A DNA stretch of 64,000 nucleotides. Origin: an uncultured Spirochaetota bacterium. Its GTDB lineage: Bacteria; Spirochaetota; Brevinematia; Brevinematales; JAOACQ01. The position numbers were made by a program, and so were the translations under genes. Below are positions 1 through 64,000 of this stretch, piece after piece; the stretch's first letter is position 1; each line of letters starts with the position of its first letter. The stretch lies in the NCBI GenBank assembly GCA_963783575.1, contig CAWAOD010000009.1:444153-508152 (forward strand), written 5' to 3'. Below the pieces are notes generated by a model. That model made no database searches. It saw only the letters and a program-made list of their open reading frames with translations, and was not told the DNA's origin.

Positions 1-270
1 GGCATAAAAGTAGTTTGTATTTGTCACTCCTGCTGGCGGCGCGTTCATAAATACATCTTTAAACCGGAACTTTAAGCTTAAATTATCCGATAAGTATAAA
101 TCTGCGGAAGCGTTCGCGATATTTATTAATCCGCCATAAGGATTATTGCTGATATCTGCCGTGATAAGCTGGATCGGAATATCTTCAATGCCGAATGTAT
201 AATAAAAACCGTAGGCATTTGAAATTATCAGCAGAAGAAATGGAATTATTATTAATGTTATCTTTTTCAT
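1..270 (-). CDS. exported hypothetical protein, 3' end truncated by window edge (start codon at 270)
   Basis: Minus-strand reading frame is open from the ATG at 270-268 to the window edge. It begins MKKITLIIIPFLLLIISNAYG, a signal-peptide-like N-terminus. An AGGGGGA RBS lies 5 nt upstream. Confidence 0.45.
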   Translation of the reverse strand, partial: MKKITLIIIPFLLLIISNAYGFYYTFGIEDIPIQLITADISNNPYGGLINIANASADLYLSDNLSLKFRFKDVFMNAPPAGVTNTNYFYA

Positions 271-279
271 TACTTCCCC

Positions 280-969
280 CTAAAGTCTTTCCGGTTCTGA
301 AACCTTCGGTGTTTCTGGTATTTTTGGTACTATATTGCTTGGTATATTCTGTTGTATTACATTCTGAATAACGTTATTATGCGTATCGTTATCACTGAAT
401 TGCTCGGTTGTACCGACATTTTGCTGAACGATTCCCGTCTGGCTGAAAGTCTGCCCGTTTCCTTTTACACCGCCCTGTTCTCCCTGGGAAGCTGTAAAAT
501 GGCTGCCGGAATTATCGGCAATATCAATAGAACCCTCAATTACATCAACCTTCATTCCTCGCGCCGGGCCGAAACTGAAATCCTCCCATGTTCCTCTGAC
601 GGAAGCCGTTCCTTTTGGAGATTGGACTTTAAAACTTGATTTTATCCCTTGAATTTTAGTAAAATGAACACTAACCTTCCCGATATCGACCGAAAGCTGC
701 TGATCGGAAGACGTTTCGGTTGTTTTTTCCTTAAATGTTACCATAGACAGTTCATTAACGGTAAAGAACCCTCCCTTTGTTTCCACTTTCATCGATGAAC
801 CGATTCCTGTCATTATTTTCGTATTATCCTGAATACCCATATCAACAGCGGCCGGTTGCCATTTACCGTCAAGCAGTAAGTCGACTTTACCCTGCATTTC
901 TATAATCTTCCCCGCATACAAAAAGCCGTATAACCCGGTAATTATTAAACCAAATATAATTATCTTCAT
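280..969 (-). CDS. exported FecR-domain-like protein
   Basis: 229-aa ORF. N-terminal hydrophobic signal MKIIIFGLIITGLYGFLYAG is followed by a GKVDLLLDGKWQPAAVDMGIQDNTKI...SSMKVETKGGFF pattern typical of FecR-type beta-sandwich domains. Gly/Thr/Gln-rich C-terminal half. Confidence 0.5.
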   Translation of the reverse strand: MKIIIFGLIITGLYGFLYAGKIIEMQGKVDLLLDGKWQPAAVDMGIQDNTKIMTGIGSSMKVETKGGFFTVNELSMVTFKEKTTETSSDQQLSVDIGKVSVHFTKIQGIKSSFKVQSPKGTASVRGTWEDFSFGPARGMKVDVIEGSIDIADNSGSHFTASQGEQGGVKGNGQTFSQTGIVQQNVGTTEQFSDNDTHNNVIQNVIQQNIPSNIVPKIPETPKVSEPERL

Positions 970-999
970 ATAATCCTCCTGGATTAAAACACTTTAATA

Positions 1000-1428
1000 T
1001 TATTTCTGTTTTTCTTTTATCAACGAAACAAATTCAATAAGTTCCATGCCGCTTATATTTCTGTTCCAGAAATAATAACTCGGCAATATATTCTGGTAGA
1101 TAAGGCTCTCCGCGGCATACTTCGAAAAACCTGTTAAGCTGTAAATTATCCCGCCCCGAACTTTTTTCATCTCGATTGCTATGATCGAGAACCTGCCGGC
1201 GTTAAGCGGGTCTTCCATTTTCAAAGACATAAGCCTGCCGTTGCCTTTCAGGTCAACGCTATCTTTTTCCACATCAGGGTTGTCCAGGGAAGAAAGCATC
1301 ATAACGGCATCCTCAACCGAAGCAATATCTTTATCCATAATATCCCTGACATCGCTTGTCGATATGGAAAATCCCTGTGAAAACGTAAATAGAAGGAAAA
1401 TCAAAGCTCCTCCAAATAACCATTTCAT
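1000..1428 (-). CDS. small exported hypothetical protein
   Basis: 142-aa ORF with signal peptide MKWLFGGALIFLLFTFSQG. Co-oriented and tightly spaced with 280..969 and 1..270, so probably one operon. Confidence 0.45.
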   Translation of the reverse strand: MKWLFGGALIFLLFTFSQGFSISTSDVRDIMDKDIASVEDAVMMLSSLDNPDVEKDSVDLKGNGRLMSLKMEDPLNAGRFSIIAIEMKKVRGGIIYSLTGFSKYAAESLIYQNILPSYYFWNRNISGMELIEFVSLIKEKQK

Positions 1429-1504
1429 TATAAACCTCCGATATCTTTTGTTTTCAATATCTTATATTTTCAATATTTATACTTCAAAACCGGTCCCAAA
1501 TTAC

Positions 1505-4108
1505 TTATGATACCGTATCCACAATATCATTCGGCTGGTTGCTAATAACAGTTCCTATATTTGTATTATTATTACCGCTGTATTCATACAACCCTCCGCC
1601 ATTAATCCCTGCGCCATTATTGCTTATAATGCCCAAGTTTGTATTATATGTTGATCCCAAATCCATAAATACCCCGCCGCCATTAACTTCGGCGAAATTA
1701 TTCGTGATATAAGTCAGGGAAGAAATCGTGTTAAAACTGCTGCTATTCATATAGATCCCGCCGCCGTTTCCGTTTGTGGCATAATTGATATAGACAGCGC
1801 CGTTTATTGAGTTGAAAGCACATTTCGACAATTCCATACCGCCGCCGTACTTTGCTATATTCAGGTAAACAGGCCCGTCAATAAAGCTGTTTGTGGTCGA
1901 TTCCATAAATATACCGCCGCCACTTCCTGCAGACTGGTCAAACACCTGGTTGCTGAATATTGTTGCCGAAATCGAGTTGTTATTCCCATAGACCATATCT
2001 ATACCGGCACCACCGTTAGTGGCCACATTATTATAGATTACTCCGGCAAACTGGCTGTTATTGCACCCGGTCGCATATATTCCGCCGCCGTAATTGGCAG
2101 CTATGTTGCCGTTAAATAATACGTTAATACTGATCCCATTTTCCGAGTTGAGGAAAACACCTGCGCCTAAATTTGTCGCATAATTATTAGATACGATTCC
2201 GAAAAGGAAATTGTTCGTACCGAATTCCATCCTTACACCGCCGCCTTGCCCGGCCATATTATTAAAAATAGAGGCGTTTATTGTGCAGTTTGTAGAGCCT
2301 ATCATTTCAACTCCGCCTCCGGAAAGCGAAACGTTTCTTTCTATTGAAGCAAATACTGCATCGCCCGATTCGCCGCCGATATACAAACCGCCGCCGTTTG
2401 AGTAACCGGTGTTATTCATTAAGAAACCGTTTATAAAATTAGCCTTACCATTGATAAGAAACAATCCGCCGCCTGATGAAGCTGCGTTGTTTGTTATATA
2501 GCAGTTTATAATGTTAGAACCGCCGCCAACCAGAACCATTCCGCCGCCTTCGCCCGGAATATTCGAGTTTATTATTGGAATGGTTGTGTTATTTGCTGCA
2601 TTGCTGACAATGTAAACTAATACGGAAAAATTATTACTCGAGCAGTTTACCATGAAGACCCCTCCGCCTATAGTTGCGGTATTGTTGCTGACAAACATAT
2701 ATCCGAATGTGGAATTTCTTACATTGGTCATTAAGATTCCGCCGCCGCAAAAGTCTGCTATGTTAGCTGAAAGTGATTTATATGCATTCCCTCCGCGTAT
2801 GGTAAAATTATTCATATTTAAGTTGCTGATGTTTCCGGCATATATTACATGCTGATTGCTATTCAGACCGTCCAGTTCGCTGAAAGCGACAGGGGAAGTA
2901 TAGACCGAGTCCCATCCGCCGGAAATATTAATGCCGCTGAGATTGATGTTTACGCCGTTGGAGCCGGAGGACAGCCCGCTGCCAGGTGTGTATACACCCA
3001 TCTGCAGGAATATGTTTGTTATTCCCAGTGAGGAAGCCTTGGATAAAGCCGTTTGAATGGTTAAAATCGGCGCTAACGGAGTAGTTCCGCTGTTTGTGTC
3101 ATTCCCGATCGGACTAGGGGCAACATATATAGCGGTAACACCTGCCGATGAGGACGATGATGAAGAGGACGAAGATGACGAAGAGCTGGAAGATGAAGAA
3201 GGAATATGAGCCGCCGCGTCAGCCAGTACGGCATCGATCTTATTATCATTTGAATTAAAACGGTAAAGATCATAATTACCATTTCCGAACCGGGTTGAAG
3301 CAAAATAAATTTTCCTTGAAGAATAATCAATAAAAGGTTCGGCATCATCAAAATCGGAACCAAGATTAACCGGTTTATAAACAAAATTAGAAAGACTGAT
3401 AAAAAGTTGATGTTTTCCGTTTGAATAAATAGAATCTACAATATGATTATATCTATCTATAGAATCCAAAGAATAAAAAACATTTTGCCCTGGGGTGTTT
3501 GTGTTTGAGAACCAGCCTACGTCCCAAATATATAACAAACAATTGGTGCTTCCAGTGGATACAATCAGGGGACTCTGATAATTCGTGTGATCATCCAGTG
3601 ATATCTGTGTGGCATTCACAGAAACCGAAGAAATTAGGCCCCCGATGGAATGATTACTTGGATTATAAAGGTATGTATAAATATTTGTCGATGTCGAATT
3701 ATACCTGATGAAAGAAATGAACGCGGTTGAAGAATTTGTATTGAAAATAACGGGAGAAATCTCGTTATCGGATGTATTTACAGGTGTGCCCAGATTCGCG
3801 GGGGCAGTAAAAGTCTCATCGCTGTTCATATCGGCGTAATAAATGTCATATCCGCCGCCTCCCGACCTGTCGGAAGCGAAGAAGATAGTAGCGTTATTGC
3901 CGTTCCTGTATAAAAACGGCGACCTGTCATTTGCCGTATCATCGCTTAAATAGCCGCCTGTACCTGATATCGCGAGCCTTTTTAAGGATTCTTTACCGCC
4001 GCCTGACTGCCCTGTATTACCACCGGGATTATTAATATTATTAAAAAAGTAGCCCGCGCAGCCTGCTACCAAAAGAATAAAAATCAATACATAAAGAAGT
4101 TTACTCAT
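1505..4108 (-). CDS. giant surface lipoprotein paralog A: TolB-like PD40 N-terminal region, 18-residue poly-Ser linker, C-terminal parallel beta-helix with GGG[ILV][YF] repeats
   Basis: Start reset to the internal ATG at 4108, which has a strong GGAGG RBS and gives a lipobox LLVAGC. Its N-terminal about 120 aa align with those of the 4576..8577 product (KRLAxxGxGGYLSxDxxNxxSPFLxRxxNNAxxFFxSDRxGxxYDIYxAxMNSD), with SDR..G.YD.Y recurring as in PD40 repeats. The C-terminal about 450 aa repeat N..GGG[IVL]...N every 22-25 residues, a parallel beta-helix signature. Confidence 0.6.
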   Translation of the reverse strand: MSKLLYVLIFILLVAGCAGYFFNNINNPGGNTGQSGGGKESLKRLAISGTGGYLSDDTANDRSPFLYRNGNNATIFFASDRSGGGGYDIYYADMNSDETFTAPANLGTPVNTSDNEISPVIFNTNSSTAFISFIRYNSTSTNIYTYLYNPSNHSIGGLISSVSVNATQISLDDHTNYQSPLIVSTGSTNCLLYIWDVGWFSNTNTPGQNVFYSLDSIDRYNHIVDSIYSNGKHQLFISLSNFVYKPVNLGSDFDDAEPFIDYSSRKIYFASTRFGNGNYDLYRFNSNDNKIDAVLADAAAHIPSSSSSSSSSSSSSSSSSSAGVTAIYVAPSPIGNDTNSGTTPLAPILTIQTALSKASSLGITNIFLQMGVYTPGSGLSSGSNGVNINLSGINISGGWDSVYTSPVAFSELDGLNSNQHVIYAGNISNLNMNNFTIRGGNAYKSLSANIADFCGGGILMTNVRNSTFGYMFVSNNTATIGGGVFMVNCSSNNFSVLVYIVSNAANNTTIPIINSNIPGEGGGMVLVGGGSNIINCYITNNAASSGGGLFLINGKANFINGFLMNNTGYSNGGGLYIGGESGDAVFASIERNVSLSGGGVEMIGSTNCTINASIFNNMAGQGGGVRMEFGTNNFLFGIVSNNYATNLGAGVFLNSENGISINVLFNGNIAANYGGGIYATGCNNSQFAGVIYNNVATNGGAGIDMVYGNNNSISATIFSNQVFDQSAGSGGGIFMESTTNSFIDGPVYLNIAKYGGGMELSKCAFNSINGAVYINYATNGNGGGIYMNSSSFNTISSLTYITNNFAEVNGGGVFMDLGSTYNTNLGIISNNGAGINGGGLYEYSGNNNTNIGTVISNQPNDIVDTVS
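3146..3199 (-). repeat. poly-serine coding tract (18 consecutive Ser codons, mixed TCN/AGC) inside lipoprotein A
   Basis: Direct codon-by-codon reading of plus 3146-3199 as reverse complement gives 18 Ser flanked by Pro and Ala-Gly. Confidence 0.9.
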
Positions 4109-4575
4109 AAAAACCCTCCTTCCTTTAATCTTTCGAAATATTGCCGCATCCGGCAAAAAAGTAAGTTTGTTACTATTTTACTAGAAATATCCGCTATAAC
4201 ATTGCTTAAATATATAAAATTTCTTAAGTTTAGTCAAAATAATTTTTTCAAAATCAATTTCTTTTTATACTTGATGTAATAAATATTTCTTTATGCTTAT
4301 AAATCAACCCCCCTGTTAAATCTAAGAATGATCCATTTGACAGGCAATATCAAATTGCGTCTTTTTGCCCATTATTAACCATATTAAAATTTTTTAAATC
4401 TGAAAGCTAATACAGTTGCAGTACCGGTAAGCGTTTTTATGATTTATGATCAACTCTGCCTCCATTTTTAATATTGAAACGGATAATTTATCATAAATGA
4501 ACATATTATTACTTTTGAGTAAAAATCTGCTAAAATTATTATTTCCAGCATTCAAATATAAAGCATGCCCTTCAA

Positions 4576-7500
4576 TCATCCTCCGGCATAAGTATCTGAA
4601 GAACTAGGATTAGTCACTGCTGTATTATTAATAATGGTTCCGTTGTTTACAATTGGCATATAATAGAAAAGACCTCCACCGTAATTTGCCGCGGTATTGC
4701 TGGTGATAGTTCCGTTATTAGTAATAAAAGCTACCCACGAGTCAACGTAAATTCCGCCGCCATTATAAGTGCTGTTTGTCATAATTAAAGAATTAAAGAT
4801 GAAATTTGTCGAATAATTAATGTAAATACCGCCTCCATAGATGGCTGCAGTATTCCATGCTATATTCCCCGAGATATTGCCGAATAAGCTGTTGATTATA
4901 TAAATTCCGCCGCCATCGTACAAAGAATTATTACTCATGATATCCGAACTTACACTGATATTACTTGCATAGTTGATATATAAACCTCCGCCGTAATTAA
5001 GGGAGGTATTATTGGCAATTGTTGCGGTAATATTAATATTTGTGCTTTGAAATATGCTGACACCACCGCCGAAAGCCGACATTCCAACAACATTGTTAAC
5101 CGAGATATTTCCGCTGATGATCGAATCATTCGCACCGATTAAAATAATTCCACCGCCGCCGCCTGATGGCGGATAGCCGGTATTGAGGTAATTATTCAGG
5201 ATTATTGAATTGATAAAGTTGCTGCCGCTGTAATAAATGTATATACCCCCTCCCATACCGTTAGCGCTATTATTGGAAATTTTTGCGGTTATAGTATTGT
5301 TGCTGCCGTAATCCATCCGGAGGCCTCCTCCGCCTAAAACTGTTCCACTGAAATTGTTACAGAATATTCCATTGGAAACTATGTCCGCGGTAATCGTATT
5401 CCCTGAGCAGTTGGAAAGGTAAATCCCGCCGCCGCCATTTTCTGGACCGGCGCTTGATACCGAATAGGCGTTGGTAGAAACACTGCCGCCAATTGAATTA
5501 TGATCCGAATTCATCATGTAGATTCCGCCACCGCCTCCGTTAAATACACCGGAGTTTGCTGAATTCATTAAAATTTTTGAATTGACGGTATTATTTCCGC
5601 CTCCTGTAATATAAATTCCTCCTCCGCAGCCGACATTGTTACCCGTTACGGAATTGGAGATTATATCTGCTGAGATGATATTGCTGATTCCGTTAGTAAT
5701 GAAGATACCGCCACCGCAATTTTGAGCCGTATTGACAGATATCAAACCGGAAATATTGTTACTTGAGGAATTGATCATATAAACGCCACCACCGGAATCA
5801 TAGGCTGTATTATTTGTGATTACCAGATTGAATACACTGTTTACAACATTCTCTAAATAAATTCCTGCGCCGATCGTCCCATTGTCACTATTTGCATGTC
5901 CATTCTCTAACACAAAGCCCGTTATATGTATATTAGTAGCATTCTGTACGCTGATGATATTGCCCTGATAATTTTGTCCATTCAGTTCGCTTTTACCACT
6001 AACTATACTGAAAGAGCTATCCCAGCCTCCAGCCAGGTTAATTCTGCTGCTGGTTATAGATAAACCATTATTCCAGTTTCCTGAAAGGCCGACATTTGTG
6101 ATATATACACCTGCCTGTACGTAAACATTGGTCAGGCCATACGTGACAGCGGTATCTAAAGCGTTCTGTATCGTCAGCAGAGGGCTGGCGCTGATTCCGG
6201 GGTTGCCGTCATTACCGTTCGTGGCAACATAAACTACCGATGCGACAACATAAACAGCGCTTTGGTTCGTATAACTTGAATTCCCCGCGCCGTCCATGCA
6301 ATAAAACCATATGTTATTGCTGCTATTATCGCTAAATGTAAATATATTTGTCCAGTTTGTGGTCCCTGTGATTTTTATAAAACTTATATCGTCTGTTGAG
6401 ACGTTAACGCTCGCGATTCCTGAATTGATAATACCCTCTGAATCGGAAGCGGTACCGATAAAAGAATAAACAGTGCCATTGATTGTAATTGGAGAGGAGT
6501 CATTCGGGATTAAAAAAGGACTCATTGTATCAACCGTAAACGAAGCGCTCTGCGTCAGGCTGGTATTGCCCGCAGAATCCTGCGCCCATACATAGATTGT
6601 ATAGTTAGATTCCGTAAGATTGGATAGACTTATTATACTTCCGGTAAATGTTAGAGCGCTTCCGCTGCCGAGCTTATAGTATTTGTTGCTGACTCCTGTG
6701 CCGGTATCTGTGATAGTTGTATTGACAGTAAATGATGCAGTATTTGTGTATGCTGGAATAGTTGCAATGCTTACAGTAGGCGGAATCACATCGGAATAAA
6801 TCACAATAATGGAATTCGTGACCGTTATATTTCCCGCTTTATCAACAGCATAAGCGTAAAAAACATTAGTTCCGAAAGTTACAAGGCTGAAATTTGTGCT
6901 CCATGGCCCATTCACGTTTATATTTAAAGGAGTAAAAGTATTTGTATTCATTTTCACATAAACATTTGATACGCCCGATACCGCATCCGTTACGGCGCCG
7001 CTGAAGGTATAAAGCCCGTTTGTATTGCTGCCCGCTGAGGTAATCGTCAAAACAGGAGGGGTTGTATCCAGTATGACAGTTATGGCGCCGGATAAACCCG
7101 TTTTCCCGGTTATGCCGTAAGCAATTGCCTGGAATGTGTTGCTGCCCTCATTTAAACCGATTGCCACAGGCGAGTTCCAGGTATTTGCAGTAAAGGACAT
7201 GGTATTTGTAACGGTATCATTTTTTACCAGTAAGACATTGGTAATGGAATAATAACTACTGATGGAATTTGTGCCGCTGAAATTAATAGATGTAGCGTTT
7301 GTAATTAAACCGGTTAAGGGCGATAGAATACCGATAAACGGCAAATCAGCCGCCACATTAACATAGTTTGTAAGTATAGCGGAAATGTTACCCGAATTAT
7401 CCACGGCATAAACATAGTTGGTATGCAAGCCCGGTAATGATACAGAGAAATTTGTCAACCAGTTTGTACCAGCAACGGTTATTGCCAGGAAGCCATTTGT

Positions 7501-8577
7501 GTCGAGTTCAACATAAAGATTGGAAAGACCCGATCCGGTATCTGTAACACTACCGCTGAAAGCGTAAGTTGAACCTACGCTCTGATTGTTTGTCGGTGTG
7601 AATATTAAGACTTCCGGAGGTGTCGTATCAATTAAATTAGTTAGCTGATTTGTAAGCTGATTTATATTAATTCCATTAATTATTTTATCGAATGTTATAT
7701 CATTGTACCTGTACAGATCATAATTGCCTTTACCGAACCTGTCGGAAGCAAAATACACCTTATAACCGCCCGTGACATCGACAAAAGGTGTAATATCATT
7801 GAATGTACTGTTATAATTAGTAATTGCAAATGGTAAAAGATATTTATTAGTGATTGAAACCGCGCCTGTAATCTGGTAAACTCCTCCGGCAAAGTTTTGA
7901 TAAATTACAGCGGACAAATTCGCCTGGTACTCATAAGCGTTCGCCGCAAATACCGTTTTAGCGCCTGTCATTAACATATTGGTGTTCCAGTTTGTTGTAA
8001 ACACAAAAGAAACGACATTACTGGTACCATAAAGTAAAAACAAATAATTTGTGTTTTGCAATACTGAAAGGCCTATATTTGAAACGTTTATATTGGTCAT
8101 TTCCTGGATCGGTGTTGAGGATATAACATCAAAATTATTATTCAATTGATAGGTCACAATCCTGCCGGGATTACGCCTGATCAGCGAAATATAGGTGTTT
8201 CCCCCGGATTGAAATAATATAGGTGATTCCTCATTATTGGTTGTATTTATTATGTTTGTCAGACTGACCGGCGGGTTGAATATGCCGTCAGAATTCATCT
8301 GAGCGAAATAAATATCGTAATTACCGGTTCTATCAGAATCGAAGAAAAGATAAGCATTGTTATTATACCTAAATAAAAAAGGCGATTTTTCATTAAATTC
8401 ATCTGTACTTAGATAGCCTCCGCCTAAAACAGCAAGCCGCTTATAAGAATCCGCTGGGCTATTTGCATTGTTATTCTGGGGATTCGACCCCAGGTTATTG
8501 AGATAACTTGTACAGGAGAATAAGATCAGAATTGAAACAAACACCGCAATTATTATAACAAAACCATATTTCTTCAT
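4576..8577 (-). CDS. giant surface lipoprotein paralog B (1333 aa): PD40-like N-terminus, at least 4 Ig-like domains with conserved TDxGSG[VL]SN motif, C-terminal parallel beta-helix GGG repeats
   Basis: Lipobox ILFSC after the signal peptide. N-terminal region paralogous to 1505..4108. Middle region repeats TPPEV/TPPVL...TDTGSGLSN / TDAVSGVSN / TDTGTGVSN about every 100 aa. C-terminal about 500 aa repeat GGG[IL][YF]. GGGGGA RBS before the ATG at 8577. Confidence 0.65.
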   Translation of the reverse strand: MKKYGFVIIIAVFVSILILFSCTSYLNNLGSNPQNNNANSPADSYKRLAVLGGGYLSTDEFNEKSPFLFRYNNNAYLFFDSDRTGNYDIYFAQMNSDGIFNPPVSLTNIINTTNNEESPILFQSGGNTYISLIRRNPGRIVTYQLNNNFDVISSTPIQEMTNINVSNIGLSVLQNTNYLFLLYGTSNVVSFVFTTNWNTNMLMTGAKTVFAANAYEYQANLSAVIYQNFAGGVYQITGAVSITNKYLLPFAITNYNSTFNDITPFVDVTGGYKVYFASDRFGKGNYDLYRYNDITFDKIINGININQLTNQLTNLIDTTPPEVLIFTPTNNQSVGSTYAFSGSVTDTGSGLSNLYVELDTNGFLAITVAGTNWLTNFSVSLPGLHTNYVYAVDNSGNISAILTNYVNVAADLPFIGILSPLTGLITNATSINFSGTNSISSYYSITNVLLVKNDTVTNTMSFTANTWNSPVAIGLNEGSNTFQAIAYGITGKTGLSGAITVILDTTPPVLTITSAGSNTNGLYTFSGAVTDAVSGVSNVYVKMNTNTFTPLNINVNGPWSTNFSLVTFGTNVFYAYAVDKAGNITVTNSIIVIYSDVIPPTVSIATIPAYTNTASFTVNTTITDTGTGVSNKYYKLGSGSALTFTGSIISLSNLTESNYTIYVWAQDSAGNTSLTQSASFTVDTMSPFLIPNDSSPITINGTVYSFIGTASDSEGIINSGIASVNVSTDDISFIKITGTTNWTNIFTFSDNSSNNIWFYCMDGAGNSSYTNQSAVYVVASVVYVATNGNDGNPGISASPLLTIQNALDTAVTYGLTNVYVQAGVYITNVGLSGNWNNGLSITSSRINLAGGWDSSFSIVSGKSELNGQNYQGNIISVQNATNIHITGFVLENGHANSDNGTIGAGIYLENVVNSVFNLVITNNTAYDSGGGVYMINSSSNNISGLISVNTAQNCGGGIFITNGISNIISADIISNSVTGNNVGCGGGIYITGGGNNTVNSKILMNSANSGVFNGGGGGIYMMNSDHNSIGGSVSTNAYSVSSAGPENGGGGIYLSNCSGNTITADIVSNGIFCNNFSGTVLGGGGLRMDYGSNNTITAKISNNSANGMGGGIYIYYSGSNFINSIILNNYLNTGYPPSGGGGGIILIGANDSIISGNISVNNVVGMSAFGGGVSIFQSTNINITATIANNTSLNYGGGLYINYASNISVSSDIMSNNSLYDGGGIYIINSLFGNISGNIAWNTAAIYGGGIYINYSTNFIFNSLIMTNSTYNGGGIYVDSWVAFITNNGTITSNTAANYGGGLFYYMPIVNNGTIINNTAVTNPSSSDTYAGG

Positions 8578-8945
8578 ATTTCCCCCAAATTTATATACTA
8601 TTTAAAATCCAATCCAAAATTGTATAACCTTAAGCTGGTTTTATAAACCCCTATAATCTTTATGCCTCTATTTGATAATGTTATTTCGAAATGCGGGGAA
8701 ATAATACAAGTGAACAAACTCACTCCGCCATTTTTTATAAATTTACAAATAATAACCATTATAAATCGTATTATAACTTCTTTAAATCATTAAGTCAATA
8801 CAGTTACAATAAAAAAACAAAATAATTTGTTTGCAAAATATTTGTAAATTTTCCTTTGAAAAATTAATTAATTTATTGAATTTTTTACTTTATTTTTATA
8901 AAAACCGATGTATATTATAAGTATAAATATTAATTGGGGTGAATT

Positions 8946-9428
8946 ATGTTAAAATATTTATTTGTCCTTTCTTTAGTTCTTTCTATAGGTTTATTTATAA
9001 AATTAGAAATTATGGATAAAGAATTAATTACAAAGAGCGGTTATGGGGTTGTTAAACTTCAGTCCACTGTAAATACCGTAAAAGCCAAAACGATTATAGA
9101 GAGCTGGGATAATTCGCTAAAATTTATAGCAAGGCAAAACCTCTATATCGATTTCTTCTTCATCTTTTTTGGTTACGGATTGATGATGTTCAGCCTTGCA
9201 TTGTTGCTGAAATCGACAATTCTGGGTGTTATACCTTTTTTTGCAGTAATATGTGATGCCGCTGAGAATATTTTGCTGATTAAAGCTATATCAGGGTTAA
9301 ATTATTCTCTTGTCCCAATCGCAAGCATTTTCGATATTGTTAAGATTTCTTTTATTATCCTGTTTATGGTTATATTATGCTACAGTCTGTTTACAAGGTA
9401 TATTATGAACAGGATGCAGCATATTTAA
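8946..9428 (+). CDS. small polytopic membrane protein
   Basis: 160-aa ORF with 4 predicted hydrophobic helices. No recognisable family. Confidence 0.4.
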   Translation: MLKYLFVLSLVLSIGLFIKLEIMDKELITKSGYGVVKLQSTVNTVKAKTIIESWDNSLKFIARQNLYIDFFFIFFGYGLMMFSLALLLKSTILGVIPFFAVICDAAENILLIKAISGLNYSLVPIASIFDIVKISFIILFMVILCYSLFTRYIMNRMQHI

Positions 9429-9434
9429 TCATTT

Positions 9435-10043
9435 ATGATTAAAACTTTGCTTCTTCATACCTGCTGTGCACCATGTTTAACACAATGTCTGAATGTGTTA
9501 GTGGGCCTTGACAAATGGGCCGGGGCGCTTATTCAAAAACCGGAATTCGATATTTCAATTTTCTATGATAATCCAAATATTTCCCCTCCCGAAGAATACA
9601 ATAAACGTAAAAAAGAAGTTTTGCGATTGATTGATATATATTCTATAAATTTCAGGCAAATTAAAATTGTCGATGATTTTTCTGAAAAAAGGAGAGAAGA
9701 ATGGAATTCCTACGCCGGGCAGAATAAAAATGAACCTGAAAGAGGAAAGCGCTGCTTTTTTTGCTACGAATTCAGGCTTGAAGAGGCAATGAAAACAGCA
9801 AGCGAACAGGGTTTTGATTATATTGCCACGACCTTAACATTAAGTCCTTATAAAGATACTCAAAAAATCAATGAAATCGGTCTGAATTTATCTAAAAAGT
9901 ATAAAACTGCCTACCTTACTTCGGATTTTAAAAAAAATAACGGTTATAGGAAATCGATAGAACTATGCAGACAGTATGGAATTTACCGGCAGAATTATTG
10001 CGGTTGTATTTATTCATCTAAAGATTACCGAATCAATACCTGA
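9435..10043 (+). CDS. queH: epoxyqueuosine reductase QueH (DUF208)
   Basis: LLLHTCCAPCLTQCL (the HxCCAPC motif) and CFFCYEFRLEEAMKTASEQGFDYIATTLTLSPYKDTQKINEIG match the DUF208/QueH Cys motifs and C-terminal block. Confidence 0.75.
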   Translation: MIKTLLLHTCCAPCLTQCLNVLVGLDKWAGALIQKPEFDISIFYDNPNISPPEEYNKRKKEVLRLIDIYSINFRQIKIVDDFSEKRREEWNSYAGQNKNEPERGKRCFFCYEFRLEEAMKTASEQGFDYIATTLTLSPYKDTQKINEIGLNLSKKYKTAYLTSDFKKNNGYRKSIELCRQYGIYRQNYCGCIYSSKDYRINT

Positions 10044-10211
10044 GTGAGAGATACTTCATGAAGACTTTTCAAGCGATGCGAAGACAATGGCTAACGCAAG
10101 TTCGCCAAGCGGCGCAATGCCGCCAGACGAGCTTTTTAAATCATTGCTTTATTTCCGGATTATTGTTAAAATATCGATCAGTTTCCTTAAAAACAATCCG
10201 GGAGTAAAAAT

Positions 10212-12707
10212 ATGAAAAAATATTCGAATATTCTTCTGTTATCTATTTTCTTTATAATACTATCCTGTCTTTTGTTTTATAAAGGATTTCTTGGATATTC
10301 CCTTCAGGGAGCCGACGGTACATTAGGATGGCTAAAACTTATTTCATCAGGAAGCCCTGATCATATCAATATCATGAGGAATGATGTATGGCTTGGGAAT
10401 AAACTGGCACTTCCGACAAGTGTTTTTACTTTAATTCTTAATATATTTAATCCGGCTATGGTTGAATGGTTTGCTTTTTTGATCTCAGTTCTTTTATCGC
10501 TCATTTTCTGTTACCTTTTCCTCAGAAAATTGAATTTATCGGTTGTCGCTTCATTATTCGGATCCATAGCCTATTCTTTTGTACCGCATTTTATTACAAC
10601 GATTTTTAACTCCCAGATAAACCAGATGGATATGCTGTTTTATCCTCCGGCAATATTTTTCTTCCTTTCAATAATCTTCGATAAAACTGAAAAAGACCGT
10701 TTTAAAATATTTTTATCATTAATTCTTGCGGGAACCGCCTGGGGAATAATGATGACTGACGATCCTCAACGGGGCCTTTACTTTTCTATCGCGGCAGCTT
10801 GCTATATTTTATATAAAGTCATCATCAACAATGAGATAGAAATAAAAAATATTTTTACGATACTGAAAAGCAGAAATTTTCTTTTTGATGCCGGTAAAGT
10901 TTTAATTATTCTGATTTTTTTAGTTTTAGCTTTCGCTAATGGATTAAAAAGCTGGCAGGCGACAATTGCGCTTAGAAGCGCTCAAACTCAATATTCGCAG
11001 ACATCCCAGGAAGCTGCCGATGCAAAATGGAAACTTTCAACAATGTGGTCGCTTGACCCGGCGGAATTGATAGACTCTTTTGCTTTCGGATTCCATGGTA
11101 AGCTTACGGGAGACCAGGAAGCGCCTTACTGGGGTTCGAAAGAATATTGCGGCAACAGCGAGGCTTTCGGTTATTTCACAATTTTGTTTTCCATTATCGG
11201 AATATTCGCTTTTTACAGGAAGAACAATTTTGTTAAATTTTTCTTCTGGACAGGCTTATTAACCATATTGCTTTCTTTCGGAAAATTTTTGCCCGGTACA
11301 CCCTTTTACTGGCTGTTTTACCAGCTGCCATTAATGAAGAATTTCAGGGCGCCGGTAAAATATGTAAGCATCGCCTCGTTTGCCCTTGCCGTTTTATCGT
11401 CTTTCGGTATACAATATGTATTAAATTTAATAGACAGTGAAAATGAAAGATATAAAAAGATTTTGAATAATTGTCTTAAAGCAATCGCGATTTTTCTAGG
11501 GATTGGAATAATCTGGATTTTCTTTACCGTTCTGGCATCAAACGATTTGGCTTTTAATCTCGGCCAGAAGCTGCAAAATCAGGCAATGGGAAGTATAGCG
11601 GCAAATAATATGATTTTCTCTCTCTTTAGAATGATTATTTTTACCTTATTAGCCTTCGGTTTGTTGTTTATATTGTTCAAATATAAAGATAATGTCAAGG
11701 TTAAAAATATTATTGCCGGGACATTTATTTTGCTGTCTATTATCGACCTGTTGAGTATCGACTGGTTTTATATGGATAAAGCATATTTTAAGGAAAAAGA
11801 ATTTTACCGGCCTGACGGGACCGTTCAATTTCTGGTAAATGAAAATAAGAATGACTTATTCAGAGTTGGAACATCGCTTATGTATCCTGCAAATAACGGT
11901 CAGGCCCAGTCTTATCCGGTCACTGGCCTTAAAGGCTATTATCTTACATATATGTTCCCTTATTATAATATCCAATCGATGGATATAACCGCAATTTCAG
12001 GTGTGATAACGGAATACGATAATTTCTTTTTAAAATCTATTGAAGGTTCCATAACAAAACCGGTAAAAAATCTGGACGATTTGATAGATCTCAATCTCCG
12101 GTTGTTAAATCTGGCGAATATAAAGTATCTTATTCTGGATGGTATGTCCGGCAATTCGAATATTCTCCTGACAAATATTGTGAAGGGTTATGATAACAGG
12201 GATCATTATATTTACTATAATCCCGGATACCTGCCGAGATTGGGATTCTATGATAACTATCTTACGGTAAAAAGTAACGAGGATGCCCTCAAATATATTG
12301 GAGATAGATCTATCGATGTCCGAAATATCCTTATATTAAATGTAACGAATGAGGAAAGACTGGTTTCAACAAATGCAGTTGTACCTCTGAATAGTTCGAA
12401 TTACTTGTCCTGGAGAATTAAAACAAGCTTTACAGCCCCGAATGACGGAGCTCTGCTGTTTATATCAAAGTATGAACCGGATTGGAAAGCATATGTAGAC
12501 GGGAAAAAAGAGAAGATATATCAGGCCAATTATCTTGAAATGGGAATATTTGTTACTAAAGGATTGCATACGGTTGAATTCAAGTATGAGCCGGACAAAA
12601 TACCTTTGAGTATTTCCCTTTTTACTATAATTTTAGGGCTTTTGACCGCATTAGTCTATGGAATAAAAAATTTGGGTACCATTTTTAAGACTATAAAATC
12701 GAAATAG
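10212..12707 (+). CDS. large polytopic membrane protein, YfhO-like (putative GT-C type glycosyltransferase)
   Basis: 831 aa. About 13 hydrophobic helices over the first 520 aa, then a soluble beta-rich C-terminal domain and a final TM. Size and topology match YfhO-family proteins. The family assignment rests on architecture only. Confidence 0.4.
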   Translation: MKKYSNILLLSIFFIILSCLLFYKGFLGYSLQGADGTLGWLKLISSGSPDHINIMRNDVWLGNKLALPTSVFTLILNIFNPAMVEWFAFLISVLLSLIFCYLFLRKLNLSVVASLFGSIAYSFVPHFITTIFNSQINQMDMLFYPPAIFFFLSIIFDKTEKDRFKIFLSLILAGTAWGIMMTDDPQRGLYFSIAAACYILYKVIINNEIEIKNIFTILKSRNFLFDAGKVLIILIFLVLAFANGLKSWQATIALRSAQTQYSQTSQEAADAKWKLSTMWSLDPAELIDSFAFGFHGKLTGDQEAPYWGSKEYCGNSEAFGYFTILFSIIGIFAFYRKNNFVKFFFWTGLLTILLSFGKFLPGTPFYWLFYQLPLMKNFRAPVKYVSIASFALAVLSSFGIQYVLNLIDSENERYKKILNNCLKAIAIFLGIGIIWIFFTVLASNDLAFNLGQKLQNQAMGSIAANNMIFSLFRMIIFTLLAFGLLFILFKYKDNVKVKNIIAGTFILLSIIDLLSIDWFYMDKAYFKEKEFYRPDGTVQFLVNENKNDLFRVGTSLMYPANNGQAQSYPVTGLKGYYLTYMFPYYNIQSMDITAISGVITEYDNFFLKSIEGSITKPVKNLDDLIDLNLRLLNLANIKYLILDGMSGNSNILLTNIVKGYDNRDHYIYYNPGYLPRLGFYDNYLTVKSNEDALKYIGDRSIDVRNILILNVTNEERLVSTNAVVPLNSSNYLSWRIKTSFTAPNDGALLFISKYEPDWKAYVDGKKEKIYQANYLEMGIFVTKGLHTVEFKYEPDKIPLSISLFTIILGLLTALVYGIKNLGTIFKTIKSK

Positions 12708-12753
12708 AATAATAAATTATGTTAAAATATATCAGGATCAAGCGACACGCTTG

Positions 12754-15251
12754 TCAATTTGAAATCTCCGGTTTATTTGTAATATCGCCGATCAATTCCT
12801 GATAATTTTTACCCGTATAAACTGCATTTCCGTATATTGCAGCAATCCGCACAAGTTGAGGGATGCTCATATTTTCAGATTCCAGAAATAAAGGGATAAT
12901 ATAGAGCAGGCTTTCAACTCTGGTTTTGCTATTATTTATAGGAAGAAATTTAATGTTTCCCCTGAATATTTTTGATCCTTTTTGACTCCAGAGAGTAAAC
13001 ATACCGGAGAGTTTATCATCCTGATTGATTTTTGATTCGACCTGCATTGGCCCAAGATAACTGGCGGACGGGTCAGCTAAATGCAGGGACAGTTTGAGGC
13101 TTTTATCATAATATGCCAGGGCCCAACCGGCAAGATTTTCCTTACCCCTTGGAATAAATGGCTGAATAACTGAAAAATGGGCTCGCTGTTAGAAATATCA
13201 CCTGTATTATTTGTTTCAAAAACGGCGATCTGATAATACGGTTCGAAATTTTCAGGTTTATCACCGTAAATTTGTTTGGGAATTTCCCAAATATCGTCAC
13301 CGCTGTAAAAACTATCCTCATTTTCAACATGGTATTTGCATAAAACATCCGCTTGGATTTTTAAAAGGTTATACGGATAACGGTAATGCTTTTTTGTCCC
13401 TTCGGGAGCATTATTTTTAAAGAATCCCGGGAAAAGGGATTTATAAGCAAGCGCAACCGGATCATCGGGATCGGTAAGGTAATAATCAGTATCGCCAGAA
13501 TAAGCGTTTATAACCACTTTTACAGAATTCCGGATATAATTTAAAAACCCAAATCCGGACTTAAACTTTTCTGATATGGGAAATCTGTCCGATACTGTAT
13601 ATGCATCGATAATCCAGTACAATCCGCCATTTATAATAGTTATGTAAGGATCATTGTCATATTCCAGGAAAGGAAAAATCTTTTTAACCCTGTCCAGAAT
13701 CTGCCTGTGGTATATTATTGCGGAATCTTTTGTTATATAACTGCTGAGGAGAATATTTTTTTCATTAAACTCGGCTGAATAAAATAATTTTTTGAAAAAT
13801 CCGTCAAGTTTTACGCCCCTTTTCAGGTCATATCTTGTTGTAATTCTGTTTGTAGATGCGGTATAGTCAAATTCATCGGCTTTTGTGTTTATAATTATAT
13901 AATTACTGGTAAGCTCCCCAAAATAAATCCGGTTTTCCATTACGTTAAAATCATTGTATATTGGTTTTTGATCAAGATTTTCAAACCAAAAAACTGGATT
14001 GCCCTCATTATCGGCAAGAAAAGACGGCGATATAACTACTCCAAAGCCATGGGTATACCTGAGGTGGATATTATCCCAGTTCAATGAATCGGCAGGAATG
14101 GCCCCGATATTCAATTCTCTTGCGGATAACACAACCTGGGAAAGTTTTTCACGCCCCTTTTCGTCAGAGCCTGATTCCGCCGAATAAGCATCTATATCAA
14201 CATCATTGAATGTAAAATATGTTTTGATGCTCTGAACCTGGTTAATGACCCTTTTATAAGGATCGCTGTCCCAGATGCGGAGTGTGCTGAAAATATCGCC
14301 TATCTGTTTTTTCAAATTATTATATTCCGGATAGTACAGCGGAGAAAAACTAATTCCAAAACCGTATCTTGTCGCTTCAATCCGGTCTTTTATAAAGCTT
14401 CTCTGTACCATTATTTCATTGGGTTTTACATAAAGGTTATCCAGCAAATATGGGTAAAGTCCTGTTAATCCGAAATAAAACAGGATCAATAATCCCGGGA
14501 AAACTACCAGGTTAAGGATACTTAAACCGGAATTCTTCCTTAGTAAAGCAATTATCGAAAAAATAATAACTAAACCTATCCATATGAAATTACCGTAAAA
14601 ATTTCCGAAAAAGACTACATAATCGACTCCTAGTCTTGGATTCGGCTGGACAATAAGTTTTTCCAGTATCAGGCTGGCATAATATAATAAACCTGAAATT
14701 AATGCCAATACGTAACTTATGATTGATGAAGAGGCAAGAAAAATTTTTCCGCCGCGGATTTGAGCCTTTCCGCCTTCTTTATGGAGAATTAAGTTAAGCG
14801 CCAGTACTAATATAAAAAAAGTAAAAATCATCAGGAGAATTTGCCTGATTAAGGGAAGTTCGAACATATAAAAAAATGCGTTCAGATGAAAAAAGGGATC
14901 GCTATATCCGGATTCGATATGCAGGGGTTTGTAGATCAGGTATTTCCACCCCGATAATCCCCAGAAACCATATCCGGCGGCTATTAAAAGAAATATGATG
15001 CTTAAAATCAGATTCAACCTAATCCTTCTTATAACATAAAACCAGATAAAAAACATAAATAAAAAAATAAGAAATGGCAACAAAAAGTATATAGATTTGA
15101 TAAAAATTAGCCTGTAAAATATACCGGTATATCCCACGCTGCTAAACCAGAGCCATTCGGTAATATAATGAAAAATAAATTGATGGCAAATCACAAATAA
15201 TATAACAATTGATATTAGGACTGCACTAATAGTAATTAAAATTTTTTTCAT
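12754..15251 (-). CDS. UPF0182-family large membrane protein, split by an apparent -1 frameshift at a C4/G4 homopolymer (13145-13148)
   Basis: The 724-aa ORF (13077..15251) has 7 N-terminal TM helices and a long soluble domain. The 97-aa ORF (12754..13047) continues the C-terminal conserved block (PLFLESE..MSIPQLVRIAAIYGNAVYTGKNYQEL). Adding one G at the GGGG run gives a continuous ...SHLFQGGKENLAGWALAYYDKS... joint. Confidence 0.5.
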
Positions 15252-15949
15252 TATCTATCCTTTAAGTTATTTTTCCCAATTAAAAAACTTAACAGATTGA
15301 TTTCGTTTTCCAGGAATCCCAGGCTTAAAAGCTCTTCTTTTGTTTTTCCCCTTTTAATAAGGGTTTTTAACCGCTCGCTTCTGGGTAATTCATCCAGATT
15401 TACGGTTTCGGATTCCTCAATATGTTCATACAGAGCATTTTTAGGAAATATTTCCTCTTTATTAATTTTTCGATCCTGACCTTCCTTAACTCCTTCTTTC
15501 ATCAAACTTGGTGCTGCATCAGTATATCGCTCGGCTTCATTACCATGAGGAATGTTTGTTTTTGAGGCTCTTTGCTTAAGATCATTAATCCTTATTCCAA
15601 TATTAGGAGCTCTGGCAGATTCTTCTTTATGCTTTTTATCCTGTTTTGCGGCTGTCTTTTTTTCAACTAATTTTTCAATAACAATGGGTTTATTAGCTCT
15701 GTCGATTTTTTCATCAAGCTGCAATATTTTATTGTTTGCTTTTTTCATTATTTCCTGCAGTTCATTAATTTTACCTTCAATTAGCTCGATATTCCTTGCA
15801 GCGGCGCTGTTAAATTCAGTAATAAGGCCTTCAAGCTCTTTTTTGGAATCATCAATGATGATGTTTTCTTTAATATTTTTGATTTTATTGTTAGTAAGAA
15901 AAAACAGATAAACTGCAGTGCCGAAAATCAAAAGCGATACAAATATTTC
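15251..15949 (-). CDS. membrane-anchored coiled-coil protein
   Basis: Start moved to the internal ATG at 15949, which has an AAGGCGG RBS. One N-terminal TM (FVSLLIFGTAVYLFFL) is followed by a long charged heptad-rich region (ELQEIMKKANNKILQLDEKIDRANK...). The stop overlaps the UPF0182 start. Confidence 0.45.
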   Translation of the reverse strand, partial: EIFVSLLIFGTAVYLFFLTNNKIKNIKENIIIDDSKKELEGLITEFNSAAARNIELIEGKINELQEIMKKANNKILQLDEKIDRANKPIVIEKLVEKKTAAKQDKKHKEESARAPNIGIRINDLKQRASKTNIPHGNEAERYTDAAPSLMKEGVKEGQDRKINKEEIFPKNALYEHIEESETVNLDELPRSERLKTLIKRGKTKEELLSLGFLENEINLLSFLIGKNNLKDR

Positions 15950-16178
15950 CATTAGAAAACCGCCTTTATAACAAGCATACCATGGTACAAAAATAAAACG
16001 GAATAATAATATAATCCTTCTCGGTTTAAAAATCAAGGATAACAATTAACCAAAATCTTGATTAAATAAAATTACCCATTAAAATGTATTGATGAAATTT
16101 ATATAATCCGGATAATAGATGAATATATTGAAGTAAAAGCTTAAACTTTGTGAAAACTTTATTTTATTAAGGGGCGTA

Positions 16179-17792
16179 ATGATGAAACACCTGTTTATAA
16201 AATTTCCTTCCGGCAGAACATTCCTGATTGTCGATAAAATAGAAAAAGCAAGGAACATAAAAAGAACATATATTCTATTTTTTAATGTCGAAGCGTTGAA
16301 AAGAAATTTCGAAATTGACCTTCAATCCTTAAATAAAGGTTGTAATTGCTTTTACGCGACCCCCAGCAAAATCGGTGTGAAAAATATTACCAAGAAGGAA
16401 GGGAATTTTTATACTTTCCTTTGTGAAAAACCATCAATTAAAAAATTTTTCAATGATAATGTTTTTAATTTAATTAACGGGAATGATTCAAAAGATGAGA
16501 AGGCCGGAAACGGCAATCATTCTCTTAATGTTGAAGAGAAACAAAATGATTACTTGATTTTATCGGAAGAACCTTCCGGTAAAAACAAAATTTTAGCAAT
16601 CGAGGAAAGTTTTTGTCCTGTTTTTTATCTGTTTGTTTTAAATGAGAATTTCCCCGTAGCGTATTCCCCATTTTCTTATCATAAAGTTGAATTCAAGCAG
16701 AATGAACCCAACCAGGAAATACTTTCCCTTGGTAATGAAGGTGATTTCACAATAGCTTACCTATCGGATAATACAATTACAGTTTCCCCGAATTTCGGTG
16801 AGCTTGAAAGTTTATATGAGATAGACGCTATGGATATTATGATTAATTCAATAATGGGGCATTTGCATTTCAAAAATGTTACGTTATTAAAAGATTATAA
16901 CAATTATTCCATGATTTCAGAATATACCAGAAGATTTTTAAAAGTTAAAAATGTAAGTCATATATTTGCTCATACGGCCAGTGTTATGTTTGACAATGGC
17001 ATGATAAAAGAAAAAGGACTTGGAATTGTCTACGATAGCATCAGTTATGATATAGGAGATCAGATTCTCGGGGGTGAAATACTGTATGGAAACATTGGCA
17101 GTTACCAGGTTGTCGGAGGCTGGAAACCAGTTCCGTTGCCTGGTGGCGATATAGCGAATATCGAACCCTGGAGAATTGCGCTTGCCATAATTAAAGAAAC
17201 TTTAAATGAGGATGTGAATGATGTAAACCTTCCGATGATTACCAATTTGAGGAAAAATCCGAATTACAGTTATATTTTCGAAGCTATTAACAATAAAAAT
17301 ATTAACTATTCATTATCTTCAAGTATGCATCATATTGTAGCGGCGCTTGGCGAAATTATATTTTATGAAGAATCGACATTCGATTTTGATTTTTTTGAAA
17401 ATAAAATGGATAAATTTTTTATAAACAGCTGCCCATATGAACATTACCCAATCAGAATAATTGAAGAAGACGGCAGGTATTTAATCGATACTTACGATCT
17501 TTTTAAAAGGATTATTTCAGATCTTTTATTAAAAACTGATCCTTCTAATTTGATCTGTAATGCACTTGTAAGTATAGCTGCAGCAACAGGGCTACTAATT
17601 GAAAAACTTTCAAAAGTTTATAATGAAAAAAAGATAATTTTATCGGGCGAGTTTTTCAAACATCCGCATTTTTTGTCTTTAATTCATCAGGAATTGATAA
17701 ATAAGGGGTTTGAAGTCTATATTCCCAGGAATATACCTGTTGATGACAGCGGGATATCAGTCGGTCAAATCATTTATAAATATTTTGAATAA
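16179..17792 (+). CDS. HypF-like carbamoyltransferase module (Kae1/ASKHA-type C-terminal domain) lacking acylphosphatase and zinc-finger domains
   Basis: The C-terminal 300 aa follow the HypF Kae1-like domain pattern: HTASVMFDNG...GIVYDSISYDIGDQILGGEIL...PVPLPGGDIANIEPWRIALAII...SSSMHHIVAALGEII...LSGEFFKHPHFLSLIHQELINKGFEVYIPRNIPVDDSGISVGQ. The N-terminal about 230 aa are unassigned, possibly a degenerate YrdC-like domain. Confidence 0.5.
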   Translation: MMKHLFIKFPSGRTFLIVDKIEKARNIKRTYILFFNVEALKRNFEIDLQSLNKGCNCFYATPSKIGVKNITKKEGNFYTFLCEKPSIKKFFNDNVFNLINGNDSKDEKAGNGNHSLNVEEKQNDYLILSEEPSGKNKILAIEESFCPVFYLFVLNENFPVAYSPFSYHKVEFKQNEPNQEILSLGNEGDFTIAYLSDNTITVSPNFGELESLYEIDAMDIMINSIMGHLHFKNVTLLKDYNNYSMISEYTRRFLKVKNVSHIFAHTASVMFDNGMIKEKGLGIVYDSISYDIGDQILGGEILYGNIGSYQVVGGWKPVPLPGGDIANIEPWRIALAIIKETLNEDVNDVNLPMITNLRKNPNYSYIFEAINNKNINYSLSSSMHHIVAALGEIIFYEESTFDFDFFENKMDKFFINSCPYEHYPIRIIEEDGRYLIDTYDLFKRIISDLLLKTDPSNLICNALVSIAAATGLLIEKLSKVYNEKKIILSGEFFKHPHFLSLIHQELINKGFEVYIPRNIPVDDSGISVGQIIYKYFE

Positions 17793-17815
17793 TGCTTTTT
17801 GAAATAATGGAAAAA

Positions 17816-18955
17816 TTAAAGAAATTTTTTGAGTCCTTCAATTTCTGAAGGGTTATCTATTGTCTTAGAGATAAGACGTGTATCATCCCTCCTTAAGTCT
17901 GCCTCTATTGGGTTTCTGAGCGGCACTCCCTCAAAATTCTTTATAATCGCAATTTCAGGACGCATTGTATATTCCGTTTCTTTTGAAGTAATATAACCGA
18001 TTTCACCGGTATTCAGAATAACAAATGAGCCTACGGGATAAAATGATCCAAGATCATACATAAGCGCCATTTCATTTATAAAACGCTGAGATGCATATGG
18101 ATTAAAATGGGTTAATGTATTTCTCATTATATATATCAGCGCTTCATTCACGGAAAGGGGTTTCCTATACGCTCTTTCCGTTGTCAAAGCATCATAAACA
18201 TCACAAACAGCTATAATACCGGCAAAATTACCTATCGATTCCGATTTAAGCTGCAAAGGATACCCGCTTCCATCCCATCTTTCATGATGGAAAAGAACCA
18301 TCTTCTTGGAATAATTTGTAAGTGATTTATCATCTTTTAGTAATTCGAACCCGAGAATCGGATGGTTTTTCATAATCTTAAATTCTTCCGGTGTCAAGGC
18401 CGATCTTTTATTAACAATTGCCTGAGATATTTTAATTTTGCCTATATCATGCAGGAATCCGCCAAGCCCTGCTTCTTCAGAGTAAATATTGTTAAAGCCC
18501 AATTTTTTTGTAAGGTACATAGATAAAATTCCAACATTAATTGAATGATAATAAGTGTAAGAATCGTATTCCCTCAAAACAAGAAGGTTAAGAAATCCCG
18601 TAATGTATCTCTGCATCTCTCCAAAAAATTTCTCAATTGCCGTTTTTGCAGGTTTTACGTCGGGAAGCTTACCATTTGTTATTTGATTGGCAATTTCCTC
18701 AATCGCGTTCTTCGCGAATTCCTGGGTTTCAGTTGAAAATATCGGTTCTTTTAAAATTGAAGTCTTAAATTTTGGAGGAGAATAATAAACAAATTTAATG
18801 TTGTTTTCTTTAAGTTCATTTATAAAAGAAGTATTTACAGGTGTCGATGCTGGCCAGAACATGTTTCCTTTATCATCATATAATATTCCGGAAAGAATAT
18901 CCCCGGAATTTAAAAAGTTAACATCGACCTTTTCGAGTTTTTCCATATCTAACAT
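17816..18955 (-). CDS. HD-GYP domain c-di-GMP phosphodiesterase with unassigned N-terminal sensor domain
   Basis: HDIGK, HHERWDGSGYP and CDVYDALTTERAYR motifs. Confidence 0.8.
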   Translation of the reverse strand: MLDMEKLEKVDVNFLNSGDILSGILYDDKGNMFWPASTPVNTSFINELKENNIKFVYYSPPKFKTSILKEPIFSTETQEFAKNAIEEIANQITNGKLPDVKPAKTAIEKFFGEMQRYITGFLNLLVLREYDSYTYYHSINVGILSMYLTKKLGFNNIYSEEAGLGGFLHDIGKIKISQAIVNKRSALTPEEFKIMKNHPILGFELLKDDKSLTNYSKKMVLFHHERWDGSGYPLQLKSESIGNFAGIIAVCDVYDALTTERAYRKPLSVNEALIYIMRNTLTHFNPYASQRFINEMALMYDLGSFYPVGSFVILNTGEIGYITSKETEYTMRPEIAIIKNFEGVPLRNPIEADLRRDDTRLISKTIDNPSEIEGLKKFL

Positions 18956-18977
18956 ATAAACCCCGGATATATAACTA

Positions 18978-21617
18978 TTATTTCATCCTTTCTATATTTT
19001 TTTGAATTTTTAAAACCTCGCCTTTTAAAAATGCCAATTTTTCATTTTCTTTGTTAATAATTTCTTTTGGGGCTTTTTCAAGAAACTTTTCATTGTTTAG
19101 TTTATTTTGAACAGAAATTATACTGTTCTGAAGCCTTTCCTTTTCCTTTTCAAGCCTATCAAGTTCCTTTCCGGTATCAATCTCTCCTATCTTAGAAATA
19201 AAAATTTCAAAACCTTTACCGGCACCTGTAACCTCATCATCATCTTTTTTGTGGCCAGATTTAATCTCAAGATTTTCAACCTTAGCGAGTTTTTTTATAA
19301 CTTCGGATACCTGTTCCATAAATTCTGTTTGGGCAGGATTTTCAATTACCAATACCGCTTTAACAAAAACGTTCGGCTGAATCTTATTCTCTCCCCGGAT
19401 ATTCCGAATTGTATAAACTATATTCTGGACCATAACGGCATTTTCTTCCTCGGTGTTATAATTATGTTTTTCATTATAAACCGGATAATCAGATTGCATT
19501 ATCGTATTGGATTTTCCAGGAAGACTTACGTATATTTTTTCTGTGATGAATGGCATAATCGGATGGAGAAGTTTCAGGCTGCCCTCAAGAATGAATAAAA
19601 GAACCGCAATTTTAGCTTCTTTTATGCCGGTATTCCCTTTATAAAGGCCAACTTTTGAGATTTCAATGTACCAGTCACAGAATTCGCTCCATATAAAATC
19701 ATAAAGGCTCACAGTGGCATTGTTAAAATCGAAATCCTCTATCTCTTTCCGGACTTTTGTTATTGTTTTATTATATTTTGACAGTATCCACTTGTCAAAC
19801 GTATCCGTTTCAACATCGGTTATATCTTTTATAGATATATTTTGTATGTTTTGAAAAATGAATTTTGATGCGTTCCATATTTTATTTGCAAAATTTCTTC
19901 CCAATTCGCATTTTTCATTGCTATATAAAATATCGTTGCCTAAAGGCGCAAGCCTTGTGATTGTATACCTGAGAGCATCTGCTCCGAATTCCCTGATAAC
20001 ATCAAGAGGGTCAGGTGAATTTCCAAGGGATTTACTCATCTTCCTTCCAAGCTCGTCGCGAATTAATCCCGTGAAGTAAACTTTCTTAAAAGGAATATCG
20101 TTCAGAAACTCCATGCCCGCAATAATCATCCTGGCAACCCAGAAGAAAATTATATCGGGGGCAGTGACCAGTGTATCTGTCGGGTAGTAGTATTTCAGTT
20201 CGTCATCGATCTCTGGCCATTTATGAACCGCGAAAGGCCAGAGCCAGGAAGAGGCCCAGGTATCCAGCACATCAGGGTCCTGATAAATATTTGTGCTTCC
20301 ACATTGATCGCATTTTCCAGGTGATTGTTCGTAAGAGTAATAATAACCGCATTCCTTGCAGTAATAAACCGGGATCCTGTGCCCCCACCAGAGCTGTCTT
20401 GATATGCACCAGTCCTTGATGTTATCAAGCCAGTGGAAATAAGTCTTTGTCCATCTTTCCGGATAAAATGTGACTTTGCCCTGTTTTACAACATCAATCG
20501 AAGGCTTGACAAGTTCATCCATCTTCATAAACCATTGGTCTGAAAGGTAAGGCTCTATCGGAACATGACCGCGTTCGCTGTAGCCGACTTTATGAGTATA
20601 ATTTTCAATTTTTTCAAGAAGCTTCAGTTCCTTTATCTTTTCAACAACGGCTTCCCTTGCCTCAAAACGGTCCATTCCGCGGTAATCTTCAGGAACGTTA
20701 TTATTCAACGAAGCATCGTCATTTAGAATATTCAAAAATTCCAGGTTATATTTATTTCCTATTGCATAGTCATTCGGATCATGGGCGGGAGTTATTTTTA
20801 AAGCTCCAGTACCGAATTCCATATCGACAAAATCGTCAGCGATTATCGGGATTTCTTTATCCACAATCGGCAGTATAACTTTTTTACCGACATATTTTGC
20901 ATATCTTTTATCCTTAGGATTAACTGCAACAGCCGTATCGCCGAGCATAGTCTCGGGTCTTGTGGTAGCTATCGTTATAAATTCATGAGAATCCTTTAAA
21001 GGATATTTAAAATAGTAAAGCTTACCTTCCACTTCTCTATAATAGACTTCCTCATCGGAAATTGCCGACTTTGATACCGGGCACCAATTGACAAGCCGGT
21101 AACCTTTATATATATATCCTTTCTTATATAATTCAACAAAACTATGGATGACGGCTTTATAATACCTTTCATCCATTGTAAAGCGCTCCCTGCCCCAGTC
21201 GCAGCTTGCCCCAAGTTTTTTTAGCTGGCTGATTATTATGCCGCCATATTTTTCTTTCCATTCCCTTGCATATTCCAGAAATTTCTCCCGGCCGATCTCG
21301 TATTTGTTAATCCCCATTTCACTTAAATACTTTACAACCTTTGCTTCCGTAGCTATTGATGCGTGGTCTGTTCCCGGTATCCAGCAAGCTTCAAAACCAT
21401 TCATTCTGAAATATCTGATCAGGATATCCTGGATCGTATTATTCAAAATATGCCCCATATGCAGCATTCCCGTAACATTCGGTGGCGGAATTACGATTGT
21501 ATAAGCTTTTTTACCTGGATTTACGCTGCTTTTAAAAATTTTGTTATCAATCCAGTAGCTGTATATTTCGTCTTCAAAATCGGCGGGATTATATGTTCCT
21601 GGAAGTTCTGCGGCCAT
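18978..21617 (-). CDS. valS: valine--tRNA ligase
   Basis: PPPNVTGMLHMGHILNNTIQDILIRYFRM (HIGH region), KMSKSLGN, editing domain, and a C-terminal coiled coil typical of ValRS. 879 aa. Confidence 0.92.
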   Translation of the reverse strand: MAAELPGTYNPADFEDEIYSYWIDNKIFKSSVNPGKKAYTIVIPPPNVTGMLHMGHILNNTIQDILIRYFRMNGFEACWIPGTDHASIATEAKVVKYLSEMGINKYEIGREKFLEYAREWKEKYGGIIISQLKKLGASCDWGRERFTMDERYYKAVIHSFVELYKKGYIYKGYRLVNWCPVSKSAISDEEVYYREVEGKLYYFKYPLKDSHEFITIATTRPETMLGDTAVAVNPKDKRYAKYVGKKVILPIVDKEIPIIADDFVDMEFGTGALKITPAHDPNDYAIGNKYNLEFLNILNDDASLNNNVPEDYRGMDRFEAREAVVEKIKELKLLEKIENYTHKVGYSERGHVPIEPYLSDQWFMKMDELVKPSIDVVKQGKVTFYPERWTKTYFHWLDNIKDWCISRQLWWGHRIPVYYCKECGYYYSYEQSPGKCDQCGSTNIYQDPDVLDTWASSWLWPFAVHKWPEIDDELKYYYPTDTLVTAPDIIFFWVARMIIAGMEFLNDIPFKKVYFTGLIRDELGRKMSKSLGNSPDPLDVIREFGADALRYTITRLAPLGNDILYSNEKCELGRNFANKIWNASKFIFQNIQNISIKDITDVETDTFDKWILSKYNKTITKVRKEIEDFDFNNATVSLYDFIWSEFCDWYIEISKVGLYKGNTGIKEAKIAVLLFILEGSLKLLHPIMPFITEKIYVSLPGKSNTIMQSDYPVYNEKHNYNTEEENAVMVQNIVYTIRNIRGENKIQPNVFVKAVLVIENPAQTEFMEQVSEVIKKLAKVENLEIKSGHKKDDDEVTGAGKGFEIFISKIGEIDTGKELDRLEKEKERLQNSIISVQNKLNNEKFLEKAPKEIINKENEKLAFLKGEVLKIQKNIERMK

Positions 21618-21828
21618 TTCCTGCTCCTATATAAAATTTAATAAAAGTTTATTAAAAGCTTGATATGTTTTCAAGATACTCCGGAATAAATATATTAGTT
21701 TAGAGGCACGTCAATAAATCATATCAAAAATTGTAAGAGATAATGCCTACAAAGTCAAATTGTTAAAAGTCAAAATAAATTATTGCAATTATTTTTACTT
21801 CCAAATAAACTATTTTGATAAATATAAA

Positions 21829-21857
21829 TTGACAGACATTAATCCGCCAATTATAAT
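21829..21857 (+). promoter_or_regulatory. consensus sigma-70 promoter (TTGACA-17 bp-TATAAT) about 15 bp upstream of tRNA-Cys
   Basis: ttgaca at 21829-21834, a 17-nt spacer, tataat at 21852-21857. The tRNA starts at 21872. Confidence 0.65.
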
Positions 21858-21871
21858 TATGGCTCATATAT

Positions 21872-21944
21872 GGGGATGTAGCCAAGTGGGAAGGCTGCGG
21901 TCTGCAAAACCGCTATTGAGTCGGTTCGATTCCGACCATCCCCT
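21872..21944 (+). tRNA. tRNA-Cys (anticodon GCA)
   Basis: Cloverleaf folded by eye. Acceptor ggggatg/catcccc, anticodon loop cuGCAaa, T-loop ttcgatt. Confidence 0.85.
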
Positions 21945-22083
21945 ATTAAGATAAAAGTTAAAAGTAATATAGTATTAAGACGATGCGGTTTGGTTCTATA
22001 GGCTTACTAAATAAGCTTGCTGGGCTCTTCTTTAAACATCTTATCAATTAGTACTTTTAACTTTTATCTTTATACTGTATAAT

Positions 22084-22168
22084 GCCGAGATGGTGGAATT
22101 GGTAGACACAAGGGACTTAAAATCCCTCGGGCGTTTAGCCTGTGCGGGTTCGAGTCCCGCTCTCGGCA
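22084..22168 (+). tRNA. tRNA-Leu (anticodon UAA), type II with long variable arm
   Basis: Acceptor gccgaga/tctcggc, anticodon loop cuUAAaa, long variable arm cgggcgtttagcctgtg, T-loop ttcgagt. Confidence 0.85.
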
Positions 22169-22204
22169 TTTTTTTATACATACCTGACAGCATCAGGAGC
22201 ATTA

Positions 22205-23377
22205 ATGAAAAAAACTTTGGTATTTATTCTGGTAATAATATTCTATTCCACAAGTTATCCGATCACTATAAAGCAAATAGATATCACAGGAAATGACAGA
22301 TCACAGCAGGAAACAATACTTCATTTTTTTTATGAAAATCAAACCAACAAAATCTGGACCGAAACTGAATTGGACTCCGCTCTTAAACGCTTTAAAGAAA
22401 GGCTTGAAAGGACGGGATGGTATAGCGCAATTGAAATCGGAAAAACCATTAACGGTGACAATGCTGAAATTCAGGTCAGTTTAAAGGAAAAATCTTCTTA
22501 TTCAATATGGGCCGGCAACTTATATCTCGGCTTATCCAAATATGATCTATGGGGAAAAGGGAAAGTCATAGAATTTGAAGCAGGACCGATAGAAAAAAAG
22601 ATTACAATTCAAGACTGGATGTTTAATTATTCGGATGTGTTTTTTTCGGTTGCGCTTGGCGCTGAGGATTATTATACTTATACATATATAACAAATGCAT
22701 ATAACCAGCAGGAATTGGTAAGGAATGTAGGAAACGCCACAGTAGGCACTCTCTTGTTTCCTGATACTTTTATAGATATTAATACCAGGAATTATTGGAT
22801 CGAAAATACCAATGGAACCAGTATAACTTCATATCATACCGCTGGTTTGAAGTTCGCTTATGACAGAAGAGCCGGTTATCCCTCCGCAAAAAATGGTGAG
22901 AATACCGATATCGGAATTAATTACATCTACCCTTACAATATGGTGCAGATTGAAGGATCCGTCCAGTACTACTATGAGTTCATCAAGAATTGGGTGCTGG
23001 CAGCCAAATTGCATGCAGGTTATACCTCGGGAGATGTTCCTGTTTATGCAAAATTTGATCTGAGGACAATCGACGGTTTAAGGACTCTTTCACAATTCAG
23101 TGGAATGATCGGCAACGATTGTTACGATATGCATGGTGAAATTAGATGGGCATTCTGGGATGTAATACCCTTTATTATATTCGATATGCAGCTTGAAGCC
23201 TTAGCATTGTTTGACTTCGGGGAAGCCCGCGACAGTATAGGGAACATGGGAAATCCCCATTACGTTTATGGCGCAGGCCTTAGGATTTATCTCGATGCTT
23301 TCTGTGTTAGAGCTGAAGTCGGTATTGATGAAACCGGCAACACCACGGTATTATCATCCTTTACGCTTCCTTTTTAA
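22205..23377 (+). CDS. Omp85-family outer-membrane beta-barrel protein with single POTRA-like domain
   Basis: Start taken at MKKTLVFILVIIFYSTSYP (22205), because the upstream part of the six-frame ORF overlaps tRNA-Leu. The POTRA-like stretch is IKQIDITGNDRSQQETIL. It ends ...SSFTLPF, the C-terminal aromatic of beta-barrel outer-membrane proteins. Confidence 0.55.
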   Translation: MKKTLVFILVIIFYSTSYPITIKQIDITGNDRSQQETILHFFYENQTNKIWTETELDSALKRFKERLERTGWYSAIEIGKTINGDNAEIQVSLKEKSSYSIWAGNLYLGLSKYDLWGKGKVIEFEAGPIEKKITIQDWMFNYSDVFFSVALGAEDYYTYTYITNAYNQQELVRNVGNATVGTLLFPDTFIDINTRNYWIENTNGTSITSYHTAGLKFAYDRRAGYPSAKNGENTDIGINYIYPYNMVQIEGSVQYYYEFIKNWVLAAKLHAGYTSGDVPVYAKFDLRTIDGLRTLSQFSGMIGNDCYDMHGEIRWAFWDVIPFIIFDMQLEALALFDFGEARDSIGNMGNPHYVYGAGLRIYLDAFCVRAEVGIDETGNTTVLSSFTLPF

Positions 23378-23392
23378 TATTTTGGAGATCAA

Positions 23393-24103
23393 ATGAATTA
23401 CAGATTTATAATTATTTTTTTTCTTTTGTTCTTCTTTATTTCCGTTTATGCGGAAAATAATCCCTCTTTAATAAGTTTTGAAACTATTGTTGAAAAAGAA
23501 GTTGAGGCAGACATTGCAGTTATTAAAATTCAGGTTGAAAAGAAAGACAGGAATTTTTCAACTGCTTCTTCAGAGTGTGGAAAAGTTCTGAATTTAATTA
23601 AGGAAAAAATGAAAAAAGCCGGAGTTGATGAAAAAGATATAGTAATCAGAAATTTCAAAGGCTATCCGGATTTCAATTTTTTCGGAAAGGAATATTCGGT
23701 AACAGGCTATATTGATATAAAAGTCAGGGATAAAAATAATATTATGATTATTTTCCAGGGTATTTCAGATATAACCGATCCGCAAATCAGGGTCAATTCG
23801 ATTGAATATATTATCGAAGATCCTGACAAATTAAAGAATAATATGGTTCGGGAAGCCTCTAAAAAAATACTTGAAAAAAAAATTATTTACGAAGAATCGT
23901 TTTTCATTAAGCTCCAATTATATTCATTAAATGAAGTCTCATCGGATATAGGTTTTAATACTCCTGTTATGAGGAATTTTTCAGTAGGAAAATCTTCTAT
24001 TCCAGAACCTTCCGCGGAATATATCGCGCCGGATAATCTTATATCGTTCCCGGTAAAAAAGGTGTATCTAAGACTCTTTGTCAATTTTGAGATAATAAAA
24101 TAA
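23393..24103 (+). CDS. exported SIMPL/DUF541-like protein
   Basis: Signal peptide, then EVEADIAVIKIQVE...CGKVLNLIKEKMKKAGVDEKDIVIRNFKGYP...SVTGYIDIKVRD, which resembles the SIMPL domain pattern. Confidence 0.4.
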   Translation: MNYRFIIIFFLLFFFISVYAENNPSLISFETIVEKEVEADIAVIKIQVEKKDRNFSTASSECGKVLNLIKEKMKKAGVDEKDIVIRNFKGYPDFNFFGKEYSVTGYIDIKVRDKNNIMIIFQGISDITDPQIRVNSIEYIIEDPDKLKNNMVREASKKILEKKIIYEESFFIKLQLYSLNEVSSDIGFNTPVMRNFSVGKSSIPEPSAEYIAPDNLISFPVKKVYLRLFVNFEIIK

Positions 24104-24112
24104 ATCTATACC

Positions 24113-25087
24113 TTAATAAAATATTTTTCTTCTTACAGAATTCACATCATCATTTAGATTAACACCCATCCTGTTGAACGGGTAATACCGGAAAAGCGGT
24201 CTTCCGAAAATGTTTTTCCCGGGAATAAAGCCAAAATAACGGCAATCTTCGCTTAAATCACGGTTGTCACCCATTCCGAAATAGTAATTGTCATTTACTT
24301 TCCATTCATCAATTTCTTTTCCGTCAAGATAAATTTTTCCGTTTTCAAGCGTTGCTGATTTGCCGGACTCTCTTTCGACAAGAAGCTTCAGTAAACCGGT
24401 GTAATAATAGTTCCGGTTTGTCAGAGGGATTACATCCCCCTTTTTTGGTATATAAATTTCATCAAAGTTATAGACCTCCGGGGCATTGACCCTGTTCAGG
24501 CGGATCAAATGCTGTACGATCCTGTTTTTCCCATCGTACTTTTCGTTAAACATATCGAAGTCCATATATCCCTGGATCGCCGATCTTTCATAGACCGCTT
24601 CCCTGGCTGTCGTTACATATTCCGTATCGACCGGCTTACGGTTTATAATTAAAATCTGGTTTGACATTGAAATTGTATCTCCCGGTAAGCCTATCAGCCG
24701 CTTGACAAGGTTTTTCGGGTTGTCAAAAGTATTGTCAAGATTGATCAGCGAGAGTGTAAGAAGGGAAATTATTTCCCTGGCAAAACCCTGCTTTTTCCAT
24801 GCAGGGGAAACAAAGGTGATGATATCGTTTCTTTGCGGGCTTAAAAAGCCCGGAATTTTCTGGTTTATAATTGGAATCCTTGATCCCATTGTCACTTTCT
24901 CGATCATCATAATATCGGGAATATTGAGGCTTGGAACCATCGACTGCGATGGTATCATATAAGCTTCAATTATGAAAAGCCTTATCACAAAAGCGATCGC
25001 GTAGGCTGAAAAGAAGACCTTGATATTATCGATTACTTTTTCTTTAAAAGTTTCCGGCTTTTTCTTTTCTTTTTTTGTTTTGAACAT
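24113..25087 (-). CDS. lepB: signal peptidase I
   Basis: IPSQSMVPSL (catalytic Ser box) and GDNRDLSEDCRYFGFIP (box E) after an N-terminal TM. Confidence 0.85.
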   Translation of the reverse strand: MFKTKKEKKKPETFKEKVIDNIKVFFSAYAIAFVIRLFIIEAYMIPSQSMVPSLNIPDIMMIEKVTMGSRIPIINQKIPGFLSPQRNDIITFVSPAWKKQGFAREIISLLTLSLINLDNTFDNPKNLVKRLIGLPGDTISMSNQILIINRKPVDTEYVTTAREAVYERSAIQGYMDFDMFNEKYDGKNRIVQHLIRLNRVNAPEVYNFDEIYIPKKGDVIPLTNRNYYYTGLLKLLVERESGKSATLENGKIYLDGKEIDEWKVNDNYYFGMGDNRDLSEDCRYFGFIPGKNIFGRPLFRYYPFNRMGVNLNDDVNSVRRKIFY

Positions 25088-25113
25088 AATTTACTCCTAA
25101 AATTACAATTTAG

Positions 25114-25323
25114 TTATATAGATTTTTCGTAAATAAATACATCTTCCACATTGACTTTAAATATACGTGAAATTTTAAATGCTAGCTCCAGCGAAGGGAC
25201 ATACTTCCCGCCTTCAATGGCAATTATTGTCTGGCGGGTCACACCGGCTTTTTCAGCAAGGGATTCCTGGGTGAGGTTGTTAATTGCCCTGTAAACCTTA
25301 ATCTTATTTGTCATTTTTGTCAT
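25114..25323 (-). CDS. XRE-family helix-turn-helix transcriptional regulator
   Basis: LTQESLAEKAGVTRQTIIAIEGGKYVPSLELAFKISRIFKV is a Cro/C1-type HTH. Start trimmed to an internal Met to limit overlap with the upstream membrane-protein gene. Confidence 0.7.
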   Translation of the reverse strand: MTKMTNKIKVYRAINNLTQESLAEKAGVTRQTIIAIEGGKYVPSLELAFKISRIFKVNVEDVFIYEKSI

Positions 25324-25714
25324 ACTCCCCGTATTTAATACTGTAATAGAATTGCACTGCAAGGTTGACAAGAAGGAGAAATATGACGGGGTAAATTAAT
25401 ATCATACCGGTTTTCTCAAGTTCGCGGTTACCGGTATTCCTGGCAATTACCAGCAGAATAAGAAAAATGGCGATTGAAGATATGAAAAATATATTGAGTG
25501 TTGCAGAATCGACTTTCTCATTTATGAATTTGCTCCTTTCATCTTCGATCACATTTTTAAATTTATTTTCCAGGATAAAAAGGCAGATTAATCCCGTAAA
25601 AGCTGGTATTAAAGCCAGGTAATAGTTTTTAATCAACAGAGATAAAATCATCCCGCCAAGCACAATTATGAATATAATTATCAAAAAAATATTGAATATG
25701 AATTTTTTCTTCAT
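25304..25714 (-). CDS. small membrane protein paired with XRE regulator
   Basis: Start taken at MKKKFIFNIFLIII. Four hydrophobic helices. Its stop overlaps the HTH gene. Confidence 0.45.
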   Translation of the reverse strand: MKKKFIFNIFLIIIFIIVLGGMILSLLIKNYYLALIPAFTGLICLFILENKFKNVIEDERSKFINEKVDSATLNIFFISSIAIFLILLVIARNTGNRELEKTGMILIYPVIFLLLVNLAVQFYYSIKYGEYDKNDK

Positions 25715-25872
25715 AAACAAAGTAACTCCAATTTTACATATTGTAACATATATCATACATTATGTCAAGTATGCGATACAATTTTATTTTTCTAATAAAA
25801 AATGATGTTTTTGAAAAATATTCCGATAGACTAATGAAAGAGGAGCTTTGTTCCTACAGGCAGGAGTTTTTC

Positions 25873-26685
25873 ATGAAAAAATGGTTTGTAATATTATTTA
25901 TAATGTTTTCAGGCATTGTTTTCGGAGACGATTTTGTAATCGACGAGCCTTCATCACCCGGACAATCACAAAATCAGCAGTCACAGTCATCATTGAATAG
26001 TGTGCCTGTCAATCCGGCCAGTTATTCTCAATCGGCCATCGGATCGGTTCCCACACCAGATACAATCGGGAAAAATAAATTTTCATCCGAAATTGCTATG
26101 TACGATAATGGGGGAATCAATACCAGGCTGATTGTAGGAATCCTTGATATTCTTGATATCGGAATATCGGAAAACTTTGACGGTATGATCGGATATGATA
26201 AAATTAATGTAAATATTCCAAGCGCATATATAAAATTTACACTTCTTAAAAATTACCATAATTTCGATTTGGCAGCCGGTTTCGACAGCTTCGCATACGG
26301 TAAGGACGGCACATATTTTTCAACAAACGGAACATCATCGACTATTTATGGTTTTTATACTTCGGCCGGTTGGCATTACAGCCTGCTTGGCGGAAACGAT
26401 ACATTTACCTTCGGACTGAGGTTCCCTCTTCTTCCCTCCGATTTCAGAGATTTCGCTAACACATCGATTTTTGCAGGAGCTTCCGCCTGGGTTTCCAGCT
26501 ACTTTACCCTGGGACTAACCCTTGAAAATTGGTATGTCGGTAAAAATTCCAATCTGATATTTCCATCGCTTATAATCTCTTTTACCCCGGTACAGCAATT
26601 TAAAGTGTCTATAATAGGGCAGTATGAGATTTATTCCTCAACATTAAACAGGATTATTACAATGGGTTATATGACTTCATTCTAG
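25873..26685 (+). CDS. exported beta-rich protein, probable outer-membrane protein
   Basis: Start at MKKWFVILFIMFSGIVFG with a CAGGAG RBS. It ends ...GYMTSF (C-terminal Phe). Alternating hydrophobic pattern. Confidence 0.45.
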   Translation: MKKWFVILFIMFSGIVFGDDFVIDEPSSPGQSQNQQSQSSLNSVPVNPASYSQSAIGSVPTPDTIGKNKFSSEIAMYDNGGINTRLIVGILDILDIGISENFDGMIGYDKINVNIPSAYIKFTLLKNYHNFDLAAGFDSFAYGKDGTYFSTNGTSSTIYGFYTSAGWHYSLLGGNDTFTFGLRFPLLPSDFRDFANTSIFAGASAWVSSYFTLGLTLENWYVGKNSNLIFPSLIISFTPVQQFKVSIIGQYEIYSSTLNRIITMGYMTSF

Positions 26686-26702
26686 ATCAAGCAACCTGCT
26701 TG

Positions 26703-27944
26703 TTAACTGAGGTAATTTGCGTTTATTTTCACATAATCGCATGTGAGATCTGAAGTCCACATAAAATAATCTTTTCGTCCGATCCCAAGATTTATAATGA
26801 TTTCGATTTCCGGAGATAGCATCTCGCTGCCAGCCTTGCTTTCATTGGCATGGTTTACATCGCCGTTTTCAAAAATAACCAGCCCGTTGATTTGGAGTTT
26901 GATTTTAGATAATTCAAATTTGGCGCCGGAATAACCGAGAGCAGCAAGAATCCTGCCCCAATTCGGGCTTTGACCGAAAACCGCGGTTTTGACAAGATAT
27001 GAATCCGCAACAGCCCTTGCAATTTTTTCCGCATCATTCGCGGTAAGAGCTTCTTTTATTTCAATGTGGATCAGTTTACTTGCTCCCTCGCCATCTTTGA
27101 CAATCATCTTGGCAATGTTCTGGCAGACCTTGACAAGGACCTGCTTAAAAATCATGTACAACTCATTTTCCGAATCAATCTTGACATTCTCCGCCAGGCC
27201 GTTCGACATTAGAAATACACTGTCGTTCGTGCTGGTGTCGTTATCCACACTTATCCGATTGAATGAAAGTCCAACAGCCTCGTCCAGTGCCAGAATAAGC
27301 ATTTTACTTGATATGGAAACATCCGTGGTTATAAATACAAGCATTGTAGCATGCAAGCCGCCCGGAGATATTGTTTCCATATCCGGTTTTATCATACCTG
27401 CGCCTTTAGCAGTGGCGCCAATCCTTACCTTTTTCCCGTTAAGCTCAAACTCGTACGCAACATTTTTCATTTTTTTATCGGTAGTCATAATGGCATTAGA
27501 AAAATTTCTGTAATCATTTTCAGTATGGATAAGTTTACATGCTTTTTCAATTCCATACAATACCCTGTCCATAATGAGTTTTTTTCCTATAACTCCCGTT
27601 GATGCCACCATAACAGAGCCCTCGGAAAGAGAGAGGTTTTTTTCTACCATCCCGGCCATTTCATCAGTATTTTCATCGCCGGTTTTACCGGTAAGGCAAT
27701 TGGCGTTGCCGCTGTTTACCACAATCGCGGATATATTATTTCCGCACCTCGAAATATCAAAAGAAACCGGAGCAGCTTTGACTTTATTTTTTGTAAACGC
27801 ACACGCTATTTCACATGGTGTTTCGGAAAGAATCAAACCCAGGTCTTTATAGCCGCCATCCTTAAGTCCGCAAGAAATCCCGGTTGCCCTGAAACCATGC
27901 GGTTCAGTAATTCCCCCTTCCAGAATCCTCAATTGCAGCTCCAT
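26703..27944 (-). CDS. argJ: bifunctional glutamate N-acetyltransferase / amino-acid acetyltransferase
   Basis: ATMLVFITTDVSIS...SFNRISVDNDTSTNDSVFLMSNG includes the autoprocessing Thr region of ArgJ. 413 aa. Confidence 0.88.
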   Translation of the reverse strand: MELQLRILEGGITEPHGFRATGISCGLKDGGYKDLGLILSETPCEIACAFTKNKVKAAPVSFDISRCGNNISAIVVNSGNANCLTGKTGDENTDEMAGMVEKNLSLSEGSVMVASTGVIGKKLIMDRVLYGIEKACKLIHTENDYRNFSNAIMTTDKKMKNVAYEFELNGKKVRIGATAKGAGMIKPDMETISPGGLHATMLVFITTDVSISSKMLILALDEAVGLSFNRISVDNDTSTNDSVFLMSNGLAENVKIDSENELYMIFKQVLVKVCQNIAKMIVKDGEGASKLIHIEIKEALTANDAEKIARAVADSYLVKTAVFGQSPNWGRILAALGYSGAKFELSKIKLQINGLVIFENGDVNHANESKAGSEMLSPEIEIIINLGIGRKDYFMWTSDLTCDYVKINANYLS

Positions 27945-27956
27945 AAATATCTCCTT

Positions 27957-28979
27957 TTAAATCAAGCCCTCTGTTTCCTCAATACCGGACATCACATTAA
28001 AATTCTGTACTGCGGAGCCGGCTGCGCCTTTAACCAGGTTATCAATAACAGAAACTATTATCAAGTTCCGCGAATCGCTATCGTAAGCGGCTCCAATGTA
28101 ATTATAATTAGTATGCGCTACCCATTTCATCTGGGGAAGGGTGTTTTTAAAAACTTTAATAAATTGTTCATTTTGATAAAATTTGATTAGGGTTTCTAAA
28201 ACATTTTCTATTATATTTTTATCTGAATGTATATAAATTGTACTTAAAATTCCCCGGTCAATGGGCATAATATGCGGTGTAAAAGCGGCAGCAACATTAT
28301 TCCCCCAGGCAAAGTTCAACTCCTGTAATATTTCCGGCTTATGCCTGTGGGTGCCTATTCCGTATGCATAAAAATTTTCATTCAACTCGGAAAAAACCGA
28401 TGGAATATCAGCTTTCCTTCCCCTTCCTGTAAATCCCGATTTTGAATCTATAATTATATTTTCCGGCTTTATTATTTTTTTCTTCAATAAAGGAATAAGA
28501 GGAATCAAAGCGCTTGTCGGATAGCATCCCGGATTGGCTATCAGACGGGCGTTTCTTATAGATTCCCTGTATATTTCCGTCAGGCCGTATACCGCTTCCG
28601 GAATAAGCTCAGGAGAAGGATGCGTAAATTTATAAGTCTTTTCAAAAGTTTTAATGTCCTTGATCCTGAAAGCTGCACTAAGATCTATTACTTTAACGCC
28701 GTTCTTTAAATACTTTGGTGCCGAAATTGCAGATGCTTCATGAGGAAGAGCCAGGAAAACCGCGTCAATATTGTTATAGATTGAATCATCTTTCATAGAT
28801 AAATAAGCATAATCATGATAATCAATTAACGATGGTTCGAAATCCCTGACTTTTACATTTTCATGAGACTCCGATGTGATATAAGAAACTTCCACATCAG
28901 GGTGTTTTTTAAGTATATTAAGAAGTTCCAGACCGGCGTACCCGCTCGCTCCGCAGACACCCACCTTCAATTTTTTCAT
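27957..28979 (-). CDS. argC: N-acetyl-gamma-glutamyl-phosphate reductase
   Basis: [27 protein letters not shown]ossmann N-terminus and [16 protein letters not shown] active-site Cys motif. Confidence 0.88.
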
Positions 28980-30061
28980 TCAACAGCCCCAATTCCTTCT
29001 CCAATTTTCCCGGCTATGCCTCCAGATGCCGTTGAGCCTCCGAATGTCGCCGGAATAGCTCCTTCTGCAAGTTTTTTCCGGACCTGCTCGTCAATCTTTT
29101 TTAAAAACGGCTGTTTGTCTTCTACTTCTTTGATTAGGTTATCTCTTCCCTGGGAAATCCTGTCCTCACCGTAAAAATACCATGTGCCTTTCCTCTGGAT
29201 CACACCGCATTCTATGGCCGCATCAATCAGGCATCCGACCTTCGAAATGCCTTTCCCGAAAATAATATCAAATTCCGCCTGTTTGAAAGGAGCGGCCATT
29301 TTATTTTTAACAACTTTTGCCCTGACCCTGTTTCCATAATTATCCTCGCCTTTTTTAAGGGCTTCAACCTTTCTGATTTCTATTCTTATGGAAGAATAAA
29401 ATTTTAATGCCATACCGCCTGTTGTAGTTTCGGGATTTCCATACACCACGCCGATCTTCATCCTTATCTGGTTAATAAAAATCACAGATGTTTTGGTTTT
29501 GCTGATAATAGCAGTGAGCTTTCTTAAAGCCTGAGACATCAGCCTTGCCTGCATGCCCATAACGGAATCACCCATATTTCCATCAATCTCCGATTTTGGG
29601 ACAAGAGCTGCAACCGAATCAATAACAATCAAATCCACGGCACCGCTTCTTACAAGGCTCTCAACAATCTCAAGGGCCTGTTCGCCTGTGTCCGGCTGAG
29701 AAATAAGAAGATTCTTGACATCAATCCCAATATTTTCTGCATAAACCGGATCTAGGGCATGCTCAGCATCGATAAAAGCACAAACCCCGCCTTTTTTTTG
29801 GGCCTCGGCGATGATACTCAAAGTAAGGGTTGTTTTACCGGAAGACTCTGGTCCATAAATCTCAGTTACACGGCCGTAAGGTATGCCTCCGATTCCAAGA
29901 GCCAGATCAAGGGTTAATGCCCCTGTCGATATTACCGGAATATCACTAACTGCAGGCTTATCCCCGAGTTTCATAATCGATCCCTTGCCATATTCCTTTT
30001 CAATTTGCGCAATCGCGACCTGTAAAGCCTTTTCCTTTTCCTTATCCGCTAAATCTGCCAT
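28976..30061 (-). CDS. recA: recombinase RecA
   Basis: [17 protein letters not shown] (Walker A), [48 protein letters not shown]. Start set at [13 protein letters not shown]. Confidence 0.93.
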
Positions 30062-30559
30062 AATCCCCGCCTTATTTTTAATTTTGTAATACATTGATAA
30101 TAAACGAAATCAGTTTTATATATAAAAAAATAAGCTTGAAGTTTTGTCTGTCCTTAATCCAAACTTCTAAATTGAATAATCATGAAATCATCAATGATTT
30201 TTATGATTACTCAACAAATATTATATAATATTTTACTATAAAGTGGAATAAAAAATAATGATTATGTTTTTATTTTTTAAATATTCCTTAACTGATTATT
30301 ATATTATAATATTTATAAAAAACGGTAGTTTATGATCTTTATAGTGATGAATAATTTTTGACAGGAACCGGTGCCGAATTAGTTCCGTTGAATAATTCAG
30401 AAAACCGGCGTCTTTTAACAAGCGTGCCGCTTGATCCAGGTCAATTCCTTGCAACTCGCTGCGGTTCCAGTAGAAAATGCTTTCAGTTTTTCTGACTTTA
30501 ATACCTCGAGGCTCTGCCTCGAGGATTCTTTATCTGACGCCGGTTTTTGGGGGAATATA

Positions 30560-31171
30560 TTAGAATTTTCCGAATTCAAATCTTACTCCAAAGTCAAAGC
30601 CGTAAAGATTGGAATCCGTGATACCGTTAAAACTTACCGGTCCGTAAATGTAATGATAACCGCTGAAAATTGCCACTCTCATCCATTTTATAATGTTGAT
30701 TTCTGCTCCAATTTCACCCTCAAGCGAGAAAAATGACATCATATTAATATTATGATTATCATGACTATAATAACTTCCGTTTGTAACTTCACTGGCGCCT
30801 CCTGCCCCGATGATCGTTTTAATATAGGGGTGAATAACATTTTCGGGAGCATATATATAACCCAGTAATAGACCTCCCCATCCCATATAAATACGGCTGT
30901 TATTAGTGGAGTTTAATGGAGTTACAACTCCTTTCCCTTCACCGCCGATAATAAACTGATGGTTAATAATCATTCCTCCTTCACCTCCGGAAATATAACA
31001 AACCTGGTTGTTCATATAAATACCCTGAAAAATGGGTCCTCCGTATCCGCCCAGAGATAAATCTTTATTGTCAAATAAGGTATTCGGTTCATACCTGCTG
31101 TTAAGATTATCTTCTGCGAAAATAAGAACCGCAAACATAACTAAAATTATAATTATGTATAGTCGTTTCAT
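30560..31171 (-). CDS. small exported beta-barrel-like protein (OmpW/OmpA-beta-barrel-like)
   Basis: Signal peptide MKRLYIIIILVMFAVLIFA, Gly/Tyr-rich alternating pattern, ends ...RFEFGKF. Confidence 0.45.
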   Translation of the reverse strand: MKRLYIIIILVMFAVLIFAEDNLNSRYEPNTLFDNKDLSLGGYGGPIFQGIYMNNQVCYISGGEGGMIINHQFIIGGEGKGVVTPLNSTNNSRIYMGWGGLLLGYIYAPENVIHPYIKTIIGAGGASEVTNGSYYSHDNHNINMMSFFSLEGEIGAEINIIKWMRVAIFSGYHYIYGPVSFNGITDSNLYGFDFGVRFEFGKF

Positions 31172-31522
31172 TTTCTTCCTCCAAAAATAAATTCTTTCTT
31201 ATTAAATATCGCAATTCTTATGCCACAATTAAGATCAATAATACCTTTGTTCAAAATAATTGCAGGATATTAAATGAATAAGGTAAAATAAAAATTTATA
31301 AATAATAATTATCCTTTATATTCTAATAGTCCAATTATCATTATAAATCCGGTTTGATATATCATTTTTGAAAATATGAAAAAATTCATTTATTTTGGAG
31401 AAGTAACTTTTTTTGACAAAAATCCATCATATTAATAAACTTAACAATGTTTGAAATAAAAAATTTCCAGCCTTTAATATTTCTAAATAATAATCGCAAT
31501 ATTTTAATTTCCGGGGGTAATT

Positions 31523-32513
31523 ATGGGAATGTTTGACGGAATGAAGAAACAGCTCAAATCTGTAATTCAGTGGGAAAACCCGAATCCTGATGCTCTTTTT
31601 TACCGCTGGTCCGATAACGGTGATGAAATTAAAAATGCTTCAAAGTTAATAGTTGGGCCGGGTCAGGGTTGTATTTTTGTTTATGAAGGCAGGGTAGAAG
31701 GTGTATACGTAAAACCTGGATTAGTTGAATTAAAAACCTCGAATATTCCGTTTATAACAACAATTATCAAATTCATGCAGGATTTTGTCAGCGAGCATAA
31801 AGTCGGCATCTATTTTTTCAGGACAACCCAGATTCTGGATCAGAAATGGGGCACACCCGCTACTATTAAATACGAAGACCCGAAATATAAATTCCCTGTA
31901 AGTCTTAGGGCTTTTGGCAATTATACTTTACGGATATCTGACGGTGGATTTTTCTTTGTTAATGTAACCGGCGCTTCCGAAGAATACAAAATTAGTCAGA
32001 TCCGCGAACCGATAAATTCAAGGCTGGTCCAGCCGTTAACAGAATACCTTGCATCTTCAAAATTTTCATATGCCGATATCGATTCAAACAGGGAAATAAT
32101 CGCCCATGACCTTTCCGCAAAATTTACTGATGAATTTAATAAACTGGGATTTGAATTATCGGATTTCAGGATTGAGGGGACAAGCTTCGATGAAGATACT
32201 ATGCGCAGGATTAACCGTATTGCTGACATGTCGGCTGAAGCGCAGGCTGCGGATAAAGCCGGTGTAAGTTTTGCCCAGCTTCAACAGCTCGAAGCGATGC
32301 GAGACGCAGCTAAAAATGAAGGTACAGCCGGATTCGGCATGGCAATGGGCGTCGGGATGGGCTTTGGCCAGTTAGCCGGCAATATAGCAATACAGCAGCC
32401 GGCAGAGGATCCGGCGGTAAAGCTTAAAAAACTTAAAGGCCTGCTTGACCAGGGGGCTCATCAACAATCAGGAATATGAAGCAAAGAAAAAGGAAATATT
32501 ATCTCAAATATAA
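31523..32513 (+). CDS. SPFH/Band7_1-family (YdjI-like) protein with C-terminal SHOCT domain. The 3' end needs a one-base correction at the G5 run 32452-32456.
   Basis: N-terminal FDGMKKQLKSVIQWENPNPDALFYRWSDNGDEIKNASKLIVGPGQGCIFVYEG and the internal DQKWGT, RAFGNYTLRI and GMGFGQ blocks match the Band_7_1 (B. subtilis YdjI) family. After removing one G, the tail reads KLKKLKGLLDQGLINNQEYEAKKKEILSQI, a canonical SHOCT motif, with the stop at 32513. Confidence 0.65.
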
Positions 32514-32519
32514 ATAATT

Positions 32520-34385
32520 ATGGGGGGTATCATGCACCGTAATCTTAGAAAATTTATTGCAATACTTTCTTTTATTTTTCTTATAGCAGTCTCTCCGCTT
32601 TTTCCCAGGGCCGGAGGATCAGGAGGCGGGCACGGCCATTTCAGCGGAGGACATAGTCATAGTGGGGGCGGACATTTCGGCAGTTTCGGATCGCATACCG
32701 GGTCATTTTCCGGAGGTAGAAACAGCGGACCATTAGAATTTAATGCAGTGTCTATTATTTTTATGTTATTTTTTTTCGGAATACCGCTTTTTGTTATTAT
32801 TATGATATTAATCGTCGCATTTAAACCTAAAAAAACCGGATTTAAATCAATATCAGCAGTTATGCCCGAAAAACTTGAAGATGTTCCCGGATACAATGAA
32901 TTTATCGAAAGCAATCCCGATTTTAATGCCGAAGAATTTCAAAAAAAGGTCAAATCGGCTTTTGTTGAAATTCAGGAAGCTTGGAGTAAAGGGAACATAG
33001 GCGCTTCCCGCAGATTTATGACGGATGGAGTCTATCAGCGGTTTTCCAGCCAGCTTCAAATGATGGGGCTTTTAAAACAGAAAGACATTATTACTGATAT
33101 AGACGTTTCCAGTGTCAATATTATCTGCGCTGAAATTGACGGTCAATATGATATAATTCATACAATGATAGAAGCTGAAATGGATGACCAGTTTGTGAGT
33201 GAAACAGACCACTCACTTGATTCTCCCGGAGATACCGATGATTTTACAGAAGTCTGGTCTTTTATAAGAAAGCGCGGTAAAGGCGGGAAGGATATTTTTT
33301 CAAGTAATAATTGTCCTCAATGTTCCGCACCGCTGCCCGAAAACCTAGGCGACGCCGGGCAATGCCCATACTGCAAAACTTTTATCAATAATGCCGAATA
33401 TGACTGGGTCCTATCGGAAATATCCCAAACAGACGATTACCATCTAAGTGCAGGAAAGTCTGACAAATCAGAGGGTCTTTTTGATTCTGCTTACGAGATG
33501 CATAAAGATAATCCTGATTTCTGCATTCAATTACTTGAGGATAAAGTTTCCAACGGCTATCTGCAGATACAGACCGCAATGGCGTTTCATGACCCTCAGT
33601 GGTTCCGCAGGTTTGTTTCCGATGAATTATTTGAAAAGCTTAAAGTCCGTCTACCCTCGGAAAATATAGTATATAACCGCCTCTACCTTAATGATGTCTC
33701 GCTAATGGCAATCAGGCAAACTGAAAACACGAACATTATGTATGTCGGTGTAAAGTCAACTTTTCAGAGGGTGATTCTTGAAAACGGCATGGCTAGGCTG
33801 AAGGACCATGTTTTAATGACTGATTTTGAGGTTGTCCGGATTGAACGCGGCCGTTTGGCAGGAATTTCAAAGGGTTCTGTATATGCACACCTCTGTCCTG
33901 GCTGCGGAGCCCCAGTTTCCGATTCACTGGAGTTAAAATGCGCCTATTGCGGAACATTATTGAACAGCTCAGTTCATGAATGGATCATTACGGATATTCT
34001 GGCCAGGGAAGATTATGATTCCCATATCAAGGATGTTCAACCGCAAATCGGCGCAAAAATTCCATCCGGCCTTGATGATTCCCTGTATGAAGTAAGGGAT
34101 TACGCCTTCAATAATATGATGGTTATCTTCGGCGCAGACGGGATTTTTGCCGATGAAGAAAAAGCCATGGCCGAGGGGTTGGCAAAAAAATGGGGCTATA
34201 AAAAAGAATTTATTGCCAGGATTGTTGAAGCCGCAATGTCAGGAAGGCTGTCGATCAGGATGCCCTCTGATAAAATAAAGACAAGAAAGATTCTTGAATT
34301 GATGAATAAAGCCGCTATGGCTGATGGAAAAATCGACCCCGCTGAAAAGCAGATTCTTGATCAGATTACAAAGCAATATTTATAG
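32520..34385 (+). CDS. membrane protein: Gly/His-rich N-terminus + TM + [Tim44-like domain + zinc ribbon] x2 + C-terminal TerB-like domain
   Basis: GGSGGGHGHFSGGHSHSGGGHFGSFGSH, then a TM helix. Two CPxC...CxYC zinc ribbons (CPQCSAPL...CPYCKT and CPGCGAPV...CAYCGT), each preceded by about 120 aa resembling bacterial Tim44-like domains. C-terminal ADGIFADEEKAMAEGL...ADGKIDPAEKQILDQI is TerB-like. Confidence 0.55.
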   Translation: MGGIMHRNLRKFIAILSFIFLIAVSPLFPRAGGSGGGHGHFSGGHSHSGGGHFGSFGSHTGSFSGGRNSGPLEFNAVSIIFMLFFFGIPLFVIIMILIVAFKPKKTGFKSISAVMPEKLEDVPGYNEFIESNPDFNAEEFQKKVKSAFVEIQEAWSKGNIGASRRFMTDGVYQRFSSQLQMMGLLKQKDIITDIDVSSVNIICAEIDGQYDIIHTMIEAEMDDQFVSETDHSLDSPGDTDDFTEVWSFIRKRGKGGKDIFSSNNCPQCSAPLPENLGDAGQCPYCKTFINNAEYDWVLSEISQTDDYHLSAGKSDKSEGLFDSAYEMHKDNPDFCIQLLEDKVSNGYLQIQTAMAFHDPQWFRRFVSDELFEKLKVRLPSENIVYNRLYLNDVSLMAIRQTENTNIMYVGVKSTFQRVILENGMARLKDHVLMTDFEVVRIERGRLAGISKGSVYAHLCPGCGAPVSDSLELKCAYCGTLLNSSVHEWIITDILAREDYDSHIKDVQPQIGAKIPSGLDDSLYEVRDYAFNNMMVIFGADGIFADEEKAMAEGLAKKWGYKKEFIARIVEAAMSGRLSIRMPSDKIKTRKILELMNKAAMADGKIDPAEKQILDQITKQYL

Positions 34386-34496
34386 GCCGATTCGGACGGC
34401 AAAAAAAATAGAATATAAAGCAGGCTTTATTGTTTACCTTAATATGATCAGGATGTTAATGGATATTTTATATTATAAATATGAGTGGATTCTTGT

Positions 34497-36380
34497 ATGA
34501 ATAGAGTTGTTTTCCTGTCATTCATTTTTCTCTTATCTCCATTTTTTTCTTTTATCTCAGCAAGCAATTCAATAATTATTCATGATTATGAAAAACGGAC
34601 TGATTTTAGCGGAGTATATTCGGTATTAATACAAAAAGGCGATAATCCAGGCTATAAGGAAACGGATTATGATGATTCCGGATGGAATATTGTCTCATTA
34701 CCTTCCAGCTGGAATGTTTATCCTTTTCATCATTATAGCGGTATCTGCTGGTACAGGATTCGCATTAAATTTCCGGATAGTCTGCCCGGAAGAGCATTGG
34801 GTATAAATCTGGGCGAGATATATGACGCCGATGAGACTTATTTTAACGGAACCCTGATTGGCAGCTGCGGAAGTGTTACAAATTCATCCGGACATGCTTA
34901 TGATAAGTACAGGATTTATGAAATACCGACAGAATTGATTAAACCCGGTAAGAATAATGTTGTTGCAGTAAGGGTAAGAAACTATTTTCCTGAAGAAAGC
35001 GGAATGATTGACGGCCAGTATTTTATCGAAAGGTATGACAAACTTCTTATCAATCATTATTCAATAGATTATATAAAACTTTTCTTTGTAATTTCTTTTA
35101 TCTTAATCGGTGCAAATTATTTTCTAAATTATTCAAGAAAAAGGAAATGGAATGAATATCATGTCTTCAGTTTATTTTGTTTTATGGTTTCTGTTTATTT
35201 TTTCCTTCAAACCGATATAAAATATTTTCTTTTTGATAATTTTCTTATATTGAAAAAAATTGAATATCTTGATCTGATAGCATTAATGCCAATCTTTCTC
35301 TACTTTTTTATGTTATATTTCAATCAAAAAACCGGTATAGTCCAGTATTTTTTTTATGCATCTTCGGCTGTATGTTTTATTATTGTCCTAATCACAGGAG
35401 AACCCGTTGTCTGGAATTTCATAAACATTAATTATTTCCAATACACATGGCTTATCGGAATTGTGACCATATTTATAATATTGATTAAGGAGTTTCACAA
35501 ATCCGCGGCTAAACTTATTTTCTTTTCATTTATTGTGATGATATTTTCCTTGATATATGATGTTCTTCATTTAAGGAATATTCTCGAACTGCCGGCATTG
35601 ATACCATTTGGGATGCTTACCGCATATGGATTTCTAGTTTTTATTATCTGTATAGCATTTATTCTATCAAATGATTTCATTCAACTATTAAAAGAAGTTG
35701 AAATCAAGTCTTTCGATCTGCAGATAGCTTTAAAAGAAAGAGATCAGGCCTTCGAACAAATAGATTTTGCTTATGTTGAAGCTTTACAAAGGCTCGCTGT
35801 TATGGCGGAACTGAGAGATACCGAAACAAGCGGTCATATTAAAAGGGTAAGCCTTTATGTAAAACTATTGGCGGAAAAATTAGAACTGGATAAGAATTTT
35901 ATAGAATATGTCACATATGCTTCACCTCTTCATGATGCCGGGAAAGTAGGAATCCCAGACAGCATTCTTTTTAAGAACGGGCCTCTGAACTCCAGTGAAT
36001 GGCAGATAATGAAAACTCACACAACTATTGGCGGAAAAATTTTTGAGGGCGCTCAATCCGCAGTATTGAAATTCGCCAGGGAAATCGCTTTAAGCCACCA
36101 TGAAAAATGGAACGGCGGCGGATATCCTTATGGATTGAAGCAATTCAATATACCGCTTTCGGGCCGGCTGATGGCAATGGCCGATGTTTATGACGCTTTG
36201 CGAAGCAGGAGGCCTTATAAACAAGATATACCGCATAACAAAGCGATTGATATCATTACAAACGGAGATAACCGGGTTAAACCGGAGGATTTCGATCCGA
36301 AAATTCTGGAAATATTTATAAAATATTCCAATGTTTTTGAAGAGATTTATGAAAAACACACCGATTTAATAAATAATTGA
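34497..36380 (+). CDS. 7TM receptor with extracellular 7TMR-DISMED2-like domain and cytoplasmic HD-GYP phosphodiesterase
   Basis: Signal peptide, about 170-aa extracytoplasmic beta-rich domain, 7 hydrophobic helices, then HDAGKVGIPDSIL, HHEKWNGGGYPYGL and ADVYDALRSRRPYK. Confidence 0.8.
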   Translation: MNRVVFLSFIFLLSPFFSFISASNSIIIHDYEKRTDFSGVYSVLIQKGDNPGYKETDYDDSGWNIVSLPSSWNVYPFHHYSGICWYRIRIKFPDSLPGRALGINLGEIYDADETYFNGTLIGSCGSVTNSSGHAYDKYRIYEIPTELIKPGKNNVVAVRVRNYFPEESGMIDGQYFIERYDKLLINHYSIDYIKLFFVISFILIGANYFLNYSRKRKWNEYHVFSLFCFMVSVYFFLQTDIKYFLFDNFLILKKIEYLDLIALMPIFLYFFMLYFNQKTGIVQYFFYASSAVCFIIVLITGEPVVWNFININYFQYTWLIGIVTIFIILIKEFHKSAAKLIFFSFIVMIFSLIYDVLHLRNILELPALIPFGMLTAYGFLVFIICIAFILSNDFIQLLKEVEIKSFDLQIALKERDQAFEQIDFAYVEALQRLAVMAELRDTETSGHIKRVSLYVKLLAEKLELDKNFIEYVTYASPLHDAGKVGIPDSILFKNGPLNSSEWQIMKTHTTIGGKIFEGAQSAVLKFAREIALSHHEKWNGGGYPYGLKQFNIPLSGRLMAMADVYDALRSRRPYKQDIPHNKAIDIITNGDNRVKPEDFDPKILEIFIKYSNVFEEIYEKHTDLINN

Positions 36381-36440
36381 CTATTAAACAGATAAATTGT
36401 AGAATAGAATACCGATTGAAGCTTTTGTTTCAATAAATAC

Positions 36441-36512
36441 GGGGATGTAGCTCAGCGGGAGAGCATTGCATTCGCATTGCAGGGGTCGGGGGTTCAAATC
36501 CCCTCATCTCCA
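36441..36512 (+). tRNA. tRNA-Ala (anticodon CGC)
   Basis: Acceptor ggggatg/catctcc with the G3:U70 Ala identity pair, anticodon loop uuCGCau, T-loop ttcaaat. Confidence 0.8.
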
Positions 36513-37042
36513 GATAAAATTAAATTATTATCCGGATATTTTTCAGTGTAATCCAGAACTTTTTCACAGAGCCTTTTTTGAGTATCAAGCGGATTTTCAA
36601 TAATCACTTTTGCACCGCCTATAAGGTCAATAATTCCAAGTTCATTTGGAAAGCGCGGGATTATGTGCTGGTGAATATGCTCTATTGATGCGCCGGAAAT
36701 TCTGCCGACATTATAACCGATATTATATCCGAAAGGCTGATATAAATCATCTATAAAATTCATGAAAAGTTTTGTTAAAAAAAGTATTTCTTTCTCTTCG
36801 TCATCGTTCATTTCCCTTATGTCTTCAAGATGCCTTTTCGGAAACATAATTATATGCCCGCTATTATATGGATACAAATTCACAGAGATGAATATATTAG
36901 AAGTTTCGGCGATTTTCAGTGAAATAACACGGTTATCCTTTTTGACAATCGAGCAAAGAATACAATCAACATCGGGCTTTTTCCCATGAATATAATCTTT
37001 TTTACCCGCCGGAAAAACGTATGAATCAAATTTCATACTCAT
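36494..37042 (-). CDS. HIT-family hydrolase
   Basis: Histidine triad EHIHQHIIPR near the C-terminus. 182 aa. The 3' end overlaps tRNA-Ala on the opposite strand by about 19 nt. Confidence 0.7.
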   Translation of the reverse strand: MSMKFDSYVFPAGKKDYIHGKKPDVDCILCSIVKKDNRVISLKIAETSNIFISVNLYPYNSGHIIMFPKRHLEDIREMNDDEEKEILFLTKLFMNFIDDLYQPFGYNIGYNVGRISGASIEHIHQHIIPRFPNELGIIDLIGGAKVIIENPLDTQKRLCEKVLDYTEKYPDNNLILSGDEGI

Positions 37043-37076
37043 ACCTCAATTAATATTACGTCCCGCAAAATTTTTT

Positions 37077-38709
37077 TTAAAACAAACCGCTGATGTTGCC
37101 GCTATCATCGATATCAATGTTCATAGCTGCCGGAGTTTTAGGTAATCCGGGCATAGTCATTATTTTTCCCGTCTGAATAACTACAAATCCAGCCCCGGCT
37201 GATACGCGGGCACTGCTTACATTGATTCTGAAGCCCTTCGGACGGCCGGTAAGTTTGGGATTATCCGATAAAGAAGACTGAGTTTTTGCCATACAGACCG
37301 GGAGATTGCCGTAACCCAGGTTTTCGATCCTTTCAATCTGGTTCCTGGCTTCGGATGAATATTCAACACCGTCAGCGCCGTAAATTTCACTGGCAATGGT
37401 TTCTATTTTCTGCCTGATACTTTGGTTTAATTCATATAAAAACTTAAAATCTTCTTTATTTGAAGAATTATCCGGGGATGTGATCGTGCATATCCTTTCA
37501 GCCAGCTCAAGGCCGCCTTCTCCGCCTTTTTCACGGAAATCGGTGATCATCGCTTCAACACCGGCATCTTCACATTTTGATAGAATGTTTTTCAGTTCAT
37601 CCAGGTTGTCGTCCTCGAATTTATTGATTGAAATTACAACAGGGATATTGAATTTTCGAATGTTTTCGACATGCTTGAGGATATTTTCCATCCCATGGAG
37701 TACATCAGCCCTTCTAGTAACAACCAGTACGGCGGCGGCCGGATGAAGATTCCCCAACCTGCATTTAATATCAAAAAATTTCTCAGCTCCAAGATCGGCA
37801 CCGAATCCGGCTTCTGTTACCGTATAGTCCGACAGCTTCATAGCCATTCTTGTCGCTATTATGGTGTTACAGCCATGCGCAATATTGGCAAAAGGCCCGC
37901 CGTGGACAAAGACAGGTGTTCCTTCAATCGTCTGGACAAGATTAGGGTGTACCGCATTTTTTAACAGGGCGGCCATGGCCCCCTGTACGCCAAGATCGCC
38001 GGTAAAAACCGGTTTTTTTAAATAATCGTAGCCTACAATGATCTTCCCAATCTTTTCCTTCAGTTCTTTCAGATTATTGGAAAGGCAGAGAATTGCCATG
38101 ATTTCTGATGATGCGGTAATATCAAATCCGTCCTCCCTCATTACGCCATTCTGGCCTCGTTCGTCAAGACCGACCAGGATGCTTCGGAGAGACCTGTCGT
38201 TCATGTCTATGGCCCGCCTCCAGATAACCTGCCGCGGATTCATTTCGGGAAGGTTTTTCTGGTGCAGATGGTTGTCTATTATTGATGAAAGAAGATTATG
38301 AGCTGTTGTTACGGCATGTAGATCGCCGGTAAAATGAAGATTAATTTCCTCCATCGGTAAAACCTGCGAATAACCTCCGCCGGCCGCGCCGCCTTTTACA
38401 CCCATGCATCGGGCCCAGTGAGGGTTCCCGTATGGCAATCATCGCTTTTTTGCCGATTTTAGACAGCGCCTGTCCAAGGCCTATGGTATTTGTGGTTTTG
38501 CCTTCTCCCATTGAAGTCGGTGTCATAGCAGTAACAAGTATTAATTTAGCATCCGGCTTATCGTAGTAACACTCAAGCATTGTGTTCGGAACTTTTGCTA
38601 TGTATTTCCCATAATGGATCAGGTCGTTTTCCATCAGTCCGAGCTGTTCTGCAATCTCACCGATAGGCCGCATTTTTGATTTTTGAGCAATCTCAATATC
38701 AGGTATCAT
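37077..38709 (-). CDS. fhs: formate--tetrahydrofolate ligase, split by a 1-nt frameshift at the GGGCCC site about 38409-38416
   Basis: The 122-aa ORF carries PTSMGEGKTTNTIGL and EPSLGP. The 453-aa ORF starts inside GVKGGAAGGGYSQVLPMEEINLHFTGDLHAV. Both are hallmark FTHFS blocks. Removing one base restores EPSLG-x-CMGVKGGAAGGGY with the correct spacing. Confidence 0.8.
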
Positions 38710-38721
38710 AATTTCCGCCCT

Positions 38722-48282: not shown

Positions 48283-48655
48283 GTCTGGACGTTTCGGATA
48301 ATAATTCGGTACAAAGATGTTAATGTGAATATTTTCGGGGTAATCCGCATGGTTTGCGCTATTGCCCCGCATATGCTAGAAAGGAAATCTGGAATGATAA
48401 TTAATATCGGCTCCATTGGCGGCAGAGTATCAACCCTGATAAACGGGAGTTACTTGGCAATGTTGGAATAAAAGTTGCGCTGATTGAGCCAGGCAATATG
48501 AAACTAATTTCAAGGAAACTGCCTTGTCCGCTTAAGGTCCTTTATATAAAAATGAATCATTGCCCTATTATCCAATCTACAAGCGTTTTTTACAAATTAC
48601 GGCAAACAAAAAAAGCTCCGGTCCTGGAAAAATGATCCCATAGCAAGCTTCGAGG
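48283..48655 (+). pseudogene. short-chain dehydrogenase (SDR) gene remnant, 5'-truncated, with internal deletion and frameshift
   Basis: The conceptual translation gives DVNVNIFGVIRMVCAIAPHMLERKSGMIINIGSIGGRVSTLINGSY (stop), then in another frame GIKVALIEPGNMK...KKAPVLEK. These are SDR NNAG/P-M/IINISS/IEPG blocks. The N-terminal Rossmann domain and the region around the catalytic YxxxK are missing. Confidence 0.6.
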
Positions 48656-48771
48656 AATTGAACCAATTTAGATTAAAATGTATCCGAAATCATATTCAAA
48701 TGTATCCGTATGTCTATTGAAATCTGATATTAAAAATCATATACTCTATTAATCAAGGTAAGGAGATTGTT

Positions 48772-49863
48772 ATGGATCAAATTCATGAGACCCTGAATTA
48801 TTTTCAGTCTAGCATACGAAGGATTTTTCTTGAGGAAAAAGGTATAAATCAAAAATTAGCGGGAAATATTATTCAAATTTATCAAAAAGCGGAGAAAAGG
48901 AAAAAAAAGGCCTTGAAAAAATTCGGAGGCCCGATACCGACATTCTGCATGTTTTCCGTAACCTGGAAATGCAATCTCTCCTGTAAAGGGTGCTACGCGC
49001 GGAATTATCCTCAGGAAGGGCAGTTGAAATTGAATGAAATTATCAACGCTATTTCCGAATTGATCTTACTGGGGAATTCTTTTTTTATTATAGTGGGAGG
49101 CGAACCGCTTGCCGTGCCCGGATTGATAGAATCTCTGGCAAAGCAGAAGGATGGGTTCTTTTTTCTATTTACAAACGGATATTTGTTGAATGATGAAAAA
49201 ATCGGACTTATTAAAAATTCCGGAAATATACTACCTGTTTTGTCAATTGAAGGCAGTATAAACCAGACAGATGCAAGGAGGGGAAATGGTTCGGGTAAAA
49301 AAACCGAGGAAAATATAATTAAATTCAAAAATCTGGGTATGCCCTTTGCATTTTCCTCAATGATATCAAAAGAAAACTATCGTGAAATTTCTTCCAGGGA
49401 TTATTTTGACAATCTATGGAAATCAGGCGCTCTTTTCGGATTTATGATCGATTATGTTCCCATGCCCGGAAGAAATGATGAAGCGCTGCTTTTATCGGAT
49501 GATGAAAGCGTTATCCTTGAAAATGAACTGGATAAGCGAAGAAAGGAATGCAGACCATTTTTCTTTCATTTTCCTGCTGACGAATATAGAATGGGCGGCT
49601 GCCAATCCGCGGGAAAGGGATTTTTTCATATCAATGCCAACGGATTTGCGGAGCCATGCCCATTCAGCCACTTCGCCTGCGATAATATCCGGGATAAATC
49701 CATACCGGAAATCCTTCAGTCAGAGTTTTTCCAGAAAGTAAGAAATGATTTTTCCGGATGTATAAGCGGGCATGCGGGCTGTTTATTGGTAGAGAAATAT
49801 GGCGCACTATCAAAATTAACTGAAAGAACCGGCGCTTTTAACACAGAAACATTGAATGTTTAA
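48772..49863 (+). CDS. radical SAM / SPASM-domain protein
   Basis: FSVTWKCNLSCKGCYA (CxxxCxxC) and a C-terminal Cys cluster CQSAGKGFFHINANGFAEPCPFSHFAC...GCISGHAGC. GGAG RBS. Confidence 0.75.
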   Translation: MDQIHETLNYFQSSIRRIFLEEKGINQKLAGNIIQIYQKAEKRKKKALKKFGGPIPTFCMFSVTWKCNLSCKGCYARNYPQEGQLKLNEIINAISELILLGNSFFIIVGGEPLAVPGLIESLAKQKDGFFFLFTNGYLLNDEKIGLIKNSGNILPVLSIEGSINQTDARRGNGSGKKTEENIIKFKNLGMPFAFSSMISKENYREISSRDYFDNLWKSGALFGFMIDYVPMPGRNDEALLLSDDESVILENELDKRRKECRPFFFHFPADEYRMGGCQSAGKGFFHINANGFAEPCPFSHFACDNIRDKSIPEILQSEFFQKVRNDFSGCISGHAGCLLVEKYGALSKLTERTGAFNTETLNV

Positions 49864-50046
49864 AACTCAATATTTTGACTGTTTTCAAATTAGTGTGCTA
49901 TCAATACTTCAAGTCAAATTTTTCTAAAGCAGTAAGAAAGATCTGTTTAAAATAATTGACTTATATTTAAAATTTCTTTAATTTTTTACAACGGTTATAT
50001 TAAAATCTTAAAAATACAGTTCAATAATTAATTATAAGGTAAATTT

Positions 50047-50383
50047 ATGAATAAAATGGGCAGAATAATCCTTATAACAGCGGGATTAATTATATTATTC
50101 TTTATAGTTTGGAATATGGTTAAAAAAACCGGTGTGGAGTACTATAAAGTCAGGCAGATTGATATTGACAGGAAACCTCGACCGTGAAACCGGCGGAGCC
50201 GTTCTGGATGTTATGACAAAAATGGTCAGGGAAAGAGGTGCAACGCTCGCCCGCGAGATAGCACTCAAGGCAGACAGGATCATAGAGCTTGTTGACGGAA
50301 AGATCTGCAAGGATTTCAAAATAGCAGATTCGGGCGCTGAAGCGGCGAGGGAAATCCTGGAAGACAGGGCATGCGTGATTTAA
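50047..50383 (+). pseudogene. fused remnant: N-terminus of HlyD/MacA-type membrane-fusion protein joined out of frame to the C-terminal about 80 aa of a MacB/LolD-type ABC ATPase
   Basis: The 50047-50187 frame gives MNKMGRIILITAGLIILFFIVWNMVKKTGVEYYKVRQIDIDRKP (MFP-like anchor). The 50132-50383 frame gives ...ILTGNLDRETGGAVLDVMTKMVRERGATL...ADRIIELVDGKI (ABC D-loop/H-loop region). The segment is locally GC-rich. Confidence 0.55.
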
Positions 50384-50513
50384 AGAAAATATCAATTCGG
50401 GCCGAGCCTGCCGGCATTATTCGTGTTTCTTGGTTTCAGTTTTTGGGCAATTTTTCTTGGAATTTTCTCAGGGGAATCATTCGGGAAAAATGACGGGAAA
50501 TAAGGGCATAAAA

Positions 50514-51503
50514 TTATACAATTTTCTCCCATCCGCCGCTTTTTTCGGAAGCAAATAACGCATCAAGCGCTTTCATATTGTTAACGGCATCTTCCGGAGG
50601 AGTCGGAACCGGTTTATTATCCCTGATGGATGCCGCAAAAGCTTCAAATTCAAGGCCATACTGGTCTGCTGGCCCGAGCAGAATTTCTCGTGTTTCCACA
50701 TCTGTTTTTACCGTGATCCTGGCCGGTACATCGGACGGCATATTAAACGGGATTTCTACCGTTATCTGGCCGCCGTTTCCGTAAACATAAACTTTCTGGC
50801 CTGAAAATATCTGCGTGCTGACCGTAAAGACCGATCTCGCCTCACCGAAATCAATTATGCCCGAAGTTAGCACATCGGTACCGAAATTTTTATCCCTGTT
50901 GACAAGGCTTATTACCCTTTCAGGCTCATGGTCAATAAGGTAGCGCGCTGTTGAAACGGCATAGCATCCGATGTCTAAAATTGCGCCTCCCCCAATGTCC
51001 GTAATATTGCGGATATTTTCCGGATCGGTATTGTTATATCCGAAGAAGGTATGAACCGAAAGGACTTTTCCGATTTCCCCGGTTTTTATAAGCTCATAAA
51101 CATGCTTCCATTGGGGATGGAATCTATACATAAAGGCTTCCATAAGCTTTACGCCCTTCAATTTCGCGTAATTGACACATTCAACAGCATCTTTTGCATT
51201 GAGAGTTATTGGTTTTTCACAGATGATATGCTTGCCCGCGTCCGAGGATTTTTTTATCCATTCAAGATGCAGGTGGTTAGGCAAAGGAATGTATACAAAA
51301 TCAATATTTTTGTCTTTTAAAAGCCCTTCATAAGAAGAATAATATATAGGGACACCGTATTTTTCAGCAAAATTCTGTGCTTTTTCTTTTGAACGGGAAG
51401 CTATTGCGTAGACTTCAACCGATTCTGCCTTTTTAAGAGGTGAAATAACCCTTTTTTCAAAATGACCGGAAACCCCCATAATCCCTAATTTTAAAGGCTT
51501 CAT
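50514..51503 (-). CDS. Gfo/Idh/MocA-family NAD(P)-dependent oxidoreductase
   Basis: MKPLKLGIMGVSGHFEKRVISPL Rossmann N-terminus, EKP motif (ICEKPITLN). 329 aa. Confidence 0.75.
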   Translation of the reverse strand: MKPLKLGIMGVSGHFEKRVISPLKKAESVEVYAIASRSKEKAQNFAEKYGVPIYYSSYEGLLKDKNIDFVYIPLPNHLHLEWIKKSSDAGKHIICEKPITLNAKDAVECVNYAKLKGVKLMEAFMYRFHPQWKHVYELIKTGEIGKVLSVHTFFGYNNTDPENIRNITDIGGGAILDIGCYAVSTARYLIDHEPERVISLVNRDKNFGTDVLTSGIIDFGEARSVFTVSTQIFSGQKVYVYGNGGQITVEIPFNMPSDVPARITVKTDVETREILLGPADQYGLEFEAFAASIRDNKPVPTPPEDAVNNMKALDALFASEKSGGWEKIV

Positions 51504-51534
51504 TTTAAACCTCCTATCTTGATAAATTAAAATT

Positions 51535-51963
51535 TCAATTTAAAAACCCTGATAATTGTTCTGCTATTTCATTGATCTCATTTTCACCGGCTAATAAACT
51601 GAAAATTTTAATAACCCTGACTTTACTCCCTGATAAAAGCTTTATTATTAAACCCGGGCTTGTCTTTTTAATTTCCTTTATCCTCCCTCTACTGATTGAG
51701 ACAGGCTTGAAGAACAATCCCAGCCTAACAACAACTTCGTTATCGCTGAATTCCACATAAGGCGGCTTTTTTCTGAACCAAACGAAATAATATAATAAAA
51801 TGACCGAGGCATAGGCGTAAAATCCGATCATCAAAATTATATTTTTCGGATATACAAACGTGAATACAAAAAATACAATCGATATTATTGATATAACTCT
51901 TTCGATTCTATTCGTTTTAAAAGAATATTCTCTATTATTTTGACTTAACTTTTCTGCTGTCAT
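51535..51963 (-). CDS. membrane protein with bacterial PH-like (YdbS/bPH_2-type) topology
   Basis: Two adjacent TM helices, then a short beta-rich cytoplasmic domain. 142 aa. Confidence 0.35.
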   Translation of the reverse strand: MTAEKLSQNNREYSFKTNRIERVISIISIVFFVFTFVYPKNIILMIGFYAYASVILLYYFVWFRKKPPYVEFSDNEVVVRLGLFFKPVSISRGRIKEIKKTSPGLIIKLLSGSKVRVIKIFSLLAGENEINEIAEQLSGFLN

Positions 51964-52327
51964 TCCTTTCCTCCGGTAAAAGTTATAATATCCAGCTTTT
52001 AATAATTATAGATGTATTGAAAAAATAATGCAACACTTAATTTAAAAACTGATTAATCCCTAGTCATGGGAGAAACATATTTTACTAAAGATTATTATAA
52101 AATGTCATTATGAAAAGATTATAATAATTGATAAAATGCTTCTATTCAAAACTATTGGATTACAAGCATGATGAAAATATAGTATAATTATTGACAAAGA
52201 GGTTTTACGTTATTAATTTTGTAATATATCCGGCTGTAAATTAAAATATCTAAACGCTGAGTAGATAATTCCGATTTTAACCCTATTTGAACCTTAATCG
52301 AAATAATTTGTTGTTAAGGATATGCTT

Positions 52328-53803
52328 ATGAAATATGCTCAATCACTTTCTCTTCTAACCGATCTTTATGAATTAACAATGGCATACAGTTACTGGAAAT
52401 CCGGCGCCGGCAACAAAGAATCTGTATTTCATATGACCTTCAGGGAAAATCCGTTTCAGGGCGGATTTACAATAATGTGCGGTCTTGAATATTTAATAGA
52501 TTATTTAAAGAATTTGAAGTTCGACCGGAGTGATCTCGATTATCTCGATACCCTGAAGGGATATGATTCAAAAAATTTATTCGATCATGAATTTTTACAT
52601 TATCTTGAATCAATGAAATTTGAGTGCGATATTGATGCTGTACCGGAAGGAACGGTCATATTTCCTCATGAGCCTATTTTGAGGGTTCGGGGCTCGGTTA
52701 TCCAATGTCAGATAGTCGAATCGGCGATCCTTAATATGATAAATTTTCAATCACTTATCGCTACAAAAGCCGCGAGAATATGTATCGCGGCAAAAGATGA
52801 CCCGGTTTTAGAGTTCGGCCTTCGCAGGGCCCAGGGTTTTGACGGTGCGCTTGCCGCAAGCAGAGCGGCTTACATCGGAGGATGTGCAGGTACGTCAAAC
52901 GTTCTTGCTGGAAAAATGTTCGGTATTCCGGTAAAAGGCACTCATGCACATAGCTGGGTTATGACTTTCGACAGCGAGCAGGAAGCGTTTCAGGCATACG
53001 CTCTGGCTATGCCAAATAACTGCGTTATGCTTGTCGACACTTACAATTCTCTTGAAGGCGTAAAGCATGCAATAGAGACCGGTAAGCAGCTAAGGCAAAA
53101 TGGGAGCAATCTTTATGGAATACGCCTTGATTCGGGAGACCTGGCTTATCTGAGCAAACAGGCGCGTAAAATTCTTGATGATGCAGGTTTTGAGAATACA
53201 AAAATTTTCGCTAGCAACGATCTTGATGAGGACATCATCGCCAGCCTGAAGGAACAAGGGGCGGAAATTACTGTCTGGGGTGTTGGTACAAAACTTGTCA
53301 CTGCTGATAAATATCCGGCTCTCGGGGGCGTTTATAAATTGTCAGCGATCAGGAACCCTGGAGCTGATTGGGAGTATAAATTAAAACTTTCCGAGCAGGC
53401 CGTTAAAATTTCGACTCCGGGGATACTCCAGGTGAGGCGTTTTAGGGAAAAGGGTGAAAATATAGCCGATGCCATTTACCAGACTGAAACCGATCTTTCA
53501 AAAGGATGTTCTATTATAGATCCTTTCGATATAACAAAACATAAATTGATACCTGAAAATACTGAATATACCGATTTATTAATTCCTGTCTTCCGTAATG
53601 GACAGAATATTTACCCAGAAAGAAATATCAATGAAATACGCGAAAGCACAAAAACAAGCCTGCGGTCTTTTTACAGCGGGATCAAGCGCTTTATCAACCC
53701 TCACCGGTACCCGGTAGGTTTGGAAAAATCATTGAATGATCTCAGAATGGAATTAATCATAAAGGAAAGGAAAAAAAGTACAAATACAGGAGTAAAAAAA
53801 TGA
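52328..53803 (+). CDS. pncB: nicotinate phosphoribosyltransferase
   Basis: LTDLYELTMAYSYWKSG N-terminus, GTHAHSWVM and RLDSGDLAYLS motifs of NAPRTase. About 490 aa. Confidence 0.85.
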   Translation: MKYAQSLSLLTDLYELTMAYSYWKSGAGNKESVFHMTFRENPFQGGFTIMCGLEYLIDYLKNLKFDRSDLDYLDTLKGYDSKNLFDHEFLHYLESMKFECDIDAVPEGTVIFPHEPILRVRGSVIQCQIVESAILNMINFQSLIATKAARICIAAKDDPVLEFGLRRAQGFDGALAASRAAYIGGCAGTSNVLAGKMFGIPVKGTHAHSWVMTFDSEQEAFQAYALAMPNNCVMLVDTYNSLEGVKHAIETGKQLRQNGSNLYGIRLDSGDLAYLSKQARKILDDAGFENTKIFASNDLDEDIIASLKEQGAEITVWGVGTKLVTADKYPALGGVYKLSAIRNPGADWEYKLKLSEQAVKISTPGILQVRRFREKGENIADAIYQTETDLSKGCSIIDPFDITKHKLIPENTEYTDLLIPVFRNGQNIYPERNINEIRESTKTSLRSFYSGIKRFINPHRYPVGLEKSLNDLRMELIIKERKKSTNTGVKK

Positions 53804-54411
53804 AAGCATTGATAATAGTCGATGTGCAGAATGATTTCTGTCCCGGAGGCGCACTGGCTGTGAATGACGGCGATAAAATCGTTCCTGTTGTGAACAGCCT
53901 TATGGACAAATTCGATTTGGTCGTAGCGACCCAGGACTGGCATCCGAAAAAGCACAGCAGTTTTGCCAGTACACATGGTAAAAATATTTATGATGTCATA
54001 GACATTGATGGCCTTCTGCAGACTTTATGGCCCGATCATTGTGTTCAGAAAAGCCCGGGGGCAGAATTGAGGGCCGATCTGGACAAAAATAAAATCACAA
54101 AGATATTCCATAAGGGAACCGACAAAAATATCGACAGCTACAGCGGTTTTTTTGACAATGGCCATAAAAAGGCTACAGGCCTTGGAATTTATCTCCATAG
54201 AAAGGATGTAAAAGAGGTTTATATTACCGGTCTTGCAACAGATTACTGTGTTAAATACACGGCCCTTGATGCTGTAGAATTGGGCTTTAAAACGAATATC
54301 ATTCTTGAAGCTTGCAGAGGTGTAAATATAAATCCGGGTGATGTCGATAAAGCCGTTGATGAAATGAAAAAAGCCGGTGTAAATATTATAAAAGAGGCGA
54401 GTGATGCCTGA
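53800..54411 (+). CDS. pncA: nicotinamidase/pyrazinamidase (isochorismatase family)
   Basis: MKALIIVDVQNDFCPGGALAV, ATQDWHP and the catalytic Cys in TGLATDYCVKYTALDA. Start overlaps the pncB stop by 4 nt. Confidence 0.85.
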   Translation: MKALIIVDVQNDFCPGGALAVNDGDKIVPVVNSLMDKFDLVVATQDWHPKKHSSFASTHGKNIYDVIDIDGLLQTLWPDHCVQKSPGAELRADLDKNKITKIFHKGTDKNIDSYSGFFDNGHKKATGLGIYLHRKDVKEVYITGLATDYCVKYTALDAVELGFKTNIILEACRGVNINPGDVDKAVDEMKKAGVNIIKEASDA

Positions 54412-54970
54412 GAATGAAAAGATACTGGCTAAGGGAAGCTTTATAAGTTTTGTTATAAAAAACGGCTGGGAATATGTTGAGAGAAATAACTGCACGGCAA
54501 CGGTCGCGATTATCGCCGTTACTCCGGAAAATGAACTCCTTCTAACTGAACAATTCCGAATTCCTTTGAATAAAAGCGTGATTGAACTTCCCGCCGGCCT
54601 AGTGAACGATAGGAACAACTCAGCATTAACTGCTATTGATAAGTCAATGCCCGTATTTGAAACAATAGAACAGGCCGCAAACCGTGAGTTGATAGAAGAA
54701 ACAGGTTACTCTGCAGGAGAAACTGAAGTTATCATCGAAGGCCCTACATCAAGCGGCCTTACATCCGAATTGCAGACACTGATCCTTGCAAGAAACTTAA
54801 TAAAAGTTTCGGAAGGAGGCGGAGACGGAACCGAATCAATCATCGTCCATAAGGTACCCCTGGAAGGCATCGAATACTGGCTTGATCAAATGAGAGGAAA
54901 AGGCTTTCTTGTTGATCCCAAGATTTACGCAGGATTGTATTTTGTTGTTAAAAGGAAGAAAACCGGTTAA
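54401..54970 (+). CDS. NUDIX hydrolase (ADP-ribose pyrophosphatase-like)
   Basis: Nudix box ...IEQAANRELIEETGY..., preceded by ELPAGLVN. Overlaps the pncA stop. Confidence 0.75.
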   Translation: MMPENEKILAKGSFISFVIKNGWEYVERNNCTATVAIIAVTPENELLLTEQFRIPLNKSVIELPAGLVNDRNNSALTAIDKSMPVFETIEQAANRELIEETGYSAGETEVIIEGPTSSGLTSELQTLILARNLIKVSEGGGDGTESIIVHKVPLEGIEYWLDQMRGKGFLVDPKIYAGLYFVVKRKKTG

Positions 54971-55005
54971 AATAATTACAATTATTTTTTATATCGGAGC
55001 TGATC

Positions 55006-56376
55006 ATGAGTTTTCCTAAAAATTTTGTATGGGGCGCCGCCACGGCGGCTTACCAGATCGAGGGAGCAACAGAGGAAGATGGCCGGGGAATGTCTGTCTG
55101 GGATATGTTCTGCAGAAAACCGGGGGCTGTCTATGGAGAATATTCCGGCGATCCTGCCTGCGATCATTATCACCGCTACCGCGAAGATGTTGAAATAATG
55201 AAGGAAATCGGCTTGTCTGCTTACAGGTTGTCAGTTTCCTGGCCGAGGATATTGCCTTCGGGAACAGGTTCAATAAACAGGAAAGGCCTTGATTTTTACA
55301 ACAAACTGATCGACGCACTTCTTGAAGCGGGCATTGTTCCATATGTCACACTGTTTCACTGGGATTTACCTTATGAACTTTACTGCAGAGGCGGATGGCT
55401 CAGTACGGAAAGTCCGGACTGGTTTGCTGAATTCACCAGGATTGTTGTTGAAAGCCTATCGGACAGGGTCAGGAACTGGTTTACTTTTAATGAGCCAAGC
55501 TGTGTAATTAATCTTGGGTATCTTGAAGGGGTGCACGCTCCCGGCGATAAGCTCGGTTTCGCGCAGGCGGCAAGGGCGATGCATAATATCCTGCTTTCAC
55601 ATGGAAAGTCGGTCCGGACGATCCGGGAAATTTCAAAATCAAAAAGCCTTGTCGGATTCGCACCTTCGGTAAAAATTTGTATCCCAGCTACTATAAGCAG
55701 TGAGGACATAGACGCTTCAAGAAAAGAAATGTTTTCATCGGGAAGAAAAAGCCTGTGGGAGAATTCCTTCTGGATGGACCCGATTTTTGAAGGGCATTAT
55801 CCCGGTGATTACCTGGATGTTTTAGGCAGCGATGCCCCCGAGGTTAAACAGGATGATATGAAAACTATCTGCCAGCCGCTGGATTTTTTCGGATTTAACT
55901 GTTACAGATGCGACACATACCGAGCCGGAACAAACGGTGAGCCTGAAATAGAGCCGTATCATATGGGTTATCCCCATACGGCTTTTAAGGATGGTGATTA
56001 CTGGCAGGTAACACCGGAAATAATTTACTGGGGAGCAAAATTTTTTTATGAGCGCTACCATTTGCCAATATTCATAACAGAAAACGGGATGTCAAACACA
56101 GATTTGATATCACTTGACGGGAAAGTGCACGATCCTCAAAGAATAGACTTTTTATCGAGGTATCTAATAATGCTCCACCAAGCGGTAGTTGAAGGAGTTG
56201 ATGTGAGGGGATATTTCCTCTGGTCAATAATGGATAACTTCGAATGGGCGGAATCCTACCGCCAGCGTTTCGGTATAGTGTACGTGGATTATCCCACACA
56301 AAAACGTATACTCAAAGATTCCGCTCACTGGTATAAGGGAGTGATAGCCTCAAACGGGGCAAATATATTAATCTAA
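55006..56376 (+). CDS. bglB: GH1 beta-glucosidase
   Basis: FVWGAATAAYQIEGA N-terminus, TFNEP acid/base and ITENGM nucleophile motifs. 456 aa. Confidence 0.9.
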   Translation: MSFPKNFVWGAATAAYQIEGATEEDGRGMSVWDMFCRKPGAVYGEYSGDPACDHYHRYREDVEIMKEIGLSAYRLSVSWPRILPSGTGSINRKGLDFYNKLIDALLEAGIVPYVTLFHWDLPYELYCRGGWLSTESPDWFAEFTRIVVESLSDRVRNWFTFNEPSCVINLGYLEGVHAPGDKLGFAQAARAMHNILLSHGKSVRTIREISKSKSLVGFAPSVKICIPATISSEDIDASRKEMFSSGRKSLWENSFWMDPIFEGHYPGDYLDVLGSDAPEVKQDDMKTICQPLDFFGFNCYRCDTYRAGTNGEPEIEPYHMGYPHTAFKDGDYWQVTPEIIYWGAKFFYERYHLPIFITENGMSNTDLISLDGKVHDPQRIDFLSRYLIMLHQAVVEGVDVRGYFLWSIMDNFEWAESYRQRFGIVYVDYPTQKRILKDSAHWYKGVIASNGANILI

Positions 56377-56577
56377 ATTGGGCAATTTTCAAAATTTATT
56401 CAATCATCAATGCTAATACTTCGCATTATCAGTTGGTTAATTGGTTAGTCTTTTAGACAATTAGTATTTTATTTCGATATGACTAGCCGACCAACAGACT
56501 TTCGACTGAAAATATATAAGGAAATGTATTGTTATCAATTAGACTATTATATAAGAATTAGTTAGGATTTAAATAAA

Positions 56578-57552
56578 TTAGGGGATTTCGACGGTATTTA
56601 AAATATCCTCAATAACCTTTTCGGTTGTTATTCCTTCGGCTTCTGCCTCAAAACTCAGAATTATCCTGTGCCGTAAAATTTCATAAGCGACAAGTTTTAT
56701 ATCCTCGGGAATCACATAGCCGCGTCCGTCGAAAAAGGCCTCACAGCGTGCTGCTTTTATAAAATTAATAGAAGCCCTGGGTGAAGCGCCGTATTTAACA
56801 TAGCCTTTCTCGAAATTCCGTGTTGCAAAAACAATATTTACTACATAATCATATATTTTCTCGTCAACATAAATCCTTTCTACAAATTTTTGGAGATTAA
56901 TAATTTCATCTTTCGAAGCGACTGTTTTCGGTTCAGGGGAAAACATCCCGCTCATCCGGTGGATTATACGTTTTTCCTCTTTCTGATTCGGGTAATCTAC
57001 GAAAACCTTCATGTAAAAACGGTCTGTCTGAGCCTCGGGCAGAGGGTAAGTCCCCTCCTGTTCGATTGGATTCTGGGTTGCCATAACAAAAAAAGGATCG
57101 GGAAGCTGATATGTAGTTTCACCGATAGTTGCCGTTTTTTCCTGCATAGATTCAAGAAGCGCTGATTGTACTTTGGATGGAGCCCTGTTTATTTCATCGG
57201 CAAGGATAAAATTTGTAAATACCGGTCCCTTTTTAATCTCAAAACTTCCGTTATGCTGGTTATAAATCAAAGTTCCCCTGATATCCGCAGGAAGCATATC
57301 CGGAGTAAACTGGATCCTTTTAAAGTCAACTTCCAAAATTCTGGCAAGAGTTCTGATTGAGAGTGTTTTTGCAAGACCCGGTACCCCTTCAAGTAAAATA
57401 TGCCCGCCTGATATAATAGCCGATATCATTTTATTCAAGAGGTTGTCCTGCCCGACAATTACCTTCTGAAACTCCGCTTTAATTCTTTCGATTATTTTAA
57501 CCTGTTCGGCCGCTTCTTCGGTCAATTTTTTAATCTCATCATCCATTCTCAA
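56578..57552 (-). CDS. MoxR-family AAA+ ATPase
   Basis: HILLEGVPGLAKT Walker A, ADEINRAPSKVQSALLESMQE. 324 aa. Confidence 0.85.
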   Translation of the reverse strand: MRMDDEIKKLTEEAAEQVKIIERIKAEFQKVIVGQDNLLNKMISAIISGGHILLEGVPGLAKTLSIRTLARILEVDFKRIQFTPDMLPADIRGTLIYNQHNGSFEIKKGPVFTNFILADEINRAPSKVQSALLESMQEKTATIGETTYQLPDPFFVMATQNPIEQEGTYPLPEAQTDRFYMKVFVDYPNQKEEKRIIHRMSGMFSPEPKTVASKDEIINLQKFVERIYVDEKIYDYVVNIVFATRNFEKGYVKYGASPRASINFIKAARCEAFFDGRGYVIPEDIKLVAYEILRHRIILSFEAEAEGITTEKVIEDILNTVEIP

Positions 57553-57702
57553 GCTCCTGTAAAATTATAATGATTATTATTTTATACTCTGTTGTTTTTT
57601 TTTGCAAAAATGCAGTGACCTGAAAAATTATTGTCTGGCATAGGATTCGGCACCCCGTCTTAAGTTGGGGGTTGCGTTGGATTGAACTTTTAACCGCCGA
57701 AA

Positions 57703-59274
57703 TCAGAACCTGAATACTAATTCCATTTCACCGAAGGGTCCGCTGAAATTAACCGGCAGGGTGCTCTGGGTATTCCCATCAACAGTAAGATTGACGACAC
57801 TTGTTGTTCCAACGCTTACCGAGGTTGTATTTTTTGAGTCACTGGAATCGGTATATGTTATACTGAAGTTCGGAAGTAGATAAAGGGCGTATCCCCCTGT
57901 AATCCTTAGCTTCATGCGCTGATTGAATTGATAGCTGAATGAGAGCCTGGGTTTTATCCCTACAGTAACGCCGCTTAAATCTACGCTAATATTATTACTG
58001 AATGATGTATTGTTAATTGTTATTTGTGACGAATTATTGATTACACCGAGAGACTCGCTTAAACCTATGATAGATAAATCAGCTCCAATAACAAAACTCA
58101 TGTTCCATAAGTAAAATTCATATCCGCCCCCAAGCTGTCCATAAAAAGCAAACGGGTTGTTAAATAAAATACCGCCGCTTAAATCCACAAGCCCCGCGTA
58201 GCCCAATTCATATTCACCCTCAATGCCGAATGTCGGTACATAAGAGGACGGCGACATAGTTCCGGAATTGGTAAAGACAGTTTTGGAATCTGAAGTTGAG
58301 GATATTATGGTGAAATTTTTACCAGTTACTGCCATTGGAAGAGCCCCGGCAAAGACATTAAAGCGGCCACCAAGCATCGGGAGTTCAAGCAGCTGGTCGC
58401 CGACTTCCGGCTTTCCGAATATAGTAGATGCGACTGACCATTGTTCCCCGATTTCTTTAACCCGGAGAATACCTGTATTAACTTTCTCAGTGAATTTATT
58501 TAATATTTTTGTTTCTTTCTGAATGGCAAACTCATAACCCGGGCGGACTCCAAGGTCCTTACCAAGCTCAATATATACTCCCTTCGGATTGATTTCAAGA
58601 ACCTGTGTCTTGATTTTAAACTCTTCTACATTACGTAAAAAGAAGCCTAATCCTGAAATCGCGTCATCAACCCCCTTCTGATAAGCATCAATTGAGCTTG
58701 TCCGTGATGTTTGCGCGCTTGAAGCGTTATAAGTATCAAGCAGATTACCTTCCGCAGTAATTATCTTGACCGAAATATTGACATTAACCTTATATTCCTT
58801 AACAAGACGGATCACAATCTTACCGTCAGAGCGAGTTTCCTTAACTTCAACCTGATATTCTTCAACACTATATCCGTTTATTGAAGGCATAAAAATAAAA
58901 AACGCATTAACAAGTTTCTGCATCTCTGCCGCTGGAATAACCGTGATGCCAAGATCGGCGTCTATATATTGGGGATTTGTAACAATCGCTTCTTTTTTTA
59001 ATTCCTGGATTTTTTTAATGAATTCATCGGCAGAACGGTTATCAAGATGATATTGATAACCGATTACCTGAAACCGTTTCATCCCGCTTAAAAGCCCGAT
59101 CAATTTGTCATCGAAATACTGATGGGCTGAATCAGGAATTTCATAAGCCGAATAAACGGGAAATACCGCTATTTCATTTTTTTTTGAAACTTCAGCTACG
59201 GCAAATAGCTTCTCAGCCCTTACTCCGGAAATAATAAATAATCCGATGATAAAAACTATATATAAATTTCTCAC
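57703..59274 (-). CDS. exported protein with CsgG/LpoB-like N-terminal domain and C-terminal beta-barrel-like region (GTG start)
   Basis: Start assigned to the GTG at 59274 with a GGGGA RBS. Signal peptide MRNLYIVFIIGLFIISGVRA. N-terminal EIAVFPVYSA...GLLSGMKRFQVIGYQ resembles CsgG/LpoB-type lipoprotein folds. Ends ...MELVFRF. Confidence 0.4.
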   Translation of the reverse strand: MRNLYIVFIIGLFIISGVRAEKLFAVAEVSKKNEIAVFPVYSAYEIPDSAHQYFDDKLIGLLSGMKRFQVIGYQYHLDNRSADEFIKKIQELKKEAIVTNPQYIDADLGITVIPAAEMQKLVNAFFIFMPSINGYSVEEYQVEVKETRSDGKIVIRLVKEYKVNVNISVKIITAEGNLLDTYNASSAQTSRTSSIDAYQKGVDDAISGLGFFLRNVEEFKIKTQVLEINPKGVYIELGKDLGVRPGYEFAIQKETKILNKFTEKVNTGILRVKEIGEQWSVASTIFGKPEVGDQLLELPMLGGRFNVFAGALPMAVTGKNFTIISSTSDSKTVFTNSGTMSPSSYVPTFGIEGEYELGYAGLVDLSGGILFNNPFAFYGQLGGGYEFYLWNMSFVIGADLSIIGLSESLGVINNSSQITINNTSFSNNISVDLSGVTVGIKPRLSFSYQFNQRMKLRITGGYALYLLPNFSITYTDSSDSKNTTSVSVGTTSVVNLTVDGNTQSTLPVNFSGPFGEMELVFRF

Positions 59275-59547
59275 AATATCCCCCTGAAAAAAATAATTTC
59301 TCAAAGTAACTTTAAACCATAACCGTTTCTTGAGTATAACATGATTTATATTGAATTTCAAGATTATAAAAACAGGATTTAATCTTATTCCGGCCAACTC
59401 AAAGAAATTTTTTCCTTTTCAAAGCATGACCTATGAATATATTTTATTTTAACCATTAAGAAAAAACAAAAATCGTTTAGTTTTTTTTTGCTGATCCGAT
59501 ATACATAAAAGAACAAGGATGTTTATTCTATACCAAGGAGGGTAATT

Positions 59548-60063
59548 ATGGAAGAAAGCATTATGAATCACATGAAAACATTTAAGGATTTGCTTTCTCA
59601 TGAGGCTGATGCCTTATCATACCTGGAGAAGCTTGAGAATCAAAAGTTTGACGCGCTTAAACAGGTTGATATCAAAAAGTTGATGCGCATCAATTCCGAT
59701 GAGGAGGAAATGCTGCACAAGCTTGAAGTTATTGAAAAGAAGAGGAAAAATCTTATTCTTCTCCTTTCAGAAGCTTTCAGTTTTGATCCCTGTGTTTCAC
59801 TTTCCGAGCTTTTTACCTACCTTCCCGATGAAGAATATAAATCATATAAAAATGAGTTATCTGAACTGAGAAATACTATAAAGGGATTTACCGAAAAATT
59901 GCAAGTCACGATGCATGAAAATTCGGAAATGATAAGAACAAATCTCGATATCATAAACCTGACGCTTAATTTTGCAAATCGGAATTCCCAGAAAGAGACA
60001 TACGGATACCGGGATAAAAAAGAAAGCCGTGAAAATATTTACCTGGTTAATCAAATAGCGTAA
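59548..60063 (+). CDS. flgN: flagellar export chaperone FlgN-like
   Basis: 171-aa helical protein directly upstream of flgK. Shows the FlgN-like pattern (ALSYLEKLENQKFDALKQVDIKKL). Confidence 0.5.
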   Translation: MEESIMNHMKTFKDLLSHEADALSYLEKLENQKFDALKQVDIKKLMRINSDEEEMLHKLEVIEKKRKNLILLLSEAFSFDPCVSLSELFTYLPDEEYKSYKNELSELRNTIKGFTEKLQVTMHENSEMIRTNLDIINLTLNFANRNSQKETYGYRDKKESRENIYLVNQIA

Positions 60064-60155
60064 TAATCGCTGGCTTTTAGCAGTTTTATAAGATAAATAA
60101 TTGTGGGTCAAGCCTCGGGCTTTACCGTGCCGATGGCACGTTTTAGGAGAAAAGA

Positions 60156-62057
60156 ATGCTTTCAACATTTCATGGGATTGAAGTCGGGAAAAAAGGACTG
60201 ATGGCAAACAATATGGGCCTTGATACTACGGGCCATAACCTGTCAAATATAGATACCGAAGGTTATTCCCGCCAGAAAGTAAATCTTACAGCGACAAGCC
60301 CACTTTACGAACCGGGCGCAAACCGCGTTGAAATGGCAGGCCAGATCGGTACAGGTGTTGCCGTTGAGGATATTCAACGGGTCCGGGACCAGGCGATAGA
60401 CGACCGTATCAATTTCGAGAAAGGCGGGCTTGGATTCTGGGGGATGAAACAGCAGTTTCTGCACCAGATTGAAATGATTCAGAATGAGCCTGGAAAGCCG
60501 AATATCCGCACTGTAATGGATGAATACTGGGAAAGCTGGCAGAAGGTCGCCTCAGATCCGACGGAAAGGGCTTCCCGTGAAGAACTTGTTCAGCGAACTC
60601 AGGCAATGACTGAAACTTTTAACCACAGCTTCAATTCTTTGTATGACTTAAGAAAAAACGCGGATAATCTTGTGGATCAGAGGATCAATGAAATAAACAA
60701 CATGGCATCGGAAATTGCGAATCTCAACCTGCAGATAGTTAAGTCTGAAGCTATGGGCGACAAGCCGAACGATCTTTACGACAGAAGGGATTTGCTGGTC
60801 GATAAACTCGCGAAGAATGTAGATATACGTGTTGAAAGGAACAATAAGCATGAACTGATTGTTTACATTGGTATGGAAAATCTTGTCCAGGGGGACCTTG
60901 TCAATAAAATCAATGGCGTCGGAAATACGGGGAATGACGGTTTTCTCGATGTGAAATGGAGGGACGGAAGGTCTGTGGCTCTTGGGAATGGCGAATTGGC
61001 GGGGCTTGTTTCCGCAAGGGACGACGATATCAAAATAGCTATACAAAATATAGATTCCTTATCAGCCAATATTGTGGATTCCACAAATGAAATTCATAAG
61101 GATGGATTTGGGTTGAATATGACAACCGATAATAAATTTTTTAAAGAAATGTCGGTAACGCCTTATGCTAATGGTGACTATGATTTTAATAATAACGGCA
61201 TTCCTAACGGGACGGCAATTTTCAAGGTAAGCGGAACCGAAAAAATTGATGAAAATACAGTGATCGGAAACGGCGGATTTCTTAATTTCGGTCCGGCAGT
61301 ACCCGGGGGAAATGATATAACTATCCAGTATAACTCAATTGATAAAGTAAAAGATGTGATCGATAAAATAAATCAATCCGATGCCGGAGTCTCTGCTTAT
61401 TTAAATCAAAGAGGCCAGTTGTCATTCAAAGCAAAATACCCTTCCGACGACAGGTTTCATCCGTTTGTCATCCGGCATATTGAAGATAGCGGAAATTTCC
61501 TTGTCGGAATAGCCGGTCTGCTCCATCAATCCGGGGCACAGGGCGCTTTTGATTACAGAACAGCGGGTAATCTTGTAAAATTCAATGTACCCGGTTTTAA
61601 TGTGACATTTACTCCCGAAAATCATCCATCGGTATGGATGGCGCTGGACGATAAAATAAAGTCCAACCCCGATTCTATTGCAGCCGCGGGTGCCATTGAT
61701 ACAGCAGGGGATGGAAAACCTGACCGAGTCAACGGCCTTGGTGACAACAGAAACGCGCTGGCTATAGCCGAATTAAGAAATAAAAAAATCATGGTGGAAA
61801 GTTCTTCCACATTCGGTGAATTTACAAAGGCCATGGTAGGCGATTTCGGGACGCGTTCGGAATCGGCCAAGGTAAATATGGATAAAAATCAGGCTGTGGT
61901 CGACAGTCTTGTGAATTTAAGAAAAGAGATCAGCGGAGTTAACGTTGATGAAGAAATGACAAAAATGATCATGTTCCAGCATGGTTATAACGCATCTGCG
62001 AGGCTGGTTTCGACAATTGATAGAATGATTGAAACAGTAATAAGGATGGGAGCGTAA
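60156..62057 (+). CDS. flgK: flagellar hook-associated protein 1
   Basis: MLSTFHGIEVGKKGLMANNMGLDTTGHNLSNIDTEGYSRQ N-terminus. The C-terminus ends in a rod/hook-like helical segment. Confidence 0.88.
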   Translation: MLSTFHGIEVGKKGLMANNMGLDTTGHNLSNIDTEGYSRQKVNLTATSPLYEPGANRVEMAGQIGTGVAVEDIQRVRDQAIDDRINFEKGGLGFWGMKQQFLHQIEMIQNEPGKPNIRTVMDEYWESWQKVASDPTERASREELVQRTQAMTETFNHSFNSLYDLRKNADNLVDQRINEINNMASEIANLNLQIVKSEAMGDKPNDLYDRRDLLVDKLAKNVDIRVERNNKHELIVYIGMENLVQGDLVNKINGVGNTGNDGFLDVKWRDGRSVALGNGELAGLVSARDDDIKIAIQNIDSLSANIVDSTNEIHKDGFGLNMTTDNKFFKEMSVTPYANGDYDFNNNGIPNGTAIFKVSGTEKIDENTVIGNGGFLNFGPAVPGGNDITIQYNSIDKVKDVIDKINQSDAGVSAYLNQRGQLSFKAKYPSDDRFHPFVIRHIEDSGNFLVGIAGLLHQSGAQGAFDYRTAGNLVKFNVPGFNVTFTPENHPSVWMALDDKIKSNPDSIAAAGAIDTAGDGKPDRVNGLGDNRNALAIAELRNKKIMVESSSTFGEFTKAMVGDFGTRSESAKVNMDKNQAVVDSLVNLRKEISGVNVDEEMTKMIMFQHGYNASARLVSTIDRMIETVIRMGA

Positions 62058-62120
62058 GATAGTCTCTAGTTGTTAGGCTCTAGTCGCTAGGTGAGGATTG
62101 ACAAGGAGCTAGAGAAAATA

Positions 62121-62269
62121 ATGAGAAGTTATAAGACTTATTGGTTTGGAAAAAATCGATAGAACTGGTAAAATTGATTTATGAAATTACAAAAAAATTT
62201 CCGGACAATGAGAAATTCGGTTTATTCAATCAAATGAGAAGGGCAGCTGTTTCGATGCCCTTGAATATA
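62121..62269 (+). pseudogene. four-helix-bundle (23S-IVS-type) protein gene, 5' portion. It has an early frameshift and is interrupted by the IS insertion at 62269/62270.
   Basis: ATG at 62121 with an AAGGAG RBS. After a 1-nt frame change it reads DLLVWKKSIELVKLIYEITKKFPDNEKFGLFNQMRRAAVSMPLNI, the conserved N-terminal half of four-helix-bundle proteins, then stops inside the IS. Confidence 0.6.
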
Positions 62270-63960
62270 CAGACTGTGTGAAAACACAGTAAATATGCTA
62301 TAATTATTAGAACAAAAATAATCGGAGTAAAAGATGAAGCATATTGAGGGAGAATCAAGGGATCAGATAGTTCTGTTCAATGAAACACTGGAAGATCTGT
62401 TAGGAGAAGAAGATCCGGTAAGGTTTATAGATATTTTTGTTGATAAGCTAAATATGAAAGGAGTTGGTTTTAAAGTAAAAGAAGCATCAACCGGCAGAAG
62501 TTCATATAAATCCGAAATACTTTTAAAAATCTATATTTACGGATATTTGAATAAAATCAGGACAAGCAGGAAATTAGAGAGAGAGTGCCGAAGAAACACA
62601 GAGTTGATGTGGCTGACTGGACGACTAGCGCCGGATTTCAAGACGATTGCCGACTTCAGGAAAGATAATAAGAAGGGAATACAGTCGATATTCAGAGAAT
62701 TTTTGAAGATATGTCATAAAGCCGGGCTTTTATCATTTGACGTTGTTGGAATTGATGGAACCAAGATCAGTGCGCAAAACCACAATAACAATGTTTATCA
62801 TAGGAAAAACATAGAAGAAATCATACATAGAATAGATCAAAAGATCGAAGAATATTTGAATGAGATGGATAAGAACGATAAGGAAGAAAAGAATGAATTT
62901 GAATTTCTTTCCGGAAAGATAGCGGAACGTTTTAAAAAATTGAAAACAAAAAAGGATAAAGTTGAGGCTATTAAAAAGATTTTTGAGGGAAATCCTGAAA
63001 TGGAGAAATATTATTCAAATGACCCGGAAAGCCGGTTTATGAATGATAAAGGGAAATCCGACATTGCATATAATCTGCAGATGGCAGTAGATGATGCGAA
63101 TAAACTGATTGTGGTGATTGATGTGACGAATGAAAACAATGATATCAAACAGATGGCAGGAATGTGTGACCGAGTAGAAGAAATAAAGGACGAGCTTAAG
63201 GTAGAGACTGAAACGGTCAAAGTATCGGATGCCGGTTATTACAGCGAACCGCAGATACTGGAATGTATAGATAAGGGACATAACGTATATATGCCGAATC
63301 CGGATGACGGACATAAGGCAAGGATTCGAGGCAAAGAAGATAATAAAGGAGTACCTGCTGAAGAATACCAGGTTGATAAATTCAAATATGATCCGGGACA
63401 AAATGTTTATTATTGTCCGGAGGGAAACCAATTAGTGAGAAATGGGAAAAAAGTAGAGAAGGTCAATGGAGGAAAAGAGATAGTCAGGTACAAGTGCGGC
63501 TTATGCAGCCAATGTGAAGTAAGAAATAAGTGTACTGAAAGCGTGGAAGGACGAAGTATCAAAGTACCAGTTAGAAAAGAAGAAATTGAGAACTTCAAGA
63601 GGAAAATTCGTTCTGAAGCCGGGAAAAAGATCATAGAGAAAAGGAAAGAGATATGTGAACATCCATTTGGATCGATAAAAAGGAATATGGGTTACAGTTA
63701 TTTTTTAATGAAGGGAAAGGATGGCGTTCTGACGGAATCCAGTTTGGCAGGATTCATTCATAATTTAATAAAAGTATTGAATATATTGGGAATAAAGAGA
63801 CTTATGACTCTGGTTTGATGCTAATAAACCATCGTTTATCGTTTTCGGATAGATTTTTTAAACTAAGATTTTTTTAGCTTGAAAAATATATCAAAAAATG
63901 GAGTTTTTGTATAATTAATCGATTTTACTATAAAATTTTACTGAGTTTTCACACAGCCTG
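62270..63960 (+). mobile_element. IS1182-family insertion sequence (1691 bp) with about 24-bp imperfect terminal inverted repeats and a 3-bp ATA target duplication
   Basis: Left end cagactgtgtgaaaacacagtaaa. Reverse complement of the right end caggctgtgtgaaaactcagtaaa (22/24 identical). ATA flanks both ends (62267-62269 and 63961-63963). Confidence 0.75.
62334..63818 (+). CDS. IS1182-family DDE transposase
   Basis: 494 aa. N-terminal ESRDQIVLFNETLEDLLGEEDPVRFIDIFVD and YGYLNKIRTSRKLERECRRNTELMWLTGRLAPDFKTIADFRK, and C-terminal HPFGSIKRNMGYSYFLMKG. These blocks are typical of IS1182/IS5-like transposases. Confidence 0.7.
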   Translation: MKHIEGESRDQIVLFNETLEDLLGEEDPVRFIDIFVDKLNMKGVGFKVKEASTGRSSYKSEILLKIYIYGYLNKIRTSRKLERECRRNTELMWLTGRLAPDFKTIADFRKDNKKGIQSIFREFLKICHKAGLLSFDVVGIDGTKISAQNHNNNVYHRKNIEEIIHRIDQKIEEYLNEMDKNDKEEKNEFEFLSGKIAERFKKLKTKKDKVEAIKKIFEGNPEMEKYYSNDPESRFMNDKGKSDIAYNLQMAVDDANKLIVVIDVTNENNDIKQMAGMCDRVEEIKDELKVETETVKVSDAGYYSEPQILECIDKGHNVYMPNPDDGHKARIRGKEDNKGVPAEEYQVDKFKYDPGQNVYYCPEGNQLVRNGKKVEKVNGGKEIVRYKCGLCSQCEVRNKCTESVEGRSIKVPVRKEEIENFKRKIRSEAGKKIIEKRKEICEHPFGSIKRNMGYSYFLMKGKDGVLTESSLAGFIHNLIKVLNILGIKRLMTLV

Positions 63961-64000
63961 ATAGCTGAAGGGAAATCAAGAAATACAAATAAGGAATTCT
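63961..64000 (+). pseudogene. four-helix-bundle protein gene, 3' portion resuming after the IS (continues beyond the window)
   Basis: Reads IAEGKSRNTNKEF in the frame that joins PLNI across the ATA duplication, matching the conserved NIAEG..R.S.KEF block of the family. Confidence 0.55.

What the first reader, a model, noticed from the sequence alone, without database searches (positions are those of the whole stretch)
31523..34385. PspA-less membrane-stress-like pair: SPFH(Band7_1)-SHOCT protein plus a fused [Tim44-like + zinc-ribbon] x2 + TerB membrane protein
Gene 1 belongs to the YdjI-type SPFH family, with a SHOCT tail revealed after frameshift correction. Gene 2 combines in one 621-aa polypeptide a Gly/His-rich N-terminus and TM helix, a Tim44-like domain and zinc ribbon, a second Tim44-like domain and zinc ribbon, and a C-terminal TerB-like domain. 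In B. subtilis the equivalents are separate proteins (YdjG zinc ribbons, YdjH Tim44-like, YdjI SPFH) that tether PspA to the membrane. Here they are fused and duplicated, a TerB module is appended and no pspA is adjacent. This is a candidate variant of a poorly characterised membrane-remodelling or stress system.
Basis: partly seen in the sequence, partly recalled or inferred. Interest (0 to 1): 0.7.

Follow-up and report, generated by a model that had tools for sequence, protein, structure and literature searches.

The report
SPFH protein with Tim44-like membrane partner

Summary
Gene 1 (31523-32479) is a Band_7_1 SPFH protein. Its SHOCT tail is lost only through one extra G in a G-run (32452-32456), and an independent assembly of the same locus has the intact 329-aa gene.

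- a signal-like helix;
- a Gly/Ser/His-rich stretch;
- a TM helix;
- two copies of a Tim44-like NTF2 domain with an inserted 4-Cys zinc ribbon;
- a C-terminal TerB domain.

Gene 2 is not a one-off fusion. It belongs to a large family known only as "TIM44-like domain-containing protein", found in 380 species genomes.

The SPFH gene lies directly upstream in only one clade of that family: 17 of 17 testable loci, from Spirochaetota and Chlorobiaceae. Further metagenome pairs exist, including Bdellovibrio. No other clade shows it (0 of about 54 loci).

The Bacillus analogy is only partly right. YdjH is a TPM-domain protein, not Tim44-like. YdjG aligns with gene 2 only at a zinc ribbon. Only YdjI and gene 1 are homologous.

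No PspA or TPM gene occurs in the window or in 80 related loci.

Best reading: gene 2 is a membrane-anchored adaptor that holds the TM-less SPFH oligomer at the cytoplasmic face of the membrane. This is inferred, not shown.

The parts
31413..31441 (+). Promoter-like site (TTGACA, 17 nt, TAAACT) about 80 nt upstream of gene 1
   Evidence: Consensus scan, 10 of 12 matches. Weak evidence only.
31523..32513 (+). Gene 1, a cytoplasmic SPFH (Band_7_1)-SHOCT protein. It is 329 aa once the extra G is removed. As written in the window the ORF stops early at 32479 (318 aa).
   Evidence: No signal peptide or TM segment is visible in the sequence.
31601..32230 (+). Band_7_1 SPFH domain (aa 27-236)
   Evidence: Pfam PF13421, E 7.6e-41. 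26% identity to a B. subtilis-type YdjI, E 1e-26.
32318..32398 (+). Gly/Met/Ala-rich low-complexity linker (aa ~266-292)
   Evidence: Read from the sequence. YdjI has a comparable Met/Gly-rich stretch.
32452..32456 (+). GGGGG run carrying one extra G, which is the frameshift site
   Evidence: This is the only difference from the independent assembly L001 across 5,988 nt.
32420..32501 (+). SHOCT domain (corrected aa 300-326), split by the frameshift
   Evidence: Pfam PF09851, 29.8 bits against a cut-off of 27 on the corrected protein. The tail is conserved in all 16 SPFH neighbours of related loci.
32520..34385 (+). Gene 2, the membrane protein (621-aa ORF). The likely start is 32532, 18 nt after the corrected stop of gene 1 and preceded by GGGGGG.
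   Evidence: AlphaFold model with mean pLDDT 79.7 and pTM 0.78.
32532..32603 (+). N-terminal signal-like or first hydrophobic helix (aa 5-28), preceded by R7, R10 and K11
   Evidence: Model helix 5-27. Whether it is cleaved is inferred, not tested.
32607..32618 (+). Invariant R-A-G-G motif (aa 30-33). Most homologues read A-R-A-G-G, which resembles an AxA signal-peptidase site.
   Evidence: R30, A31, G32 and G33 are invariant in 36 sequences.
32613..32729 (+). Gly/Ser/His-rich low-complexity stretch (aa 32-70), predicted to lie outside the cytoplasm
   Evidence: Sequence. pLDDT about 20. G+S+H fraction is 0.8 here and 0.65-0.9 in paired Chlorobiaceae homologues.
32736..32819 (+). Transmembrane helix (aa 73-100), followed by KPKK
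   Evidence: Model helix 73-100. The positive-inside rule places the rest of the protein in the cytoplasm (inference).
32892..33281 (+). Tim44-like NTF2 domain 1 (aa 125-254)
   Evidence: Pfam PF04280, E 2.3e-17. Foldseek top PDB hit is the human Tim44 C-domain 2cw9.
33303..33389 (+). Zinc ribbon 1 (C265, C268, C282, C285), inserted before the last strand of domain 1
   Evidence: The four Cys are invariant. The strand that follows, aa 297-303 (33408-33428), returns to the sheet in the model.
33507..33854 (+). Tim44-like NTF2 domain 2 (aa ~330-445)
33885..33965 (+). Zinc ribbon 2 (C459, C462, C474, C477), followed by the closing strand aa 489-495 (33984-34004)
   Evidence: Invariant Cys. Pfam DZR and Zn_ribbon_3 hits are below cut-off here, but DZR hits all 36 members.
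34071..34379 (+). TerB-like helical domain (aa 518-620) with two A-D-G...E motifs
   Evidence: Pfam PF05099 scores 27.8-28.3 bits on the isolated domain, above the cut-off of 24.4, and 18 of 25 members hit it. PDB sequence profile: 2ou3 E 0.0057 and 2jxu TerB E 0.066. The model shows five helices.

Best explanation
The two genes form a small operon for a complex on the cytoplasmic face of the inner membrane.

Gene 2 is anchored by one TM helix, with a short Gly/Ser/His-rich tail or loop outside. It places a compact cytoplasmic body against the inner leaflet. That body consists of two Tim44/mL45-like NTF2 domains, each carrying a zinc ribbon, and a TerB domain.

Gene 1 is an SPFH protein with no membrane anchor of its own. 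Gene 2 recruits and organises its oligomer at the membrane, in the way YdjG and YdjH recruit YdjI in B. subtilis. The assembly acts in membrane organisation or envelope-stress protection without needing an adjacent PspA.

Shown by computation: the domain anatomy, the internal duplication, the predicted topology elements, and the clade-specific conserved adjacency.

Inferred: the physical interaction, lipid binding by the Tim44-like domains, and the stress role.
For: - Anatomy.
- Gene 1 has no TM segment or signal peptide. Its characterised relative YdjI is soluble and needs YdjG and YdjH to reach the membrane (Scholz et al. 2021, PMC8581546). Gene 1 and YdjI are homologous.
- Tight linkage: 18 nt separate the corrected gene 1 stop from the likely gene 2 start. 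Gaps are 2-55 nt in 16 other loci, and the genes overlap in L091.
- All 17 testable members of the gene 2 clade that contains the window have the SPFH-SHOCT gene directly upstream. They come from Spirochaetota and Chlorobiaceae.
- Further pairs occur in metagenome contigs, including a 6.2-Mb contig and Bdellovibrio.
- The best structural matches, Tim44 and mL45, are membrane-associated proteins of the mitochondrial inner membrane (their membrane role is from my own knowledge).
- TerB is also the membrane-proximal domain of the inner-membrane co-chaperone DjlA (PMC11709261).
Against: - No interaction was tested or modelled.
- About 54 testable gene 2 homologues in other clades have no SPFH gene within 10 kb and no other conserved neighbour. 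Gene 2 can therefore work without an adjacent gene 1.
- Gene 1 orthologues at 59-65% identity also occur without gene 2. Some follow a PQQ beta-propeller gene. One stands alone after a sigma-70 gene. Some sit in a Band_7-Band_7-J-domain operon.
- No expression or phenotype data exist for any member.
- The link to stress rests on analogy with one Bacillus protein that is 26% identical.
Confidence: 0.45

Rival explanations
1. The two proteins act independently. Gene 2 is a stand-alone membrane protein, for example a lipid-binding or metal/redox-sensing factor that uses its Tim44-like pockets, eight zinc-binding Cys, TerB domain and His-rich outer tail. The SPFH gene simply shares a transcript with it in one lineage.
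For: Most gene 2 homologues are solo genes with variable neighbours. Gene 1 orthologues occur in at least three other contexts. TerB is present or absent independently of pairing.
Against: Adjacency is kept in 17 of 17 testable loci of a clade that spans two phyla, with very short gaps or overlap. It also appears in Bdellovibrio with a diverged, TerB-less partner. That is hard to explain without a functional link.
Confidence: 0.27
2. It is a true Psp-type system. The pair recruits a PspA/IM30 (ESCRT-III-like) protein encoded elsewhere in the genome, as YdjGHI do in Bacillus.
For: Gene 1 is in the same Pfam family as YdjI, which bridges PspA to the membrane. Ravi et al. 2024 note that band-7 operons may work with PspA homologues encoded elsewhere (PMC11237479).
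Against: No PspA appears in the 64-kb window or within +/-10 kb of 80 related loci, using either E. coli or Bacillus PspA as query. None appears among the helical window ORFs scanned against Pfam. There is no TPM-domain partner. Gene 2 is not homologous to YdjH and shares only a zinc ribbon with YdjG. The C-terminal tails differ: SHOCT here, a zinc ribbon in YdjI.
Confidence: 0.13
3. The pair scaffolds membrane protein quality control. The SPFH ring and the Tim44/TerB adaptor bring the DnaK-DnaJ chaperone system, or a protease, to the membrane.
For: In two metagenome contigs, gene 1 orthologues at 64-65% identity sit in an operon with two Band_7 proteins and a small J-domain protein with two C-terminal TM helices. 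TerB is the membrane-proximal domain of the J-protein DjlA. Tim44 tethers Hsp70 in mitochondria, and other SPFH rings gate proteases such as HflK/C-FtsH (my own knowledge).
Against: There is no J-domain, DnaK or protease gene next to the pair in the window or in any paired locus. In mitochondrial Tim44 the Hsp70 contacts lie mainly in the N-terminal half, not in the NTF2-like domain conserved here (my own knowledge). The J-domain context was seen in only two, probably related, contigs.
Confidence: 0.1
4. It is an anti-phage defence or mobile-element module.
For: SPFH, SHOCT and zinc-ribbon domains do turn up in some defence contexts (my own knowledge).
Against: Neither protein gives a meaningful PADLOC match: gene 2 has none, and gene 1 has only a chance-level hit (E 0.005, 14 bits) to a type II restriction-enzyme model. 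There are no relatives in 2.9 million viral contigs. The flanks are housekeeping genes such as recA, formate-THF ligase and a HIT protein. Flanks in related loci are variable and not island-like.
Confidence: 0.03

Closest known systems
B. subtilis PspA-YdjG-YdjH-YdjI system (Scholz et al. 2021, PMC8581546; Ravi et al. 2024, PMC11237479)
   Same: Both have a TM-less Band_7_1 SPFH protein encoded next to a membrane protein that carries zinc ribbons and a Gly-rich extracytoplasmic end. YdjI and gene 1 are homologous (E 1e-26). The proposed logic is also the same: a membrane partner recruits a soluble SPFH protein.
   Different: There is no PspA and no TPM-domain YdjH equivalent. Gene 2 is not a fusion of YdjG and YdjH: YdjH is a TPM-domain protein, and YdjG aligns only at one zinc ribbon. 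The SPFH tail is SHOCT here and a zinc ribbon in YdjI. The system has two genes rather than four.
Tim44 C-terminal domain, mitoribosomal mL45, and bacterial Tim44-like proteins (Pfam PF04280; NCBIfam TimA / Tim44_TimA_adap)
   Same: Both NTF2-like domains of gene 2 match Tim44 and mL45 best among all PDB folds. Domain 1 passes the Pfam cut-off. The signal-like helix, Gly-rich stretch and TM helix ahead of the domain resemble other bacterial Tim44-like proteins (my recollection, not tested).
   Different: The domain is duplicated. Each copy has a 4-Cys zinc ribbon inserted before its last strand. A TerB domain is appended. The NCBIfam TimA-type models score far below their cut-offs (39.9 against 80, and 20.3 against 200).
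TerB / DjlA N-terminal TerB-like domain (PF05099)
   Same: The C-terminal ~100 residues are helical with two A-D-G...E motifs. They score above the Pfam cut-off as an isolated domain. As in DjlA, the domain belongs to an inner-membrane-anchored cytoplasmic protein.
   Different: The domain is at the far C-terminus rather than next to the TM helix. There is no ter operon and no J-domain. Similarity to solved TerB structures is weak (E 0.006-0.07), and fold comparison could not confirm it separately.
SPFH operon pairs in general (stomatin-NfeD, HflK/C-FtsH, flotillin-YqiJ/YuaF)
   Same: An SPFH scaffold protein is encoded next to a dedicated membrane partner (my own knowledge; partly covered in PMC11237479).
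   Different: The partner here is a different protein type. The SPFH protein itself lacks a membrane anchor.
Band_7_1-SHOCT architecture (Eberhardt et al. 2013, PMC3581485)
   Same: Gene 1 has exactly the domain combination reported as the commonest SHOCT architecture.
   Different: That paper does not mention a Tim44-like neighbour: a search of its text for 'Tim44' found nothing.

Membership tests
Band_7_1 SPFH family (PF13421) | Match to the Pfam model above its gathering score | tested here: met
   140.5 bits against a cut-off of 24, aa 27-236.
SHOCT (PF09851) | C-terminal bihelical motif above the gathering score | tested here: met
   29.8 bits against 27 after removing one G. The gene is intact in independent assembly L001. 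In the window as written it is disrupted.
Tim44-like domain (PF04280), first copy | Pfam match above cut-off and a Tim44-like NTF2 fold | tested here: met
   63.9 bits against 29.6. Foldseek top hit is 2cw9.
Tim44-like domain, second copy | Homology to the first copy and a Tim44-like fold | tested here: met
TerB (PF05099) | Pfam match above the gathering score of 24.4 bits | tested here: met
   22.2 bits in the full protein, which is below the cut-off. 27.8-28.3 bits for the isolated domain, and 18 of 25 homologues hit at E <= 1e-3. The fold was not confirmed separately, so support is moderate.
TimA / Tim44_TimA_adap (NCBIfam NF033778, NF033779) | Score above the curated cut-off | tested here: not met
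   39.9 against 80 and 20.3 against 200. Gene 2 is related to this subfamily but is not a member.
Psp system of the PspA-YdjGHI type | PspA/IM30 gene in the operon or nearby | tested here: not met
   No hit with E. coli PspA at E <= 10 or with Bacillus PspA at E <= 1, in the window or in 80 loci. No PF04012 among 10 candidate window ORFs. The rest of the genome could not be searched.
Psp system of the PspA-YdjGHI type | TPM-domain membrane partner (YdjH) | tested here: not met
   YdjH is a TPM_phosphatase protein. It has no homologue in the window or the loci.
Psp system of the PspA-YdjGHI type | YdjG-like partner (two zinc ribbons, an NTF2-like domain and a TM helix) | tested here: inconclusive
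   Only a 30-residue zinc ribbon aligns, at probability 61%. Ravi et al. describe an NTF2-like domain in YdjG, but I could not compare folds.
Psp system of the PspA-YdjGHI type | YdjI-type Band_7_1 protein | tested here: met
   BLASTP 26% identity over 227 aa, E 1e-26.
Known anti-phage defence systems (PADLOC) | Match to any PADLOC model | tested here: not met
   Gene 2 has no match. Gene 1 has only a chance-level hit (E 0.005, 14 bits).

The most novel reading that the evidence does not exclude
Gene 2 is a bacterial Tim44-like tether that works with an SPFH ring to bring the DnaK/J-protein chaperone machinery to the inner membrane. That would be a bacterial counterpart of the membrane-bound Tim44-Hsp70 arrangement of mitochondria.

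Three hints point this way:
- The best fold matches are Tim44 and mL45.
- The appended TerB domain is otherwise the membrane-proximal domain of the J-protein DjlA.
- Gene 1 orthologues in another lineage sit in an operon with two Band_7 proteins and a membrane-anchored J-domain protein.
Probability: 0.1. Interest if true: 0.75.

Novelty: new variant of a known kind. Interest (0 to 1): 0.45.

Why it matters
Bacterial Tim44-like proteins are widespread and have no established function. TM-less SPFH proteins of the Band_7_1 type are understood in a single case, B. subtilis YdjI. If the Tim44-like protein is the membrane receptor for the SPFH-SHOCT protein, three things would follow:
- Bacterial Tim44 homologues would gain a first functional context.
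- SPFH recruitment modules would be shown to exist independently of PspA.
- A defined two-gene system, present in Chlorobiaceae, Spirochaetota and Bdellovibrio relatives, would become available for testing how SPFH scaffolds are positioned on membranes.

It would not change the current picture of Psp systems, because the link to them is only the shared SPFH family.

Tried and rejected
- **Fusion of YdjG and YdjH:** rejected after I recovered a Bacillus-type pspA-ydjGHI locus from a metagenome using the published ydjG primer sequence.
- **Programmed frameshift in gene 1:** rejected. The independent assembly and all homologues are in frame. The window has a second frameshift, in formate-THF ligase.
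- **PspA search:** single-sequence phmmer with E. coli and Bacillus PspA, plus Pfam on 10 helical or unannotated window ORFs, all negative. This is less sensitive than a full Pfam scan of every ORF, and it covers only 64 kb of the genome.
- **Defence-system reading:** no meaningful PADLOC match and nothing in viral contigs.
- **TerB by fold:** both PDB searches of the C-terminal-half model were dominated by NTF2-like hits, and TerB did not appear in the top 50-60. hhalign against E. coli DjlA was weak, at probability 33%.
- **afdb50 fold search:** the library was unavailable.
- **Anantharaman et al. 2012 on Ter systems:** the paper was not held.
- **Organism name:** not obtainable. The cluster look-ups carry no names. 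The nearest gene 2 relatives are Spirochaetota MAGs.
- **Conserved third partner:** clustering of neighbours across 80 loci found none. The downstream 7TMR-DISM/HD-GYP gene is not conserved with the pair.
Full report
**What is in the sequence**

The window carries two same-strand ORFs at exactly the stated coordinates: 31523-32479 (318 aa) and 32520-34385 (621 aa). They lie between unrelated genes. Upstream on the opposite strand are recA and a 203-aa Gly-rich secreted-looking protein. Downstream on the same strand is a 7TMR-DISM/HD-GYP protein, followed by a HIT protein and formate-THF ligase.

**Gene 1**

Gene 1 matches Pfam Band_7_1 at E 7.6e-41. Its reading frame ends early. Removing one G from the GGGGG run at 32452-32456 extends it to a TAA at 32511-32513. 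The result is a 329-aa protein whose last ~30 residues match SHOCT above the Pfam cut-off.

An independent assembly of the same locus, L001 from run ERR11594402, is identical over 5,988 nt except for GGGG at that spot. It carries the intact 329-aa gene. Nearly all of the 120 closest homologues are ~329 aa with a SHOCT hit, and all 16 SPFH neighbours in related loci end in the same KLxKLKxxLDxxLIxxxEYxxKKxxIL tail.

The window also has a frameshift in formate-THF ligase near 38440-38470. The gene 1 frameshift is therefore an assembly indel or a very recent mutation. Band_7_1 plus SHOCT is already on record as the commonest SHOCT architecture (PMC3581485).

**Gene 2**

A 36-sequence alignment shows full-length conservation. 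The AlphaFold model is confident outside the low-complexity N-terminus, with mean pLDDT 79.7 and pTM 0.78. In order, the protein has:

- a basic N-terminus and hydrophobic helix (aa 5-28);
- an invariant R-A-G-G, which reads A-R-A-G-G in most members and resembles an AxA signal-peptidase site;
- about 40 residues of Gly/Ser/His;
- a TM helix (aa 73-100) followed by KPKK;
- a Tim44 domain (Pfam E 2.3e-17, aa 125-254);
- a 4-Cys zinc ribbon;
- a beta-strand that returns to the sheet;
- a second helix-plus-sheet domain, a second zinc ribbon and a closing strand;
- a five-helix C-terminal domain.

Pfam does not see the second domain. A profile comparison of module 1 against module 2 gives probability 99.5% and E 3.7e-23 over 171 columns. 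A control of module 1 against the C-terminal domain gives 0.7%.

The TerB assignment is moderately supported:

- 22.2 bits in the whole protein, below the cut-off of 24.4;
- 27.8-28.3 bits for the isolated domain;
- 18 of 25 homologues' C-terminal domains hit TerB at E <= 1e-3;
- the best PDB sequence matches are two TerB-family structures, at E 0.006 and 0.07.

Fold searches could not confirm TerB separately, because NTF2-like hits filled the lists.

The basic N-terminus, the KPKK after the TM helix, the eight zinc-binding Cys and the lack of any export signal on gene 1 together argue that all folded domains are cytoplasmic and that only the Gly/Ser/His stretch is outside. This is an inference.

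**How common is gene 2, and is the pair conserved?**

Gene 2 is not a one-off fusion.

- The word-indexed search found 528 relatives, nearly all 600-620 aa. They carry only generic names such as "TIM44-like domain-containing protein".
- An exhaustive HMMER search of 1.84 billion cluster representatives found 1,008 at E <= 1e-30. They fall into two length classes: ~600-660 aa with TerB, and ~460-520 aa that stop before it.
- 380 species-representative genomes encode a relative. The best 80 are Spirochaetota/Leptospirales, Bacteroidota, Chlorobiaceae and one Myxococcota.

In those 80 loci a gene 1 homologue lies directly upstream in only 16: five Spirochaetota (Spirochaetes/Spirochaetales MAGs) and all eleven Chlorobiaceae. 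On a neighbour-joining tree these form a single clade together with the window. All 17 testable members of that clade are paired. None of about 54 testable members of the other clades is.

Closer metagenomic relatives are also paired. So are a 6.2-Mb contig and a Bdellovibrio MAG whose partner is a 495-aa version with both modules but no TerB.

Gaps between the two genes are 2-55 nt, or the genes overlap. Gene 1 is the better conserved of the two, at 59-67% identity against 42-48%. Outside the paired clade, neighbours vary and no other partner recurs.

From the gene 1 side, orthologues at 59-65% identity also occur without gene 2:

- after a PQQ beta-propeller gene;
- alone after a sigma-70 gene;
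- twice in an operon of two Band_7 proteins plus a 170-aa J-domain protein with two C-terminal TM helices.

The link is therefore strong within one clade but universal from neither side.

**The Bacillus comparison**

Using the ydjG primer printed in Scholz et al., I recovered a B. subtilis-type locus from a metagenome. It has the 3' end of pspA followed by ydjG, ydjH and ydjI. Pfam gives these results:

- YdjG: zinc ribbons only;
- YdjH: TPM_phosphatase, E 7.7e-22, with no Tim44 match;
- YdjI: Band_7_1 plus a C-terminal zinc ribbon.

Ravi et al. 2024 say the same and add that YdjG has an NTF2-like domain (PMC11237479). The gene 2 family profile aligns with YdjG only over one 30-residue zinc ribbon, at probability 61%. 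Gene 1 and YdjI are clearly homologous, with 26% identity and E 1e-26.

Neither PspA (E. coli or Bacillus query) nor YdjH finds anything in the window's ORFs or in the 80 loci. Ten helical or unannotated window ORFs scanned against Pfam include no PspA.

"No adjacent pspA" is therefore correct. "Fused and duplicated equivalents of YdjG/H" is not. Only the SPFH family, and the general idea that a soluble SPFH protein needs a membrane partner, connect the two systems.

**What it most likely does**

The best-supported reading is a two-protein complex beneath the membrane. Gene 2 is the membrane-anchored adaptor. Its Tim44/mL45-like domains sit against the inner leaflet. Together with the zinc ribbons they hold and organise the TM-less SPFH-SHOCT oligomer, which then acts in membrane organisation or envelope-stress protection.

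The support is the anatomy, the clade-wide operon conservation, and the experimentally shown dependence of YdjI on membrane partners in Bacillus (PMC8581546). The interaction, the lipid binding and the physiological role are all inferred. I put this at about 0.45.

The rivals are:

- independent functions that merely share a transcript in one lineage (0.27);
- a Psp-type system with PspA encoded elsewhere (0.13);
- a membrane proteostasis or chaperone-recruitment scaffold, prompted by the J-domain operon, by TerB in DjlA (PMC11709261) and by the Tim44 resemblance (0.10);
- anti-phage defence (0.03), disfavoured by the lack of any meaningful PADLOC match, by the viral-contig scan and by housekeeping flanks.

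**Novelty and verdict**

Each domain is known, and both protein families are already in the databases under generic names. Within the held library I found no description of three things: the double [Tim44-like plus zinc ribbon] architecture, its optional TerB, or its clade-specific pairing with Band_7_1-SHOCT. The library lacks most subscription journals, and the 2012 Ter-systems paper was not readable.

I class the finding as a new variant of a known kind: an SPFH protein with a dedicated membrane partner. It is a sound, moderately interesting lead, mainly because bacterial Tim44-like proteins have no known role.

Noticed in passing
window 37077-38760 (- strand), junction near 38440-38470: Formate-tetrahydrofolate ligase is split by a frameshift. 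The first ~100 residues (MIPDIEIAQ...REPSLGP) are in a different frame from the 453-aa ORF. This is a second indel within 6 kb of the gene 1 frameshift, so the assembly probably carries indel errors.
   Followed up: partly
L097 1414-4990 and L099 1450-4984: Gene 1 orthologues (64-65% identical) end a four-gene operon: Band_7, Band_7, a ~170-aa protein with an N-terminal J-domain and two C-terminal TM helices, then Band_7_1-SHOCT. This looks like an SPFH plus membrane J-protein module and appears uncharacterised.
   Followed up: partly
L093 7009-8496 (Bdellovibrio MAG) and many 460-520-aa hits: A shorter form of gene 2 has both Tim44-like/zinc-ribbon modules but no TerB domain. It is still directly downstream of Band_7_1-SHOCT.
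   Followed up: partly
L041 and L057 (Bacteroidota MAGs): Two tandem copies of the gene 2 homologue lie side by side, with no SPFH gene nearby.
   Followed up: no
Alignment A1 columns ~100-170; loci of the unpaired clades: Unpaired gene 2 homologues have a short Gly-rich stretch that ends in acidic GGD-DG. It is followed by a ~40-residue hydrophobic region with a conserved LPFPxN motif, possibly two helices. The paired clade instead has a long Gly/Ser/His-rich stretch and a single TM helix. The two subfamilies may differ in membrane topology.
   Followed up: partly
L083 8001-11273: The closest sizeable relative (67% identity) is also broken by a frameshift, into a 563-aa piece and a 64-aa TerB piece. 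Its locus also has a 149-aa gene and a Band_7 (PF01145) gene just downstream, which would be a possible second SPFH pair.
   Followed up: no
window 34485-36380 (+): A 7TMR-DISM_7TM plus HD-GYP (HD_5) protein starts 100 nt after gene 2 on the same strand. Homologues appear near gene 2 in only two other loci (L017, L037), and there they lie upstream. It is probably not part of the unit.
   Followed up: partly
window 30560-31171 (-) and 15251-16045 (-): Two ORFs have no Pfam match. One is a 203-aa protein with a signal-like N-terminus and Gly-rich repeats, divergent from gene 1. The other is a 264-aa helix-rich membrane protein next to a UPF0182 gene.
   Followed up: no
window 59548-62057 (+): FlgN (Pfam hit) is followed by a 633-aa ORF that looks like a flagellar hook-associated protein (not scanned). 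This fits a motile organism, and the gene 2 tree places the window among Spirochaetota MAGs.
   Followed up: no
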